A stretch of DNA of 64,000 nucleotides from Anaerolineae bacterium. Lineage in GTDB: Bacteria > Chloroflexota > Anaerolineae > UBA1429. Made by a program: the position numbers and the translations under genes. The notes beneath the pieces were generated by a model. It was not told where the DNA came from. It searched no databases and saw nothing but the letters and a program-made list of their open reading frames with translations. The stretch lies in NCBI GenBank assembly GCA_963675785.1, contig OY776562.1, positions 2,880,001-2,944,000 of the forward strand. The letters run 5' to 3'. This document shows positions 1 to 64,000 of the stretch, one piece after another; the first letter of the stretch is position 1; each line of letters begins with the position of its first letter.

Positions 1-2
1 AG

Positions 3-1364
3 GCTCAGGAGCGTATGGTGCTGGCCGTCCCCCCCGAGAACGAAGCGCGGGTGCGGGCCATCTGCGAGCGCTATTCGGTGGAAATGACCATCATTGGCAC
101 CTTTAGCAACGACGCCCGGTTGCACCTTTCTTACGACGACGAGACTGTGGCCGATGTCTCGATGGCCTTTTTACACAAGGGCACGCCGCGTCGCCATCTG
201 GTGGGCGAATGGGCGGATCCCAAGGGCGCTGAACCTATCGAGCTTTGGGAGGCTAAAGGCAGCGCATTGCGCGAGGCTTTGTTGGGCATCCTGGCGCACC
301 CCAATGTGCGCAGCAAAGAGGATGTGGTGCGCCTCTACGATCACGAGGTTCAGGGCGGCACCGTGGTCAAGCCTTTTGTTGGTCTGACTAACGATGGTCC
401 AGCGGATGCGGCGGTGCTCAAGCCGCTAGAGGTCGAGGATTCGCGGCGCGGCTTGGCTGTGGGCTGCGGTTTTAATCCTCAGTATGGCCTCATTGACCCC
501 TATGCTATGGCGGTTTCGGCCATCGACGAGGCGGTACGCAATGTAGTATCCGTAGGCGCTGATCCCGATTGCATCGCCATTTTGGACAACTTCTGTTGGG
601 GCAACCCCACCAAGCCAGATCGTATGGGTGGCCTGGTGCGGGCCTGTAAGGGCTGCAGAGACGGCGCTTTGCACTATGCCACGCCTTTTGTTTCGGGCAA
701 GGATAGCCTCAATAACGAATATCAGGACAACGTGAGCGGTCAGCAGGTGGCCATTCCGCCTTCACTGCTGATCTCCTCGTTGGGTCAACTCGATGATGTG
801 ACTCAAACCTGTACATCGGATCTTAAAGACGGCGCTAGCCATCTCTATTTGGTGGGGGCCACGCTCCCCGAGTTGGGCGGCTCGTACTATTATCGTTTGA
901 ATGGCGAATTGGGCGCCTCGGTGCCAGGCTTGGTGAAAGAGGGCCCTGCAATCGCCAAGGCCATTCACAACGCCATCCAAAAGGGATTGCTGTTGGCCTG
1001 TCACGACTGCTCTGAGGGAGGCTTGGCAGTGGCTGCTGCTGAGATGGCTTTGGGCGGTGGACGTGGCCTGAGTATCCATTTGGCCGATGTTTGCACTGCC
1101 GGTGCTGAGGTCGAAACCAAGGACGCCTGGCTGCTTTATTCAGAGAGCAACGCACGCTATGTGGTGCAGGTTGCTGATGATCGAGCCAATGAGTTCGAGG
1201 CATTGATAGGGGAGCTTCCCTGTGCTCGTATCGGTGTTGTAGAGGATGAGCCTCGACTGAGCTTTGGCTCGGCTTCGGGTGATGAATTGTTTAGTGTAAC
1301 GCTTATGGAGGTACGCCAGGCCTGGCGGGGACACCTGCAGGGCGGTGGGGAGTGTGCAGAATGA
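3..1364 (+). CDS. purL: Phosphoribosylformylglycinamidine synthase PurL, C-terminal part (5' end outside window)
   Basis: Frame is open to the window edge (..AQERMVLAV, the PurL xEsQERM motif). Contains YDHEVQG, DNFCWGNP, FVSGKDSLNN and HDCSEGGL. Confidence 0.95.
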   Translation, partial: AQERMVLAVPPENEARVRAICERYSVEMTIIGTFSNDARLHLSYDDETVADVSMAFLHKGTPRRHLVGEWADPKGAEPIELWEAKGSALREALLGILAHPNVRSKEDVVRLYDHEVQGGTVVKPFVGLTNDGPADAAVLKPLEVEDSRRGLAVGCGFNPQYGLIDPYAMAVSAIDEAVRNVVSVGADPDCIAILDNFCWGNPTKPDRMGGLVRACKGCRDGALHYATPFVSGKDSLNNEYQDNVSGQQVAIPPSLLISSLGQLDDVTQTCTSDLKDGASHLYLVGATLPELGGSYYYRLNGELGASVPGLVKEGPAIAKAIHNAIQKGLLLACHDCSEGGLAVAAAEMALGGGRGLSIHLADVCTAGAEVETKDAWLLYSESNARYVVQVADDRANEFEALIGELPCARIGVVEDEPRLSFGSASGDELFSVTLMEVRQAWRGHLQGGGECAE

Positions 1365-2182
1365 ATCATCCACGTGTCATGATCCTGCATGCCCCAGGTA
1401 CCAACCGCGATCGCGAGGCTGCTGCGGCCTGTAAGCAGGCTAGTGGTGATCCCGAGATCGTTCACATCAACCAATTGCTGGCTGGTGAATGCGAATTAGC
1501 GGCTTTTCAGATGTTGCTGTTGCCCGGTGGGTTCTCTTATGGCGATGACCTGGGTGCCGGTCGTTTGTGGGCCAGCGATTTGTTTCACAGTTTCCACGAG
1601 CAGTTGGACGCCTTTGTCGAGGTGGGCAAGCCCGTCATCGGTATCTGCAACGGCTTTCAGGCCTTGGTAAAGGCCGGCTATTTGCCTGGCCCTGCGCCCG
1701 AGCAAGTAGTGACGCTGACAAACAACAAACGCGGCCATTTCGAGTGCCGTTGGGTGCGACTGCGCCCCAACGCTGAGAGTCAGTGCGTATTCACTCGGGG
1801 CCTCGATGAGGACATCTATTGCCCAGTAGCTCACGGTGAAGGACGTTTTGCCGTGTTGGACCCGGCCGTGCTTTCCACTCTACACACACAAGGGCAGGTT
1901 GCCCTGAACTATGTACATGTTGCCGATGCTGCTCAGGCTGCGGATATGGCCGCTGCTGTTCCGGCATGTGGCAATGCGGGCTATCCCGCCAACCCTAACG
2001 GTTCCATGGATGACATCGCTGGTATCTGCAACGCCGCTGGTAACGTCTTTGGCCTCATGCCCCATCCTGAGGATCATATTTGGGCAGAACAGCACCCTCG
2101 TTATGCACGGGGTGAACGCGGCGGCTTGGGCATTACTCTGTTTGAGAACGGCATTCGCGCAGCAAAAGCCTTTGTTGGGTAG
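1361..2182 (+). CDS. purQ: FGAM synthase glutaminase subunit PurQ
   Basis: PGTNRD, GGFSYGD, GICNGFQ (catalytic Cys), AHGEG, NPNGS and MPHPE motifs. ATG 1361 overlaps the purL TGA (ATGA). Confidence 0.95.
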   Translation: MNHPRVMILHAPGTNRDREAAAACKQASGDPEIVHINQLLAGECELAAFQMLLLPGGFSYGDDLGAGRLWASDLFHSFHEQLDAFVEVGKPVIGICNGFQALVKAGYLPGPAPEQVVTLTNNKRGHFECRWVRLRPNAESQCVFTRGLDEDIYCPVAHGEGRFAVLDPAVLSTLHTQGQVALNYVHVADAAQAADMAAAVPACGNAGYPANPNGSMDDIAGICNAAGNVFGLMPHPEDHIWAEQHPRYARGERGGLGITLFENGIRAAKAFVG

Positions 2183-2188
2183 GTATTC

Positions 2189-3604
2189 ATGAGCGACTAT
2201 ACGCACGAAACCTGGATTTCACCCTTTACCTGGCGCTATGGTAGCGAAGAAATGCGAGCCCTGTGGTCCGAAGCGGGTAAGCGCCGTATCTGGCGGCATA
2301 TCTGGGTGGCATTAGCCAGGGCTCAACAGCAAGCAGGACTGGTAACTGCCGAGCAGGTGGCCGACCTGGAAGCGCATCAGGATGAGATTGACTGGGAGCG
2401 GGCGCAAGAGATCGAGCGCGATCTGCGCCACGACCTAATGGCCGAGGTTCGCACCTATGCCGAGCAGTGTCCGGTGGGTGGAGCCATCATTCACCTCGGT
2501 GCTACCAGCATGGATATAGAGGACAATGCCGACGCCCTGCGCCTTTTCGACGCGCTGGCTCTTATCAAGCCCCGGCTGATCGCGGTACTCTCTGTTTTGG
2601 CTGAACAAGCTGAACGAGAGGCCGATACCCTGGTGATGGCCTATACCCACCTGCAGCCCGCTGAACCGACCACTGTGGGTTACCGCTTGGCGCAGTACGC
2701 CTATGACTTTTATGTGGATTTATTGGATCTCGAGGCTGTAGCGGGCACAATCAAGGGCAAAGGCTTTAAAGGTGCCGTGGGCACGGCTGCCTCGTATGAC
2801 CATCTCTTACGCGATCGCGGCATGACGCCGCTCGAGATGGAAGCACTGGCCATGGCTGAACTAGGCATCGAGGCTGTACCTGTAAGCACGCAAACTTATC
2901 CACGCAAGATGGATTTCCGTGTGCTGAACGTGCTGGCCAGCATCGCCCAATCGGCTTACAAATTCGCCTTTGACCTGCGTTTGCTACAATCGCCCTTGTT
3001 TGGCGAGATGTCCGAACCCTTTGGTAGCAAACAAGTGGGATCTTCGGCTATGCCTTTCAAGCGTAATCCCATCTCTTCGGAGAGTATTTGCTCGCTAGCG
3101 CGCTATGTGGCCGGTCTGCCCCGCGCCGCTTGGGATAATGCTGCCCTCTCGGCGCTAGAGCGCACCCTGGACGATTCGGCTAACCGGCGTTCGGTGCTGC
3201 CCGAGGCTTTTTTGGCGGTAGACGAAATTCTGCGCCGTGTTGAGCGCATCGTTAGCAACATCAACATTGGCCGTGAGGGTATTACCCGCAATTTGACCTC
3301 GTACGGGCCGTTCGCGGCCACCGAGCCACTGCTCATGGAGCTGGTTTCAGCCGGGGCGAGTCGCCAGGAGATGCACGAGCGCATTCGCCTGTGCAGCATG
3401 GAGGCCTGGGCCGCGGTAATGCGCGGTGAGGCCAATCCCCTGGTGAAAATTTTGACTACTGATGTAGAGATAAGCGCTTATCTACCACCCGAGAAAATCA
3501 AAGCAATTATGGCTCAGGGAGCAGATGCAGGCACCGCGCCGGCAGCCTGCCGTGAGTTGGTTATACAGATCCGTGAGGCCATCGAGGAAGCTGGCCAGAT
3601 CTAG
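2189..3604 (+). CDS. purB: Adenylosuccinate lyase
   Basis: RHDLMA, IHLGATS, THLQPA, SSAMPFKRNP signature and ERTLDDSANRR. Confidence 0.95.
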   Translation: MSDYTHETWISPFTWRYGSEEMRALWSEAGKRRIWRHIWVALARAQQQAGLVTAEQVADLEAHQDEIDWERAQEIERDLRHDLMAEVRTYAEQCPVGGAIIHLGATSMDIEDNADALRLFDALALIKPRLIAVLSVLAEQAEREADTLVMAYTHLQPAEPTTVGYRLAQYAYDFYVDLLDLEAVAGTIKGKGFKGAVGTAASYDHLLRDRGMTPLEMEALAMAELGIEAVPVSTQTYPRKMDFRVLNVLASIAQSAYKFAFDLRLLQSPLFGEMSEPFGSKQVGSSAMPFKRNPISSESICSLARYVAGLPRAAWDNAALSALERTLDDSANRRSVLPEAFLAVDEILRRVERIVSNINIGREGITRNLTSYGPFAATEPLLMELVSAGASRQEMHERIRLCSMEAWAAVMRGEANPLVKILTTDVEISAYLPPEKIKAIMAQGADAGTAPAACRELVIQIREAIEEAGQI

Positions 3605-3665
3605 AGGGCTCCACCAGACATGGATGTCTATGGGGCCATCGACTGGTTATCCAAAGGAGAACGAG

Positions 3666-4427
3666 ATGCCTCAGACAACAGAACTCGGCCCGGTCATTGC
3701 CGAGGGCAAAACCAAGATCATTTACGCTCATCCCACCAAAACAGACCTGGTTTATATGGCCCACAAAGACGGGCTTTCGGCGGGAGACGGCGCGCGTCGC
3801 AATGTTCTTCCAGGTAAGGGTAAACTGGCCTGCAGAACCACATCCAACGTGTTTTATCTGTTGGAGCAAAAGGGTGTGGCTACCCATTATATTGGCATGA
3901 TCGGCGATGACATGAACCTCGTTCAGCGCTGCGCCATGATCCCCCTCGAAGTGGTCATGCGCCGCATCGCTACGGGCTCCTACATCAAGCGCAACACTGA
4001 TGTGCCCGAAGGCACCCGCTTTGACCCCGTGCTGATAGAGACCTTTTACAAGGACGATGCCAACCACGATCCCCAGGTGAACGACGAGCAGATTCGAGAG
4101 ATGGGCCTGGCTACGGCGGAAGAGATCGAGTTTCTGCGCGAGACGGGACGCAAGGTCTTTGAGATTTTGGAAGAGGCTTGGGCTGGCCTGGATGTGACCC
4201 TAGTGGATTGTAAGATCGAGTTTGGTCGCACCGATGACGGCCAGATTTTGGTGGCTGATGTGGTAGATAATGACTCTTGGCGAATCTGGCCCGGTGGCGA
4301 AAAGGGGCGTATGCTGGATAAGCAGGTGTACCGCAATATGCCGAAAGTAACCGATGAGCGGCTGCGCGACCTCTTGGAAAAGTATGCCCAGGTGGCCGCC
4401 CTGACTGACAAGTGGGTCGAGGAGTAG
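3666..4427 (+). CDS. purC: SAICAR synthetase (PAICS-like type)
   Basis: EGKTK, IPLEVVMRRIATGS, KDDANHDP, LVDCKIEFG and DNDSWRIWP. ATG 3666 follows an AAAGGAG SD. Confidence 0.95.
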   Translation: MPQTTELGPVIAEGKTKIIYAHPTKTDLVYMAHKDGLSAGDGARRNVLPGKGKLACRTTSNVFYLLEQKGVATHYIGMIGDDMNLVQRCAMIPLEVVMRRIATGSYIKRNTDVPEGTRFDPVLIETFYKDDANHDPQVNDEQIREMGLATAEEIEFLRETGRKVFEILEEAWAGLDVTLVDCKIEFGRTDDGQILVADVVDNDSWRIWPGGEKGRMLDKQVYRNMPKVTDERLRDLLEKYAQVAALTDKWVEE

Positions 4428-4431
4428 TCGC

Positions 4432-4914
4432 GTGGCTCGAGTTGTCGTGCTTATGGGCTCCAAAAGCGACCTGCCTCATGTACAGCAAATCACCAAGGCC
4501 CTGGATGCTTTGGGCCTGCCCAGCGAGTGCCGTGTGGCTTCGGCCCACAAGACGGTCAAGCATCTGTTTGACATCTTGGAGGGTTTGAACGCTGAAGAGG
4601 GGCCTTTGGTGCTCATTGCTGTGGCAGGGCGTTCCAATGCCTTGGCTGGCATGTTGGACGCCAACACCCCTTGGCCGGTCATCACCTGTCCACCGGTTTC
4701 GTCTAGCTTTGGCGGGGCGGATATTTACTCATCACTGCGAATGCCCAGCGGCGTTGCTCCCATGGTGATTCTTGATCCCGAGGGGGCTGCGTTGGCTGCC
4801 TGTAAGATACTGGCCACCAGCGATAGCATGTTGCGCCACAAGATAGAGGATTATCAACAGGCCATGCGCGATGCTGTGGTTTCTGCCGATGATGAACTCT
4901 CGTCACAGCAGTGA
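4432..4914 (+). CDS. purE: AIR carboxylase PurE, probably class II
   Basis: MGSKSD, SAHK, AVAGRSNAL, PVITCPP and SSLRMPSG. GTG start. Confidence 0.92.
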   Translation: MARVVVLMGSKSDLPHVQQITKALDALGLPSECRVASAHKTVKHLFDILEGLNAEEGPLVLIAVAGRSNALAGMLDANTPWPVITCPPVSSSFGGADIYSSLRMPSGVAPMVILDPEGAALAACKILATSDSMLRHKIEDYQQAMRDAVVSADDELSSQQ

Positions 4915-4940
4915 GTGATTCACTGTTGATGGAGGTATAG

Positions 4941-6368
4941 ATGTCAGATTTCCTTGCTGAAGATAATCAGCAAGAGGCTTGCGGCGTTTTCGGCATTTAC
5001 GCCCGAAATGTGGCCGTGGCCCGAGTAACGTTTTTTGCGTTGTTTGCTCTGCAGCACCGCGGACAAGAGAGTGCAGGCATTGCCGTCACTGACGGACGCC
5101 ATGCTGAACTCTATAAAGAGATGGGCCTGGTGACGCAGGTTTTCAAAGAAGAAAACCTGGCACCGCTAGAAGGGCACATTGCTATTGGTCATGTGCGCTA
5201 CTCTACGGCCGATTCTTCACGGCGTTTGAGCGCCCAGCCCTTTATGCTGGATTCTGCCCTGGGGCCCATTGCTATTGCCCATAACGGTAACCTGGTGAAC
5301 GCCCTGGAGTTGCGCCAACAGCTCTTTGAAAAGGGTGTGGGCCTGGTTTCCTCGTGCGATAGTGAGACGCTCATTCAACTGTTGGTTGGCGGCCGTGGCG
5401 AGACCTGGGTCGAGCGCATCCGCGACGTCATGTCGCGTGCCAAAGGCGCCTATTCCCTCACTATTATGACCAACGAGGCGCTCTATGCTGTGCGTGATCC
5501 CTGGGGATTCCGCCCACTGTGCATGGGCAAGTACAACGGCGGCTGGGTGGTAGCCTCTGAGACGTGCGCACTGCAAACCATCGGTGCCACCGAGATCGAA
5601 GAGATTCCCCGCGGAATGATCGTACGCATCGATGATGACGGTGTGCAGATGCTGGAAGGCAGTACCCCCGGCGATTCACACCTCTGTATTTTCGAGTTTA
5701 TCTACTTTGCCCGCCCCGATAGTGTTATTGAAGGCAAGCTGGTGCATCAAGTGCGCCAGGAGCTCGGTCGTCAATTGGCCCGTGAGCACCCAGTGGAGGC
5801 AGATCTAGTTATCTCTGTGCCCGATTCGGGTAATGCGGCGGCCATTGGTTATGCCCAACAGTCGGGCATTCCTTATGGTGAGGGCCTCATCAAGAACCGC
5901 TACATTGGACGCACCTTTATCCAGCCCAACGATCAACTGCGCAAGACGGGTGTAGCCCTCAAGTTCAACGCTCTGAATGAGATTCTCGACGGCAAGCGTG
6001 TGGTGGTGGTCGACGACTCGATTGTGCGCGGCAACACCAGCGGCCCCATTGTCGATTTGATTCGACGGGCTGGCGCTGCTGAGGTGCATATGCGCGTTTC
6101 CTCACCGCCTATCAAGCATCCCTGTTTTATGGGTGTGGACATGGCCACCTACAAAGAACTCATTGGCCACAGGCTTTCCATCCCTGAGATCGAGCGGCAT
6201 ATTGGCGCTGACTCGCTTGGCTATCTATCCCTCATGGGCATGATCGACTCGGTCGGTTTACCCTGGGACAAGTTCTGCCTTTCTTGCTTTAACGGCGAGT
6301 ACCCCTTTGAGGAGCGTGCCGGCGGTTTTGTGGAACGCGAGTGCGTCTGCATGGGCAAGGAGGGGTAG
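4941..6368 (+). CDS. purF: Amidophosphoribosyltransferase (Fe-S type, with propeptide)
   Basis: EACGVFG, LQHRGQESAG, GHVRYST, HNGN, VVVDDSIVRG, and cluster Cys (CIFE, PCFMG, CLSCF). Confidence 0.96.
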   Translation: MSDFLAEDNQQEACGVFGIYARNVAVARVTFFALFALQHRGQESAGIAVTDGRHAELYKEMGLVTQVFKEENLAPLEGHIAIGHVRYSTADSSRRLSAQPFMLDSALGPIAIAHNGNLVNALELRQQLFEKGVGLVSSCDSETLIQLLVGGRGETWVERIRDVMSRAKGAYSLTIMTNEALYAVRDPWGFRPLCMGKYNGGWVVASETCALQTIGATEIEEIPRGMIVRIDDDGVQMLEGSTPGDSHLCIFEFIYFARPDSVIEGKLVHQVRQELGRQLAREHPVEADLVISVPDSGNAAAIGYAQQSGIPYGEGLIKNRYIGRTFIQPNDQLRKTGVALKFNALNEILDGKRVVVVDDSIVRGNTSGPIVDLIRRAGAAEVHMRVSSPPIKHPCFMGVDMATYKELIGHRLSIPEIERHIGADSLGYLSLMGMIDSVGLPWDKFCLSCFNGEYPFEERAGGFVERECVCMGKEG

Positions 6369-7643
6369 GTGGATATCCTTGTTGTGGGCTCTGGCGGTCG
6401 CGAACATGCCCTGGCCTGGTCGTTGGCCCGCTCGCCGCGCGTTGGACGCCTATTGATTGCCCCGGGAAATGCTGGCACAGCGGCGCTTGGTGAGAATGTG
6501 GCTGTTGCCGCCGATGATATCGATGGTTTGGTCGATCTGGCCTGTCGCGAGCAAGTCGATCTCGTTGTGGTGGGCCCTGAGGTTCCTCTCGCTCTTGGTT
6601 TGGTGGATCGTTTGGCCGAACGAGGCATCGCCGCCTTTGGCCCCATGCAGGCCGCGGCCCGTATCGAGGCCTCCAAAGCCTTTTCCAAGGATTTCATGCG
6701 CGATAACGGTATTCCCACCGCCGGTTATGGCGTTTTTGAGGATTATGACGAGGCCCGGGCATATTTGCAGTCGCATCCGGTGCCCGTGGTGGTCAAGGCC
6801 AGCGGATTGGCGGCTGGCAAGGGCGTCATCGTCTGTCAGACGGACGAACAGGCCAAAAACGCGCTCGACACCATCATGCTGGATAAGGCCTTTGGCAGCT
6901 CGGGCGATCAGGTGATCATTGAGGACTGTCTCACGGGCCAAGAAGTATCGGTGCTGGCCTTTTGTGATGGCAAGACGGCCGTGCCTATGCTCCTTTCCCA
7001 GGATCACAAGGCGGCTTATGAGGGCGACAAGGGCCCCAATACCGGCGGCATGGGCACCTATGCACCAGCGTCATTGCTCGACGAGGCCATGATGGCCCGC
7101 GTTCAAGCCAAAGTGCTGCAGCCGACAGTAGATGCCATGGCTCGTGCAGGTACGCCCTATGTTGGTGTGCTCTATGCTGGCTTGATGATAGACAGCGGTG
7201 ATTTCTCGGTGCTCGAGTTTAACTGCCGATTTGGAGATCCCGAAACGCAGGTGCTGCTGCCATTGCTGAAAACGGACCTAGTCGAGGTCATGCTGGCCTG
7301 TGTGAACGGTACTCTCGACCAAGTCGAGTTGGCCTGGTCGGAGCAGAGCTGCGTGTGCGTCGTCATGGCCTCGGGTGGATACCCGGGCAGCTATAAAAAG
7401 GGCTATCGCATCGGTGGGCTGGAGGCAGCTGTCGCACTGCCCGATACGGTCGTCTTTCACGCAGGAACACGGCTGGAGAACGGCAACGTGCTCACGGCCG
7501 GTGGGCGTGTACTGGGCGTAACCGCCTGGGCTGACGATCTGGCTACGGCTGTAGAACGCGCTTATCGCACTGTAGATGAAATCAGTTGGCCCGAGGTGAT
7601 GGTTCGGCGCGATATTGGCGCCAAAGGATTAAAGGAGAGCTAG
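6369..7643 (+). CDS. purD: Phosphoribosylamine-glycine ligase
   Basis: GSGGREHA, KASGLAAGKGV, GPNTGGMG, EFNCRFGDPE and GGRVL. Confidence 0.96.
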   Translation: MDILVVGSGGREHALAWSLARSPRVGRLLIAPGNAGTAALGENVAVAADDIDGLVDLACREQVDLVVVGPEVPLALGLVDRLAERGIAAFGPMQAAARIEASKAFSKDFMRDNGIPTAGYGVFEDYDEARAYLQSHPVPVVVKASGLAAGKGVIVCQTDEQAKNALDTIMLDKAFGSSGDQVIIEDCLTGQEVSVLAFCDGKTAVPMLLSQDHKAAYEGDKGPNTGGMGTYAPASLLDEAMMARVQAKVLQPTVDAMARAGTPYVGVLYAGLMIDSGDFSVLEFNCRFGDPETQVLLPLLKTDLVEVMLACVNGTLDQVELAWSEQSCVCVVMASGGYPGSYKKGYRIGGLEAAVALPDTVVFHAGTRLENGNVLTAGGRVLGVTAWADDLATAVERAYRTVDEISWPEVMVRRDIGAKGLKES

Positions 7644-8663
7644 ATGAACAAGGGCTCTTATGCTTCAGCAGGCGTCGATATCGATGCCGGGAATAAAGCC
7701 GTCTCGCTAATGCGCGAGGCGGTGCGTTCCACCTATGGCCCCGAAGTGCTGCTGGGCATCGGTTCCTTTGGAGGATTGTTCGATGTCTCGTGCCTCAAAG
7801 AATACGATGCTCCGGTGCTGGTGGCCTCGACGGATGGCGTAGGCACCAAAACCGTGGTTGCCTCAGCCCTGAACAGCTATGAGAGTATCGGCCAGGATAT
7901 CGTCAATCACTGCATCAACGACATTCTGGTTCAGGGTGCGGAACCTCTTTTCTTTCTCGATTATATCGCCATGTCGGTCCTCAATCCGGAACATGTCGCC
8001 AGCGTGGTCAAGGGCGTGGCTGCGGCCTGTCGGGCAGCTGGCTGTGCCATTCTCGGTGGAGAGACAGCTGAGATGCCCGATGTCTATCAGCCAGGCGAGA
8101 TCGATTTGGCTGGCACCATCGTGGGCATAGTGGATAGAGAAGACATCATCGATGGCTCGTTTGTAGAACCGGGTGATGTGCTGCTTGGTTTGCCCTCCAA
8201 GGGGCTGCACACCAATGGCTTTTCCCTGGTGAGGCATATTTTCCCGCCAGAGGCCTGGTCGCAAACCTTCCCTGGGCTTGGGAGAACCTTGGGCGAGGCT
8301 CTGGTCGAGCCGCATCGTTCCTATTTGGAAGTCTTCCGGGTGTTGCGATCGGTAGGAACTATCAAAGCCATGGCCCATATTACCGGTGGTGGCTTTTACG
8401 AGAACGTGCCCCGCGTTTTGCCTGATGATTGTAGTGCAGCCATCGACCGTTCTGCCTGGGAAGTGCCTGCGCTGTTCCAGATCATTCAGCAGCAGGGCAA
8501 TGTGGATGCCAATGAGATGTACCGCGTGTTCAATATGGGTATGGGCTTTGTCATTATGGTGGATGAAGACGAGGTAGATACCATGGTGGCTGCCGCACCC
8601 GAGGCACGAGTTATTGGCCGGGTAATTGAGCGTACGGCTGGCCCCCGGGTGGTGATGGCGTGA
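7644..8663 (+). CDS. purM: AIR synthase
   Basis: YASAGVD, STDGVGTK, GGETAEMP, GLHTNGFSL, HITGGG and FNMGMG. Confidence 0.96.
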   Translation: MNKGSYASAGVDIDAGNKAVSLMREAVRSTYGPEVLLGIGSFGGLFDVSCLKEYDAPVLVASTDGVGTKTVVASALNSYESIGQDIVNHCINDILVQGAEPLFFLDYIAMSVLNPEHVASVVKGVAAACRAAGCAILGGETAEMPDVYQPGEIDLAGTIVGIVDREDIIDGSFVEPGDVLLGLPSKGLHTNGFSLVRHIFPPEAWSQTFPGLGRTLGEALVEPHRSYLEVFRVLRSVGTIKAMAHITGGGFYENVPRVLPDDCSAAIDRSAWEVPALFQIIQQQGNVDANEMYRVFNMGMGFVIMVDEDEVDTMVAAAPEARVIGRVIERTAGPRVVMA

Positions 8664-9259
8664 AGCGACTCGCTGTTATGGCGTCGGGAAACGGCACGAA
8701 CCTGCAAGCTATCATCGATGCCACCGAGAGCGGAACACTCCCTGATTGTCAGGTTGTGGTAGTCGTCTCGAATCGTAAGCACGCTTATGCACTGGAACGT
8801 GCCCAGAAATACGGCATTCCCACCATCTGCCGTACACTCAAAAGCTATGAGAAGGCGGGCAAATCGCGTCACGAATACGATATTGACCTGGCCGACGCGA
8901 TCGCAGCCTATAGTGTCGACTTGGTAGTGCTGGCTGGCTGGATGCATTTGTTCTGCCAGGATTTTCTCGATCGTTTCTCTGACAATATCGTGAATATCCA
9001 CCCGGCATTGCCTGGTATGTTCCCTGGAACACACGCCATCGAACGAGCTTACGCGGCCTATGGCGAGGAAAAGATTCACGAAACAGGCGTAATGGTTCAT
9101 TTTGTGCCCGATGAAGGCGTGGATAGCGGCCCAATCATCTGCCAGCGCGCGGTGCCCATTTTGCCAAATGACACTTTGACTGACCTCGAAGAGAAGATTC
9201 ATAGTGTGGAACATGTCCTCTACATCGAGGCCATCGCCAAGGTGTTGAACCTCGGTTAA
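8660..9259 (+). CDS. purN: Phosphoribosylglycinamide formyltransferase
   Basis: SGNGTNLQA, LAGWM, NIHPALP and VHFV..GVDSGPII. GTGA overlap with purM. Confidence 0.95.
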   Translation: MKRLAVMASGNGTNLQAIIDATESGTLPDCQVVVVVSNRKHAYALERAQKYGIPTICRTLKSYEKAGKSRHEYDIDLADAIAAYSVDLVVLAGWMHLFCQDFLDRFSDNIVNIHPALPGMFPGTHAIERAYAAYGEEKIHETGVMVHFVPDEGVDSGPIICQRAVPILPNDTLTDLEEKIHSVEHVLYIEAIAKVLNLG

Positions 9260-9291
9260 TTCGGCCCCGATGTAGAGAGAAAAAGTTGATT

Positions 9292-12200
9292 CTAGGCCAT
9301 CTTGATTCTAAAGGTGCGAATTTGGAACGGTTTGATCGCGATTTCGAACGAGGATTCCTCGAACGGAATCGCGGTTTCGTTTTCTTCCATCAAATTGCAC
9401 TCATATACGCTGGCCAAAGGCATAACAAAGGACAGGCGCGCATTGCCTCGGCGGTTGTGGGCTTCGTACAACCGCACGATGAGCCCCTCACCATCCTCGG
9501 CGGCTTTGATAGTATCGACAATGACGTGCTCGGCGTCACACTGGGCAAAACTGAGAGCAGTAGGCAAGTTAGCTTGTTCGCAGTGCCCTAGAGGACACAC
9601 AGGAATCAGTGGGTCGTTGAGCATGGCTGCCTGGTTGATGGTATCGCTGGTCCAATCGCCGGTGTGAGGCAGCAGCGAATAGACAAAGCGGTGCAAACCC
9701 TGGTCGGCTTCGGGGTCGGGATGGGTACCGGACTTGATCAGGGTGATGCGCATCACATTGCCCTTGATGTCATAGCCGTACTTGCAGTCGTTCAACAGGC
9801 TAACGCCATAGCCCGTCTCAGAGAGATCGGCCCAGCGCTGAGCACCCACCTCAAAGCGAGCGTAATCCCAGCTGGTATTCCAGTGGGTTGCACGCTCTAG
9901 GGCGCCGAATTGGATCTCATACGTAGCTCGGGCGCTGTGTACATCCACCGGGAAAGCGGCTTTGAGCAGCACGTGGTGCTCGTGCCAGTCTACCTCGGTG
10001 TCAAAATCGATGCGCGGCGTATGGCTGTACACGTACAGGCGCTGTATGAACCGCGAGTTGCGGTAGGTCTTTTCGATCTGCAAACCGGCGCGCAGCGGGC
10101 CTTCTTCGATGACGGTAACGCGTACGTTCTCATCCACTACCCACATCTTGTCTTGATAAAAGATGTCGATATCCCAGGCATCGTGGGCTACGGGCTTGTC
10201 CTCAAAAGTCTGCCACACATTGGCCTCTGCTCCCTCGGCCAATACCTGGCGCTGGTTCTGCTTGTCATAGACTGAGGTGAGATGCCCGCGCTCGTTCAGT
10301 TCGATGGAAAGGAAAGGCGTCTCGATGTGCTGCGGCGTGACGTGCAGTTCAGAGGGCGAAGTCTCGCAATAGGTATCAGACCAGCCCAAGGCGCGGTATC
10401 CCCAAGCCGGAACATTGCTAATCTCGGCCAGCACGTCGCCCGATTCGAGCATTTGAACGGGGATGTTTCGTCCGCTTTCTAGATCGATGAGACAGGGCTT
10501 TTTACCAGCCAGTTCATCGGGCATCTGGACGGCTGGGATTGTCACCAGGTCGTCGCGCTCCTGGCTTAGGCTGTTAAAGATGACCACGGGAGCCGTCTCG
10601 TCACAATCAATACTCTCCGCGATGGCTTGCAATGCCTCATCCCGCGCCGAACGGCCAAGCTCGGCCACGTGTTCATACTGCTCGGCGGATTCTTCATAGA
10701 CGGCACGGATCGACGATCCCGGAATGATGTCGTGGAACTGGTTCAACAGGATGAGTTCCCAGCCTTCTGACAAGGCGTTTTGCGGATAGACCTTGCCCAG
10801 CAGGGTGGCCGCGGCACAGGCCGCTTCGGCCTGGTGGTAGAGTATTTCGCTTTTGCGGTTATAGCGTTTGTTCTGGGCTTGGCTGGTTAGTGTGCCGCGA
10901 TGCAACTCCAGGTAGAGTTCGCCTTCCCATTCGGGCAGACGCTTGCCCTCGACGTTCTTTTCCAGGGTGTGGAAAAAATCATTGGCCGGGCCCAACACCA
11001 CTTGCGGCGCTCCGGGATAACTCTGCAGGCGCTGCCCGAACTCGATCATGTCGTAAGTAGGCCCGCCACCGCCGTCGCCGTGGCCATAGGTCAAGAGGAT
11101 GTCGTCGGTAACATCCTTACTGCGGTTGGCTGCCCAGGTGCCCAGCACGGTGTCAGGCTCCAGAGCACCGTTGTAAGTGTAGAACCAGGAATTGGATGGT
11201 GTGGTCACAAAGTGGGTCAGTACCGAGGTTCCGTCGATACCCTTCCAGTCAAAGGTGTCGTAGGGGAAGCGGTTATATTGGTTCCAGCTGATCTTGGTGG
11301 TCATGAAATAGCGAATACCCGCGCGGCGAATGATCTGTGGCAGGGAGCCGCTGTAACCAAAGACATCGGGCAGCCAGAGCACATCGCCTTCGGTGCCTAC
11401 TTTATCTTGGAAGAACTTGCGGCCGTAGAGGAACTGGCGAACCAGCGACTCGCCGCCGGTGATATTGGTATCCATCTCGACCCAGGTGGCGCCGTTGACC
11501 TCCCAGCGACCCTCTTGAATGCGTTCTTGCACTTGGGCATAGATTTCGGGATAGTCCTCTTGCACGAATTTGTAGAGCTGTGCCTGGCTCGACATAAAAT
11601 GATAGTCGGGATAACGCTCCATCAACCGCAGGGCGGTAGAGAATGTTCTTGCTGCCTTTTGCCGGGTCTGCCCCAAAGGCCAGAGCCAGGCCACATCGAG
11701 GTGGGCATGGCCGATAGCGTGAACGCGTTCGTGGCGCGGCGGCAGGGGCGTGCGTTCGATGGCGGTCTGCAGGGTAGCACGTGCCTTGCGAATGGAGGCA
11801 TAGTAAGCTTCATCAAGAGGTTCGCGCAGGTCAAGGTCCAAAAAGGCCTCTTCCAGAGCGTTGATCAGATGAGTGCGTGCGTAATCGGCCTCAGGCAAGC
11901 TGCGGGCAACCTCGAGGGCTGTTTTGGCGTCGTAGCAAAAACCATTGACATCTGCATCGAGCCAAACCAACTCGGCACGCAGGAACTGTTCTTCCTTGTA
12001 GCTGCGACCCCGCCAAGCCTCGATGGCTATATCACAAGTTGTGCCAGGCGTGGCTTTTTGGTCGAGGTAAACGGTATAGTGATAGTGGTCCAGGGCCTGA
12101 TGAGGCACACCGTCGATATAAACCAAGGCCTCGGGGGTAACACTCTTGTAAGGATCGCCCAACAGGATAATCAATGCAGCATCGCGACCCTGCCAGCCTT

Positions 12201-12429
12201 CGGGAATGGTGACCTGACGAGAGAACCAGGCCCAGGGGTAATCATCGTTTTGACCCCAGCGCTGACCAATGCTAAAAGGCTGCCAACGTGGATCATCCAC
12301 CTCGGGTACGCTGTTGGTGTTCTCCGCTTCTGGCAGAATGCGCCAGTTCTCTAACTTGTATGTGTCGCGGGCAATGTGCAGTTCGATCTCTTTGATCTGT
12401 TGTGTAAACCGCTCGAAAGCGAACCTCAT
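9292..12429 (-). CDS. Alpha-mannosidase, glycoside hydrolase family 38
   Basis: 1045 aa with GHAHLDVAWLWP, WLPDVFGY, YGHGDGGGGP, GELYLELHRG and NQFHDIIPGS. Confidence 0.93.
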   Translation of the reverse strand: MRFAFERFTQQIKEIELHIARDTYKLENWRILPEAENTNSVPEVDDPRWQPFSIGQRWGQNDDYPWAWFSRQVTIPEGWQGRDAALIILLGDPYKSVTPEALVYIDGVPHQALDHYHYTVYLDQKATPGTTCDIAIEAWRGRSYKEEQFLRAELVWLDADVNGFCYDAKTALEVARSLPEADYARTHLINALEEAFLDLDLREPLDEAYYASIRKARATLQTAIERTPLPPRHERVHAIGHAHLDVAWLWPLGQTRQKAARTFSTALRLMERYPDYHFMSSQAQLYKFVQEDYPEIYAQVQERIQEGRWEVNGATWVEMDTNITGGESLVRQFLYGRKFFQDKVGTEGDVLWLPDVFGYSGSLPQIIRRAGIRYFMTTKISWNQYNRFPYDTFDWKGIDGTSVLTHFVTTPSNSWFYTYNGALEPDTVLGTWAANRSKDVTDDILLTYGHGDGGGGPTYDMIEFGQRLQSYPGAPQVVLGPANDFFHTLEKNVEGKRLPEWEGELYLELHRGTLTSQAQNKRYNRKSEILYHQAEAACAAATLLGKVYPQNALSEGWELILLNQFHDIIPGSSIRAVYEESAEQYEHVAELGRSARDEALQAIAESIDCDETAPVVIFNSLSQERDDLVTIPAVQMPDELAGKKPCLIDLESGRNIPVQMLESGDVLAEISNVPAWGYRALGWSDTYCETSPSELHVTPQHIETPFLSIELNERGHLTSVYDKQNQRQVLAEGAEANVWQTFEDKPVAHDAWDIDIFYQDKMWVVDENVRVTVIEEGPLRAGLQIEKTYRNSRFIQRLYVYSHTPRIDFDTEVDWHEHHVLLKAAFPVDVHSARATYEIQFGALERATHWNTSWDYARFEVGAQRWADLSETGYGVSLLNDCKYGYDIKGNVMRITLIKSGTHPDPEADQGLHRFVYSLLPHTGDWTSDTINQAAMLNDPLIPVCPLGHCEQANLPTALSFAQCDAEHVIVDTIKAAEDGEGLIVRLYEAHNRRGNARLSFVMPLASVYECNLMEENETAIPFEESSFEIAIKPFQIRTFRIKMA

Positions 12430-12466
12430 GCTTGGCCTCCATCAACATATGTTGGTACGGTCGGGT

Positions 12467-13189
12467 CTAGCTCCAGTTTTTGACGTGAAAGAGCAGATTG
12501 GAACGCAGTTCTTGCGCGCATTGCTCGCAGAACAAGTAGGGCAAATTATTCTCTTCGATGGCGTATTCGATCAGTTCCTCCACAGAGCTAGCATGACGCA
12601 TCGCACAGCGGTTCACACAATGTGTTTCCAGGCCATGCTTTACGCTACGGTAATCGCGTTTATAAGAGACGGCTCCCATAATGTGACCGAGATTATGACG
12701 GACTAGTCTCTGCAAAGCAAGCTGCCGAAGACGAGCGTCGGGGATGGCCCGTACTCGACGAACTGACATGACAGCGATGCTTCCAGGAAGACTGGAACCC
12801 AACGCGTAATGTGGCGTCTCCTTCGTAATTGGACCTGCTGTGGGATAATCCGTCAGATCGTGGTCGATGAGAGCCAAGTCCCAATGGGGCGTTTCGATCT
12901 GCCAGGGCTCTTGGCGCATCAATTCCAGAAACAGGGGAGCGATGACTTGCTGTAGGTCTTCGTTAAAGCTGGAATCGATATACCATTGGGTTCCCCAATA
13001 AGGACTGCCGGGTTCAAGCCCAGAGATCGCCCAATCGCCAAATACTCGAATTTGCGTGGGCGGTGTATTCAGGGCTGTGGGCAACTGAAAGTAAAGCCAC
13101 TTGATGATGCGGCTGACTTCTTGAATCAGGATGGCACTTTCATCTTCGTTAATGCCTTCAGACCAGGTGATGGAGATAAAACGATCCAC
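12467..13189 (-). CDS. Archaemetzincin (M54)-like zinc-binding protein lacking the catalytic Glu
   Basis: HNLGHIMG...HCVNRCAM...FCEQC resembles HExxHxxG..C..CxM..CxxC. Confidence 0.65.
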   Translation of the reverse strand: MDRFISITWSEGINEDESAILIQEVSRIIKWLYFQLPTALNTPPTQIRVFGDWAISGLEPGSPYWGTQWYIDSSFNEDLQQVIAPLFLELMRQEPWQIETPHWDLALIDHDLTDYPTAGPITKETPHYALGSSLPGSIAVMSVRRVRAIPDARLRQLALQRLVRHNLGHIMGAVSYKRDYRSVKHGLETHCVNRCAMRHASSVEELIEYAIEENNLPYLFCEQCAQELRSNLLFHVKNWS

Positions 13190-13316
13190 ACTCTATCCTC
13201 CATATCCACATACTCGAATTATGCCATTCAGGCCTTTTGTTTACAAGACATGGCCTCTGCTTGGCGTTCTTGCTAGAGAGGGACATAATTATTCCTAGCG
13301 TATAAAAGGAGAAAAC

Positions 13317-14084
13317 GTGTCTGAAGCTACCTACCCGATTCTAGAGTTCGATCCCTCGTTGGATGCGGTTATCAAACCTTCTCACGTAGTTGAGCGGATC
13401 GAAATGCCCGAACACCTCGTGCTTTGCTATTTCAACGAGGTGGTCAGTCTTCTTGTTGAGCAACATGCGGCCAGAGAAATCGCTTCGATCAACAGCGAAA
13501 TGGGCAAACAACCCGTCTATGTGATAGAGACGGACGGACGCCAACTTGCCGTGATGCAGGCGGGCATTGGCGGCCCGCTTGCGGCGGGGTTGCTTGAAGA
13601 GGCCATCGCTTTAGGCGCCAGTAAATTCGTGGTTTGCGGTGGGGCTGGCGTGTTACACAGTAATATTGCTGTGGGCCATGTCATCATTCCCACGGCAGCG
13701 TTGCGAGATGAAGGCACATCCTATCATTATGCGCCGCCCAGCCGCACTATCCAGGCCAATCAAAATGCCGTGGCAGCCATCGAACGTGTGCTGGTTGAGG
13801 CCGGCGTACCCTATGAAAAGGGCATGACCTGGACCACCGACGCTTTTTATCGCGAGACGCGCGAGCGCGTGGCCCGTCGTCGGGACGAAGGCTGCATCTG
13901 TGTCGAGATGGAAGCAGCGGCTTATTTTGCCGTAGCCCAGTTCAGAGAGGTCATCTTGGGGCAGTTGCTCTATGGCGGTGACGATGTAACGGGTGAGGAT
14001 TGGAATTCCCGTGCGTGGAACAAGAGAGATAGCGTGCGTGAGCGCCTTTTCTGGCTGGCTGCGCAGGCTTGTTTGTCGCTCTAG
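13317..14084 (+). CDS. Nucleoside phosphorylase (PNP/UDP family)
   Basis: GIGGP, CGGAG, RDEGTSYHY, WTTDAFYRET and VEMEAA. AAAGGAG SD before GTG. Confidence 0.9.
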   Translation: MSEATYPILEFDPSLDAVIKPSHVVERIEMPEHLVLCYFNEVVSLLVEQHAAREIASINSEMGKQPVYVIETDGRQLAVMQAGIGGPLAAGLLEEAIALGASKFVVCGGAGVLHSNIAVGHVIIPTAALRDEGTSYHYAPPSRTIQANQNAVAAIERVLVEAGVPYEKGMTWTTDAFYRETRERVARRRDEGCICVEMEAAAYFAVAQFREVILGQLLYGGDDVTGEDWNSRAWNKRDSVRERLFWLAAQACLSL

Positions 14085-14170
14085 TCATTGTGGTTGACGA
14101 TCTGGCAGCACTTGGGTAACCTGAGCTCAGTTAGCGCTCAGCGTTCGGGATGTACCTGGAGGATGTTACG

Positions 14171-15202
14171 ATGAAAAAAGTGGTGACTTTTGGCGAAATC
14201 ATGCTGCGTCTTTCGCCTCCTGGCTACAAACGGTTCAGTCAGGCCGAATCTTTTGACGTGGTTTATGGTGGTGGCGAGGCCAATGTGGCTGCATCGTTGG
14301 CCAATTATGGGATTCCTACTGATTTTGTGACTCGCCTGCCCAAGAATGATATCGGCGAGGCCTGTATGCATTTCCTCCGGGCCCAGGGCGTTGGTGTGGA
14401 CAAGATTATCTATGGTGGCGAGCGCCTGGGCATCTATTTTCTCGAAATGGGCGCCGTCAGCCGTGGCAGCAAGGTAGTCTACGACCGCGCTCATTCCAGC
14501 CTTTCTGCCATCGAGCCGGGCATGGTCGATTGGAAGAGCGTTTTCGCCGATGCCGAATGGTTCCATTGGACCGGGATCACCCCTGCTATCTCACAAGGGG
14601 CGGCGGATGCCTGCTTGGAAGCGGTACAAGTGGCTAAAGAAATGGGCCTCATTGTCTCGTGTGACCTCAACTATCGCAACAAGCTGTGGAAGTACGGTAA
14701 ATCCGCTTCAGAAGTAATGCCGGAGCTGGTTAGTTATTGCGATGTGGCTATTGGCAACGAAGAGGACGCCGACAAGGTATTCGGTATCAAAGCGCCCGAG
14801 ACCGATGTCACCAGTGGCAAGGTGGATGCGACGGGCTATCGTTTTGTCTGTGAAGAGTTGGTCAAGCGTTTTCCCAACCTCAAGACAGTGGCCATCACCC
14901 TGCGCGGCTCCATCTCGGCCAGCCACAACACATGGTCGGGTATTATGTGGGATAATGGCGAGATATATAAAGCGCCAACGTTCGATATTACCCACATTGT
15001 CGATCGTGTCGGTGGCGGTGACTCGTTCATGGGTGGCTTGATCTATGGCCTGCTTACCTACTCAGATCGTCAGAGCGCGCTCAACTTTGCTGTTGCTGCG
15101 TCGTGTCTCAAGCATACTATCTTTGGTGATTTCAACCTCGTCACAGTAGATGAGGTCGAAAAGCTCATGGGCGGCGACGCTTCGGGCCGCGTTTCCCGTT
15201 AA
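14171..15202 (+). CDS. kdgK: 2-keto-3-deoxygluconate kinase (PfkB family)
   Basis: FGEIMLRL, GGGEANVA, DLNYRNKLW, NEED and DRVGGGDSF. GGAGG SD. Adjacent to eda. Confidence 0.88.
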   Translation: MKKVVTFGEIMLRLSPPGYKRFSQAESFDVVYGGGEANVAASLANYGIPTDFVTRLPKNDIGEACMHFLRAQGVGVDKIIYGGERLGIYFLEMGAVSRGSKVVYDRAHSSLSAIEPGMVDWKSVFADAEWFHWTGITPAISQGAADACLEAVQVAKEMGLIVSCDLNYRNKLWKYGKSASEVMPELVSYCDVAIGNEEDADKVFGIKAPETDVTSGKVDATGYRFVCEELVKRFPNLKTVAITLRGSISASHNTWSGIMWDNGEIYKAPTFDITHIVDRVGGGDSFMGGLIYGLLTYSDRQSALNFAVAASCLKHTIFGDFNLVTVDEVEKLMGGDASGRVSR

Positions 15203-15222
15203 TTAGGAAGAGAGTAAGAAAA

Positions 15223-15894
15223 ATGGCCAAGCATTCAAGGTTGGAAGTTTGGAACACCATGGAAGAGGTGGGCCTGGTTCCCCTCTTTTACAATGCCGAT
15301 GTCGAGACCTCCATCAACGTTATCAAAGCCGTTTCCGCGGCTGGCTGCAAAGTAGTCGAGTTTACTAATCGCGGTGATCGTGCTTTTGAGGTTTTTCGCG
15401 AGGTGCTCGTTTACTTTGAAAAAGAAGATCCTTCGCTCATTCTTGGTATAGGCTCAGTTCAGGATGTAGCTACGGCGGGTCTGTTCATCAACCTGGGCGC
15501 CAACTTTGTGGTGGGCTCGGTGACCAATCCCGAAGTGGCTCGCTTGTGCAACCGTCGCAAGATAGCCTATTTCCCCGGGTGTGGGACGGCTACCGAAGTG
15601 GCCGCGGCTGAAGAGTTGGGCTGTGAAGTCGTCAAAATCTTCCCCGGCAGTGAGCTGGGCGGTCCTTCGTTCGTCAAAGCCATTACGGGTCCTTGCCCTT
15701 GGACAAAAGTAATGCCCACAGGTGGCGTGGATGCTACTTGGGAGAATCTCAAGGGCTGGTTCGATGCGGGCGTGGTCTGCGTGGGCATGGGTTCCAAGCT
15801 GGTGCGCAATGACCTTATCTCCAAGAAGGATTGGGCGAGCATCCAGACTTTGGCTGAGCAGTGTCTAGCTTGGGTTAAGCAGGCGCGGGGCTGA
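15223..15894 (+). CDS. eda: KDPG/KHG aldolase
   Basis: EFTNR, PGCGT..E, VKIFPG (Schiff-base Lys) and MPTGGV. Confidence 0.92.
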   Translation: MAKHSRLEVWNTMEEVGLVPLFYNADVETSINVIKAVSAAGCKVVEFTNRGDRAFEVFREVLVYFEKEDPSLILGIGSVQDVATAGLFINLGANFVVGSVTNPEVARLCNRRKIAYFPGCGTATEVAAAEELGCEVVKIFPGSELGGPSFVKAITGPCPWTKVMPTGGVDATWENLKGWFDAGVVCVGMGSKLVRNDLISKKDWASIQTLAEQCLAWVKQARG

Positions 15895-15905
15895 TTTTTG
15901 ACGAG

Positions 15906-15940
15906 AAACGGGGTTCGCTAGAAACAGCGAACCCCGTTTT
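15906..15940. terminator. Intrinsic terminator between convergent eda and HAD genes, probably bidirectional
   Basis: 14-bp perfect stem AAACGGGGTTCGCT / AGCGAACCCCGTTT with a 6-nt loop. Confidence 0.8.
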
Positions 15941-15941
15941 G

Positions 15942-16583
15942 TTATGCGTAGAGTTGATCCAACAGATCTACCGTGAGTTGAGTGAGATCGTCGAGGATCA
16001 AGTCGGCCTCTGCCAATTTCTCAGCAGGATGCGTGGTGGTGATGGCCAAACAGTGCATCCCTGCACGTTTGGCGGCTTGGACGCCTACAACGCCATCTTC
16101 GACCACCAGGCATTCGCAGGGTTTTGCCCCCAGCGAAGCGGCCGCGTTGATAAAAATGGTGGGATCGGGTTTGCTTTTGGCTAAAAAAGCGCCGGAGAGA
16201 ATGCTTTCGAAATAGTTGCCCAGATCCAAGGCATTGGTCACGGCTACGATGTTGGCCATTTCTCCCGAAGAAGCCACGGCTTGGCGATAGCCATGCTCGC
16301 GCCCATAAGCCAGCCAATGCGGCACGCCGGGCACGGGTTTGATCTGAGCAACGGCATCGCGGAAATAGACTTCTTTGCGTGCTGCTAGCAGTCGCTTTTC
16401 CTCTGTGGTAGCCGAGGGCAACCACAAATCCAGAATCTGCGCATTGGCCATCCCAAAGGTGTCATCAAAATCCTGGCGGGTCAGGTCTCGTTCTAGTTCC
16501 CCCAAAAGCCGCTGCCAGGCCACATAATGGGCAGCTCCTGTATCGGCAATGACACCGTCCATATCCCACAGAATGGCTCGCAT
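15942..16583 (-). CDS. HAD-family phosphatase (beta-PGM-like subfamily IA)
   Basis: WDMDGV (DxD), VASS, KPDP and VEDGVVGVQAA. Likely start is ATG 16583. Confidence 0.88.
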   Translation of the reverse strand: MRAILWDMDGVIADTGAAHYVAWQRLLGELERDLTRQDFDDTFGMANAQILDLWLPSATTEEKRLLAARKEVYFRDAVAQIKPVPGVPHWLAYGREHGYRQAVASSGEMANIVAVTNALDLGNYFESILSGAFLAKSKPDPTIFINAAASLGAKPCECLVVEDGVVGVQAAKRAGMHCLAITTTHPAEKLAEADLILDDLTQLTVDLLDQLYA

Positions 16584-16600
16584 ACAATCCCCGCTATTCA

Positions 16601-17266
16601 CTAACGCTCGGACGCTACTTCAAAAAAGGCCGCTTCTAACATCAGGCAAAGTTGATGGTAGATAATGATATGCAGTTCTTGCACTCGATAGGTCTCGGTT
16701 TCGGGCACGCACAGGGAAATATCCACCAACTCGGCCAGGGGATTGGGCCCCTTACCCGTTAGGCCGACGGTGAGCAGATCCAGGGCATTAGCTGTTTCTG
16801 CGGCCAGGCGCACGTTCATGGCTTTGCCGCTGGTGCTGATCCCCAACAATGCATCGCCAGGGCGAGCCAGGGCGTAGAGCTCCTGGGCATAGCCGATACC
16901 GGGCAGCCCGATATCATTAGCAACGGCGGATGCCAGCGCTGGATTAAGCCCCAAAACATGGGCACGCAGTCCGCGCTGAAGATTTTCTGCTAACTGTTGG
17001 CCATGCTGTTGGGTGCTGAGTGAAGTGGCCATATGGGTATCCACAGGGCGGGGCAGCACGAAGGACTTGAGCATCTCACCCGAGATGTGCATGGCGTCGG
17101 CAAAACTGCCACCATTGCCGCATAAAAAGAGCGTTCCGCCTTGTTTTAGGCTTTGTTCAAGCTGTTCAAAAGCTAAAAGGACTTGAGGAGCTATTTCTTC
17201 CAGATGAGGATGCGTCGCCAGCACTTGATATGCGCTGGCGACGCCCCGATTTTCTTTATCTGTCAT
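16601..17266 (-). CDS. SIS-domain phosphosugar isomerase, GmhA-like
   Basis: LCGNGGSFADAMH, ISTSG and RVQELH..YH. Confidence 0.85.
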   Translation of the reverse strand: MTDKENRGVASAYQVLATHPHLEEIAPQVLLAFEQLEQSLKQGGTLFLCGNGGSFADAMHISGEMLKSFVLPRPVDTHMATSLSTQQHGQQLAENLQRGLRAHVLGLNPALASAVANDIGLPGIGYAQELYALARPGDALLGISTSGKAMNVRLAAETANALDLLTVGLTGKGPNPLAELVDISLCVPETETYRVQELHIIIYHQLCLMLEAAFFEVASER

Positions 17267-17274
17267 GTAAAATC

Positions 17275-19773
17275 CTATCCTACGATGGGAGCGGGCTCGA
17301 TCGAAGCTTGAAGCGGCAGTTCATCTGCCGGCTGATCGAGTGTCATGGTGAGTTTATCCGTCTCGGCATCAACGTCAATGTAGATTGTATCGCCCTCACT
17401 AAAAGTCTTTTCGAGTAGTTTTTGCGAGAGCGGATTTTCGATATTGCGCTGAATGGCGCGGCGCAAAGGCCGGGCACCAAAAGCGTCGTCGTATCCTTTA
17501 TCAGCTAACCAGCCTTTGGCAGCCAACGATACTACAAGGTGCATATCTTGCTCACGCATACGCTGCTCGACGAGTGCAATTTGCAGATCGACAATTTGAA
17601 TCACGTCGTCTCGTGTGAGTTTGTGGAAAATGATGATCTCGTCGACGCGGTTTAGAAACTCGGGTCGGAAGGTCTTTTTTAGATTTTCAGATACATCATC
17701 CGAGAATTGTTCTTCTTCGGTAGAGCTGGATTCGACCGTAAAACCCATCATCTTGCCTCGTCGAGAGGCGTACTGCGTGCCCACATTCGAGGTCATGATG
17801 ATGACCGTGTTGCGAAAGTCTACCGTGTGACCGTGTCCGTCCGTCAACCGACCCTCTTCGAGAATCTGCATCAGGGTGTTCCACACATCGCCGTGGGCCT
17901 TTTCGATTTCATCGAAAAGGATGACCTGATAAGGACGACGCCGTACGGCTTCGGTGAGTTGGCCTCCTTGATCATAGCCAACGTATCCTGGAGGCGCTCC
18001 CACCAAACGCGATACAGTGTGACGTTCGCTGTATTCGCTCATGTCAATCTGCAGGATGGCATCCTTGTCATCGAACAGGAACTCAGCCAACGATTTGGCC
18101 AGCTCGGTTTTGCCCACACCGCTCGACCCCAAAAAGATAAAGCTGCCGATAGGGCGGCGCGGATCCTTGAGCCCTGCCCTGGCGCGGCGAATAGCGTCTG
18201 ATACGGCATTGATTGCATGGTCCTGACCGATCACTCGGGCGCGCATAAAGTCTTCCATGTGCAACAGGCGCTCCGTCGTTCCTTCTTGTAGACGTGTGAC
18301 GGGTATGCCGGTCCACATGGCCACAATTCGGGCGATATCTTCGGTATCTACTACTTCATCGAGTCCTTGCTGCTTTTGCCAGGTCTCTTTACCCTCGTCG
18401 AATTCGGCCTGCAGCTTTAAGCGTTGTGCCTTGAGCTCGGCGGCTCGCTCATAATCCGTGTTTTGGCCAGCGTTCTCTTCTTCCTGCTCCAGACGCCTTA
18501 TCTCCTTGCGGATGTCTTTGAGTGGTTCCGGCAGGCTGTGTATGCTGATTCGTAATCGAGAGGAGGCCTCGTCGATCAGGTCGATGGCCTTGTCTGGCAG
18601 ATGACGGTCTTTGACATAGCGATCGGCAAGCCGTACTGCCGCCTGGACGGCCTCATCGGTGATACGCACTTGATGATGAACCTCATAGCGATCTTTGAGG
18701 CCGCGCAGCATCTCGATGGTATCTTCAATGCTCGGCTCTTCGACAAAGATCGGTGCAAAGCGGCGTTCTAGAGCAGCGTCTTGTTCAATATGTTCACGAT
18801 ACTCATCGAGTGTTGTGGCGCCAATGCACTGCAACTCACCGCGTGCCAACGCAGGCTTCATCATGTTAGAGGCGTCAATAGCGCCCTGAGCAGCGCCAGC
18901 CCCCACAACCGTATGCAGCTCATCGATAAAGAGGATGATCTCTCCCTGGGCCTTTTGGATTTCATCGAGCGATGCTTTGAGGCGCTCTTCGAATTCGCCG
19001 CGGAAACGTGAACCGGCGATCATAGCACCTAGATCCAACGATACAACTCTTTTGTCCAAAAGGGTCTCGGGCACATCCCCCTCGACGATCTTTTGGGCTA
19101 GACCTTCGACAATGGCCGTTTTACCCACGCCAGCCTCGCCAATGAGTACCGGGTTATTCTTGGTTCTGCGTGAAAGAACCTGTAAAACACGCATGATCTC
19201 GACATCACGACCGATGACAGGATCCATACGTCCTTCTTTGGCCAACTGGGTGAGATCTCGACTGTATTTTTCCAGTGTGCGGAATCGGGTCTCCGATTGT
19301 GCATGGGTGACTTTGGTTCCGCCGCGGAATTCAACCAGAGCATCGTGAAAGGCATCGTAATCGACACCCTCTTCGATCAACATACGTGATGCCGCACTTT
19401 CCTTGTCGCTTAGCACAGCAAGGAAAAAGTGCTCGGTCGAGATGAGTTGATCTTGCAGTTGAGTCGCTTCGACGTTTGCCCGATCCATCATCCGCTTGAC
19501 CCGAGGAGTGATGTACATCTGCGGCGGGTGTGCCCCACCGACCTGATTCGTTGATAGGCCTGCTCGCAGCAGCTCTTCAAAACGCTGCCTGAGCGCATCT
19601 ACATCAACTTCCAGCGTGCCCAGGATGCGGTAAACTGGGCCATCCGTTTGTTCAAGAATGGCCAGTACAATATGTTCGGTGTCGAGTTGGCTGTGCCGGA
19701 ATTGCTGCATGAGCTCGTAAGCTCGCGATACAGCTTCCTGAGCGCGCTCTGTGAACTTTTCAAATCCTATCAT
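17275..19773 (-). CDS. clpC: ATP-dependent Clp protease ATP-binding subunit ClpC-type
   Basis: Double Clp-N domain, two AAA+ modules ([16 protein letters not shown]), short UVR-type middle domain, and an MMGF ClpP-docking-like loop. Confidence 0.88.
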
Positions 19774-19861
19774 GGTTTCTCCTATAACTCGGGTACCAAA
19801 GCCCGAGCAGTATTAGGCTATCAACATAGCTCTTGATGAGTCTACCTCAGGCCCAACCTTA

Positions 19862-22447
19862 TTAGGGTTGAATAGCCGTAAAAATGTAATCCTCACCCTT
19901 CACGTCAACCTGGACTATTTGTCCGTCGACGATCTTGCCCGTAAGTAACTCTAGGGCCAACGGATCCTGAATGCGACGCTGAATGGTTCGCTGAAGCGGG
20001 CGGGCACCATATAACGGGCTGTACCCTTCTTTTGCCAGAGCTCGGCGAGCATTCTCACTAACAGTCAATTCAATATCTCTTACAGCCAAGAGATGTTGTA
20101 GATGTTCAACCTGAATATCTACAATTTCACCCAATTGCTCTTCACTCAGTGAGTGGAACATGATCACATCATCGATTCGGTTGAGAAATTCAGGTTTAAA
20201 GTGTTGACGCAGGGCTTGCATAACACGTTCCCGCGTTGTCGGATCCTCGATATGGCCTTCGATCAGATATTGGCTACCGATATTAGAAGTCATAATGACG
20301 ACAGTGTTAGTAAAGTCGACTGTTCGGCCTTTGCCATCTGTCAACCGACCATCATCCAGTACTTGCAGCAGAATATTAAACACTTCGGCGTGCGCTTTTT
20401 CGATTTCGTCCAGTAGTACTACGCTGTATGGACGCCGACGCACGGCCTCGGAAAGTTGACCACCCTCGTCGTATCCCACATAACCAGGAGGCGCACCAAT
20501 CATTCGAGCGACGGTGTGCCGTTCTTGATACTCGCTCATGTCCAGCCGAATGAGTGCATCCTCATTATCAAAAAGGAATTCGGCAAGGGCCTTGGCCAGC
20601 TCAGTCTTACCGACACCCGTGGGCCCCATGAATAAAAAGCTGCCGATGGGGCGTTTTGAACTCTGCAAACCCGATCGTGAGCGGCGAACTGCGTTAGAAA
20701 CGGCTGAAATGGCCTGATCTTGCCCCACAACACGCTTGTGAAGACGCTCTTCCATGTGCACGAGCTTTTCGACTTCACCTTCTAGCATGCGAGAGACGGG
20801 AATACCCGTCCAATCAGCGATAATTTGGGCAATATCGTTCGGCGATACTTCTTCACGCAGCATCGAACCCTCACGGTGTTCTAGGGCTTTTTCCTTTTCG
20901 GCCAATTCTTGTTCGGCCTGTCGGATATCCGAATAGCGCAGCCGGGCGGCTTTTTCGAGATCGGCATTGCGCTCGGCCATCTCGGCCTCTGACCTTAGAT
21001 CTTCGAGTTTCGCCTTGAGCTCTTGGATGCTCTGGATTGCCTGCTGTTCCTGTTTGTACTGAGTCATCAGAACGTCGAGGATCTGCTGTTTTTCGCCCAG
21101 CTCTTCCTCGATTTTGGCCAAACGTTCCTTTGATGAGGCATCACTTTCTTGTGAAAGAGCCTGTTGCTCGATCTGCAATTGCAGAATGCGGCGCTGGGCA
21201 TCATCTACCTCTTGTGGCGAGCTATCGATCTCCATACGCAGCCGTGCGGCCGCCTCGTCCACAAGGTCGATAGCCTTATCGGGCAGATAGCGATCAGCGA
21301 TATAACGATCCGAGAGCGTTGCCGCGGCAATGAGGGCCGAATCTTGAATGCGCACACCATGGTGTACTTCGTAACGCTCTTTCAAACCGCGCAAAATGCT
21401 GATGGTTTCTTCCACCGAAGGTGCATCGACATACACCGGCTGGAAGCGTCGTGCTAGAGCAGCATCTTTTTCAATATGCTTTTGATATTCATCGAGGGTT
21501 GTTGCCCCGATGCAATTCAACTCACCCCTGGCCAAAAGCGGTTTGAGCATATTCGAAGCATCCAGCGAGCCTTCGGCTGCACCAGCACCAACTACCGTAT
21601 GCAGCTCATCAATAAAGAGGATGACTTCCCCTTCAGATGCTTGCACTTCTTTGAGGACGGCCTTGAGACGCTCTTCGAACTCGCCGCGGTATTTGGCGCC
21701 AGCGACCAACGAGCCCATATCCAGCGATAAAAGCCGACGGTCACGCAAGCCCTGAGGCACATCGCCATTGACGATGCGCATAGCCAGGCCTTCGACAATA
21801 GCCGTTTTCCCCACGCCGGCCTCTCCAACCAACACAGGGTTATTTTTGGTTCGGCGCGATAGGATTTGGATGATGCGCCGTATCTCTTGATCCCGCCCAA
21901 TGACCGGGTCCAGCTTGCCCTTTCGGGCAGCTTCGGTCAGATCCTGAGAGTATTTGGCCAGTGCCTGATAGCCACCTTCGGGATTCTGATCTGTAACACG
22001 TTGAGAACCACGAATCTTGGACAATGCCTCATATACATGATCGTGATCGATCTCATTCTTTTTCAATAGCGTTGCGACACGTCCTGTGGCAGTGGCGATG
22101 ATGCCCAGCAACAGATGCTCCGTCGAAACGTACTCGTCGTGCATGCGGTGTGCTTCTTCTTGTCCCTCTTGCAGGGCGGCACTTAGCTCTTGTGAAATGT
22201 AGCGTCGAACTGAGCCGCTCACCCTAGGAAGATCGGCAATGATACCTTGTAGTTCCTGCGTAAAGGACTGCCTGGAGACGGCCAGTTCTTTGAGCACTTC
22301 AGGCACGACGCCATCTTGTTGCTCTACCAATGCGAGAAGCAGGTGAGCGCTTTCAATATTGGGATTGGTGTGTTGTTCGGCCAGCTCTTGCGCCGCCATG
22401 ACGGCTTGCTGGGCTTTATCTGTGAATTCATTGATATTTGTTGGCAT
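19862..22447 (-). CDS. clpB: Disaggregase ClpB
   Basis: Two AAA+ modules, a long coiled-coil M domain (LRMEIDSSP...AARLRY), and no xGF loop. Confidence 0.95.
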
Positions 22448-22474
22448 GATTTTGGGCTCCTATATGACCCTGTA

Positions 22475-23554
22475 TCAGTATCTCAAGAGCGCACCAATAT
22501 GTCCTGCATTGGCTAACTCTTGGCTATTTCTAACAACGTTAACAGTTGCATCTGTCTGTATGGCCTGGTATATGGCCTGATTGACGGCATCTGGAGTGGG
22601 CTCAATATCGGTGGAACTGCAAAATGGACATTTGACCATGATATCCGCTGAAACATAGCCGCAATCTTTACAGCGGTATCCTGGATGTGTAAATCCGGCT
22701 TCCACAAGCATGATTTGTACTTGTCCTTGCTTTAGCGCATAGAGAGTGTCCTGCAGCCCCATGGCTCCTTCGCCACCTTTGCTTGCGGCTGTGATGGCTC
22801 GTGTTACAAGGGAGAGATCTCTCTGGTGTGCAATTTCCTGAGCCAGCTCCAGTGCCAGTTCAAGCACTTTGGCTGCAGGGATGCCTATATCTGCACTAAA
22901 CTCGCCAACGATTGTATCTTTGAGTGGCGTTGGCATGAGTTCCTTGACCTGAGCAATGACACTGCTGCTGCCAGCCAGAAGAAGGTACTCAATACCACTG
23001 AATTCCATGAACGTCTGGATAGCTTCTATGGCTTGTTTTAGATTCTGCACGGCCAAGTGGTCCTCGTGCCGTTGATAATTCTGCGCAGACCAGCCGCCTT
23101 GCTTATGCCGCTTGAGTTCTTCTCCGGTAAGTTCTGTACGAGCCTGTATCTCTCCCCACGAGACCATAAAGAGACGAAGCTGTTCTTTATCGAGCAGGGC
23201 AATGCCAAATGGCGCATAGAAATCAATCAGGTTAGCTAGAATGCCCACATAGGGCTTGTCGGAAAGGTATGCTTCTGGATCGACGGATACTGGCAGGGGG
23301 ATGCTCTTCCAGAGAAAGTCTCCCGCTGAAAAAATAGCCAATCCGCGTGCCTGCCAGTCATACTCGTAATCGAGATACTTTTGGATGCGCTCGATATCGC
23401 TTTTGTCAGCTTGCAGTTTGCCCAGATGATGACGGACAATGAGCCTTACGCCGTCTTTGTTTTGATGTGCAAGGTCTGTCGGGATGTAGAGTGAGATGAC
23501 AGGGTGGTCCTGGTCATAAGACACAAGTTGTTCCAACTGCTCATGCTCGTACAT
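22475..23554 (-). CDS. Bacterial aRF1/eRF1-like release-factor homolog (baeRF-type) with C-terminal zinc ribbon
   Basis: ISLYIP, GLAIF, RHKQGGWSAQNYQR loop, LLLAG, GxV..LLV-like motif, CKDC..CPFC and GHIGALLRY terminus. Confidence 0.85.
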   Translation of the reverse strand: MYEHEQLEQLVSYDQDHPVISLYIPTDLAHQNKDGVRLIVRHHLGKLQADKSDIERIQKYLDYEYDWQARGLAIFSAGDFLWKSIPLPVSVDPEAYLSDKPYVGILANLIDFYAPFGIALLDKEQLRLFMVSWGEIQARTELTGEELKRHKQGGWSAQNYQRHEDHLAVQNLKQAIEAIQTFMEFSGIEYLLLAGSSSVIAQVKELMPTPLKDTIVGEFSADIGIPAAKVLELALELAQEIAHQRDLSLVTRAITAASKGGEGAMGLQDTLYALKQGQVQIMLVEAGFTHPGYRCKDCGYVSADIMVKCPFCSSTDIEPTPDAVNQAIYQAIQTDATVNVVRNSQELANAGHIGALLRY

Positions 23555-23589
23555 GACTACCTCCCCTTGCTAGTTATTGCCCATTTTCT

Positions 23590-24003
23590 TTATTCTGAGG
23601 CATCTTCATCAGGGTTGACCTTGATGATTTGCAGCGGCTTTACCTCAGCCGCAGCCTCCTCCAACATTTCAACGCGACGTTGAAGCCTTGCAGTCTCTTG
23701 CAGATAGCGTACCTCTGATGCTTCTAATCTGCGCTGCAAGTCATGGATGCGATCGGTCATATTGAGAATGACTTCAACGCCAGCAAGGTTCACGCCAAGT
23801 TCTTCTGTTAGGCGTGATATCTTGCGTAGCTGTTCAATGTCTGCTTGCGAATACAGCCTTTGATGGCCTGCAGTTCGAGACGGCTTTAGAAGACCTATCC
23901 GCTCATAGTATCTGAGTCGTTGCGGATGAAGGCTCACAAGCTTAGCGGCAACGCTTATCACATAGCAGGGTTCTTCTTCTGGCAGATGCTCGTCATCCAT
24001 CAT
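23590..24003 (-). CDS. hspR: Heat-shock repressor HspR (MerR family)
   Basis: EPCYVISVAAKLVSLHPQRLRYYER..PSRT.G..RLYS..D, and LGVNLAGVEVIL. Near dnaJ and clpB. Confidence 0.9.
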   Translation of the reverse strand: MMDDEHLPEEEPCYVISVAAKLVSLHPQRLRYYERIGLLKPSRTAGHQRLYSQADIEQLRKISRLTEELGVNLAGVEVILNMTDRIHDLQRRLEASEVRYLQETARLQRRVEMLEEAAAEVKPLQIIKVNPDEDASE

Positions 24004-24021
24004 GTTTGGGCTCCTGGATTT

Positions 24022-25194
24022 CTACTCTGCTGGTCTTTCTTGCAAGAGGACAGGGACATTTATGGTTTCTCCATCTCGGATGATGGTTAGCTCTACCGTA
24101 TCACCAGGCAAAGCGTTCCGAGTAAGGTAAATGAGAAGATCATCAAACTGGTTTACAGCCGTATCGTCGATAGCAATAACGACATCCCCGCCCGTCGGCA
24201 AAAGCGAACCTAGCTGTTCTACGGTATCTGTACTGGGCAGTAAACCTGCTTCTTCCGCTGGGCTTCCTGCAGCAATGCTCAGCACAATGGCACCCTTGGT
24301 ATTATCTAATCCCAGGCTTTCTGCCTGGGCCGGATAAAGGTCCATACCAGTTACGCCCAGCCAGGGGTACTTGAATTCGCCGTATTCAATCAATGAAGGT
24401 GCCACTCGTTTGAGCGTGTTGATGGGCACTGCAAAGCCCACTCCTCCAGATGTGCCACTGGTCGAATTAATGGCCGTATTGATGCCGATGACTGCGCCTG
24501 TTCTATCGAGCAGTGGTCCGCCCGAATTGCCCACATTGATGGCGGCGTCGGTCTGAATCATCTCGGGAATAGAAAACTGGCCCGAGATCGCCTCGGACGA
24601 ATGACCGATTTGTAATGTCCGACTAAGGGCGCTGACGATGCCAGTTGTCATGGTGCCTGCAAAGCCAAAGGGATTGCCTATGGCGATGGTTTGTTGACCA
24701 ACTTGTACCTGGTCTGAATCAGCTAAAGGTAGTGCGACCAGATTAGCCGCGTTAGGATCGATCTGAATAATGGCGAGGTCAGAGTCAGGGTCTGTTCCCA
24801 GTGTCTCTGCCTCTAGCTTGGTACCATCGTAAAAAGTGACGAGTATTTCGGTGGCGCGCTCAACAACGTGATTATTGGTGGCGATATAGCCATGTTCTGC
24901 GTCTAGTACAAAGCCAGAACCTTGACCCTGTTCAATCACGGTTTCTCCGGCATCCAAAAGCTCGGTTAGTTCGGAAGGCCGCACGATTTCTATGGTAACC
25001 ACGCCCTCAATGACACGTTCATACAGACCGATAAGATCAGTCTCTTCCGGCGTCTCTGCGGCCGCTGTTTGCTCTGCAGTGGGCAGCGGCGTGGCATAGG
25101 TTAGGACACTTGTAACACTGCTGGGTGGACTGCAAGAGACGGTTGTAAGAACAAGCACCACGGCGATGAGAAGAAAGGCGAGTTTGTTTCTCAT
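24022..25194 (-). CDS. htrA: HtrA/DegP-family serine protease with PDZ domain, probable lipoprotein
   Basis: TNNHVV, SDLAI and GNSGGP triad, a PDZ domain, and signal MRNKLAFLL...TTVSC (lipobox-like). Confidence 0.9.
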   Translation of the reverse strand: MRNKLAFLLIAVVLVLTTVSCSPPSSVTSVLTYATPLPTAEQTAAAETPEETDLIGLYERVIEGVVTIEIVRPSELTELLDAGETVIEQGQGSGFVLDAEHGYIATNNHVVERATEILVTFYDGTKLEAETLGTDPDSDLAIIQIDPNAANLVALPLADSDQVQVGQQTIAIGNPFGFAGTMTTGIVSALSRTLQIGHSSEAISGQFSIPEMIQTDAAINVGNSGGPLLDRTGAVIGINTAINSTSGTSGGVGFAVPINTLKRVAPSLIEYGEFKYPWLGVTGMDLYPAQAESLGLDNTKGAIVLSIAAGSPAEEAGLLPSTDTVEQLGSLLPTGGDVVIAIDDTAVNQFDDLLIYLTRNALPGDTVELTIIRDGETINVPVLLQERPAE

Positions 25195-25198
25195 GGTG

Positions 25199-26155
25199 TT
25201 ACTTTCTAAGTTCCGCAAGCTCACGGTATAGTTCCTTTTCGCGTTCAGTGAGTGATTCTGGGATCTTGGCCACAATGGTAACCAGGAGATCCCCCTTCTT
25301 TTTGGGATGCTTTACGACAGGCATGCCCTGCCCGCGCAATCTAAATACGCGCCCCGAGGCTGTTTCTGGCGGAATACGTAGCGCTAACTTGCCTTTGAGC
25401 GTTGGAATTGTGGCTTCCCCGCCAAGAATGAGGGTGTATAGATCAACCATTGTCGTGGTGCGTAGATCGTCGCCATCCCGTTCAAATTGGGGGTGAGGCC
25501 GGACTTGAACGACAAGATGCAGATCGCCCTTGGATCCCCCATTGAAACCCGATTGACCTTCTCCGGCAATACGCACGCGTGATCCTGTTCTAACACCGGC
25601 CGGTATTTGTACTTCGATTTTACGTGATCCCGTATCAATAACGCGATGTGTACCTTCAAAGGCCTCTTCCAGGGTTATCTCGACAGGCAGTTCGGTGTTT
25701 TGTCCCTCGCTCATCTGGTTAAACCCCGAACGGGTTCGTGTTCTGCCAGAGTTTGTGGATCCAGCGCCACCAAACAGGCTCTCAAAGAACTCGGAAAAGG
25801 GATCTCCTCCACCCATACCACCTGCGCCCGTTGTTGTATAGGTATAGGTTTGTCGCGTGCCACCAGGTGCGGCCCCGCCGAACCATTGGCCCCAATCAAA
25901 ATTTCCAGGATCTGCTCCCGTGTTTTGATAGTCACGCCAACTGGAGCCCAGCTGGTCGTACTTTTGGCGCTTTTCAGGGTCAGTCAGTACCTCGTTAGCT
26001 TCATTTATTTCTTTAAAGCGTTCTTCAGCCGCTTTATTGTTAGGGTTGACATCCGGGTGGTACTTGCGCGCTAGCTTACGATAGGCCTTGCGAATATCCT
26101 CCGTGCTAGCATCGCGTTCTACACCCAGGGTTTTGTAATAGTCCTTGTATTCCAT
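25199..26155 (-). CDS. dnaJ: DnaJ-class co-chaperone lacking the zinc finger (CbpA-like, class II)
   Basis: KDYY..LG, HPD, G/F-rich linker and DnaJ C-terminal domain. No CxxCxGxG repeats. Confidence 0.88.
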
Positions 26156-26184
26156 ACACCCGCTCCACACATTTGAGTACCATG

Positions 26185-26213
26185 ATTATAAGCACGAAAA
26201 GGCCACAAGTCAA
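26185..26213 (-). promoter_or_regulatory. Sigma70-type promoter for the dnaJ-htrA-hspR-clpB operon
   Basis: TTGACT-17 bp-TATAAT on the minus strand. Confidence 0.75.
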
Positions 26214-26215
26214 GC

Positions 26216-26239
26216 AACTTGTTAATAGGCAGTCAAGTT
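26216..26239. promoter_or_regulatory. HAIR-like inverted repeat (candidate HspR operator)
   Basis: AACTTG-N12-CAAGTT. The minus strand reads CTTGACT-N7-AACAAG versus HAIR CTTGAGT-N7-ACTCAAG. Lies between the divergent promoters. Confidence 0.45.
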
Positions 26240-26266
26240 TAGTTACTGTTAATTGTGAAAAAAGTA

Positions 26267-26295
26267 TTGACAGCATATATCAATGGTGCTATCAT
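26267..26295 (+). promoter_or_regulatory. Sigma70-type promoter for the hsp20 pair
   Basis: TTGACA-17 bp-TATCAT with an extended TG. Confidence 0.8.
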
Positions 26296-26355
26296 CTCAA
26301 TTGAGAGATTTGAGCGAGAGTTCATGACTCTCTAGATCAAGTTTGGAGGTGCTTT

Positions 26356-26757
26356 ATGAGTAGCCTTGTGAGATTCGATCCTTTTAGTGATGTGGGCGTT
26401 GCCCGCCTGGGCACGCGCGCGGCTTCTTCTCTTGGAGTAGCTCTGGATATGTACGAGATCTCGGACGGCATTGTGGTTGAAGTGGCCATCCCAGGCATTG
26501 ACCCCGACGACATAGAGATTTCTGTAGTCGGTGATGATCTTACTATCAAGGGCGAATTCAAGGAAGAATCCGACCAAGAGGGACGTCAGTACTTTGTGCG
26601 CTCGCGCCGTTTTGGTGAGTTTTCACGCATGATTTCGCTGCCTGCATATGTTGATGCTTCCAAGACCACAGCCAGCTATGATAAGGGCGTTCTCAAGTTG
26701 GACGTCCCCCGTCGTGAAGAAACCAAGCCACGTCAGATTCAAGTCAAGATCAAGTAG
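26356..26757 (+). CDS. Small heat shock protein Hsp20
   Basis: Alpha-crystallin domain (PGIDPDDI, FGEFSR, ASYDKGVL) and a C-terminal IQV motif. GGAGG SD. Confidence 0.92.
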   Translation: MSSLVRFDPFSDVGVARLGTRAASSLGVALDMYEISDGIVVEVAIPGIDPDDIEISVVGDDLTIKGEFKEESDQEGRQYFVRSRRFGEFSRMISLPAYVDASKTTASYDKGVLKLDVPRREETKPRQIQVKIK

Positions 26758-26769
26758 GAGGAATTCAAC

Positions 26770-27219
26770 ATGTCTATGACACGTTGGGAACCATTTAGGG
26801 ATTTGATTACGCTTCGTGATGCCATGGATCGGATATTTGATGAGAACTATGTACGTCCGGGTGCTCGTTGGACAACTTCCCAGGGCGAGCAGTATTGCAG
26901 TTTGCCGATCGACATCTATACCACCGGGGAAGAGATTGTAATTCAGGCCTCAGTGCCTGGTCTCGATCCCGAAAAAGTGGACATCACACTAGAAGGTGAT
27001 ACGCTCACGATCAAGGGGGAGGTTGCAGGCCCTCTCGAGAATGTGAACTATGTGATTCAGGAAATGCCTTGTGGCAAGTTCCAGCGTACCTTGCGATTGA
27101 ACGTGCCCATCGAGGCAGAAAAGGCTGAGGCCAGCTTTGACAAGGGCGTTCTGACTCTGGTCGTTCCAAAGCAGGAAGAGATCCGGCCCAAGACCATCAA
27201 AGTGTCGACCAAGGAGTAA
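26770..27219 (+). CDS. Small heat shock protein Hsp20
   Basis: RWEPFRDL, PGLDPEKV, GKFQRT, ASFDKGVL and IKV motif. Confidence 0.93.
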   Translation: MSMTRWEPFRDLITLRDAMDRIFDENYVRPGARWTTSQGEQYCSLPIDIYTTGEEIVIQASVPGLDPEKVDITLEGDTLTIKGEVAGPLENVNYVIQEMPCGKFQRTLRLNVPIEAEKAEASFDKGVLTLVVPKQEEIRPKTIKVSTKE

Positions 27220-27256
27220 CGACATTTTGATGTTTGACAAGAGAATAGCATATTGC

Positions 27257-27290
27257 AAGTTCCCGAGGCTGCTGTCTCGGGAACTTTTTT
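27257..27290 (+). terminator. Intrinsic terminator after the hsp20 genes
   Basis: AAGTTCCCGAG..CTCGGGAACTT stem followed by a T-run. Confidence 0.8.
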
Positions 27291-27795
27291 ACGAGTTTTG
27301 TTCAAATAGATAGGATCGAAGTGACTTTATTTGCCAGGTCATCGGGCCTGCTAACAACCCCTCTTTGGACATGATCTCTAGCTCACTTGGGGAAACCCAC
27401 TTGGCGGCAACTGTTTCTCCTTCTTGCAGAGCGAGATTTCCGATAGAGACATCTTTACGGACCAGATAGAGATCTACAAAAACGTCAAGACCCTTTTTGA
27501 CAGTCAGCAAGGTAAGATCGCATTGATTGATCGTGATTCCCGTTTCTTCTTGTAATTCGCGTACTGCGCCCTCTGTGCTGCTTTCTCCAGCGAGAACAGA
27601 ACCCCCAGTGTTTTCCCATGTGTTTGGCCAGGGCTCTTTGTACGGATCTCGTAGCGTTAGGAGAATCTGCTCCTCACTGTTAATTGTCCATATATTTACG
27701 ACGATGTGACGCTCGCCTTCCTTGAGCACAATTCCTCTGGGGTGTGTCCTATCGAGCGGATGCCTTTTCTCATCATATAAATCCCAAAATTCCAT
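27289..27795 (-). CDS. NUDIX hydrolase
   Basis: Nudix box GGSVLAGESSTEGAVRELQEETGI. Likely start MEFWDLYD. Confidence 0.85.
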   Translation of the reverse strand: MEFWDLYDEKRHPLDRTHPRGIVLKEGERHIVVNIWTINSEEQILLTLRDPYKEPWPNTWENTGGSVLAGESSTEGAVRELQEETGITINQCDLTLLTVKKGLDVFVDLYLVRKDVSIGNLALQEGETVAAKWVSPSELEIMSKEGLLAGPMTWQIKSLRSYLFEQNS

Positions 27796-27898
27796 AGTTT
27801 GACCTCGTCTTGAGCCAGCACGTTGCCTGAGCATATCATTTCATAGGTCGAAAGGCTATTCTATCTGAGGCGCAGATGCTGTTACTTTGTATGGGCAT

Positions 27899-27932
27899 AA
27901 AAAAGGGGCAGGTGCATTTGCACCTGCCCCTT
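27899..27932 (-). terminator. Intrinsic terminator after groEL
   Basis: AAGGGGCAGGTGC / GCACCTGCCCCTT stem, with an A6 run on + (U-tract on -). Confidence 0.85.
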
Positions 27933-27959
27933 GAGGAGGATCTTTGAGCTAATTGAGAA

Positions 27960-29926
<1,967 letters not shown>

Positions 29927-29956
29927 TTTGACTAACCTCCACTATTTTCTTCTATC

Positions 29957-29983
29957 TTAGCAGTCATGATAACCGAGTGCTAA
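29957..29983. promoter_or_regulatory. CIRCE element (HrcA operator)
   Basis: TTAGCAGTC-N9-GAGTGCTAA, one mismatch to TTAGCACTC-N9-GAGTGCTAA, directly upstream of groES. Confidence 0.92.
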
Positions 29984-29994
29984 GCACAAGCGGT

Positions 29995-30023
29995 ACTATA
30001 CACCAATGAGCGGAGTGTGGCAA
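29995..30023 (-). promoter_or_regulatory. Sigma70-type promoter of groESL
   Basis: TTGCCA-17 bp-TATAGT on the minus strand, just upstream of CIRCE. Confidence 0.7.
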
Positions 30024-30042
30024 ATGGTTTTTTACAAGTGCT

Positions 30043-30071
30043 TTGACATTGTTGTTACGAGTCGGTAGAAT
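30043..30071 (+). promoter_or_regulatory. Sigma70-type promoter for methyltransferase-dnaN-recF
   Basis: TTGACA-17 bp-TAGAAT. Confidence 0.7.
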
Positions 30072-30120
30072 CGTCGTGATATACAATGTGGAATAGATAA
30101 CAGTAACTTGACATAACGAA

Positions 30121-30136
30121 TGTTTAACGTGAAACA
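30121..30136. promoter_or_regulatory. parS centromere-like site (ParB binding)
   Basis: TGTTTAACGTGAAACA is 15/16 identical to TGTTTCACGTGAAACA. Flanked by AA/TT, extending the palindrome. Confidence 0.75.
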
Positions 30137-30151
30137 TTGAGAGTGATAAAC

Positions 30152-31048
30152 ATGGTAGATGGCTATCAGCCGCCGATCTGTGATTATGAAGGAAGTACCT
30201 ATCGTACCGACTTTTGGGAGGGGCAAGGTCGCGAATACGAGGATGGAGCTGAGCGTCGTGCTTTGGCTCGTCTTTTGCCTCCCTGTGGGAGGCGCCTTGT
30301 AGATATTGGTGCGGGTTTTGGGCGATTGGCTGACGCGTATGATGGCTATGACCATGTAATTTTGATGGATTACTCGCGTTCTCAGCTGGAATTTGCTCGT
30401 TCGCGGCTGGGTGATGAGCGCTTTACGTATGTGGCTGCGGATATCTACCGCTTGCCTTTAGCTGCCAATGCGGTAGATACGGCTGTTATGGTTCGAGTGC
30501 TGCATCATCTGGTAGATCCTGTGCGGGCTTTTTGTCACATTCATCGCATCGTTAGGCCCGCTGGCACTTTTGTGCTTGAGTATGCCAACAAACGCCATCT
30601 AAAGAACGTCGCGCGCTACGTTCTTGGTAAGGGAGTGAGCCCCTTTTCGCGCAATCCTTACGAGTTTGCGCCTTTGCATTATGATTATCATCCCCGTTGG
30701 GTGACCAATCGCCTTCGAGAAGCAGGTTTTGAGCCTGGGAAGAGGTTGGCTGTGTCGTCTTTGCGCGTGAATGCACTCAAGAACAACATCCCAACGGATG
30801 CATTGGTCGATGTGGATGCCTTTTTGCAACCCTTGCTGGCGCCTTGTGTCCCGAGTCCCAGTGTTTTTGTACGCAATAGAGTCCGCAAGGATGGGGATTT
30901 GGCACTGGCCCCCGCAGATCAGATTTTTGCCTGCCCTGAATGCGGCTATTCGCCGCTGATCAGGGAGGGTGATGAGATGGTTTGCCCAACCTGTTCCCGC
31001 CGTTACCGTATCGAAAACGGCGTCTATATCTTTAAAGAGCAGGAATAG
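30152..31048 (+). CDS. Class I SAM-dependent methyltransferase with C-terminal Trm112-like zinc knuckle
   Basis: VDIGAGFGR, MDYS and VRVLHH motifs. C-terminal ACPEC...CPTCSRRYRIENGV. Start uncertain (TTG 30137 or ATG 30152). Confidence 0.8.
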   Translation: MVDGYQPPICDYEGSTYRTDFWEGQGREYEDGAERRALARLLPPCGRRLVDIGAGFGRLADAYDGYDHVILMDYSRSQLEFARSRLGDERFTYVAADIYRLPLAANAVDTAVMVRVLHHLVDPVRAFCHIHRIVRPAGTFVLEYANKRHLKNVARYVLGKGVSPFSRNPYEFAPLHYDYHPRWVTNRLREAGFEPGKRLAVSSLRVNALKNNIPTDALVDVDAFLQPLLAPCVPSPSVFVRNRVRKDGDLALAPADQIFACPECGYSPLIREGDEMVCPTCSRRYRIENGVYIFKEQE

Positions 31049-31118
31049 AAAACGATCCATTTCCTGATTTCGAATTTGCCCACTGAATCGCATTCAACCA
31101 GTTTTAGGAGGAAGGTCA

Positions 31119-32252
31119 ATGAAGGTCTCCTGCCTGCAAGAGAACCTGGCCCGTGGTCTCTCGATTGTCAGCAGGGCAGTGGCAACACGTAGCACGTTGC
31201 CAGTGCTGTCGAACATTATGCTTTCAACTGATGAGTCACGCTTAAAGCTGTCGGCTACCAATCTCGAAATTGGCATCAATTGCTGGATCGGAGCCAGGGT
31301 TGAGCAGCAGGGCGCCACGACGATTCCTGCTCGCATGTTGAGTGACTTTGTGAATTCGCTGCCGCCAGAACAGATTGATCTGGAGCTGATTACGCGCACG
31401 CAAACTGTCAATATCAAATGCGGGCGTTATGAGGCTAATATCAAGGGAATTGATGCCCAGGAATTCCCTTTGATTCTGGTGCCTGAAGAGGATCATCGCA
31501 TTCGTGTTGCGCCTGATGCTTTGCGCTCGGCAATTGATCAGGTCGCTTTTGCTGCTGCTACCGATGAGAGTCGCCCCGTATTGACCGGTGTTCTTGCCGA
31601 AGTGAGCAGTAAGGGGCTCTCCTTTGCTTCGGCTGACGGTTACCGTCTCTCTTTGAGCTCGATCGAGCTCAAAGATGAGCCCGAGTATCCGATTTCTGCC
31701 ATCATTCCGGCAAGGGCTCTTCAAGAACTGCGTCGCATTAGCGCTGAACAGACCGATATGATCGAGATGCTGGTGGCTCCCAGCCGTAATCAGGTTTTCT
31801 TCCACCTAAAGAATGTGGATCTTGTATCTCAGCTTATCGAGGGGCAATTCCCCGATTTTCGCCACACTATTCCCTCTGAGCATGCCACCCGGGTTGTGGC
31901 CAGCACGGCAGAATTGTTGCAAGCGACAAGGATGGCTTTTATCTTTGCACGAGAATCCGCAAATGTCGTACGGCTTCAGGTTGTCCCTGGTAGTGAATCT
32001 ACTCTTGGTAGACTGGTCATTACGGCGACTTCGTCTGAGCATGGCGATAATGTGAGCGAGTTGGATGTTACTGTCGAAGGGAACCCCATCGAAATCGCTT
32101 TTAACGCCAAATATCTCATTGATGCCCTCAGCGTGATTAGTGAAGCCGAGGTTGCTATCGAGATGCGTGATCCAACCAGCCCTGGCGTCTTGCGGCCAGT
32201 GGGCAACGATCACTTTGTTCATGTCACAATGCCCATGTATACGGCTCGATAG
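31119..32252 (+). CDS. dnaN: DNA polymerase III beta sliding clamp
   Basis: LPVLSN, ATNLE, RPVLTGV, DGYRL, LIEGQFPDF, FNAKYL and MPM. Confidence 0.97.
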   Translation: MKVSCLQENLARGLSIVSRAVATRSTLPVLSNIMLSTDESRLKLSATNLEIGINCWIGARVEQQGATTIPARMLSDFVNSLPPEQIDLELITRTQTVNIKCGRYEANIKGIDAQEFPLILVPEEDHRIRVAPDALRSAIDQVAFAAATDESRPVLTGVLAEVSSKGLSFASADGYRLSLSSIELKDEPEYPISAIIPARALQELRRISAEQTDMIEMLVAPSRNQVFFHLKNVDLVSQLIEGQFPDFRHTIPSEHATRVVASTAELLQATRMAFIFARESANVVRLQVVPGSESTLGRLVITATSSEHGDNVSELDVTVEGNPIEIAFNAKYLIDALSVISEAEVAIEMRDPTSPGVLRPVGNDHFVHVTMPMYTAR

Positions 32253-32259
32253 GGGCTGA

Positions 32260-33414
32260 ATGCACGTACAAAGCATCAGACTTGATTATTTTCGAAATTA
32301 CGCGCGCTTGGAGCTAAATCTCCCGGCGCGCGTCCATGTTTTTCGCGGCGATAATGCTCAGGGCAAGACGAATTTGCTCGAAGCCATCTATTATGCCGCG
32401 ACGACGCGCTCGCGTCTGGCTTCTCAGAATCGTGAACTCGTTGGTTGGTCGGCTATTGAAGAGGTTTTGCCTCACGCTGAGATTGTTCTTGTGTATGTCC
32501 GTAGCGGACTCGAACACGAACTCTGTATAACTTTGATGCTGGATGGAGATACCCCGGATTCTGCTTCGGTCAAACGCCAGGTTCTGGTAGATGGCGTCCG
32601 TCGACGGGCTATGGATGTAGTAGGATTGCTCAATGTGGTTTTGTTTCTCCCCGAGGATATTTCTCTGGTTGCTGGGGCACCCTCAGAGCGCCGCCGTTTT
32701 CTTGATACATTGCTCTGCCAGGTCGATCGACCCTATTGTCGTGCTCTGGCACGTTATAATCGTGCCCTGGCACAGAGAAACGCCTTGCTCAAGCGCATTA
32801 GAGAGCACCAGGCACGTTCCGCAGAACTGGCTTTCTGGGATCAGGAGATCATCTCACATGGCGCAGCAGTGCTACGCGGCCGCCTGGAGGCGGTTGTTGC
32901 GCTTTCTGAGTATGCGCGTGTCATTCAACCTGAACTGACTGGCGGCGGAGAAAAGCTTGATATTACTTATGATGCAACAATAGCCGACGAGAATGGTGCA
33001 TTGCCTTCAGATTCGATCGAGGAGCTTTATCGACTAGCTCTCAATCGTTCTCAGAGGGAAGAATTGGGACGGGGAGTCACCATAGTGGGGCCGCATCGTG
33101 ATGATATTCGACTCTTGATTAATGGTTATGATGTGGTGACCTTTGGATCACGCGGCCAGCAACGAACCGTGGCTCTATCGCTCAAGTTGGCCGAAATTGA
33201 TCTGATGAAGAACCGTACGGGAGAAAGTCCTGTCTTGTTGCTGGATGATGTTGTCTCGGAATTAGATGCGCGGCGTTGTGGGTACCTCTTGGATCGAGTT
33301 TCTCAACATGAGCAGGTTTTGCTCACCACGACTGATTTGAGCTTTTTTTCTCCTCAATTCCTTGAGAAAGCTATGCTGTGGGAAGTACAGGCAGGCACTA
33401 TACAGCCTGGCTGA
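32260..33414 (+). CDS. recF: DNA replication/repair protein RecF
   Basis: FRNY, GDNAQGKTN, RRRFLD, GPHRDD, GSRGQQR and LLLDDVVSELD. Confidence 0.96.
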   Translation: MHVQSIRLDYFRNYARLELNLPARVHVFRGDNAQGKTNLLEAIYYAATTRSRLASQNRELVGWSAIEEVLPHAEIVLVYVRSGLEHELCITLMLDGDTPDSASVKRQVLVDGVRRRAMDVVGLLNVVLFLPEDISLVAGAPSERRRFLDTLLCQVDRPYCRALARYNRALAQRNALLKRIREHQARSAELAFWDQEIISHGAAVLRGRLEAVVALSEYARVIQPELTGGGEKLDITYDATIADENGALPSDSIEELYRLALNRSQREELGRGVTIVGPHRDDIRLLINGYDVVTFGSRGQQRTVALSLKLAEIDLMKNRTGESPVLLLDDVVSELDARRCGYLLDRVSQHEQVLLTTTDLSFFSPQFLEKAMLWEVQAGTIQPG

Positions 33415-33431
33415 TCATCCCCAGCCCTATA

Positions 33432-34199
33432 TCAATCGGTCAGAGGATGTTTGCCTGGTACGCCGGTGCGTCGGGGATATTCGTCGGGGGTTGGTTTGAC
33501 TTTGCCGATAATGACGAGAGAGCGAGCCTCGTGTAGACCTGGTACCGCCACCTTTTTTACATCAATGATCTTGCCCCCAAATACTTTGATTGCCCTTTCG
33601 GCTTCCTCAAGTTCTTGTTCAATGTCCATACCTTTTTGAGCAACGAAGCGACCACCTATTCTGCAAAAAGGCAGACAATACTCGGCAAGAGTTGACATTC
33701 GAGCGACTGCTCGTGCAACGGCAATGTCATAACGTTCGCGGTGCTGTTCGTCATGTGCCGCCTCTTCTGCGCGCCCCTCAATAAAAGTAACGCCCTGCAG
33801 TTTCAGCGCGGAGGCCATGTGACGTAAAAAGGTCACCTTTTTGCCAGTGGATTCAAGCAAGGTCAATTTGAGTTCTGGGTGGGTAATCTTGAGGGGGAGT
33901 CCGGGGAAACCTGCTCCCGATCCAATGTCGATGCATTGCAGTTCCATCGGCCGCGTACGCACAGGGATTGTGTCGTGTACGCCTTGGTCGTCCTCGTCAC
34001 ACGGGATGGCTAGCAGGCAGGCCAACGAGTCAACAAAGTGCTGACATTGTACGTCGGCATACTCGGTAATGGCGGTCAGGTTGAATTTCTGGTTCCAGGC
34101 AGTCAGTTCCTGAAAATAGAGCTCAAAAGCATCAAGTCGTGTTTGGTCAAGACTGAGCCCCATTTCTTTTGCTCCGGCCTTTAGCAGTTCCATGGCCAT
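33432..34199 (-). CDS. rsmG: 16S rRNA m7G527 methyltransferase
   Basis: WNQKFNLTAI, HFVDSL, DIGSGAGFPG, RAEE, ARAVA and YPRR.G.P. Confidence 0.95.
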   Translation of the reverse strand: MAMELLKAGAKEMGLSLDQTRLDAFELYFQELTAWNQKFNLTAITEYADVQCQHFVDSLACLLAIPCDEDDQGVHDTIPVRTRPMELQCIDIGSGAGFPGLPLKITHPELKLTLLESTGKKVTFLRHMASALKLQGVTFIEGRAEEAAHDEQHRERYDIAVARAVARMSTLAEYCLPFCRIGGRFVAQKGMDIEQELEEAERAIKVFGGKIIDVKKVAVPGLHEARSLVIIGKVKPTPDEYPRRTGVPGKHPLTD

Positions 34200-34208
34200 T
34201 GTGAACTC

Positions 34209-35594
34209 CTACTCATCAGGGAGTACCTTGCCTGGGTTTAGTATGTTATTAGGATCGAACAAACATTTGATATCGCGCATCACTTGAATAGTAGCAGCGC
34301 CATGTTCTTTTTGCATGAGATGTTTTTTCGCACAGCCGATTCCGTGTTCGCCAGCGATAGTACCGCCTACTTCAAGAGCCCGCTCTACAATCTTGTCGGT
34401 TGCTTCCAATGCGCGTTCTAGTTCTTCTCTATCATTGGGATCAGCGACAATATCTGTATGCAGGTTACCGTCACCAGCATGACCAAAGGCATAAATGACG
34501 ACGCCATACGCATCACCTACCTGGTGGGCGTAACGTATCATCTCGCCAAATTGCGACATGGGGACGCAGATATCACCAGCAACGAGCCTCATGCTCGGAT
34601 GCTCGAGCTGCATGGATTCGTGAGCCTTGGCTCGAGCCGACCAAAGACGTTCCCGACTTTCGGTATCTGTCGAGGTCTGAAAAGCGAGACAGCCGTTATC
34701 TTGGCATATCTCTTGTAGATATTGCATCTGATCCTGAATATCACTCGTGCTGCCGTGGAATTCGACGCATACCGTAGGCCGTATTTGCAGGTCAAGCCCC
34801 TGCTGCCGGTTCGTTACTTGAACGATCTCGGGATCCAGCATTTCGATGGCTGCGGGTCTCAGTCCAAAACGCATACATTCGTATATAGCATGTGAAGCAT
34901 TTTCCAATGTTTCGAACGGAGCAATAGCCACGGCTATATTCTCCGGTAGTCCCTCTAGGCGCATGGTGATCTCGGTGACAATGCCAAGTGTGCCTTCTGA
35001 GCCGATAAAAAGATCAGTCAAGGCATAACCGCTGGTCGTTTTTTTTGTGCGGCTGCCGGTGTGGATAATACGGCCGTCTGCAAGGACGACCTCTAGCCCC
35101 ATGACATAATCCCGTGTGACGCCGTATTTTACGGCACGCATGCCGCTCGAATTGTTAGCTACCATACCGCCCAATGTAGCAACATCCGAACTCCCTGGCG
35201 CGGGCGGAAAAAAGAGCCCCAACCGACGAAGCTGCTTGTTGAGATTGCTATAGACGACCCCTGGCTGTGCGCGGACCTGTAGATCGGGCTCGATAATCTC
35301 AATAACCTGATTCATTCTGTACATGGCCAGCACAATGCCGCCGTACAAAGGGATCGGATTACCCTCCAGGCTAGAACCGCCGCTTCGCGCAGATACGGGT
35401 ATTTTTCTGGCGTTGGCAAAGGCCAATACCTTGGAAACTTGGTCGGTGGTTTCTGGCCAAACTACCACCTCCGGTATATGCGGATCCACCCACGATTCAT
35501 CCACCGAATGCGCTTTGAGGTCTGCATCGGAAGTAGAGACACCGGCGGGGCCAAGGATTTCTATCAGTTGGACAATATCACTATCTGTAATCAC
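34209..35594 (-). CDS. FAD-linked 2-hydroxyacid dehydrogenase (GlcD/D-lactate dehydrogenase family)
   Basis: GGMVANNSSG, GSEGTLG, HAGDGNLH, EHGIG and ILNPGK. Confidence 0.88.
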   Translation of the reverse strand: MITDSDIVQLIEILGPAGVSTSDADLKAHSVDESWVDPHIPEVVVWPETTDQVSKVLAFANARKIPVSARSGGSSLEGNPIPLYGGIVLAMYRMNQVIEIIEPDLQVRAQPGVVYSNLNKQLRRLGLFFPPAPGSSDVATLGGMVANNSSGMRAVKYGVTRDYVMGLEVVLADGRIIHTGSRTKKTTSGYALTDLFIGSEGTLGIVTEITMRLEGLPENIAVAIAPFETLENASHAIYECMRFGLRPAAIEMLDPEIVQVTNRQQGLDLQIRPTVCVEFHGSTSDIQDQMQYLQEICQDNGCLAFQTSTDTESRERLWSARAKAHESMQLEHPSMRLVAGDICVPMSQFGEMIRYAHQVGDAYGVVIYAFGHAGDGNLHTDIVADPNDREELERALEATDKIVERALEVGGTIAGEHGIGCAKKHLMQKEHGAATIQVMRDIKCLFDPNNILNPGKVLPDE

Positions 35595-37813
35595 GAGTCT
35601 CCTTCTGGCGTCTTTTCCTGCTCTCCCAACGGAGGCAGCAACACTTCGCGAGGCTTGTTTTGTACCGTGTAAGGGCCAATGGCGCCTTCTTCTTCCATCT
35701 GATCGACAATTCTGGATGCACGGGTATAGCCAATGGAAAGTTTGCGCTGCAGCATAGACACCGAGACAGCACGTTCTTTGCGGGCAAATTCGATGGCTCG
35801 ATCCAGCATTTCGTCTCTGTTAGGGTCGATATGGGTATTGATTTGCGGCCATAAAGCTTGTTGCATGAGAGGCACGTCAGAATCTTGATCCTGGGTTTGT
35901 TTTGATTTGCCGTTTGACAAAAGCGCAATTTTTTGGTTCTTCCAGAACTTTGTAATTCTGTTGATTTCTGTGTCTGTGACCAGGCAGCCTTGTATACGCT
36001 GCAATCCCGCTTTTTCGGGGTGCATAAATAGGCTGTCTCCGCGACCGAGAAGGGTTTCAGCACCCACAGTATCCAGAATGACCCTCGAATCAATACCTGA
36101 TGATACGGCAAAAGCGAGCCTTGCTCCAAAGTTGGTCTTGATGGTGCCCGTCAAGACATCGACAGAAGGGCGTTGGGTTGCCAGAATGAGGTGGATTCCT
36201 ACTGCGCGGGACATCTGAGCGATGCGGCAGAGCAGTGTTTCCATCTGGTCAGAGGAAGTCATCATCAAATCACCCAACTCATCGATGATGCAAACAATGT
36301 AGGGCATTTTTTTGCCGCCATCTGTAGCAAGAATCTTTTCGTTATAGCCCACAATATTGCGCACGCCAGCCTCATTGAGACGTTTGTAACGCGTCTGCAT
36401 CTCTTTGGAAAGCCAGGCTAAAAGTCCCACCACGCGGTCCGGCTCTACAACGACATCGGTTAGCAGGTGCGGCACATCGTTATAACCGGTGAGCTCGACG
36501 CGTTTTGGGTCAACCATGAGCAATCGCAACTCCTGCGGCGTGTTTCTGCACAACAGGCACGTAATAAGGGCGTTGATGCAGATACTTTTGCCCGAACCGG
36601 TAGCGCCAGCAATGAGAAGATGCGGAAGTCTAGCGATATCGATCAAAACCGGCTGCCCGGAGACGTCTCTTCCCAGGGTTATAGTCAGTGGCGGTGCGTT
36701 GAGCATCTCTGTGGACTGAAGAATGCTCTTGATGCCTACGGTAACCGGCTCATCATTGGGGATTTCGATGCCTACCAGCGATTTGCCGGGAATAGGGGCT
36801 TCGACGCGGATAGACTTGGCTGCCAGAGCCAGAGCCAGATCGTTGGCAGCATTTTGTATGCTGCTAACTTTGACGCGGGCGCGAATACTGTCGCTTCCAG
36901 AGACGTTACGATCGAGATACCCCGGCTTGATGCCATATTGAGTAATGGTAGGCCCGGGATTCACTTCTTCTACAGTGCCCGGTATAGAGAGGCTTTTCAG
37001 CGTGTTCTCTATGAGCATGGCCTTTTCACGTAACTCGCTAACATCCAATGCGGTCTCGGCGTGATCATCGAGCAATGCTTGAAAGGGAGGGAGCGTCCAT
37101 ACTTGGTCGATGTCATTACGGACCTGAATCACTTCTTCTATTTGTTCTTCTTTTTTAACCAGGGCCGTGTGAGCTTGAACAGATTTTGAAGGAGCTGGCT
37201 TTTCTTGTGCGGGCATGACGGAGGTAGGAACTGCGATTCTCGGACCTGATTTGATGCGGCGACGCTCACGTCGCTCGGCAATTGTAGTGCTGATCCACTG
37301 CCATAGCCTCTGCAGCACGCCGACGACCGAGGTGTTGAGTGCCAGCATAATGGCAAGGCCACCAATAGCAAACAGCATAACCAGTGCTCCAGATCGTCCA
37401 AAAGCATACGTAAATATCTGCGCAAACCATCTCCCCAGATTACCGCCATGCTTGGGATTGATCCATCCCAGAATACCATCCAGCATAAAGAACAACAGGA
37501 TGATTCCGATAATGCGGTCGGTTGGGAAGCGTTCTACCTTATCGCGAGCTAGGAGCAATAGGAGGATACCAAAAGCAAAAAGTGGGGCAAAAACAATATA
37601 TGCGAGATAACCGCATATGGAAAAGCTTTGATGTTGCCAGGCCGAAAACAATTTGGGGAGATCACCAGGCATGATGGAGACGAACGCAACAAGACCCGCC
37701 AGCAGAAACAACGCGCCAATGATCCCTACGATGGTTTCAGAGCGAATCGATTGAAACCATTGTAGGGCTTTATCGATCGAGCGCTTGGTCTTGCTTCGCT
37801 TAGGCCGCGCCAT
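35591..37813 (-). CDS. ftsK: DNA translocase FtsK/SpoIIIE
   Basis: N-terminal TM helices, HLLIAGATGSGKS, DPKRVEL, ATQRPS, and gamma domain SVSMLQRKL.IGY.RA. Confidence 0.95.
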   Translation of the reverse strand: MARPKRSKTKRSIDKALQWFQSIRSETIVGIIGALFLLAGLVAFVSIMPGDLPKLFSAWQHQSFSICGYLAYIVFAPLFAFGILLLLLARDKVERFPTDRIIGIILLFFMLDGILGWINPKHGGNLGRWFAQIFTYAFGRSGALVMLFAIGGLAIMLALNTSVVGVLQRLWQWISTTIAERRERRRIKSGPRIAVPTSVMPAQEKPAPSKSVQAHTALVKKEEQIEEVIQVRNDIDQVWTLPPFQALLDDHAETALDVSELREKAMLIENTLKSLSIPGTVEEVNPGPTITQYGIKPGYLDRNVSGSDSIRARVKVSSIQNAANDLALALAAKSIRVEAPIPGKSLVGIEIPNDEPVTVGIKSILQSTEMLNAPPLTITLGRDVSGQPVLIDIARLPHLLIAGATGSGKSICINALITCLLCRNTPQELRLLMVDPKRVELTGYNDVPHLLTDVVVEPDRVVGLLAWLSKEMQTRYKRLNEAGVRNIVGYNEKILATDGGKKMPYIVCIIDELGDLMMTSSDQMETLLCRIAQMSRAVGIHLILATQRPSVDVLTGTIKTNFGARLAFAVSSGIDSRVILDTVGAETLLGRGDSLFMHPEKAGLQRIQGCLVTDTEINRITKFWKNQKIALLSNGKSKQTQDQDSDVPLMQQALWPQINTHIDPNRDEMLDRAIEFARKERAVSVSMLQRKLSIGYTRASRIVDQMEEEGAIGPYTVQNKPREVLLPPLGEQEKTPEGDS

Positions 37814-37843
37814 GTAAATGCACCTCCCAAAGGGCGATATTTG

Positions 37844-39484
37844 CTATATCTTGACTACGATAGCCTTAACAATGGGGTGCCTGCCAGTCTCTCTGTTGAG
37901 AAACCGACCAACGTGTGTCTCAATTCGTTCACAAATTGAGGAACGGGAGCCACCTAATTCTACAGCATGTGCCGCTTCAATGCAGGCTTTGTCTAGTACG
38001 TCTCCCGATTTTTGTTCATCGATAAAGCCGCGCGATACGATTTCGGGGTCTTTGAGGAGACCGTTTGTATAACGGTCTAGGGTCACACTACAAACGACAA
38101 AACCACTGCGCGATAGCTTGTGCCTATCTTCCAGCATGGCGCTGGTAATATCGCCAATTCTGCGTCCATCGACGAGGACAGGTGGCGCGTCAATGGAGTC
38201 TCCCAGAACCGCGCCCTCGGGTGAGAGTTCAAGAACATCACCAGGCTCCAGAATAAAGGCCTTTTCCGGGGCATGCTCACACTGCATGGCCAATTCGGCG
38301 TGTAATGCGAGATGGCGATATTCACCATGAATGGGCACAAAGAAACGGGGACGCACGAGGTTGATCAGACGAATCTGATCTTCTCTGCTGGCATGCCCAG
38401 AAACATGCACATCCCTCAAGCCACTGTAAAAGACATGTGCGCCAAGGCGATAGAGGTTATCGATCGTCTTGTTTACGCGTTCTTCATTTCCTGGGATAGC
38501 ACGAGCCGAAACGATGACGGTATCGTTTTCTTTGATGGTGAGAAAGCGATGTCTTCCTTCTCCCATGCGCACAAGAGCAGAATCCCGCTCTCCTTGGCTA
38601 CCCGTACAAATGATAGTTACTTGGTTTTGGGGATACTGCCCGATATCCATGGGGTTGATCATCAACTCTTCCGAAATGGACAGATATCCAAGCTCGCGGG
38701 CGATCCGCGAGTTGCCAACCATGCTTCGTCCTACAATAGAGACCTTGCGACTAAACTGTTTGGCAGTATTGACCACTTGTTGAACCCGAGAGATATTGGA
38801 AGCAAAGGTGGCGACAATAATTCTGCCTTTGGCGCTGGCAAAAGCTTCTGCCAGGGGTTCATCTAATTCGCTTTCAGAGCGTGAACTACCATTTTGATCC
38901 GCGTTGGTGCTGTCGGCTAGCAATAAGGCCACGCCACGCTTGCCCAATTCTTGTAGCCTGTCGAGATCAGTATGCTGCCCCACGACGGGGCTTTCGTCTA
39001 TCTTGTAATCACCCGAATGCACTACCAAACCAGCTGGTGTTGTAATGCCCAGACCCACACCATCTGGAATACTGTGACATACAGAGAAAAACTCGACACG
39101 AAACGAACCTAGGAGAAGAACATCCTTGGTTGTGATGGTATGAATCTCTGCTAGCCCTAGCCGGTTTTCGCGAAGTTTTACTTCGATCAAGCCTCGCGTA
39201 AGCCGGGTAGCATACACAGGAGCGTTGACGTGTTCTAGCAGGTGGCAAAGTGCTCCGATATGATCTTCATGACCATGAGTGATGACAATGCCTCGAACGC
39301 GATTGGCCCTTTCAAAAACGTATGACATGTCGGGGATGACACGATCAACGCCCAGGAGATCACTTTCGGGGAACATGAGCCCGGCATCAACTATCAGGAT
39401 TTGTTCATCATACTCTAACACCAGCATATTTCGGCCGATCTCTCCGAGACCGCCGAGGGGCATAACAGAAAGGGTTTTGGGCAA
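37844..39484 (-). CDS. rnj: Ribonuclease J
   Basis: LGGLGEIGRN, THGHEDH, DSTNA, TGSQGE, HVSGHA and PIHGE. Confidence 0.95.
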   Translation of the reverse strand: MPKTLSVMPLGGLGEIGRNMLVLEYDEQILIVDAGLMFPESDLLGVDRVIPDMSYVFERANRVRGIVITHGHEDHIGALCHLLEHVNAPVYATRLTRGLIEVKLRENRLGLAEIHTITTKDVLLLGSFRVEFFSVCHSIPDGVGLGITTPAGLVVHSGDYKIDESPVVGQHTDLDRLQELGKRGVALLLADSTNADQNGSSRSESELDEPLAEAFASAKGRIIVATFASNISRVQQVVNTAKQFSRKVSIVGRSMVGNSRIARELGYLSISEELMINPMDIGQYPQNQVTIICTGSQGERDSALVRMGEGRHRFLTIKENDTVIVSARAIPGNEERVNKTIDNLYRLGAHVFYSGLRDVHVSGHASREDQIRLINLVRPRFFVPIHGEYRHLALHAELAMQCEHAPEKAFILEPGDVLELSPEGAVLGDSIDAPPVLVDGRRIGDITSAMLEDRHKLSRSGFVVCSVTLDRYTNGLLKDPEIVSRGFIDEQKSGDVLDKACIEAAHAVELGGSRSSICERIETHVGRFLNRETGRHPIVKAIVVKI

Positions 39485-39501
39485 GAATGACCTCCAGGCA
39501 G

Positions 39502-40116
39502 CTAGAACAGGCTCAATTGCTCGGGGCGTTGTGGTGCTTCCTGCTCAACACTGCCCAGTTGCATGAGAATCTCGGGGATCCGCTTGACATCCTCTTCAAT
39601 CAGAGAGCGATAGCGAGGCTGATGCAAGGCGGCGGCAGGATGAAACATGGGATAATAGACATAGTCGCCCACTTTGCGTGGTGTGCCATGAACGCGAGAT
39701 ATAGAGGCTCCCTTGAAGGCAAGCTGCATTGAAAATCGCCCCAGGGTGACGATGAGCCTCGGCTGGAGTATAGCCAACTGCCGCTCCAGATAGCCTGCGC
39801 AGGCTTCTATTTCATCAGGTTGAGGATCTCGGTTATTGGGCGGACGGCATTTGACCACGTTAGTAATATAGACGGATTCGCGCGCGAGATTGATAGAGGC
39901 CAGCAGGTCGTTTAAAAAATTCCCTGCTGCCCCTACAAAAGGTTTGCCCTGGCGATCTTCATGAAAGCCCGGCGCCTCACCAATAAAGACGATTTGCGCG
40001 TTCTCAGCGCCCGATCCTGGTACTGCCATAGTACGACTAGCAGCTAGACGGCAACTGGTACAGCGTTGAATTTCACTCGAAATGGCGGATAATTCGGACA
40101 CAAACTCCTCCAACAT
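39502..40116 (-). CDS. Uracil-DNA glycosylase family 4 (Fe-S)
   Basis: CTSC, GEAPG..ED..G.PFVG, NVVKCRPP.NR and HPAA. C-terminal QLSLF. Confidence 0.93.
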   Translation of the reverse strand: MLEEFVSELSAISSEIQRCTSCRLAASRTMAVPGSGAENAQIVFIGEAPGFHEDRQGKPFVGAAGNFLNDLLASINLARESVYITNVVKCRPPNNRDPQPDEIEACAGYLERQLAILQPRLIVTLGRFSMQLAFKGASISRVHGTPRKVGDYVYYPMFHPAAALHQPRYRSLIEEDVKRIPEILMQLGSVEQEAPQRPEQLSLF

Positions 40117-40127
40117 TATCGTAAGAT

Positions 40128-41099
40128 TTATTGTCTTCGGCTGGCATAGTCTTTCGTGGTCATGATGGGAGCGTACTCAAATAACCCTGGAGCGACATTG
40201 TTCGGTGTGACAATCGAAAGACATCTTGGTTCAACGCTAATCATAACAGGTGTTGATCCTTGCGGATCACCATCAACGTGAATGGGAATGGGATTGTCCC
40301 CTTCAATGACAATCTCTCGGGCACGATAGACTTCAAGTTTTGGATCCAATTCTTGATGTCCAGATACTACCATACCTACATGTCGGATGATGTCCAAGTT
40401 GTTATTTCCGCGAAAGACTAACACGTCCAAAAGGCCATCATCGAGGCGAGCCTGTGGGGCCACACTGACAGATCCGCCGTAGAATTTTGCGTTAGAGACA
40501 AGCGCCATGATAATCCTCTGCCGCATCACTCTTTGGTCTATCCTTAGAGTGACTCTTTCGCCGCGCATAGACAGGCTCATTGCCGCGATGGCAACTGCAT
40601 ATGTTATATTACCAAAACTGCGCCGTAGATCGCGATGGGGCTCTACCTCGGCAGCCACCTGAGCATCAAAGCCCACGCCGCACCAAAGTAGGAACCGCCT
40701 ATCATGTACAGTTCCGAGATCGACAGAGCGCAGTTGCCCATCCACAAGCATGCGTGCGGCGTCCATCAAAGCATTTTGAGCAAGTGGTGTCCAATAAGGA
40801 ATACCGAGTTGCCGGGCCCATACGTTACCGGTTCCTACGGGAAGCAGACCTACTGGGCAATCAGAACCGGCTACGCCGGAACAAACCTCACCTAGAGTGC
40901 CGTCACCGCCTACTGCGATAACCATGTCCGCACCCGTTTTCACAGCTTTTTCTGCGAACCGGGCGGCATCACCGGCACCTGTTGTTTGTACGAGGCTTGT
41001 ATGCCAACCTAATCGATCCAGATATAGACGGAGATTATCTAGTTCGGCACCAATCTCATGTTGACCGGCCACAGGGTTTTGGATTAACAGCAGCTCCAT
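40128..41099 (-). CDS. Diacylglycerol kinase-family lipid kinase (YegS/BmrU)
   Basis: NPVAG, GGDGT, PVGTGN, GVGFDA, DDGLLD and DGD. Confidence 0.88.
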   Translation of the reverse strand: MELLLIQNPVAGQHEIGAELDNLRLYLDRLGWHTSLVQTTGAGDAARFAEKAVKTGADMVIAVGGDGTLGEVCSGVAGSDCPVGLLPVGTGNVWARQLGIPYWTPLAQNALMDAARMLVDGQLRSVDLGTVHDRRFLLWCGVGFDAQVAAEVEPHRDLRRSFGNITYAVAIAAMSLSMRGERVTLRIDQRVMRQRIIMALVSNAKFYGGSVSVAPQARLDDGLLDVLVFRGNNNLDIIRHVGMVVSGHQELDPKLEVYRAREIVIEGDNPIPIHVDGDPQGSTPVMISVEPRCLSIVTPNNVAPGLFEYAPIMTTKDYASRRQ

Positions 41100-41168
41100 A
41101 ACGTTAAATATACTCCGTTCAAAAAATAGTGTCCAGAGAGGGGCCGAATCACACAGAATGAACTTGTC

Positions 41169-41197
41169 TTGGCGCAGTTCTTACCTCATGCTATAAT
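41169..41197 (+). promoter_or_regulatory. Sigma70-type promoter upstream of secG
   Basis: TTGGCG-17 bp-TATAAT with an extended TG. Confidence 0.6.
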
Positions 41198-41239
41198 CTA
41201 CGCGTCTTGTGCCCTTGGCGTTGCAAATCGGAGGTTCTC

Positions 41240-41452
41240 TTGGGACCCTATCTGAATGTTGTTCAAATTATTGTCTCTATCGCACTCATCGCACTGGTCA
41301 TCATGCAGCGCGGTGGCCAGTCTGGCGGCTCCATGTTTGGTGCCAGCGCTGGCTATCAGACTCGGCGCGGCGTAGAAAAGACGATGTATAACATGACACT
41401 CGTCATTTCTGTGCTATTCTTGGTCACGTCTTTGCTTAGCGTGTTGATCTAG
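41240..41452 (+). CDS. secG: Preprotein translocase subunit SecG
   Basis: Two TM segments with a Gly-rich linker (MQRGGQSGGSMFG..TRRGVEK). TTG start after GGAGG. Confidence 0.88.
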   Translation: MGPYLNVVQIIVSIALIALVIMQRGGQSGGSMFGASAGYQTRRGVEKTMYNMTLVISVLFLVTSLLSVLI

Positions 41453-41467
41453 GGACGGAGGCTCCGC

Positions 41468-43105
41468 ATGAAGCGGAAGCGGCTTCAGTTGGGGATAGCT
41501 ATCGTCGGCGTCATTGCGGTGCTGGCGGTAGTTGTTTACTTGGCTTTTGGTTTTGATGCACAGCCAGTTGCGGATTATGGCGGAACCTATGTTGAAGGTG
41601 TCGTCGGTAATCCACGTTATATGAATCCGTTGCTCTGTCAGTCAAATTCGGTGGACTGCGACATTGTCGCACTTGTTTTTACCGGATTGACTACAGTGGG
41701 CAATGATGGCGTCATTGAGCCGGATCTGGCAGAGAGCTGGGACATTTCGACTGATAGCACGGTTTATACCTTTTACTTGCGGCAGGATGCCGTCTGGCAT
41801 GATGGCGCCCCGGTGACGGCTGCAGATGTCATCTATACCGTGAGTATTATGCAAGACTCCGAGTTTCAGGGAGATTCTTTCCTCTCAGAGATGTGGCAGA
41901 CGGTTGTTGTCGATCAGATCGATGAATACACTGTCAGGTTTACTCTGCGGGAACCGTTCTCACCTTTCCTTGAGCATACCACCATTGGCCTGTTGCCTTC
42001 CCACATTTTGGCTAACGTTTCTGCGTCTGAGCTTGGCGATTCTGCTTTTAATGCATCGCCAATAGGCACGGGACCTTTCAAGATGAGTCAGGTGAGCGCT
42101 ACTGAAGTTGAGTTGGTAGCCAATAGTGACTATTACAACCCTCGCCCATATTTGGATTCGATCGTGCTCAAGTTCTATTCGGATTATGCTTCGTTGCTAG
42201 AAGCGCGCGAGCGTGGCGAGATCGCCGGTATGTCTCGTGTTCAGCCTGAGCAGCTTGAAGCTGTGGCAAAAGACGATGACCTCACTCTTTATTCAGCGCC
42301 CCTTTCTGGCTACACCCTCGTCTATTTAAACCTGGATCGGCCTGCGTTCCAGGATCCAGCTGTGCGTCAGGCTTTGATGTATGCATTGGACCGCCAGGCC
42401 CTTGTGGATGATATTGTCTATGGGCAGGGGATTGTTATTGATACGCCAATCATGCCACATTCTTGGGCTTTTGATGATAATCTCGACACCTATAACTATA
42501 ACCAGAACAAAGCAATCAGTCTGTTGGAGCAATCGGGTTGGTTTGATGATGATGGAGATGGAATTCGCGAGCGGGGTACGACGCGCTTGCAGTTTATCCT
42601 CTCTACCAATGAAGATGATTCTGTGCGTGTGGCCATCGTTGATGCTATTGCTCGACAGTTGGCCGAAGTTGGCATTGCCGTCGTTCCTGATACGGTCAGT
42701 TGGACCACACTGGTTGATGAGATGCTTCGCCCACGGGCGTATGATGCTGTTTTGCTGGGCTGGCAGGATTTGCCGCCTGATCCCGATCCCTATCCTTACT
42801 GGCATTCGAGTCAGGCTACGCAGACGGGGCTGAACTTTGCCAACTATATCAGCTCGACAGCAGACGCTTTGTTGCAGCAAGCCAGGGCAACCACCGATCA
42901 GGATGAACGCTACGAGTTGTATCGTAGTTTTCAGGCTCTCTTTGTCGAAGATGTGCCTTCAGTGGTGCTTTATCAACCGGTGTATACCTATGCTGTCGAT
43001 TCTGGCGTCTATGGCGTACAGGTTGCACCTATGACGACAGGCTCCGATCGTTTTGCCAATGTAGCATCGTGGTACATGGCAACGCAGCGGTTGTTGGACG
43101 AATAG
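41468..43105 (+). CDS. Peptide/nickel ABC transporter substrate-binding protein (family 5)
   Basis: N-terminal TM anchor, PDLAESW, WHDG.PVTA.DV, PIGTGPF and VRQAL.YA.DR. Confidence 0.9.
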   Translation: MKRKRLQLGIAIVGVIAVLAVVVYLAFGFDAQPVADYGGTYVEGVVGNPRYMNPLLCQSNSVDCDIVALVFTGLTTVGNDGVIEPDLAESWDISTDSTVYTFYLRQDAVWHDGAPVTAADVIYTVSIMQDSEFQGDSFLSEMWQTVVVDQIDEYTVRFTLREPFSPFLEHTTIGLLPSHILANVSASELGDSAFNASPIGTGPFKMSQVSATEVELVANSDYYNPRPYLDSIVLKFYSDYASLLEARERGEIAGMSRVQPEQLEAVAKDDDLTLYSAPLSGYTLVYLNLDRPAFQDPAVRQALMYALDRQALVDDIVYGQGIVIDTPIMPHSWAFDDNLDTYNYNQNKAISLLEQSGWFDDDGDGIRERGTTRLQFILSTNEDDSVRVAIVDAIARQLAEVGIAVVPDTVSWTTLVDEMLRPRAYDAVLLGWQDLPPDPDPYPYWHSSQATQTGLNFANYISSTADALLQQARATTDQDERYELYRSFQALFVEDVPSVVLYQPVYTYAVDSGVYGVQVAPMTTGSDRFANVASWYMATQRLLDE

Positions 43106-43122
43106 CTCTGTGCGACTTTGTT

Positions 43123-43151
43123 TTGACAAGCTGGGGCCCTGGTGGTATCAT
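43123..43151 (+). promoter_or_regulatory. Promoter of tRNA-Leu
   Basis: TTGACA-17 bp-TATCAT with an extended TG, 11 nt before the tRNA. Confidence 0.8.
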
Positions 43152-43162
43152 GCCCTCTGTTA

Positions 43163-43246
43163 GCCGAGGTGGCGGAACCGGCAGACGCGCCACGTTCAGG
43201 GCGTGGTGGATATAGATCCATAAGGGTTCAAATCCCTTCCTCGGCA
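43163..43246 (+). tRNA. tRNA-Leu(CAG)
   Basis: Acceptor GCCGAGG/CCTCGGC, anticodon arm CCACG-TTCAGGG-CGTGG, long variable arm, T-loop TTCAAAT. CCA not encoded. Confidence 0.95.
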
Positions 43247-43249
43247 CCT

Positions 43250-43280
43250 GACCCCAGTCTAAATTGACTGGGGTCTTTTT
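43250..43280 (+). terminator. Intrinsic terminator after tRNA-Leu
   Basis: GACCCCAGTC-TAAATT-GACTGGGGTC followed by T5. Confidence 0.85.
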
Positions 43281-43303
43281 GTTGCAATTGATTAGGAGCG
43301 GAG

Positions 43304-44707
43304 ATGCGTATAGAGAGAGATTCACTCGGTGAAGTTCGCGTGCCCAACGAGGCCCTTTGGGGAGCGCAAACACAGCGTGCTCTTGTCAATTTCCCTATCA
43401 GCGGTCTTCAGCAGCCCGATGTGTACATTTGGGCCAGTGCTCTGGTTAAGCGGGCGGCAGCTCTGGTCAACGTCTCTCTCGGTCATCTGGATGCTGCTCA
43501 AGGCGCGGCTATAGCCGAGGTTGCAGGCGAGATCATGGATGGCAAATGGCGCGACCAGTTTGTGGTAGATCCTTTTCAAGCTGGTGCGGGTACGTCTCAC
43601 AACATGAACGTGAACGAGGTCATTGCCAATTTGGCTAATGAACGCCTTGGTGGTCAGCGAGGCCTCTATAAACCTGTAACTCCCAACGATCAGGTCAACA
43701 TGGCTCAGTCGACCAACGATTATATTCCCACAGTGATCCGTGTGGCTGCAACCCAGCAAACAACACAACTTTTGCGGGCTGCCGAGGACTTGGCGCTGGA
43801 ATTGGAGGCTCGCGCGGCGGATTTTGGCGACATTCTCAAGTCGGGCCGTACACATTTGCAGGATGCTGTGCCGGTTCGGCTTGGCCAGGAATTTGGTGCT
43901 TATGCCCTGGCGGTAAGGCATGATATGGAGAGAATTAAAGCCGCTGGCGAGCATGTACGTCGTTTGGGTATTGGAGGCACTGCCACTGGCACCGGTCTGA
44001 ACTCGGATCCCCGTTACCATGCTGCCATGCTGGAAGCCATCAGTGGACTGAGCGGATTCCCGTTTGTCAGTAATGGCAATCTCTTTGAATCCATGCAAAA
44101 TCAGGCCGATCTCGTCGATTTCTCGGCAGCCTTGCGTACGCTGGCGGTGACTCTGACACGCATCGCCAATGATTTTCGTCTGTTGAGCTCTGGTCCCACT
44201 ACGGGTCTGGCCGAGATTGTATTACCGGCAGTACAGCCCGGCTCTTCTATTATGCCCGGTAAGGTCAACCCTGTTATGGCAGAGATGCTCAACATGATCT
44301 GCTACCATGTCATGGGTAACGATCAAACCATGATGATGTGTGGTCAGGCGGGACAGCTCGAGCTCAATGTGATGATGCCCATTATGGCCTATAATTTGCT
44401 GCAATCACTGCAAATCTTGGCCAATGGCATACAGGCTTTTACCGTGCGCTGCGTGGCTGGTTTATCGGCCAATAGAGAACGCTGCCAGGCTTATGCGGAA
44501 AGGAGCATGGGGTTGGCCACGGCACTCAACCCTTATATCGGTTATCTGGCGGCGGCTGAAGTGGCTAAAGAGTCCTTTTCTCGGGGAGTTTCGCTACGCC
44601 AAGTAGTGTTGGAAAAGGGTTATCTGACTGAGGATGAGCTCGATCGCATTTTGGACGCACGAGCGATGACTGAGCCTGGTATTCCTGGCCAAAGAGATAC
44701 GAACTAG
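43304..44707 (+). CDS. Aspartate ammonia-lyase / class II fumarase family
   Basis: RIERDSLG, QAGAGTS.NMN.NE, QSTND, GRTHLQDA and GSSIMPGKVNP. Confidence 0.9.
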   Translation: MRIERDSLGEVRVPNEALWGAQTQRALVNFPISGLQQPDVYIWASALVKRAAALVNVSLGHLDAAQGAAIAEVAGEIMDGKWRDQFVVDPFQAGAGTSHNMNVNEVIANLANERLGGQRGLYKPVTPNDQVNMAQSTNDYIPTVIRVAATQQTTQLLRAAEDLALELEARAADFGDILKSGRTHLQDAVPVRLGQEFGAYALAVRHDMERIKAAGEHVRRLGIGGTATGTGLNSDPRYHAAMLEAISGLSGFPFVSNGNLFESMQNQADLVDFSAALRTLAVTLTRIANDFRLLSSGPTTGLAEIVLPAVQPGSSIMPGKVNPVMAEMLNMICYHVMGNDQTMMMCGQAGQLELNVMMPIMAYNLLQSLQILANGIQAFTVRCVAGLSANRERCQAYAERSMGLATALNPYIGYLAAAEVAKESFSRGVSLRQVVLEKGYLTEDELDRILDARAMTEPGIPGQRDTN

Positions 44708-45767
44708 CCTCTATATGGCCAGCCTATGGCCTGTAGGATGCGTCTAGTAACACCCGTTAGACCGTACTGAGCTAGGTCATCGGCTGCAACAAAGACTGCT
44801 TTATCCCATGATGTATCGGGCGAGGGCGTGCCGCTGATAGTGCAAGGTAGAACAGCTACATCGACGGTAAAATGAGTGTAGGCATGGCGAATGTGGGCTG
44901 CTCTTGGTTCAGCTTGGCTCTGCAGCTTGAGGTCGGTTTGCAATAGACGTTCTACGCTGCTCTGGTCGGATTCGCCTGCCAGCGGTTCACTGTTGGGTAC
45001 TTCCCACAGGCCACCCAAAAGGCCTTTTGGAATACGTCTGACCAGCAACAAACGGTCGTCCATGATACAAAAGGCTGCAGCCAGATGGTGATGCGGCGGT
45101 TTGACACGTGCAGGCTTGACGGGCCTATCTTCGATAGTGCCGTGCTCAAGAGCCAGGCATTGCTCTGCCAGGGGCAAACATCACACAAGGGTGAATGGGG
45201 TGTACAAATCGTTGCCCCTAATTCCATCATGGCCTGGTTGAAATCTCCCGGACGTTCGTTGTTGAGCAATTCTTGAGCCAGACGGGCAATTTTGTTCTTG
45301 GTGGCTGCACGGGTGACATCGTCGCTCAAATCGTAGAGGCGGCTTAGCACGCGGATGACGTTTCCGTCAACAACGGCAATGGGTTCACCAAAGGCAATGC
45401 TGGCGATGGCAGCAGAAGTATAGGCGCCAATGCCGGGGAGCTTGCGTAAAGCGGCTGCTGTATGCGGAATGACGTTTCCCAGTTCATCTTTGATGATCCC
45501 GGCGGCATGATGCAAGCTTCGAGCTCGGCTATAGTAGCCAAGGCCCTGCCAGAGGGCCAGTACCTGATCGAGGTTAGCCTCTGCCAGAGTTGTTATGGTG
45601 GGAAAGGTTATCATCCAGCGTTGATAATAGCCGATGACCGTAGCCACCTGAGTTTGTTGGAGCATGATCTCAGATACCCAAATGGCATACGGATCACGTG
45701 TATGCCTCCAGGGCAGCTCACGCCGATTGCAATCGTACCATGTAAGGAGCGCTTTGCTTGTATTCAT
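44704..45767 (-). pseudogene. mutY: A/G-specific adenine glycosylase MutY, split by a 1-nt frameshift at 45171-45174
   Basis: The 5' frame has WVSEIMLQQT, GLGYYSRA, LPGIG.YT, VDGNV.RV and CTPHSPLCDVCP. The continuation LAEQCLA...GLLGGLWEVP...HAYTHF is in another frame. Confidence 0.85.
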
Positions 45768-45780
45768 GGACCTCTGTACA

Positions 45781-45809
45781 AACGGGGGCCATTGGACGTA
45801 GCCCCCGTT
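45781..45809. other. GC-rich inverted repeat between mutY and the small ORF
   Basis: AACGGGGGC-N11-GCCCCCGTT. Confidence 0.6.
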
Positions 45810-45850
45810 GTAGTTAAAATATTGTTACAGGGTAGAAAAGGAGTGCCTAA

Positions 45851-46003
45851 ATGTATACGACTCTAATGCAGCTCTACTTTGAGGTAGCTGAAACCCCCAT
45901 AGACTTTATCGGTCTGATTATTTTGCTGATGGCTTCGTGGGCATTGATTGTCAGTGTCATCATGGATATATCCATCCGAATTTTTGACCGGCCCATCGAC
46001 TAG
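45851..46003 (+). CDS. Small 50-aa single-pass membrane protein (absent from the ORF track)
   Basis: AAAAGGAG SD 7 nt before ATG. MYTTLMQLYFEVAETPIDFIGLIILLMASWALIVSVIMDISIRIFDRPID. Stop overlaps the hom stop in CTAG. Confidence 0.65.
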   Translation: MYTTLMQLYFEVAETPIDFIGLIILLMASWALIVSVIMDISIRIFDRPID

Positions 46004-47031
46004 CGCGATACGTTAATCATGTCGCGTAATACAGCGGCAGAGGTTGGTACAGGCCCCTTTTCCTCTATCACCGCACTAATGATGCCCATGTAATCCGTGT
46101 AATAAACCACGCCCATATCCCACATGCCCGTTCGCGCCAGAGGATGATCGGCTGGCAGACTTGTTGGCTTGACACTGAGACAATAATCATTCCCCTTGAG
46201 TTCGGCAAGGGCAATGAGTTTGATCACTTGACCATTGGCCTTGGCCTCTAGCATATCTTGCAGCGTTACCCCACGTATGCCTTCTACGGATAAGTCATCC
46301 AACTTGGTCGAGCGTTTGAGTACGCTGTTGGCGATGATGACTAGTTTGTTGGCGGCATCCCAACCGTCTACATCCAGTGTGGGATCAGCTTCGGCTATGC
46401 CGGCCTGCTGGGCTCCCCGCACAGCTTCTTCATAGGATATGCGCTCATCCAACATACGTGTAAGAATATAGTTCGTGGTGCCGTTGAAAATGCCCTCGAC
46501 GCGTGTAACAGCTGAACCAGCCAGGTCACGCATACCGATGTTGACGGTGGGCAATCCTCCCGCTACAGTACCGCTAAAGGCAAAGTGTACATTCTGGGCA
46601 TTGGCAGCCTGCAAGAGTTCATCATAAGCCAGAACAAGGGGCCCTTTATTGGCTGCAACGATCTGCCAGCCCTTTTCTATGGCTCTGTGGCAGCAACTCA
46701 AGCCCGGTTCACCATCTTTTAGATTAGTTGGCGAAGCATCGATTAAAATGGCGGCATCGATAATCTCGATCAATTCGTTAGCCAGTACGCCGGGTTTGCC
46801 GACATTGGGATAGTTGGCTATACCTTGGCGAGCTAACTTTAGGGCAACACACGTTTCCAGATTGAGTCCTTGCGCGGACCATGCAGCCCCTGATGAATCG
46901 GCTGCGCCCACCAGTATGAATTTGAGATCATATTCGTTTTCAATAGCGGCAGTTCGGTGTGTTAGAATATCCAACAAATTACGCCCGATATTACCCAGAC
47001 CGATCAAGCAAAAAGGAATTTCGCGGCTCAA
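46000..47031 (-). CDS. hom: Homoserine dehydrogenase (no ACT domain)
   Basis: GLGNIG, AANKGP, VAGGLP, GIFNGTTNYIL and AEADPTLDVDGWDAANK. TTG start after GAGGAGG. Confidence 0.9.
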   Translation of the reverse strand: MSREIPFCLIGLGNIGRNLLDILTHRTAAIENEYDLKFILVGAADSSGAAWSAQGLNLETCVALKLARQGIANYPNVGKPGVLANELIEIIDAAILIDASPTNLKDGEPGLSCCHRAIEKGWQIVAANKGPLVLAYDELLQAANAQNVHFAFSGTVAGGLPTVNIGMRDLAGSAVTRVEGIFNGTTNYILTRMLDERISYEEAVRGAQQAGIAEADPTLDVDGWDAANKLVIIANSVLKRSTKLDDLSVEGIRGVTLQDMLEAKANGQVIKLIALAELKGNDYCLSVKPTSLPADHPLARTGMWDMGVVYYTDYMGIISAVIEEKGPVPTSAAVLRDMINVSR

Positions 47032-47107
47032 ATGGTGCCTCCTCTGATGCACTAACGGCTGCTTTGCGTAAGTCTAGCACAAAGAACCATGTGCACCAAT
47101 CATCAAA

Positions 47108-48466
47108 ATGGAGACTGCCTTGGATCTCTCTCTTCTCATTACCCTACTGGTCATCTTTGTCGTTACGCTTGTCGGCTCGGCTCTTTCTCGGCTCAAAAGG
47201 GATCGTTGTTTAGCTGATTTCGATGATTATTGGGTTGTTATCGAACGGCTGTCTGCTCTGCCCGTATACGGACGCATGTCTTTATTTTCTACGGGCCTTG
47301 AGCTGCTCTACGAAACACCTTCTCTCGATGACCAACTGCATATTGAGGGATCCTTTGTCTTTTACAGTGCGGAATTTGCTAGTGTCACCGGTATTTATCG
47401 CTATGTGGATGATCTGACAGCGGATAAGCGTGATGAGCGGCAGCGTGCGTGGATACGTGCCTTTAACGGTTCCTTTTGGATTCGCTCCAAGCGCAATACC
47501 AGCAACTTTGTGGCTACGGCAACGGATTCTCTGACCAATGCGTTGAATTTGGTGGTAGGCCAAACTACAGCCAAAGCCCAACAAGAAGAACTTTTGTTAG
47601 CTCAGGGTGAGACCGAGATCAAGGGTCTTACCAAACAAATGCTGGGATACGTGGGCAACAAGTTTGACCCTCTTTTAGAGCGCATGGTGGGCCAATTGGT
47701 GGTACTCCAGGTTACAATGGATAACCTCACTACCGAGTACGTGGGTATTCTCAAGGATTATTCCACCGACTTTGTCGAGTTGCTTGATTGTTATATTCCT
47801 GAAGAAATGAGTGTTATCGTAGAACGCGATGGAACTGTGCATCGCTCCTCTCCACAGGCCACACCACGCATCATCGGCGCTGGCAATTCTTGGCTAGGAG
47901 GCGTCGATATCTCTTTTGGGCAGGACCACCTTACGATTACAAACACAGCGGACCGCCCCTTTATCCTTAACACATTGACCGTGAGCGGAAACGAAAAAGA
48001 TGTCATGGCCATGATTGATGCGGGTAAATCTGTTGAACTAGAGATTTCCGGGTACCCGCAGTCTGTAGGGCTCTGCCTGTATGTCATGCTTCGCTATGAT
48101 ATGATCATTCCCCGAAGAATGGCCCTGGTTCGGCATCGCGCAGCGCGCTTTTCCTCTCAGCACGTTTTTGGATATCCGATTGTTGCATTGTCTCCTGTTC
48201 ATTCTCCAGAAAGGGAAGAAAGCCTAAGGCAAAAACTGGCCAACAAGCCGGATGATGCCCAGACAGCGATGGCTTTGGCCATGATGTTGATTGCCCGCAA
48301 AGAATCGTACGAGGCTGAGCGGTGGTTGGATATGGCCCTAAAGCGGCGAGACCAGCTTGTCGATGATGGCGTGTATGCAGAACTCTTATTGGACTATGTT
48401 CATTCCGAGATCAAACGGATCACGCTGTTCACAGAGAGGACGTGTCAGACTCAACAGAGGGTATGA
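47108..48466 (+). CDS. Hypothetical membrane-anchored protein with C-terminal TPR-like helices
   Basis: 452-aa ORF with an N-terminal hydrophobic helix and a C-terminal PDDAQTAMALA..YEAERWL..AL pattern. Confidence 0.7.
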   Translation: METALDLSLLITLLVIFVVTLVGSALSRLKRDRCLADFDDYWVVIERLSALPVYGRMSLFSTGLELLYETPSLDDQLHIEGSFVFYSAEFASVTGIYRYVDDLTADKRDERQRAWIRAFNGSFWIRSKRNTSNFVATATDSLTNALNLVVGQTTAKAQQEELLLAQGETEIKGLTKQMLGYVGNKFDPLLERMVGQLVVLQVTMDNLTTEYVGILKDYSTDFVELLDCYIPEEMSVIVERDGTVHRSSPQATPRIIGAGNSWLGGVDISFGQDHLTITNTADRPFILNTLTVSGNEKDVMAMIDAGKSVELEISGYPQSVGLCLYVMLRYDMIIPRRMALVRHRAARFSSQHVFGYPIVALSPVHSPEREESLRQKLANKPDDAQTAMALAMMLIARKESYEAERWLDMALKRRDQLVDDGVYAELLLDYVHSEIKRITLFTERTCQTQQRV

Positions 48467-50732
48467 CGATTTCGATAGTTCCTTCTAAATCAGTACGTCG
48501 TATGTCAATTCCAGCCTCAACCAAGCGTGCCAGGCATTCCTGTGAGGGATGCCCGTAGCGGTTGTCAAAACCCACACTGATGATCGCCAGTTCGGGTGAA
48601 ACGACATCAAGAAAAGCTTCGCCTGAGGCGGTGCCTGCCCCATGGTGTGAAACTTTGAGGATATCTGCATCCAAAGTGTCGCATCCAGCCAACAAAATGC
48701 TCTCCGCCGTCATGTCGATATCGGCTGTAAAAAGTGTCGACACACCCGCGTCGAGCTGGGCAACGATAGAATAACGGTTTTCGTCGAGATCGCCTCTCGC
48801 TTCCGTTAGTGATGGATGCAGAATCGACAGATGGAGACTGTCACCTATTTCGAGTTCTTGCCCTCGGTGTGCCTGCACGATAGGCGTCTCTCTTCCCTCT
48901 AGTGCCTCGTGCCAACGTTCTACCAGCGCCGTTTCGCCCATCACTGGCGATTCAATGGCCAGGCCTATGTCATATCGTTCCGCAAGGGGCACTAGTCCTG
49001 TTAGGTGGTCTCCATCGGCGTGGGTGGCGAGGACGCAATCAATGTTGCGCTGCCAGTAGGGCAGCGTTTCGCCAATTCGTGCGGCCAACAAAGCCGGGTC
49101 GGCGCCACCATCGATGAGGATCGTTCTGCCGCCTGGAGATACAACCAGTGCTGCGTCGCCCTGGCCCACATCGAAAAAGTAGATATGGGTGCTGCCATCG
49201 GGCAATCGTGAGGTGATGGCGACTAGTGCCAAGGCCGTTAACCCGAGCATGGCTACCCAGTTAGGCAATCGCAGCCCAGAATTTGTGGATTCGTCATGTG
49301 GCTGGCGCTGCCGCCGCCAGATGAACAGACCAATGAGTGCATAGATACCCAAAATCCACCAGAGACTGGCTTGTGGCAGGGTGATGAGCGACCAACTGGG
49401 CGTGGCCAGCGCTTCAACGACTTGATTGGTGTAGCGTAATAGCGGCCATACCAAAGCCGCACCAAGCTGCCCCAGTGGCAGCCAAAACATGCCTAGAAGC
49501 GTCATGCACCCGCCAAGAATGAGAATGGCTGGTTGTGCCCACAAAACTAGAATATTGGCGGGTAGAGCGATTAGGGAAAGCTCACCAAAGTGATACCAAG
49601 CGATGGGCAAGGTCATCAATTGAGCCACCAATGTGCTGAGCACCAGGTCTCGAAAGGTGCTAAAGGCATTGCCTTGTAAGGCCAAGCGGTTGGCGATAGC
49701 GGGTTCGATGAAAATCAGCCCTGCGCTGGCTGCAAAGGAAAGCTGAAAACTCACATTCCACAGGATTCGTGGCGAGATCAGCATCATAAGCAGAGTAGCA
49801 GCAGCCAGGCTAGTGGGCGTGTGGCTTTTGCGGCCAGAGAGTTGAGCGATGATCGTCAAAGCGCCCATGATGGCCGCGCGCGTGACGGGCGGCGACCAGC
49901 CCACGAACAAGGCAAACAGCAAAATCGTTGCCAACGAGACCCACAAACCAAGTTGTTTTCCCAATCTGCTGGAGGCCATCATCATAGCTTGGGCGATGAG
50001 ACTGATATTGAACCCCGAGATGACGATGATGTGCGACAAGCCCGTGCTGCGATAAGCTTCTTGTAGATAATCGGGCAGGGTGTGGTCCTGTCCCAAGAGG
50101 ATGCCCACGAGTAAACCGGATTCAGGGTCGGGCAATAGGCGTTCGACGGTGCTGCGCAATGCTTGTTTTATGCCTAGCAGCCATCGATAAAAGCTCGATT
50201 GTTCTTTCATCAAGGTAATATCGCCAGAAATGAGCGAATAAATCTTGCGATCCGCTAGATAATCCTTGTATGAGAAATCACCTTCTTCCGGTGGTTCTTC
50301 GATACTGCCAGAGATGGATAATCTATCGCCGTATTCAAAGCGGGGATAGATAGGTGCGCTCAGTAGGGCATAGCCACTGACAGACTGCCATTCACCGTCT
50401 ATCTCGACACGCTCCACGGATAAAACGAGCTGGAATCTCGTACTACGGCGATCCGGTTCCTCGCAAACCAACCCTTCGATGATGGCGTTACGAGTACCAT
50501 TATAGGTAGCGATGTCAGTTTCGTCGGGGCCGATGGGTTCGAGGGCATATCTCAGCATGCCAGCAGCCAGGATGGCGCAGCAGAGCGCAGCGCCTCTCTG
50601 GGGGTTTTTGAGCACAAATGAAAGCAGCACACAACCAGTCAGCACAACCAGGCAAAACCCTGTGCTTAGCCCCAAGGCGGCACATACCAGCGTGCCTACA
50701 ACCCATAGCAGACAGCCATAAATTAATCTCAT
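48429..50732 (-). CDS. comEC: DNA uptake channel ComEC/Rec2
   Basis: OB domain, GLSHIIVISGFN, SFQLSF, DVGQGD, THADGDH, KVSHHG and N.YGHP. Confidence 0.95.
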   Translation of the reverse strand: MRLIYGCLLWVVGTLVCAALGLSTGFCLVVLTGCVLLSFVLKNPQRGAALCCAILAAGMLRYALEPIGPDETDIATYNGTRNAIIEGLVCEEPDRRSTRFQLVLSVERVEIDGEWQSVSGYALLSAPIYPRFEYGDRLSISGSIEEPPEEGDFSYKDYLADRKIYSLISGDITLMKEQSSFYRWLLGIKQALRSTVERLLPDPESGLLVGILLGQDHTLPDYLQEAYRSTGLSHIIVISGFNISLIAQAMMMASSRLGKQLGLWVSLATILLFALFVGWSPPVTRAAIMGALTIIAQLSGRKSHTPTSLAAATLLMMLISPRILWNVSFQLSFAASAGLIFIEPAIANRLALQGNAFSTFRDLVLSTLVAQLMTLPIAWYHFGELSLIALPANILVLWAQPAILILGGCMTLLGMFWLPLGQLGAALVWPLLRYTNQVVEALATPSWSLITLPQASLWWILGIYALIGLFIWRRQRQPHDESTNSGLRLPNWVAMLGLTALALVAITSRLPDGSTHIYFFDVGQGDAALVVSPGGRTILIDGGADPALLAARIGETLPYWQRNIDCVLATHADGDHLTGLVPLAERYDIGLAIESPVMGETALVERWHEALEGRETPIVQAHRGQELEIGDSLHLSILHPSLTEARGDLDENRYSIVAQLDAGVSTLFTADIDMTAESILLAGCDTLDADILKVSHHGAGTASGEAFLDVVSPELAIISVGFDNRYGHPSQECLARLVEAGIDIRRTDLEGTIEIVIPSVESDTSSL

Positions 50733-50802
50733 AGACTCCACCGTCTCTGCTGCCGGGCATTGTACCGTGTTAGGCTATCCCTTGTCGACTTGTTTTGGAT
50801 AC

Positions 50803-50831
50803 TTGGCTGACAAATGCCCTGGTGCTATCAT
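50803..50831 (+). promoter_or_regulatory. Promoter of mtaB (near-leaderless)
   Basis: TTGGCT-17 bp-TATCAT with an extended TG, 10 nt before ATG 50842. Confidence 0.6.
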
Positions 50832-50841
50832 TTCTGACGAT

Positions 50842-52140
50842 ATGAATATCTATCTAACTGCCCTTGGGTGTCGCCTCAATCAGGCGGAGACCGAGGATAT
50901 GGCGCGCAAGCTCGAGACGCTCGGGCAAAATATCGTGGATGATGCCCAGATGGCTGATCGCATCGTCGTGAATACTTGCACGGTTACTCATGTAGCCGAT
51001 CGCAAGTCACGGCAGCTCATCAGGCGACTGCATCGCCTCAACCCTGCGGCGGGCATTGCCGTCACTGGCTGCTACGCCGAGACCTCTCGTGAGGTCATTG
51101 ACAAGTTGGATGGCGTTGACCTGGTGGTCAGTAACGGCGATAAAGAACGAATTGTCGAGCTTTTGTTGCAGCACGAACAGGTTCCCTTGCCCGTCGCGAT
51201 CGTTGCTTCTTCTGGTCCCCTTAAAAACGGCCACACCCGGGCCTTTGTCAAGATTCAGGACGGCTGTGACAACGCCTGTAGCTATTGCATCGTCACAATG
51301 GCACGTGGTGCCCAAAAGAGCCTGGCGCCAGAGCGGGTTATTGAGAGAATCTGCCGCCGTATAGATGAAGGCTACCGCGAGGTTGTCCTTACTGGTGTAC
51401 ATATCGGTGCCTATGGGCGTGATAGCCACCCTGCTGGCGCACTGCCGCCAGAAAAGGGTTGGTCTCTGGCCCGGCTGGTTCAGCGTATTTTGGACGAGAC
51501 AGATGTAGAGCGCCTCAGGCTCTCTTCGCTGGAACCCTGGGATTTCTCGAACGAGCTCCTGACCTTGTGGCATGATGAGCGCCTTTGCAATCATTTGCAT
51601 CTCCCCTTGCAGAGCGGCTCTGATGCGGTGCTCAAGGCCATGAACCGTGACTATACCACGGACTATTTCGCTCGCCTGGTTGAATCTTTGCGTGCCGCCA
51701 TCCCTAATCTCTCACTGACGACGGATGTCATCGTTGGCTTTCCAGGAGAGACGGATGCCCTTTTTGAAGAATCCACTCGGTTCGTCGAAGCCATGGCCTT
51801 TGCCAAGTTGCATATTTTTCGCTATTCGCCAAGACCAGGCACCTTGGCCGCTGAACTAGACGGGGCAGTACCTTCGCCTGTCATCGATGAGCGCGCCCGG
51901 CAACTTGCCGCTTTGTCTCGCAGGCTGGGATTGCGCTTTAACAGGCAATTCGTAGGCCAGCAGATGCAAGTGCTCTTTGAGCATTGCGCCGATGACTCGA
52001 CCTGGGATGGCCTGTCTACCAATTATTGCCGGGTCAAGGTCAAGAGCGAACAGGCTTTGCGAAACCATTTGGGCCAAGTGCTCGTCGAACGGGCTGATTC
52101 AGCCAGCCTAACGGGCCGATTGATTATGGAGGAAGGCTAG
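50842..52140 (+). CDS. mtaB: tRNA t6A37 methylthiotransferase MtaB
   Basis: LGCRLN, NTCTVT, VTGCY, KIQDGCDNACSYC, HLPLQSG and IVGFPGET. Confidence 0.9.
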   Translation: MNIYLTALGCRLNQAETEDMARKLETLGQNIVDDAQMADRIVVNTCTVTHVADRKSRQLIRRLHRLNPAAGIAVTGCYAETSREVIDKLDGVDLVVSNGDKERIVELLLQHEQVPLPVAIVASSGPLKNGHTRAFVKIQDGCDNACSYCIVTMARGAQKSLAPERVIERICRRIDEGYREVVLTGVHIGAYGRDSHPAGALPPEKGWSLARLVQRILDETDVERLRLSSLEPWDFSNELLTLWHDERLCNHLHLPLQSGSDAVLKAMNRDYTTDYFARLVESLRAAIPNLSLTTDVIVGFPGETDALFEESTRFVEAMAFAKLHIFRYSPRPGTLAAELDGAVPSPVIDERARQLAALSRRLGLRFNRQFVGQQMQVLFEHCADDSTWDGLSTNYCRVKVKSEQALRNHLGQVLVERADSASLTGRLIMEEG

Positions 52141-52913
52141 TGCCTTGGTTAGATACAGCAGAGAGGGCCGCACGCGCGGCTGGTCAGGCCATCATGGCGC
52201 ATTACCTTGGTCAACACCAGATCAAGGTCAAGGGGCTGAGAGATATTGCTACCGAAGCTGATCTGGCGGCTGAGGCTGCTGCATTGGCGGTGATACGGGC
52301 CGAATGCCCTCAGGGATTCATCGTTTCGGAAGAAAGCAACGGCGAATTTGTCGAGCATGCTGGGCAGATCACCTGGTTTGTGGACCCTCTGGATGGCACG
52401 ACCAATTATGCCCGCGGTTTGCCCAGTTTTTGCGTCTCTGTGGCTGCCGTTCTCGATGGCCATCCGATTGCCGGTGTAGTCTATGATCCCCTTGATGACC
52501 AACTCTTTGGCGCTGAGTACGGGCAGGGGGCCTACCTGGACGGCGTTCAGTTGCACGTGAGCGAACGCACGAACTTGGCCGAGAGCGTGGTGCTGGTTGA
52601 TTGGCCCCGCGATCAGACGCTTCGCCAGCAATCCGGGCGTTTTTTGGCAAGGGTTGCGCCCCAAGTCGATACGGTGCGCAGCTTTGGGGCAGCGGCCAAA
52701 GCCTTTTGTTACGTGGCTGCGGGCTGGGCAGATGTGTACCTGCAATTTACCTTGAGCCCTTGGGATGTGGCTGCGGGCATTCTCATTCTGGAAGAGGCTG
52801 GTGGGATGGTGACGGATTTGCGCGGCCTGCCCTACGAGTTAAGCCAAAAGAGCTGGCTGGCCAGTAATGGGCTTTTGCACCAGCATATGGTGGCTATGAA
52901 CCCTTATGCCTGA
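52140..52913 (+). CDS. Inositol monophosphatase family protein (SuhB-like)
   Basis: TEADL, SEE, WFVDPLDGTTNY and PWDVAAG. Confidence 0.9.
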   Translation: MPWLDTAERAARAAGQAIMAHYLGQHQIKVKGLRDIATEADLAAEAAALAVIRAECPQGFIVSEESNGEFVEHAGQITWFVDPLDGTTNYARGLPSFCVSVAAVLDGHPIAGVVYDPLDDQLFGAEYGQGAYLDGVQLHVSERTNLAESVVLVDWPRDQTLRQQSGRFLARVAPQVDTVRSFGAAAKAFCYVAAGWADVYLQFTLSPWDVAAGILILEEAGGMVTDLRGLPYELSQKSWLASNGLLHQHMVAMNPYA

Positions 52914-52919
52914 TTGAAT

Positions 52920-52950
52920 AAAAAAGAGGGGGCTCAAGCCCCCTCTTTTC
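52920..52950. terminator. Bidirectional intrinsic terminator
   Basis: AAAAGAGGGGGC-TCAA-GCCCCCTCTTTT between convergent genes. Confidence 0.88.
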
Positions 52951-52953
52951 CCG

Positions 52954-54096
52954 TTACAGCGCAGCCTCTAGAATGGCCAACACATCGTCGTGGCCTAAAG
53001 GCCGTGGATTGTGTTTGAGAGAGCTAGAGGGCAATGATTCGGCGATGATCTCTTTAAAAGCAGAGCGTTCTACGCCAAACTCGGCGAGATGCAGCGGGAT
53101 GCCCACGTTTTCGATGATGCTTTTCACCTTGTCGACGGCCTCACGAGCGGCCTGAGCCTCATCCATTGGCGCCTCATTTGAAAGCATTCGGGTAACGGCT
53201 GCATACTTGGTTTGGGCATAGTCGATGTTGTAGGCCATAGTATATGGCAGCAACAACCCGCAGACCGTACCGTGGGGAATATGGTATCGTGCGCCAAGTG
53301 GATGGGCCATGCCGTGTACACCGCCCAATCGGGCACTGCCCATGGCCATGCCGGCCATCAGGCTGCCGTAAGCCATATCTTCACGGGCGGCTAGGTTGCT
53401 CCCATCCTGATAGGCGGCTTCCAATGAATTGCCGATGAGCTGGACAGCACGCCTGGCCAAGGCGTCGGTGATGGGCGAAGCGCCGATTGAGGTATAAGCC
53501 TCGATGGCTTGGCATAGGGCGTCACTGCCCGAGCTGGCTGTCACCTTGGGCGGCAACGACAGGGTCAATTCTGGATCGACGATGGCCGTCCGTGCATACC
53601 AACGGTCATCGCGAATACTTTGCTTGATGCCGGTGGCTGCATCGGTCAAAACGGCATTCTTGGTTACTTCAGCTCCTGTGCCAGAGGTAGTAGGGATGGC
53701 GATAAACGGCAGTCCGTTCGCCGTGATGGCTTTGCCTTGAAAGTAATCCCTCACCGATCCTTCCAGTCCCGCCAGGCCAGCGATGGCTTTGGCCGTATCC
53801 ATGGGGCTGCCCCCACCCATGCCAATAACCATCTCGATGTGGTTTGCTGCGGCGAGTTCGAGCCCTCGTTCTACCATCTCTAGCTCGGGCTCGGCGGCAA
53901 TACCCTCGTAAAGGGTAACTTGAACGCCGGCCTGGATTAGAATCTCTGTAGCGCGTTCGACATAACCGGCGCTTTTGGCGGATTTTCCGCCGCAGACTAG
54001 TAGGGCGCTCTGTCCCAAGGCCGCTGCCTCTTTGCCCAATTCGTTCAAGGCGCCACATGCGGCAATAATGTGCGTCGGCAGATAATAGGTATTCAA
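52954..54096 (-). CDS. Iron-containing alcohol dehydrogenase family
   Basis: GGGSPMDTAK, PTTSGTGAE, DALCQAIE, HGMAH and HG. The first metal-binding His appears replaced by Q. Confidence 0.88.
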   Translation of the reverse strand: MNTYYLPTHIIAACGALNELGKEAAALGQSALLVCGGKSAKSAGYVERATEILIQAGVQVTLYEGIAAEPELEMVERGLELAAANHIEMVIGMGGGSPMDTAKAIAGLAGLEGSVRDYFQGKAITANGLPFIAIPTTSGTGAEVTKNAVLTDAATGIKQSIRDDRWYARTAIVDPELTLSLPPKVTASSGSDALCQAIEAYTSIGASPITDALARRAVQLIGNSLEAAYQDGSNLAAREDMAYGSLMAGMAMGSARLGGVHGMAHPLGARYHIPHGTVCGLLLPYTMAYNIDYAQTKYAAVTRMLSNEAPMDEAQAAREAVDKVKSIIENVGIPLHLAEFGVERSAFKEIIAESLPSSSLKHNPRPLGHDDVLAILEAAL

Positions 54097-54097
54097 T

Positions 54098-55306
54098 CTA
54101 GGCTCCTCTGGCTTTTTCGGGCTCTTCGATGTAATCGATATCGATGGAGAACGGTTGCTGTCCCAGGAACTGTCCCATCAATCTGGCTTCTTCGGCAATC
54201 AGAGCCAGTTGGGTGGGCGTCATTACCTCAAAGGTGCGAATTACGACACGGTCATAACGATCTCGTTGCCACCAGATGCCCACCGCTCTCCCCTCATAGA
54301 GAACGACTCCCGTCGAATCGCCGGTCCAATCGTACACGCGATCCAGATTGTCTCGGTCGATAAAGCGCGCGTTATCTCGATAGGCCATCATATAACTATC
54401 TCGTGGGGAAAGTAGATTGGTGATTTGCCTGGGTCGAGGCGGGTTGAGCAGCATGCCGATATCTTCAGTCAGAACATAGTATTCGCCAGGATAGTCTCGC
54501 AGTTCTAGTCGCGATACCTTTGTGCCAAGGCGATACAGTGCTGAGACGATCTCGCCACGTCGTACGGCACCGATCCAATGGACGATATCGCCAACTGTAG
54601 CCGGGCCAAAGGCCCTGAGGTAGCGTAAAATTATCGTGGCAATGGCTTCCTCAGATGAAATGGCATCCAAACTCACTGCTGGGAGCCAAGAGGACAAGGC
54701 CGCAAAGCGATAATGGTCACTGCGCCAGCTTCCCTGGATATCTGCTCGGACCAGAATGCCGCGGGCACACATGGCCGGTACCAGACGATCTCCTAACCTA
54801 CTGGTGCCCAGCTCTTTCTTGCCGGGGGCATCGGGAATGCGCTTACCAAGTTCGGGAATGCGATCCATTAGTTCTTCGATGGTGCAAGCGCCGCGAGCAC
54901 TCAACACGTCGAGCACGTGAGAGGCGAGCGTAGCAATGTGCGGCTCTTGGTCATCATTCGCACTGCCGAAGTTCTCTAGGTATTCATAGAGGTCGGTAGG
55001 AACAAGAGCTTCTCGCACATGGTGATAGGCGGCGTAATCCTCAGAGGGAATGATAAAGAGATCACTTTGCATTGCTGGGATGCGGACGAGTGTGCGGTCG
55101 GTGTGCAAAGCCTGGTCGAGCAAGATGGGCTTTTGGTTCCGCGCACGAGCCCATAACGAGAGGTGAGCTGTTACACCAGGGATGGCGCGTACAGGCCCGG
55201 CTTGTTTGCACAATTGAACAGCGCTACCGTAATGATCTGTATGCAACAGTCCCTGTCTATAGAGGCTGAAAAAGGTTAGATTTTCTAGATTTACACGTAA
55301 TGGCAT
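54098..55306 (-). CDS. AlkZ/YcaQ-like (HTH_42) winged-helix DNA glycosylase-family protein
   Basis: RQGL, LSLWAR, YLRAFGPATVGDI..W.G, LL..RDSYMM.Y and G.VL..GRAVG.W. Confidence 0.75.
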   Translation of the reverse strand: MPLRVNLENLTFFSLYRQGLLHTDHYGSAVQLCKQAGPVRAIPGVTAHLSLWARARNQKPILLDQALHTDRTLVRIPAMQSDLFIIPSEDYAAYHHVREALVPTDLYEYLENFGSANDDQEPHIATLASHVLDVLSARGACTIEELMDRIPELGKRIPDAPGKKELGTSRLGDRLVPAMCARGILVRADIQGSWRSDHYRFAALSSWLPAVSLDAISSEEAIATIILRYLRAFGPATVGDIVHWIGAVRRGEIVSALYRLGTKVSRLELRDYPGEYYVLTEDIGMLLNPPRPRQITNLLSPRDSYMMAYRDNARFIDRDNLDRVYDWTGDSTGVVLYEGRAVGIWWQRDRYDRVVIRTFEVMTPTQLALIAEEARLMGQFLGQQPFSIDIDYIEEPEKARGA

Positions 55307-55386
55307 GCGACTTTTCTGCTAAAACAGCATACCCTGATCTGCCATTCTGATTATAGCACATGCGCCAAGTTCCCTCCGCAGAGCAT

Positions 55387-55887
55387 TTATCGGAGAGAGA
55401 AATGCATCAAGCCAGTCTCATCTGAAGTATAGAGGCCGTATACAATTTCATCCTTTGAATTGGCGATGCGTGGTAGCAGTTCGGCTAGATTCTCTACTAG
55501 ATCGTCGGTCGGCAAGTTCGTCAGGAGGTGCCATTCCAGAGAGCCCTCATCGCTGGGAGTGATTTCTCCTGTAGCCTGGTTACCGACAAAGACATTGAGG
55601 ACAACACCTGGGGCTTGGCCTTGTCCCTGAATATGGATCAGAGCGGCCAAACGTGCATCTACGAGTTCAAGACCGGTTTCCTCGTGAAATTCGCGCAAGG
55701 CTGATTCACGAATATCCTCGCCGGCTTCGACATGACCGCCGATGCCGTTCAGATGATTGGCCCACAGACGCTTGGTGGAGGCACCGCGTAAGAGCAATAC
55801 ATGATCTCGCTGGATCAAAAAGACAAGTGTGCAGGGGACGATGGTATAACGATGCGTGTCGATGGTGCCTTGTTCACTAAACTGCAT
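55387..55887 (-). CDS. NUDIX hydrolase, MutT/8-oxo-dGTPase-like
   Basis: NGIGGHVEAGE..SALREFHEETGL and SDEGSLEW. Confidence 0.85.
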   Translation of the reverse strand: MQFSEQGTIDTHRYTIVPCTLVFLIQRDHVLLLRGASTKRLWANHLNGIGGHVEAGEDIRESALREFHEETGLELVDARLAALIHIQGQGQAPGVVLNVFVGNQATGEITPSDEGSLEWHLLTNLPTDDLVENLAELLPRIANSKDEIVYGLYTSDETGLMHFSLR

Positions 55888-56482
55888 GAATGCTCTTTTC
55901 CTTACCAGCGAAAGGTGCCTGTGAAAGAATCGTGTAAACAGGCCCCGAGGAAATGAGTACGCTACGATAGAGCGTCAACGAGTTGGCAACCCACCCCATC
56001 TGAGTGATACGTGTCTCTTGTAATGACGCACCAAGAGCTGCCAGAGTTTCATTGCGAGCGTCGCGCTTTGCCCTGCCAAGTGTCAAGTGGGGCTGAAAGG
56101 GGCGGCTCTCGGCAGCCAAGCCCAAGGCGATGGATGCTCGTTCTATTTTTTCCGCCAGAAGCGACAATTGATTGTCGCTATCTCGCAGGCCGGCCCAGAT
56201 AATACGCGGCTGGCGCGTATTGGGAAAGCAGCCCAGTTGGGCGAGCGATAATTCGAATGGGGTAATTTCTGCGCAACAGGTTGAGAGCACTTTGGCTAGA
56301 TTGTCGATTCGGCTCTGCTCAACCTCTCCATAGAATTTGATGGTCAAGTGTATCTGCTCGGGGGCAGTCCAGCGGGTAGCTTTGCCTCCAGGGGCAGCAG
56401 CCAGTTTTTTCTGCATTGCAAAAAGGGCCTCGCGAATGTCTTGGGGCAGTTCGAGGGCTGCAAAAGTGCGCCAGGTCGTCAT
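55877..56482 (-). CDS. thpR: RNA 2',3'-cyclic phosphodiesterase (2H family)
   Basis: RTFAAL, HLTIKF, PRIIWAG, PHLTLGR and GPVY. Confidence 0.9.
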   Translation of the reverse strand: MTTWRTFAALELPQDIREALFAMQKKLAAAPGGKATRWTAPEQIHLTIKFYGEVEQSRIDNLAKVLSTCCAEITPFELSLAQLGCFPNTRQPRIIWAGLRDSDNQLSLLAEKIERASIALGLAAESRPFQPHLTLGRAKRDARNETLAALGASLQETRITQMGWVANSLTLYRSVLISSGPVYTILSQAPFAGKEKSIHAV

Positions 56483-56483
56483 A

Positions 56484-57335
56484 TCAAGTTTCTTCTTCCA
56501 AGGGGATGTTCAATAATCGGGCGGCGTTTAGGCACATAAAGGCATTCAGATCGGTTTCATCCAATCCAAGCCGCTGAACATGCTGAACAAAGCGCTCTTG
56601 GCCGATAAGCGGGTAATCTGTGCCAAAGAGCAACCGTTCCCTGGCCAGTTCTAGGCCGATGCGAAAAGCGCGATCGTCATAGAGATAAAGCAAAGCAGCC
56701 GAATCATAATAGACATTCTGCAGAGCCGCCTGCACTTCGGGCATCGTTTCATAATAAACAAGCCCCCCGCCCCAGTGAGCAAAGACCAAGCGAGCTTGGG
56801 GGTGGCGTTCGGCTAGCAACAGGGCAGCTTTGGGCCCAGGCCCAGATTTGCCAGCATAGTTGTGCCCGAAAAGTTCGTTGATATGAATCATGACAGGTTT
56901 GTTCAAGGCCTGCGCTGTGGCGATCAACAAATCCGTGGCTGGGTCATTCAAGCCAAAGCCTTGCCCGTGGGGCATAAGTTCACCAAAGCCCTGGGCTCCT
57001 CGCTCGGCCAGATGCCGCATCTCATCAACTAAATTCTCATCCTTGGGCGAGACCAAGACAAAGGGCAACAGCTGGTCAGCACTCTCTGCGGCGTTTTCAA
57101 GTACATAGTCGTTGCAAACCTGGCGCAGGCTCAGATTGACAAAGGGGAACCCAAAGGTGATAGAGTGGGCGATGCCTGCCTGGGCCATAGAGGCCAGCAA
57201 TTGCTCGGCATCCACCATCTTTGCCTTGGGCGAGCTGTACAGTTCGCCAAACCAGGGTTCGTCCTGGGCAATTTCCACTCGCTGAGAGATGATCTCGGGA
57301 GGAAAGATGTGCGTGTGCATGTCAATGATCTTCAT
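56484..57335 (-). CDS. Amidohydrolase_2 family protein
   Basis: IDMHTH, GFGE, IH, AHWGGG, YDSA and FGTDYP. Confidence 0.88.
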   Translation of the reverse strand: MKIIDMHTHIFPPEIISQRVEIAQDEPWFGELYSSPKAKMVDAEQLLASMAQAGIAHSITFGFPFVNLSLRQVCNDYVLENAAESADQLLPFVLVSPKDENLVDEMRHLAERGAQGFGELMPHGQGFGLNDPATDLLIATAQALNKPVMIHINELFGHNYAGKSGPGPKAALLLAERHPQARLVFAHWGGGLVYYETMPEVQAALQNVYYDSAALLYLYDDRAFRIGLELARERLLFGTDYPLIGQERFVQHVQRLGLDETDLNAFMCLNAARLLNIPLEEET

Positions 57336-57392
57336 ACTCCTATTCTGGCTGTCGCGTTCAGCGTGTCAAGATGTCGCGTGCAACGGTATCAT

Positions 57393-57420
57393 TTGACACT
57401 CTTAATGCTTGATGTATACT
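57393..57420 (+). promoter_or_regulatory. Promoter of the tRNA-Ala pair
   Basis: TTGACA-16 bp-TATACT. Confidence 0.7.
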
Positions 57421-57440
57421 GTGAAGCGTCGTTGGACTGG

Positions 57441-57513
57441 GGGGCTGTAGCTCAGCTGGGAGAGCGCATCAATCGCACTGATGAGGCCAGGGGTTCGAAT
57501 CCCCTCAGCTCCA
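57441..57513 (+). tRNA. tRNA-Ala(CGC)
   Basis: GGGGCTG/CAGCTCC acceptor with G3:U70, anticodon arm CATCA-ATCGCAC-TGATG, T-loop TTCGAAT. No CCA. Confidence 0.95.
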
Positions 57514-57539
57514 CTCGGTGGCCTGTAACAATATAATAT

Positions 57540-57612
<73 letters not shown>

Positions 57613-57654
57613 CTCAACACCCCTTAACCCTGCCAGCACAGGGTAATAATTGGA

Positions 57655-57690
57655 CCCCTTCGTTGTGATGGCGAAGGGGAATTTTTGTTT
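57655..57690 (+). terminator. Probable terminator after the tRNA pair
   Basis: CCCCTTCG..CGAAGGGG stem followed by AATTTTTGTTT. Confidence 0.65.
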
Positions 57691-57770
57691 GTATGTCCTA
57701 GTTTTCAATAGCAGCAGCGCTAGCTGCTCTAGGGATAGCGGCTATATCGAGTGCCTTAGGAGGTTGCACG

Positions 57771-60578
57771 ATGCAGGATAGGGAAAAGGCCCCGGAATAT
57801 CGGGCCCAAGAGATCGAAGCCAAGTGGCAAAGGCGATGGGATGAATCCGGCCTATACAAGATGGTCGAGGATCCCAGTCGTCCCAAGCACTATGCGCTAA
57901 CGATGCTACCCTATACCTCAGGTGATCTTCATATTGGCCACTGGTACGCTATGTCGCCTTCGGATTCCAAGGCGCGCTATATGCGGATGAAGGGTTACAA
58001 CGTCTTTTTCCCCATGGGCTTTGATGCCTTTGGCTTGCCCGCGGAAAATGCGGCCATCAAGCATGGCATCCATCCTCGTGAGTGGACCTTTAAGAACATC
58101 GAACACATGCGCCACCAACTTTGTAGTATGGGCGCTAGTTTCGCCTGGGATAACGAGGCTGTAACCTGCCTGCCTGGATTCTATAAATGGACGGAGTGGT
58201 TCTTTTTAAAGATGTACGAAATGGGCCTGGCTTACCGCAAAAAGTCGCCTGTGGACTTTTGCCCAACCTGCAATACAACCCTGGCTCGTGAGCAGGTTTG
58301 GGGTGATGATCGCCATTGTGAGCGCTGCGGTACGCCGGTGATCAAAAAAGACCTAGAGCAGTGGTTCTTCCGTATTACCGATTATGCAGACCAATTGCTC
58401 GAAGGGTTGGATCGCATTGATTGGCCAGAGCGCATTAAGACGATGCAGCGCAACTGGATCGGTCGCAGTGAGGGCGCCCAGGTTACCTTTAAATCCGAGC
58501 AAGGCGACGATATCGTCGTCTTTACCACCCGTCCTGATACCTTGTGGGGGGCTACTTTTATGGTGCTGGCCCCCGAGCATCCTCTTGTCGATAAACTTGC
58601 CGCAGATGAGTGCATGGCTGATATCGAGGGATACCGCAATCAGGCGGCGCGTCAGAGTGAGATTGAGCGCTTGGCGACTGATAAAGAAAAGACGGGGCTG
58701 TTTATTGGCGCTTATGCCGTAAACCCCGTCAATGGCAAGCGTATCCCTATCTGGATCGCGGACTATGTCATGCTCACCTATGGAACGGGCGCCATTATGG
58801 CCGTGCCAGCTCATGACGAACGCGATTTTGCCTTTGCGGTTAAATTCGGTCTGCCCATTGTGCCCGTCATCGGCCGACTGGATCATATCTCCAAGAGCAT
58901 GGTGCCTCAACCGGCCGCTGATGATGGGCTGGAAGCAGCGTTTACTGAGGCGGGTATACGCTTTGAGCTTGTAGATGGGGCTTACTGCATCACTTTGAAA
59001 TCTCCAGAGCAGGTTTCGGCCTATGTGGCCACTGTTCAAGCGCATCTCAAATCGGGCGCCTGGGTGGATGTGGTTGGTGCTCAGTGGCTGACCGTATTTG
59101 CCGATGAAATTATCGTTTTTGATTCGGTGGAAACGCAGTCGCGCATTCTGGCGCGGATCAAGGCTTTGTGCGATTGCCCCGAGGTCCAAGAGGCACGTAC
59201 CTATATGGAGTTCCTGGATAGCGTCGAATGGTATCAGGACGTGCTCTTCCATGCCGAATATGGCGAGATGATTCACTCGGCTGAATTCAGCGGCACGCCG
59301 GGCGATGTAGCCAAGGGCCAAGTCATTTCCTGGCTTTCGGAGAAGGGTATTGGCTGCGCCGAAGTGAATTACCGTCTGCGTGACTGGCTGATAAGCCGTC
59401 AGCGCTATTGGGGTGCGCCCATCCCCATGGTTTATTGCGACGAGTGTGGCATTGTGCCGGTACCTTTTGAGGATTTGCCGGTATTGTTGCCTGATGATGC
59501 CGAGTTTATGCCCACGGGCGAATCGCCGCTCAAGTACCACAAGGCCTTTTATGAGACAACTTGCCCCAAGTGCGGCGGTCCGGCCAAGCGTGAGACGGAT
59601 ACCATGGATACGTTCATGTGTTCGTCGTGGTATCAGTATGCCTACGTTAGCCCCTACTATGAGGGCGAGACGCCGATTGACCCGGCAAAGGGTGCTTACT
59701 GGCTCCCAGTAGATCAGTATACAGGTGGTGTGGAACATGCCACCATGCATCTAATGTATACACGCTTCTTTACCAAAGTGATGCACGATATGGGACTGGT
59801 GGATTTTGATGAACCCATGCTCAGGCTCTTTACCCAGGGCATTATTCTGGGTGAAGACAATGAAAAGATGTCCAAGTCACGCGGCAACGTGGTCAACCCG
59901 GATGACTATGTGTCGACCGTTGGTGCTGACGCGGTGCGCGCGTTCATTATGTTCATTGGTCCCTGGGAGCTTGGCGGTAGTTGGGTATCGACAGGTATTG
60001 ACGGCATTACGCGCTTTATGAATAGGGTGTGGAGTGTTGTTCTTGAACCGCGTGACGAACCCCAAAAGCCAGCTACAGCCAAAGAAATTGCTGATCTGCG
60101 CCGTTTGACGCACAAGACCATACACCGTGTAACGGATGATATCGAGGTTTTCAAGTTCAACACCATGTTGGCTGCCTTGATGGAATTCAACAACTATTTG
60201 CTCAAAGCCAAGGATACGGACGTATATGGCACAGAGGCCTGGGCAGAGGCAGTTGAAAGCATGGTGTTGATGTGTGCACCTATCATGCCGCATATTACCG
60301 AAGAGCTCTGGGAACTGATGGGCAAACCCTATAGTGTGCATCAGCAAAGTTGGCCAGCGTGGAGCGAAGAACTGGCTGCTGACGACGTAGTAACCATCGT
60401 CATTCAGGTGAATGGCAAAGTCCGTGCGCGTCTTCAAGTTCCGGCAGACATTACAGATGAGGACGCCAACACCTTGGCGTTGGCCCAGGAAAACGTTCAA
60501 CGTTACATTGAAGGCAAAAAGATCGTCAAGCAGGTCTATGTGCCGGGTCGGCTGGTGAATATTGTAGTGCGCGGCTAA
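57771..60578 (+). CDS. leuS: Leucine-tRNA ligase with a large internal insertion
   Basis: HIGH, GFDAFGLPAENAA, FTTRPDT, AVPAHDERD, DWLISRQRYWG, KMSKS and IQVNGK. Confidence 0.97.
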   Translation: MQDREKAPEYRAQEIEAKWQRRWDESGLYKMVEDPSRPKHYALTMLPYTSGDLHIGHWYAMSPSDSKARYMRMKGYNVFFPMGFDAFGLPAENAAIKHGIHPREWTFKNIEHMRHQLCSMGASFAWDNEAVTCLPGFYKWTEWFFLKMYEMGLAYRKKSPVDFCPTCNTTLAREQVWGDDRHCERCGTPVIKKDLEQWFFRITDYADQLLEGLDRIDWPERIKTMQRNWIGRSEGAQVTFKSEQGDDIVVFTTRPDTLWGATFMVLAPEHPLVDKLAADECMADIEGYRNQAARQSEIERLATDKEKTGLFIGAYAVNPVNGKRIPIWIADYVMLTYGTGAIMAVPAHDERDFAFAVKFGLPIVPVIGRLDHISKSMVPQPAADDGLEAAFTEAGIRFELVDGAYCITLKSPEQVSAYVATVQAHLKSGAWVDVVGAQWLTVFADEIIVFDSVETQSRILARIKALCDCPEVQEARTYMEFLDSVEWYQDVLFHAEYGEMIHSAEFSGTPGDVAKGQVISWLSEKGIGCAEVNYRLRDWLISRQRYWGAPIPMVYCDECGIVPVPFEDLPVLLPDDAEFMPTGESPLKYHKAFYETTCPKCGGPAKRETDTMDTFMCSSWYQYAYVSPYYEGETPIDPAKGAYWLPVDQYTGGVEHATMHLMYTRFFTKVMHDMGLVDFDEPMLRLFTQGIILGEDNEKMSKSRGNVVNPDDYVSTVGADAVRAFIMFIGPWELGGSWVSTGIDGITRFMNRVWSVVLEPRDEPQKPATAKEIADLRRLTHKTIHRVTDDIEVFKFNTMLAALMEFNNYLLKAKDTDVYGTEAWAEAVESMVLMCAPIMPHITEELWELMGKPYSVHQQSWPAWSEELAADDVVTIVIQVNGKVRARLQVPADITDEDANTLALAQENVQRYIEGKKIVKQVYVPGRLVNIVVRG

Positions 60579-60596
60579 GGCATTAAGCGCTTGTCC

Positions 60597-60625
60597 TTGA
60601 CACTGCTCTGACTGTTTTCTAGAAT
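60597..60625 (+). promoter_or_regulatory. Sigma70-type promoter of the lipoprotein gene
   Basis: TTGACA-17 bp-TAGAAT. Confidence 0.7.
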
Positions 60626-60665
60626 CGCGGTGCTTGCTTGCCGGTGCGCTTGAAGGAGTTGCCAC

Positions 60666-61319
60666 ATGATGAAAAGCAGATTTACGACTCTTGTAGCAGC
60701 GCTGGGGTTAGTGTTTGTAATGGTTGGCTGTCGGTCTGAAGAATTGCCCGACGGTTCGTTGCACTATGACTTACCCTCGACGATCTCGGTTGATGTGGGC
60801 GGTTATGTACCCGGGACCAACATTCAGTATCTGGGAATGAGTGACCGCGGTGCTCATGTGATGCTTGGCGATCAGATAGCCTACAAAAAAGTGGGCGATT
60901 CGTTGGACTGGTCAGGTACGCCAGTTGATGGCACAGATGTGGACTTGACGTTGCGTGTCTTGTACGTTGGTGATACCAGCCTAAAGCTCGTTGGCGAATC
61001 CGAGCTGACGATTACCGATGCCAATCCCACAGTCGCTCAGATCAGCAAAGAATCAGACATCAAATACGGAGGGCTGGTAACCTATACAGTTCTTCGTGGA
61101 GAGGCTATTCCTGGCTCAACCGTCATTTATGAGGGTTTCGATACGGATGGCGTGATCCTTTCCGGCGTTGAGGGCTACCCGTACCGCAAGACAGGGGATT
61201 CTATCGCCTGGGAGGGCACGCTACGCTCTGATGTTGAGATTGAACTCACTGTTCGAGTGGTTTACTATAACGAAGAGAAGCTATACGTATCTGGAACAGT
61301 GAATCTCTGGCTCGAATAA
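60666..61319 (+). CDS. Hypothetical lipoprotein with two tandem beta-rich repeats
   Basis: Signal ending MVGC (lipobox). AAGGAG SD. Internal duplication. Confidence 0.75.
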   Translation: MMKSRFTTLVAALGLVFVMVGCRSEELPDGSLHYDLPSTISVDVGGYVPGTNIQYLGMSDRGAHVMLGDQIAYKKVGDSLDWSGTPVDGTDVDLTLRVLYVGDTSLKLVGESELTITDANPTVAQISKESDIKYGGLVTYTVLRGEAIPGSTVIYEGFDTDGVILSGVEGYPYRKTGDSIAWEGTLRSDVEIELTVRVVYYNEEKLYVSGTVNLWLE

Positions 61320-61338
61320 TGCAGAGTCAGATGGAGCT

Positions 61339-61367
61339 TTGCGCTGACTTTGGCAAGTTGGTATAAT
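61339..61367 (+). promoter_or_regulatory. Promoter of rpsA
   Basis: TTGCGC-17 bp-TATAAT with an extended TG. Confidence 0.6.
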
Positions 61368-61408
61368 GTGATAAACTAGGAAAATTCCAAAAAGGAGACG
61401 ATGTCTGC

Positions 61409-62626
61409 ATGGACGATCAGGACTATACCGCGCTGAATACTGAAGGAGGTGAAGGGGCTGAACAGTCTGTCAATCCGATGGCTGCGCTTTTGGAGCAGGG
61501 CTATGGTTGCACCTTCCCAGAGCGTGGAAAGATTGTAGAAGGCACGATTGTATCAGTTAACCCTAATGAGGTTCTCATTGACATCAACTACAAGAGCGAA
61601 GGAATTGTTAGCTCGCGCGATTTGAGCAAGCTGACTTCCGAGTACCGTGATTCGCTCAAGGTAGGCAAAAAGGTCAAGGCTTATGTGGTTCGACCTGAAG
61701 ATGCCAAAGGGAACACCATTCTTTCACTTCAGCGTGCGTTGTTGGAGAACGACTGGGACGAAGCCACGAGTCTATACGAGGCGGAAGAGGTGTTCTCCAA
61801 GCCGGTCGTGAGCTATAATAAGGGTGGCGTGATCGTTAACGTCGGTCATGTAAGGGGATTCGTCCCCGCTTCCCAAATTGTGAGTGCTCGTGGACTTCAC
61901 GGCGGAGATCAGGGCCAGCGCGATGACATGCTTGCTGGCGTCGTGGGTACCGAGCTCAAGCTCAAGATTATTGAGATCGACCGTCGCCGCAATCGCCTGA
62001 TCCTTTCGGAGCGGGCTGCGGTACGCGAGTGGCGCCGTGAACAGAAGGATCGCTTGCTTGATGAGCTTCAAGAGGGCGAAGTTCGTAGAGGTGTTGTCAG
62101 CAGCTTGTGTGATTTTGGTGCCTTTGTGGATCTTGGCGGAGCTGACGGCCTTGTTCACCTTTCGGAGCTTGCCTGGCGTCGCGTTGGGCATCCTCGAGAG
62201 ATCCTCAAGGTGGGGCAAGAAGTTGATTCCTATGTCCTTTCTGTGGATCGCGATCGCCGGCGTATAGCTCTTAGCCTCAAGCGTCTTCAGAAGGAACCCT
62301 GGAGCCAGGTTGAGGATGCTTATACTGTCGGGCAGGTTGTTAAATGCACGATAACCAAGATTACAGACTTTGGTGCTTTTGCTCGGCTGGATGACAACAT
62401 CGAAGGCTTGATTCACATTTCCGAGCTTTCTGAGGAGCGTATTGAGCATCCCGGTGAGGTTGTTCAGGAAGGCCAGGAATTGGAGTTGAGAATCATCCGT
62501 ATTGATACTGACCGCCAGAGAATCGGTCTCAGCCTGCGCCGCGTTAGCGAAGAGCTGTATGATGCCGATTTCGACTGGGAAGAGGATGATCAACTTGATG
62601 GTGCACTAGATTCAATAGATGCCTAG
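61409..62626 (+). CDS. rpsA: 30S ribosomal protein S1 (four S1 domains)
   Basis: YKSEG, NKGG, GFVPASQ, FGAFVDLGGADGLVHLSE, FGAFA..EGLIHISE and RIGLSL. Confidence 0.93.
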   Translation: MDDQDYTALNTEGGEGAEQSVNPMAALLEQGYGCTFPERGKIVEGTIVSVNPNEVLIDINYKSEGIVSSRDLSKLTSEYRDSLKVGKKVKAYVVRPEDAKGNTILSLQRALLENDWDEATSLYEAEEVFSKPVVSYNKGGVIVNVGHVRGFVPASQIVSARGLHGGDQGQRDDMLAGVVGTELKLKIIEIDRRRNRLILSERAAVREWRREQKDRLLDELQEGEVRRGVVSSLCDFGAFVDLGGADGLVHLSELAWRRVGHPREILKVGQEVDSYVLSVDRDRRRIALSLKRLQKEPWSQVEDAYTVGQVVKCTITKITDFGAFARLDDNIEGLIHISELSEERIEHPGEVVQEGQELELRIIRIDTDRQRIGLSLRRVSEELYDADFDWEEDDQLDGALDSIDA

Positions 62627-62776
62627 CATTTTTCAAGGCATGGACTGAATGCAATTGGCTGGTAACCAAATCACTGGCCCAAAGCAGCTAGTAGCCCTGC
62701 CAGTGCTAGATACAGGTCGCGTCGTTTTGGCGGTTTCCTAGTTTGCCGTCTTCGACAAGACCAAACAAGTACGGAC

Positions 62777-62818
62777 CGGGGGCCAGTGTGGGCAGACACA
62801 CTGTGCCCCCGTTTCTTT
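62777..62818 (+). terminator. Terminator-like hairpin 20 nt upstream of the clpC start
   Basis: CGGGGGC-CAGTGTG-loop-CACACTG-T-GCCCCCG followed by TTTCTTT. Confidence 0.7.
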
Positions 62819-62838
62819 AGGGCAAAGGCAGGTTGAAA

Positions 62839-64000
62839 ATGGTTCAGAATCTAGAACGCTTCACCCAGCTTGCCCGCAATGTGCTGGTGATGGCACGCGA
62901 AGAGGCGCAGCGCCTCGGCCATCACTATATTGGAACAGAACATCTCTTGATTGGCCTGCTTCGTGAGCAGGATGGGATGGCGTTCCGTGTCCTTCATGAT
63001 TCCGGCCTTGATGCGGATACAGTGCGCGTTGTGGTGCGAGATTTGGTTGGTGCTGGCGAGTCTTCTGCCTCTGCCATGCAATTGGGCGACCAGACACGCG
63101 TTGTCATCGAGGCCGCAGTGCTCGAGGCCAAGCGCCTTGGGCACCGCAATGTTGGGACAGAGCACCTGTTGCTGGGGCTGATTCGAGAGTCTGACAGTAT
63201 GGGCGTTGCCGTGTTGCGGCACTTGAACGTCCGTTCTGATGTTGTGCGCCAAAAAACCTTGATGATGATTCGCGAGCGCATGACACCTGTCGCAAATGCG
63301 CCGCAAGAAAAGACACGCGGTCAGCATTCTGTACTGGATGAAGTGGGCATTGATCTCACCGAGCTCGCTCGCCAGGGTGCCCTCGATCCCGTCATTGGAC
63401 GAACCAAAGAGATCGAGCGGGTGGTTCAAATCCTCGCCCGTCGCAACAAGAATAACCCCGCTTTAATTGGTGAACCCGGTGTTGGCAAAACAGCTATCGT
63501 CGAGGGATTGGCCCAACGTATTGTTCAGGGGCGTGTGCCTGCGGATCTCGAATTCAAACGTGTTGTGCGCTTGGATGTAGGAACGTTGGTGGCAGGCACC
63601 ATGTATCGCGGCCAGTTTGAGGAACGTCTCAAGCACGTTATTGATGAGCTCAAATCCTCGGATACTATTGTATTCATCGACGAACTGCACATGATTGTGG
63701 GGGCTGGTGCTGCTGGCAACCAGGTCGATGCCGCCAATATCCTCAAGCCTGCCTTGTCTAGAGGCGAAATTCAGTGTATTGGCGCTACCACGTTGGATGA
63801 ATACCGCAAGCATATTGAAAGCGATGCTGCGCTTGAGCGACGTTTTCAGCCTGTCTATGTCGAAGAGCCCTCGGTAGAAGATACCGTTGCCATTCTCAAG
63901 GGGGTGCGCAGTCGTTATGAAGCCCATCATGGCCTCAAGATCAGCGATGAGGCAATAGAAGCGGCTGCCCGGCTTGCTGCACGGTATGTGTCGGGGCGCT
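62839..64000 (+). CDS. clpC: Second ClpC-type AAA+ ATPase (3' end outside window; absent from the ORF track)
   Basis: Manual translation gives [71 protein letters not shown]. Confidence 0.9.

Follow-up and report, generated by a model that had tools for sequence, protein, structure and literature searches.

Organization of the chaperone and protease operon

Eight consecutive open reading frames on the minus strand of the 64,000-nt stretch of Anaerolineae DNA analyzed here (the window, to which all coordinates refer) are arranged in the order dnaJ-htrA-hspR-[359-aa aeRF1-like gene]-clpB-clpC-SIS-HAD. A sequence-only reading had proposed this run, with a gmhA-like gene in the SIS position and an aRF1-like gene sharing the operon with HspR, ClpB and ClpC, and both the ORF coordinates and the Pfam and NCBIfam profile matches on which our gene assignments are based agree with it. 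The run begins with a dnaJ gene of the CbpA-like class (25199-26155), which encodes a J domain and a DnaJ_C domain without the Cys-rich zinc finger, followed by a gene for an HtrA/DegP-type serine protease (24022-25197) with Trypsin_2 and PDZ domains and an N-terminal hydrophobic segment. The htrA ORF as listed begins at a TTG codon at 25275, the likely start being the Met codon at 25197 ahead of the hydrophobic segment; provided that this Met is used, the gap between dnaJ and htrA is ~1 nt. The third gene (23590-24003) encodes the MerR-family heat-shock repressor HspR (NF047375, 112.8 bits, equivalog-level cut-off 105). The aeRF1-like gene (22475-23554), a baeRF family-10, Balon-like member of the aeRF1 superfamily encoding 359 aa, is preceded by the ribosome-binding site GGGGAGG and followed by the genes for the disaggregase ClpB (19862-22447; TIGR03346, 1317.9 bits, cut-off 1232.1) and a ClpC-type Clp ATPase (17275-19773) with a Clp_N domain, two AAA modules, a short M domain and an MMGF loop at residue 676. 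This ClpP-docking loop is absent from ClpB. The run ends with genes for a SIS-domain, GmhA-like protein (16601-17266) and a HAD-family phosphatase (15942-16601), both assigned by Pfam/NCBIfam. A SIS gene also lies behind clpC in 12 of 80 related loci, while the position of the HAD phosphatase at the operon end is not conserved in relatives.

The intergenic gaps amount to 18 nt (htrA-hspR), 35 nt (hspR-baeRF), 27 nt (baeRF-clpB), 88 nt (clpB-clpC) and 8 nt (clpC-SIS), and no terminator-like site was found between the operon genes in the region 15400-26500. Two tandem hsp20 genes on the plus strand (26356-26757 and 26770-27219) are divergent from the operon.

The operon promoter and a candidate HspR operator

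A TTGACT-17-TATAAT promoter matching 11 of 12 consensus positions is located on the minus strand at 26185-26213, 29 nt ahead of the dnaJ ATG. No other strong promoter-like site was found on the minus strand in 15400-26500, in agreement with its earlier placement at the start of the operon. The total counts of promoter- and terminator-like sites in this region were not above those in shuffles. The two hsp20 genes are preceded by a divergent promoter on the plus strand, TTGACA-17-TATCAT (26267-26295).

Adjoining the -35 element of the operon promoter is a HAIR-like inverted repeat on the minus strand, AACTTGACT-N6-TAACAAGTT (26216-26239, arms at 26216-26221 and 26234-26239), which we regard as a candidate HspR operator. 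In its extended, degenerate form, CTTGACT-N6-TAACAAG, it sits 4 nt upstream of the -35. Of 36 promoter-anchored upstream regions from related loci, 23 carry the pattern TTGAGy-N7-TATCAA beside the -35, and the repeat in the window occupies the same register, with a spacer one base shorter and one base off per arm. A strict operator regular expression matched 9 of 48 upstream regions versus 31 of 9040 background windows, and there was no enrichment of the operator-like pattern elsewhere in the genome (2 matches versus 2 control matches). The canonical HAIR consensus was not matched at the operon promoter within 3 mismatches. What had been described as a HAIR-like repeat is thus present, at the -35 and in the register of its relatives, but degenerate. 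Judging from these patterns, HspR most likely represses the operon promoter via this candidate repeat.

HspR/HAIR heat-shock regulons of Actinobacteria cover the dnaK operon and clpB. The present operon resembles them in encoding a MerR-type HspR that presumably represses its own operon, in combining DnaJ with ClpB, and in an inverted repeat with a TTGAG-type half-site at the promoter. In contrast to them, it contains neither dnaK nor grpE, and the right arm of the repeat is TATCAA-like rather than ACTCAA, as the consensus is generally given.

Conservation of the heat-shock linkage in Chloroflexota

The conservation of this arrangement was assessed in 80 related loci, 77 of which could be evaluated upstream, 71 downstream and 68 on both sides. 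The baeRF gene lies directly downstream of hspR, at a distance of at most 300 nt, in 42 of 77 loci, and in 60 of 77 its immediate upstream neighbour encodes HspR, DnaJ or HtrA. Downstream, a gene of the ClpB/ClpC type follows within 1 kb in 48 of 71 loci. Heat-shock genes flank the baeRF gene on at least one side in 58 of the 68 Chloroflexota loci and on both sides in 42, so the suggested hspR-baeRF-clpB linkage is conserved throughout the class; the linked loci are all confined to a single phylum, however, and shared ancestry inflates these counts. The remaining 10 loci, 9 of them from Thermoflexus, have no heat-shock neighbours. Of 201 genomes sampled from the class, 146 (about 73%) carry a family-10 gene, mostly as a single copy.

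The frequent position behind hspR, together with the four-cysteine zinc site described below, would also fit a role away from the ribosome or a purely regulatory one within the HspR circuit, for instance as a zinc-ribbon thermo- or redox-sensing partner of HspR or the Clp ATPases, and the restriction to one phylum would fit synteny inherited without a functional tie. However, the linkage survives many gene orders, including hspR-less loci (DnaJ-BAE-ClpC, HtrA-BAE), down to 30-35% protein identity. Moreover, the three ribosome-binding domains of the aeRF1/Balon fold appear to be kept in a model of high confidence, and the conserved residues cluster in the loop that in relatives faces the peptidyl-transferase center. 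We therefore regard a non-ribosomal, regulatory or purely syntenic explanation as unlikely.

Family and fold of the 359-aa protein

The earlier aRF1/eRF1-like call is confirmed at the level of the superfamily: the profile search assigned the product of 22475-23554 to Pfam baeRF_family10 (PF18854) with 100.6 bits (gathering cut-off 27.1), and the fold agrees. The sister models acVLRF1 (PF18859; 42 bits), baeRF_family2 (30.8 bits) and eRF1_2 (22.7 bits) scored lower. The protein consists of a short N domain (about residues 1-98), a middle domain with a loop and a C domain with a zinc ribbon; VIM, ankyrin or other extra domains were not detected by Pfam. The AlphaFold model (pLDDT 89.7, pTM 0.80) gave as its top Foldseek match the Balon MSMEG_1130 on the 70S ribosome (8v9l_z; TM 0.83/0.80, E 2.5e-25, 379 columns), followed by Rv2629 (TM 0.77), Balon of P. 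urativorans (0.69-0.71) and ribosome-bound eRF1 (0.53-0.58). Likewise, MSMEG_1130 was the top match, over its full length, in a profile search of PDB sequences (3.4e-16). This places the protein in family 10 of Pfam, within the bacterial aeRF1 (baeRF-1) clade, with a predicted three-domain Balon shape, and by profile and modeled fold its closest characterized relatives are the Balon hibernation factors, ahead of aRF1/eRF1.

The Balon factors comprise P. urativorans Balon, M. smegmatis MSMEG_1130 and M. tuberculosis Rv2629 (Helena-Bueno et al., 2024, PMC10901736). According to the text of that article, Balon sits in the ribosomal A site, inhibits translation and keeps the peptidyl-transferase center inert, without peptide release; it lacks NIKS and GGQ, having a lasso loop and a bL27 trap in place of the latter, and it contacts the decoding center through an N-domain HP motif and EF-Tu through a β-hairpin insertion in the C domain. 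Balon homologues are encoded in stress operons with Hsp20, DnaK and DnaJ, and YocB of B. subtilis is heat-induced (PMC10901736). The view that baeRF proteins are largely uncharacterized is therefore outdated, since Balon is a member of this clade and its occurrence in chaperone operons is already described in that article.

Our protein shares with Balon the three-domain aeRF1-like fold, a similar size (359 versus 362-375 aa), the lack of NIKS, and a location in a bacterial stress operon next to Hsp20 and DnaJ-type chaperones. The identity is, however, just 17-18%, and the NCBIfam hibernation-factor equivalogs for MSMEG_1130, Rv2629 and AOC03_06830 were missed by far (59.4 versus 480, 53.4 versus 320 and 30.4 versus 330, respectively). 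In alignment A1 we saw no conserved His-Pro pair; the text of PMC10901736 gives the HP motif without residue numbers.

With classical aRF1/eRF1 the protein has in common homologous middle and C domains and a C-domain zinc ribbon, which Burroughs and Aravind describe in the C domain of classical aeRF-1 (main text of PMC6514570). Membership in this group was rejected: TIGR03676 (aRF1_eRF1) scored 57.5 bits against a cut-off of 234.7, the loop reads GGW, and NIKS is absent. The weak TIGR03676 match and the PDB sequence matches to eRF1 could suggest an alternative factor that reads stop codons at high temperature. Such a role is very improbable, as NIKS was found in 0 of 120 homologues, the N domain is ~40 residues shorter than that of eRF1 and in the model superposes on that of Balon, and the genome encodes both RF1 and RF2.

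Vms1/ANKZF1 (VLRF-1), which works downstream of NEMF/RqcH-type RQC, was considered as a further relative, because of the aeRF1-superfamily middle domain, the 42-bit match to PF18859 and a genomic association with AAA+ unfoldases reminiscent of Vms1-Cdc48. This membership was also rejected, as PF18859 scores much lower than family 10 and the protein keeps a Balon-like N domain, unlike acVLRF-1, which has lost its N-terminal domain (main text of PMC6514570); an association with RqcH was not seen in 201 genomes either. Some homologues are named 'Vms1/Ankzf1 family peptidyl-tRNA hydrolase' by NCBI.

The QGGW loop and the zinc ribbon

The near-invariant middle-domain loop KRHKQGGW (K148-W155, then Q161-R162) aligns without gaps to the GGQ loop of eRF1 (KRHKQGGWSA versus KKHGRGGQSA). 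QGG (Q152-G153-G154) is kept in 118 of 120 homologues, while the position of the GGQ glutamine is occupied by Trp in 109 (107 QGGW, 1 QEGW, 1 SEGW) and by R, Y, K, P or S in the others; GGQ is absent from the loop in all 120. The spacing between QGGx and QR is 5 in 107 of 109 scored homologues, Q161 is invariant in alignment A1, and conservation along the protein peaks in the 15-residue window of the loop (0.89 versus a mean of 0.64). In contrast, MSMEG_1130 lacks the GG, and its loop can be aligned with the QGGW loop only by introducing gaps. The C domain carries a CxxC...CxxC zinc ribbon (C295, C298, C309, C312; all four Cys in 116 of 120 homologues), which fills the C-domain insertion place where Balon has its β-hairpin; the two occupy the same insertion site (main text of PMC6514570), and MSMEG_1130 has no Cys there.

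Burroughs and Aravind (2019, PMC6514570) noted a well-conserved Gln in the catalytic-loop region of family 10 and suggested a hydrolase role. The protein is a direct member of this family with the full three-domain architecture and the zinc ribbon, and has conserved Gln residues in the loop region, though at Q152 and Q161 rather than at the position of the GGQ glutamine. By the criteria in the main text of PMC6514570, the conservation of the loop points towards catalysis.

A stop-codon-independent, aeRF1-type peptidyl-tRNA hydrolase would free heat-stalled nascent chains, which DnaJ and ClpB would handle and ClpC-ClpP and HtrA degrade. The fixed length and collinearity of the loop, the ancestral zinc ribbon and the conserved operon partners, unfoldases and proteases, are all in line with this. 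In bacterial release factors many substitutions of the GGQ glutamine leave much hydrolytic activity, in contrast to substitutions of the GG. On the other hand, all proven hydrolases of either release-factor superfamily, to our knowledge, retain the glutamine, and fold and profile place the protein nearer to the non-hydrolytic Balon than to aRF1/eRF1. The genome also encodes RF1, RF2, an ArfB-like 141-aa RF-1-domain protein and RqcH, and co-regulation with chaperones is equally expected of a hibernation factor. No co-occurrence of the baeRF gene and RqcH was observed in the 201 genomes (both 67, baeRF only 79, RqcH only 31, neither 24; odds ratio 0.66, p 0.21; related genomes not being independent). 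The Vms1/Cdc48-style rescue and disposal module proposed from the sequence alone is accordingly so far unsupported, with Balon as the nearest relative, GGW in place of GGQ and no link to RqcH. Because the GG loop is retained, we nevertheless consider a hydrolase possible, though less likely than not. The wider proposal that family 10 is a heat-shock-induced, stop-codon-independent factor whose QGG(W) loop is active in the peptidyl-transferase center, releasing or processing nascent chains that are handled by DnaJ/ClpB, ClpC-ClpP and HtrA, seems to us rather doubtful.

A putative heat-induced ribosome arrest factor

The explanation to which we give an even chance is that the 359-aa protein acts in the A site as a heat-induced factor of the Balon type, arresting ribosomes or protecting them. 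From the family, fold, motifs, operon anatomy, conserved linkage and operator-like repeat observed here, we infer its heat induction, its binding to the A site and an arrest without peptide release. One sigma70-type promoter would transcribe the baeRF gene together with dnaJ, htrA, hspR, clpB and clpC, and heat or unfolded protein would lift the repression by HspR, so that the factor is made alongside chaperones and proteases. Its entry into the ribosomal A site would then not depend on a stop codon, the short NIKS-less N domain pointing to the decoding center and the QGGW loop to the peptidyl-transferase center. Translation would be paused and the ribosomes protected while damaged protein is removed by DnaJ, ClpB, ClpC, HtrA and the Hsp20s encoded next to the operon.

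The sequence of the QGG loop argues against this Balon-type role, as it is kept and is conserved more strongly than any other part of the protein, unlike the GG-less, poorly conserved loops of the characterized Balons. The missed NCBIfam cut-offs, the lack of a canonical HAIR, the operator pattern unenriched genome-wide and the 10 of 68 unlinked loci also speak against it. Furthermore, this genome encodes HPF, as do 196 of the 201 genomes sampled from the class, and the need for another hibernation factor is therefore not obvious.

The family and its habit of residing in stress operons are already described in the texts of PMC6514570 and PMC10901736. The terms ClpB, HspR, DnaJ and heat do not occur in the main text of PMC6514570 (Supplementary Data aside), and we found no account in print of the embedding in an HspR operon or of the QGGW loop. 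Balon demonstrated ribosome hibernation by bacterial homologues of aeRF1, the members studied so far being GG-less only. Family 10 instead combines the di-glycine loop and the zinc ribbon known from true release factors, in an HspR heat-shock operon beside a disaggregase. This combination, together with the spread of the family, makes it a clean natural test of whether hibernation evolved from release factors via a still-active intermediate, and of whether, in heat stress, bacteria use transcription to tie the arrest or rescue of translation to protein disaggregation. Should the protein do no more than hibernate ribosomes, it would simply add another Balon homologue to those known from stress operons, an ordinary case. 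If it hydrolyzes peptidyl-tRNA, it would represent a new bacterial rescue pathway; with an active loop, it would be the first Balon/baeRF member with catalytic activity and an HspR-controlled bacterial counterpart of the archaeo-eukaryotic Pelota/eRF1/Vms1 rescue logic, independent of RqcH.

The linkage with HPF described for several baeRF families (main text of PMC6514570) is not seen at this locus. By coordinate, the HPF gene lies ~2.9 Mb from the baeRF gene, near the first base of the single contig, and would be closer if the replicon is circular.

Organization of the heat-shock operon

Eight consecutive minus-strand open reading frames lie within 15942-26155, and their assignment with Pfam and NCBIfam gave the order dnaJ, htrA, hspR, the gene of a 359-aa aeRF1-superfamily protein (hereafter the factor; 22475-23554), clpB, a second Clp ATPase gene, a SIS/GmhA-like gene (16601-17266) and a HAD phosphatase gene. 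DnaJ contains a J domain and DnaJ_C, with the Cys-rich zinc finger absent from the translation, while HtrA carries Trypsin_2 and PDZ domains behind a hydrophobic N-terminal segment. HspR (NF047375, 112.8 bits, cut-off 105), ClpB (TIGR03346, 1317.9 bits, cut-off 1232.1) and the factor (baeRF_family10, PF18854, 100.6 bits, cut-off 27.1) were all assigned above threshold. The second Clp ATPase is of the ClpC type, since its middle domain is short and it has an MMGF loop, which is absent from ClpB. The genes are separated by 18 nt (htrA-hspR), 35 nt (hspR-factor), 27 nt (factor-clpB), 88 nt (clpB-clpC) and 8 nt (clpC-SIS), and a Shine-Dalgarno sequence precedes each of the factor gene, clpB and clpC.

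Within 15400-26500, the minus strand has a single strong promoter-like site, TTGACT-17-TATAAT (26213-26185), 29 nt ahead of the dnaJ ATG, and no terminator-like site was found between the operon genes in the same scan, which describes anatomy and is no statistical proof, as its total site counts did not exceed those of shuffled sequence. The gene run and promoter described in the sequence-only reading were thus confirmed. The 88-nt clpB-clpC spacer holds a small hairpin (CTCGGG-N8-CCCGAG, 19788-19807) without a T run behind it; the hairpin could serve in RNA processing or stability, or act as a weak attenuator uncoupling clpB from clpC levels.

Two hsp20 genes (26356-26757 and 26770-27219) diverge from the operon behind a second strong promoter (26267-26295). 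A Cpn60/GroEL gene (27960-29606, minus strand) is located two genes past this pair, with a NUDIX gene (27289-27834) in between, and the locus is a heat-shock island.

Conservation of the linkage to heat-shock genes

One scan of one-genome-per-species contigs yielded 154 relatives of the factor. The best 80 loci, every one of which carries the label Chloroflexota (Anaerolineae/Anaerolineales, Thermoflexus, Caldilineae and some 'Chloroflexia'), were searched by tblastn for the eight proteins of the window. HspR was encoded on the same strand and no more than 300 nt upstream in 42 of the 77 loci with enough upstream DNA, and the gene directly upstream encoded HspR, DnaJ or HtrA in 60 of these 77. 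A ClpB/ClpC-type gene followed within 1 kb in 48/71 loci. Linkage to heat-shock genes was present on both sides in 42 and on at least one side in 58 of 68 loci, counts that are inflated by shared ancestry because the linked loci come from one phylum. The gene order varied (DnaJ-HtrA-HspR-X-ClpB-ClpC, DnaJ-HspR-X-ClpB-ClpC-SIS, DnaJ-X-ClpC, HtrA-X and HspR-X-ClpC, X being the factor), and X stood alone in 12 loci and in three more at contig ends. The association has thus persisted while the operon was rearranged again and again, and it holds for loci with as little as about 33-35% identity. Among 11 further loci of the same phylum, HtrA was adjacent in six, DnaJ-HspR in one, and none of these genes lay within 1.5 kb in four.

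The ten unlinked loci comprise nine from Thermoflexus (L037-L039, L041, L042, L045, L047, L053, L069) and one other, L044, whose homologues share about 38-41% identity and have lost all heat-shock neighbours. Of eight neighbouring ORFs scanned with Pfam at loci of this type, four matched no family, and the matches were confined to an HTH/PBP regulator, a response regulator, an ECF sigma factor and a radical-SAM/TRAM enzyme; no alternative conserved partner was found among them. At L044, the factor homologue is closely followed by the ECF sigma factor gene and preceded by that of the response regulator, which suggests a different stress input in this lineage.

The SIS-domain GmhA/DiaA-like gene follows clpC in 12/80 related loci (e.g. 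L002, L006, L008, L009, L011, L017, L018 and L023-L026), and the heat-shock operon thereby has a conserved member that resembles sugar-phosphate isomerases.

A conserved operator-like repeat at the operon promoter

The canonical HAIR consensus, allowing up to three mismatches, did not match at the operon promoter and gave one intragenic match (24370-24390). At least one match also occurred in 86 of 100 shuffled sequences. In a promoter-anchored comparison, the regions upstream of dnaJ were aligned on the -35/-10 pair, found in 37 of 49 regions (48 related loci and the window). In 23 related loci (L002-L030), the arrangement AAAgTTGAGy-N7-TATCAA is followed after 4 nt by the -35 TTGACA. The repeat in the window, CTTGACT-N6-TAACAAG-TTGC-TTGACT, stands in the same register but differs from TTGAGy-N7-TATCAA of these relatives by a spacer one base shorter and by one departure per arm. 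A strict regular expression for the repeat matched 9/48 upstream regions compared with 31/9040 background windows. We infer that a repressor binds this HAIR-type inverted repeat, where it would mask the -35. No wider regulon emerged from the window's own genome, where TTGASTN{6,7}TAWCAA matched twice (the operon site and one site inside a coding frame), compared with two matches in the control.

A perfect 12-nt palindrome, TCTCAATTGAGA (26295-26306), begins at the last base of the hsp20 promoter -10 (TATCAT). It has TTGAG/CTCAA half-sites as in the operator-like repeat, but these abut and stand in reversed order. The palindrome may be a second repressor site, governing the hsp20 pair.

The factor is a distinct relative of Balon

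The baeRF family 10 was defined by Burroughs and Aravind (PMC6514570), in whose view most baeRF families block the A site without catalysis and are linked to HPF. Balon, a ribosome-hibernation factor, has an aeRF1-like fold. Helena-Bueno et al. (PMC10901736) established that baeRF proteins of its type fill the A site together with EF-Tu and without mRNA contact, and that they keep the peptidyl-transferase centre inert. The same authors reported heat induction of YocB of Bacillus subtilis and, as the typical setting of these genes, stress operons that also encode Hsp20, DnaK, DnaJ, RaiA and others. The family has been known since 2019, and the functional class, including its occurrence in stress operons, since 2024. 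In the literature searched, we found no description of the class-wide hspR-clpB/clpC embedding, of the HAIR-like repeat next to the promoter or of the QGGW signature reported below; such operons may be listed in the supplementary data on gene neighbourhoods of PMC6514570 or in those of PMC10901736 (datasets 3-9, operons of Fig. 2c).

In a single-sequence search of PDB sequences, the factor matched eRF1 (7.1e-08) and the Balon MSMEG_1130 (2e-04). A 30-sequence family profile gave MSMEG_1130 as the first, full-length match (3.4e-16), followed by eRF1 chains, the Balon Rv2629 (6.7e-10) and, weakly, Balon of P. urativorans (7.5e-04). The AlphaFold model of the factor (pLDDT 89.7, pTM 0.80) was low in confidence only at loop 141-160 (about 57-63), and its top Foldseek match was ribosome-bound MSMEG_1130 (TM 0.83/0.80, E 2.5e-25), ahead of Rv2629 (TM 0.77) and Balon of P. 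urativorans (0.69-0.71); ribosome-bound eRF1 and aRF1 reached about 0.53-0.58, and Pelota/Dom34 less. In NCBIfam, the factor scored far under the cut-offs of all equivalogs for hibernation factors and of that for aRF1; it is thus a distinct subfamily and the orthologue of no characterised protein. A library of 1.84 billion proteins contained 7245 relatives at E <= 0.001 and 1251 at E <= 1e-30.

A conserved QGGW loop and a zinc ribbon

When the factor is aligned with eRF1, its loop KRHKQGGWSA matches the eRF1 stretch KKHGRGGQSA without gaps, so that the GGQ position is occupied by GGW. MSMEG_1130, in contrast, lacks the GG that the factor keeps and can be aligned at the loop only with gaps. QGG was found in 118 of 120 homologues, and the residue after this position was W in 109 (107 QGGW, one QEGW, one SEGW), R in four, Y in three, K in two, and P and S in one each. 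Neither Gln at the position of the GGQ glutamine nor NIKS occurred in any of the 120. The spacing from the loop to the invariant Q161-R162 was constant in 107 of the 109 scored homologues, the most conserved 15-residue window of the factor starts at K148 (0.89 compared with a mean of 0.64), and a CxxC-N8-14-CxxC zinc ribbon was present in 116/120. The best 150 representatives of the 1.84-billion-protein library gave 156 aligned stretches, of which 60 carry QGGW and many more, more distant ones xGGW.

In the rare loop variants P0080 and P0094, GG is followed by Pro or Ser (QGGP, QGGS). Proline at this place would remove the backbone NH used by release factors, and these natural variants could be informative on the hydrolase question.

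The analysis establishes the family, fold and motifs of the factor, the anatomy of its operon, and the conservation of both the linkage and the operator-like repeat. The most economical reading, to which we give an even chance, is that the factor is the Anaerolineae version of the Balon theme, an HspR-controlled, heat-induced A-site factor. Under HspR control, heat would lead to its production together with the co-expressed chaperones and proteases; in the A site, it would pause translation and shield ribosomes while these work. The factor stands apart from every characterised Balon by its zinc ribbon and by a QGG(W) loop that is retained, collinear with that of eRF1 and extremely conserved, and these features make a catalytic or otherwise centre-engaging role a credible, though less likely, alternative. 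Such a role is in essence what remains of the sequence-only proposal of heat-induced ribosome rescue and nascent-chain disposal once its Vms1/RQC specifics, which the N-domain architecture does not favour, are removed. The interest of the system is moderate as it stands and would be high if the factor did act as a hydrolase.

Other ribosome factors in the genome and the class

Nor are these specifics favoured by the distribution of RqcH, present in 98 of the 201 genomes sampled from the class. The factor (E <= 1e-40) was found in 146 of the 201, mostly as a single copy, in 110 of 157 high-quality genomes and in 35/301 genomes of an even sample of the phylum. Both proteins occurred in 67 of the 201 genomes, the factor alone in 79, RqcH alone in 31 and neither in 24, with no positive association (odds ratio 0.66, p 0.21; relatives are counted, so the genomes are not independent), and the factor is accordingly not tied to RqcH-type quality control. 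HPF is nearly universal (196/201), so that the factor adds to HPF and the pattern is uninformative about replacement.

The window's genome itself encodes HPF (open frame of 177 aa), RqcH (NFACT_N, 566 aa), RF1, RF2 and an ArfB-sized RF-1-domain protein of 141 aa. It also has two EF-Tu genes of equal score (717.9 bits each; G000:C1:3076217-3077416 and 2413151-2414350).

Five further genomes from the taxonomic family of the window's genome were in the sample. Four of them (G031, G074, G115 and G176) lack the factor at E <= 1e-40 though they are 98-99% complete, and RqcH and HPF were present in all five. This patchy presence points to recent loss or gain of the factor within the family.
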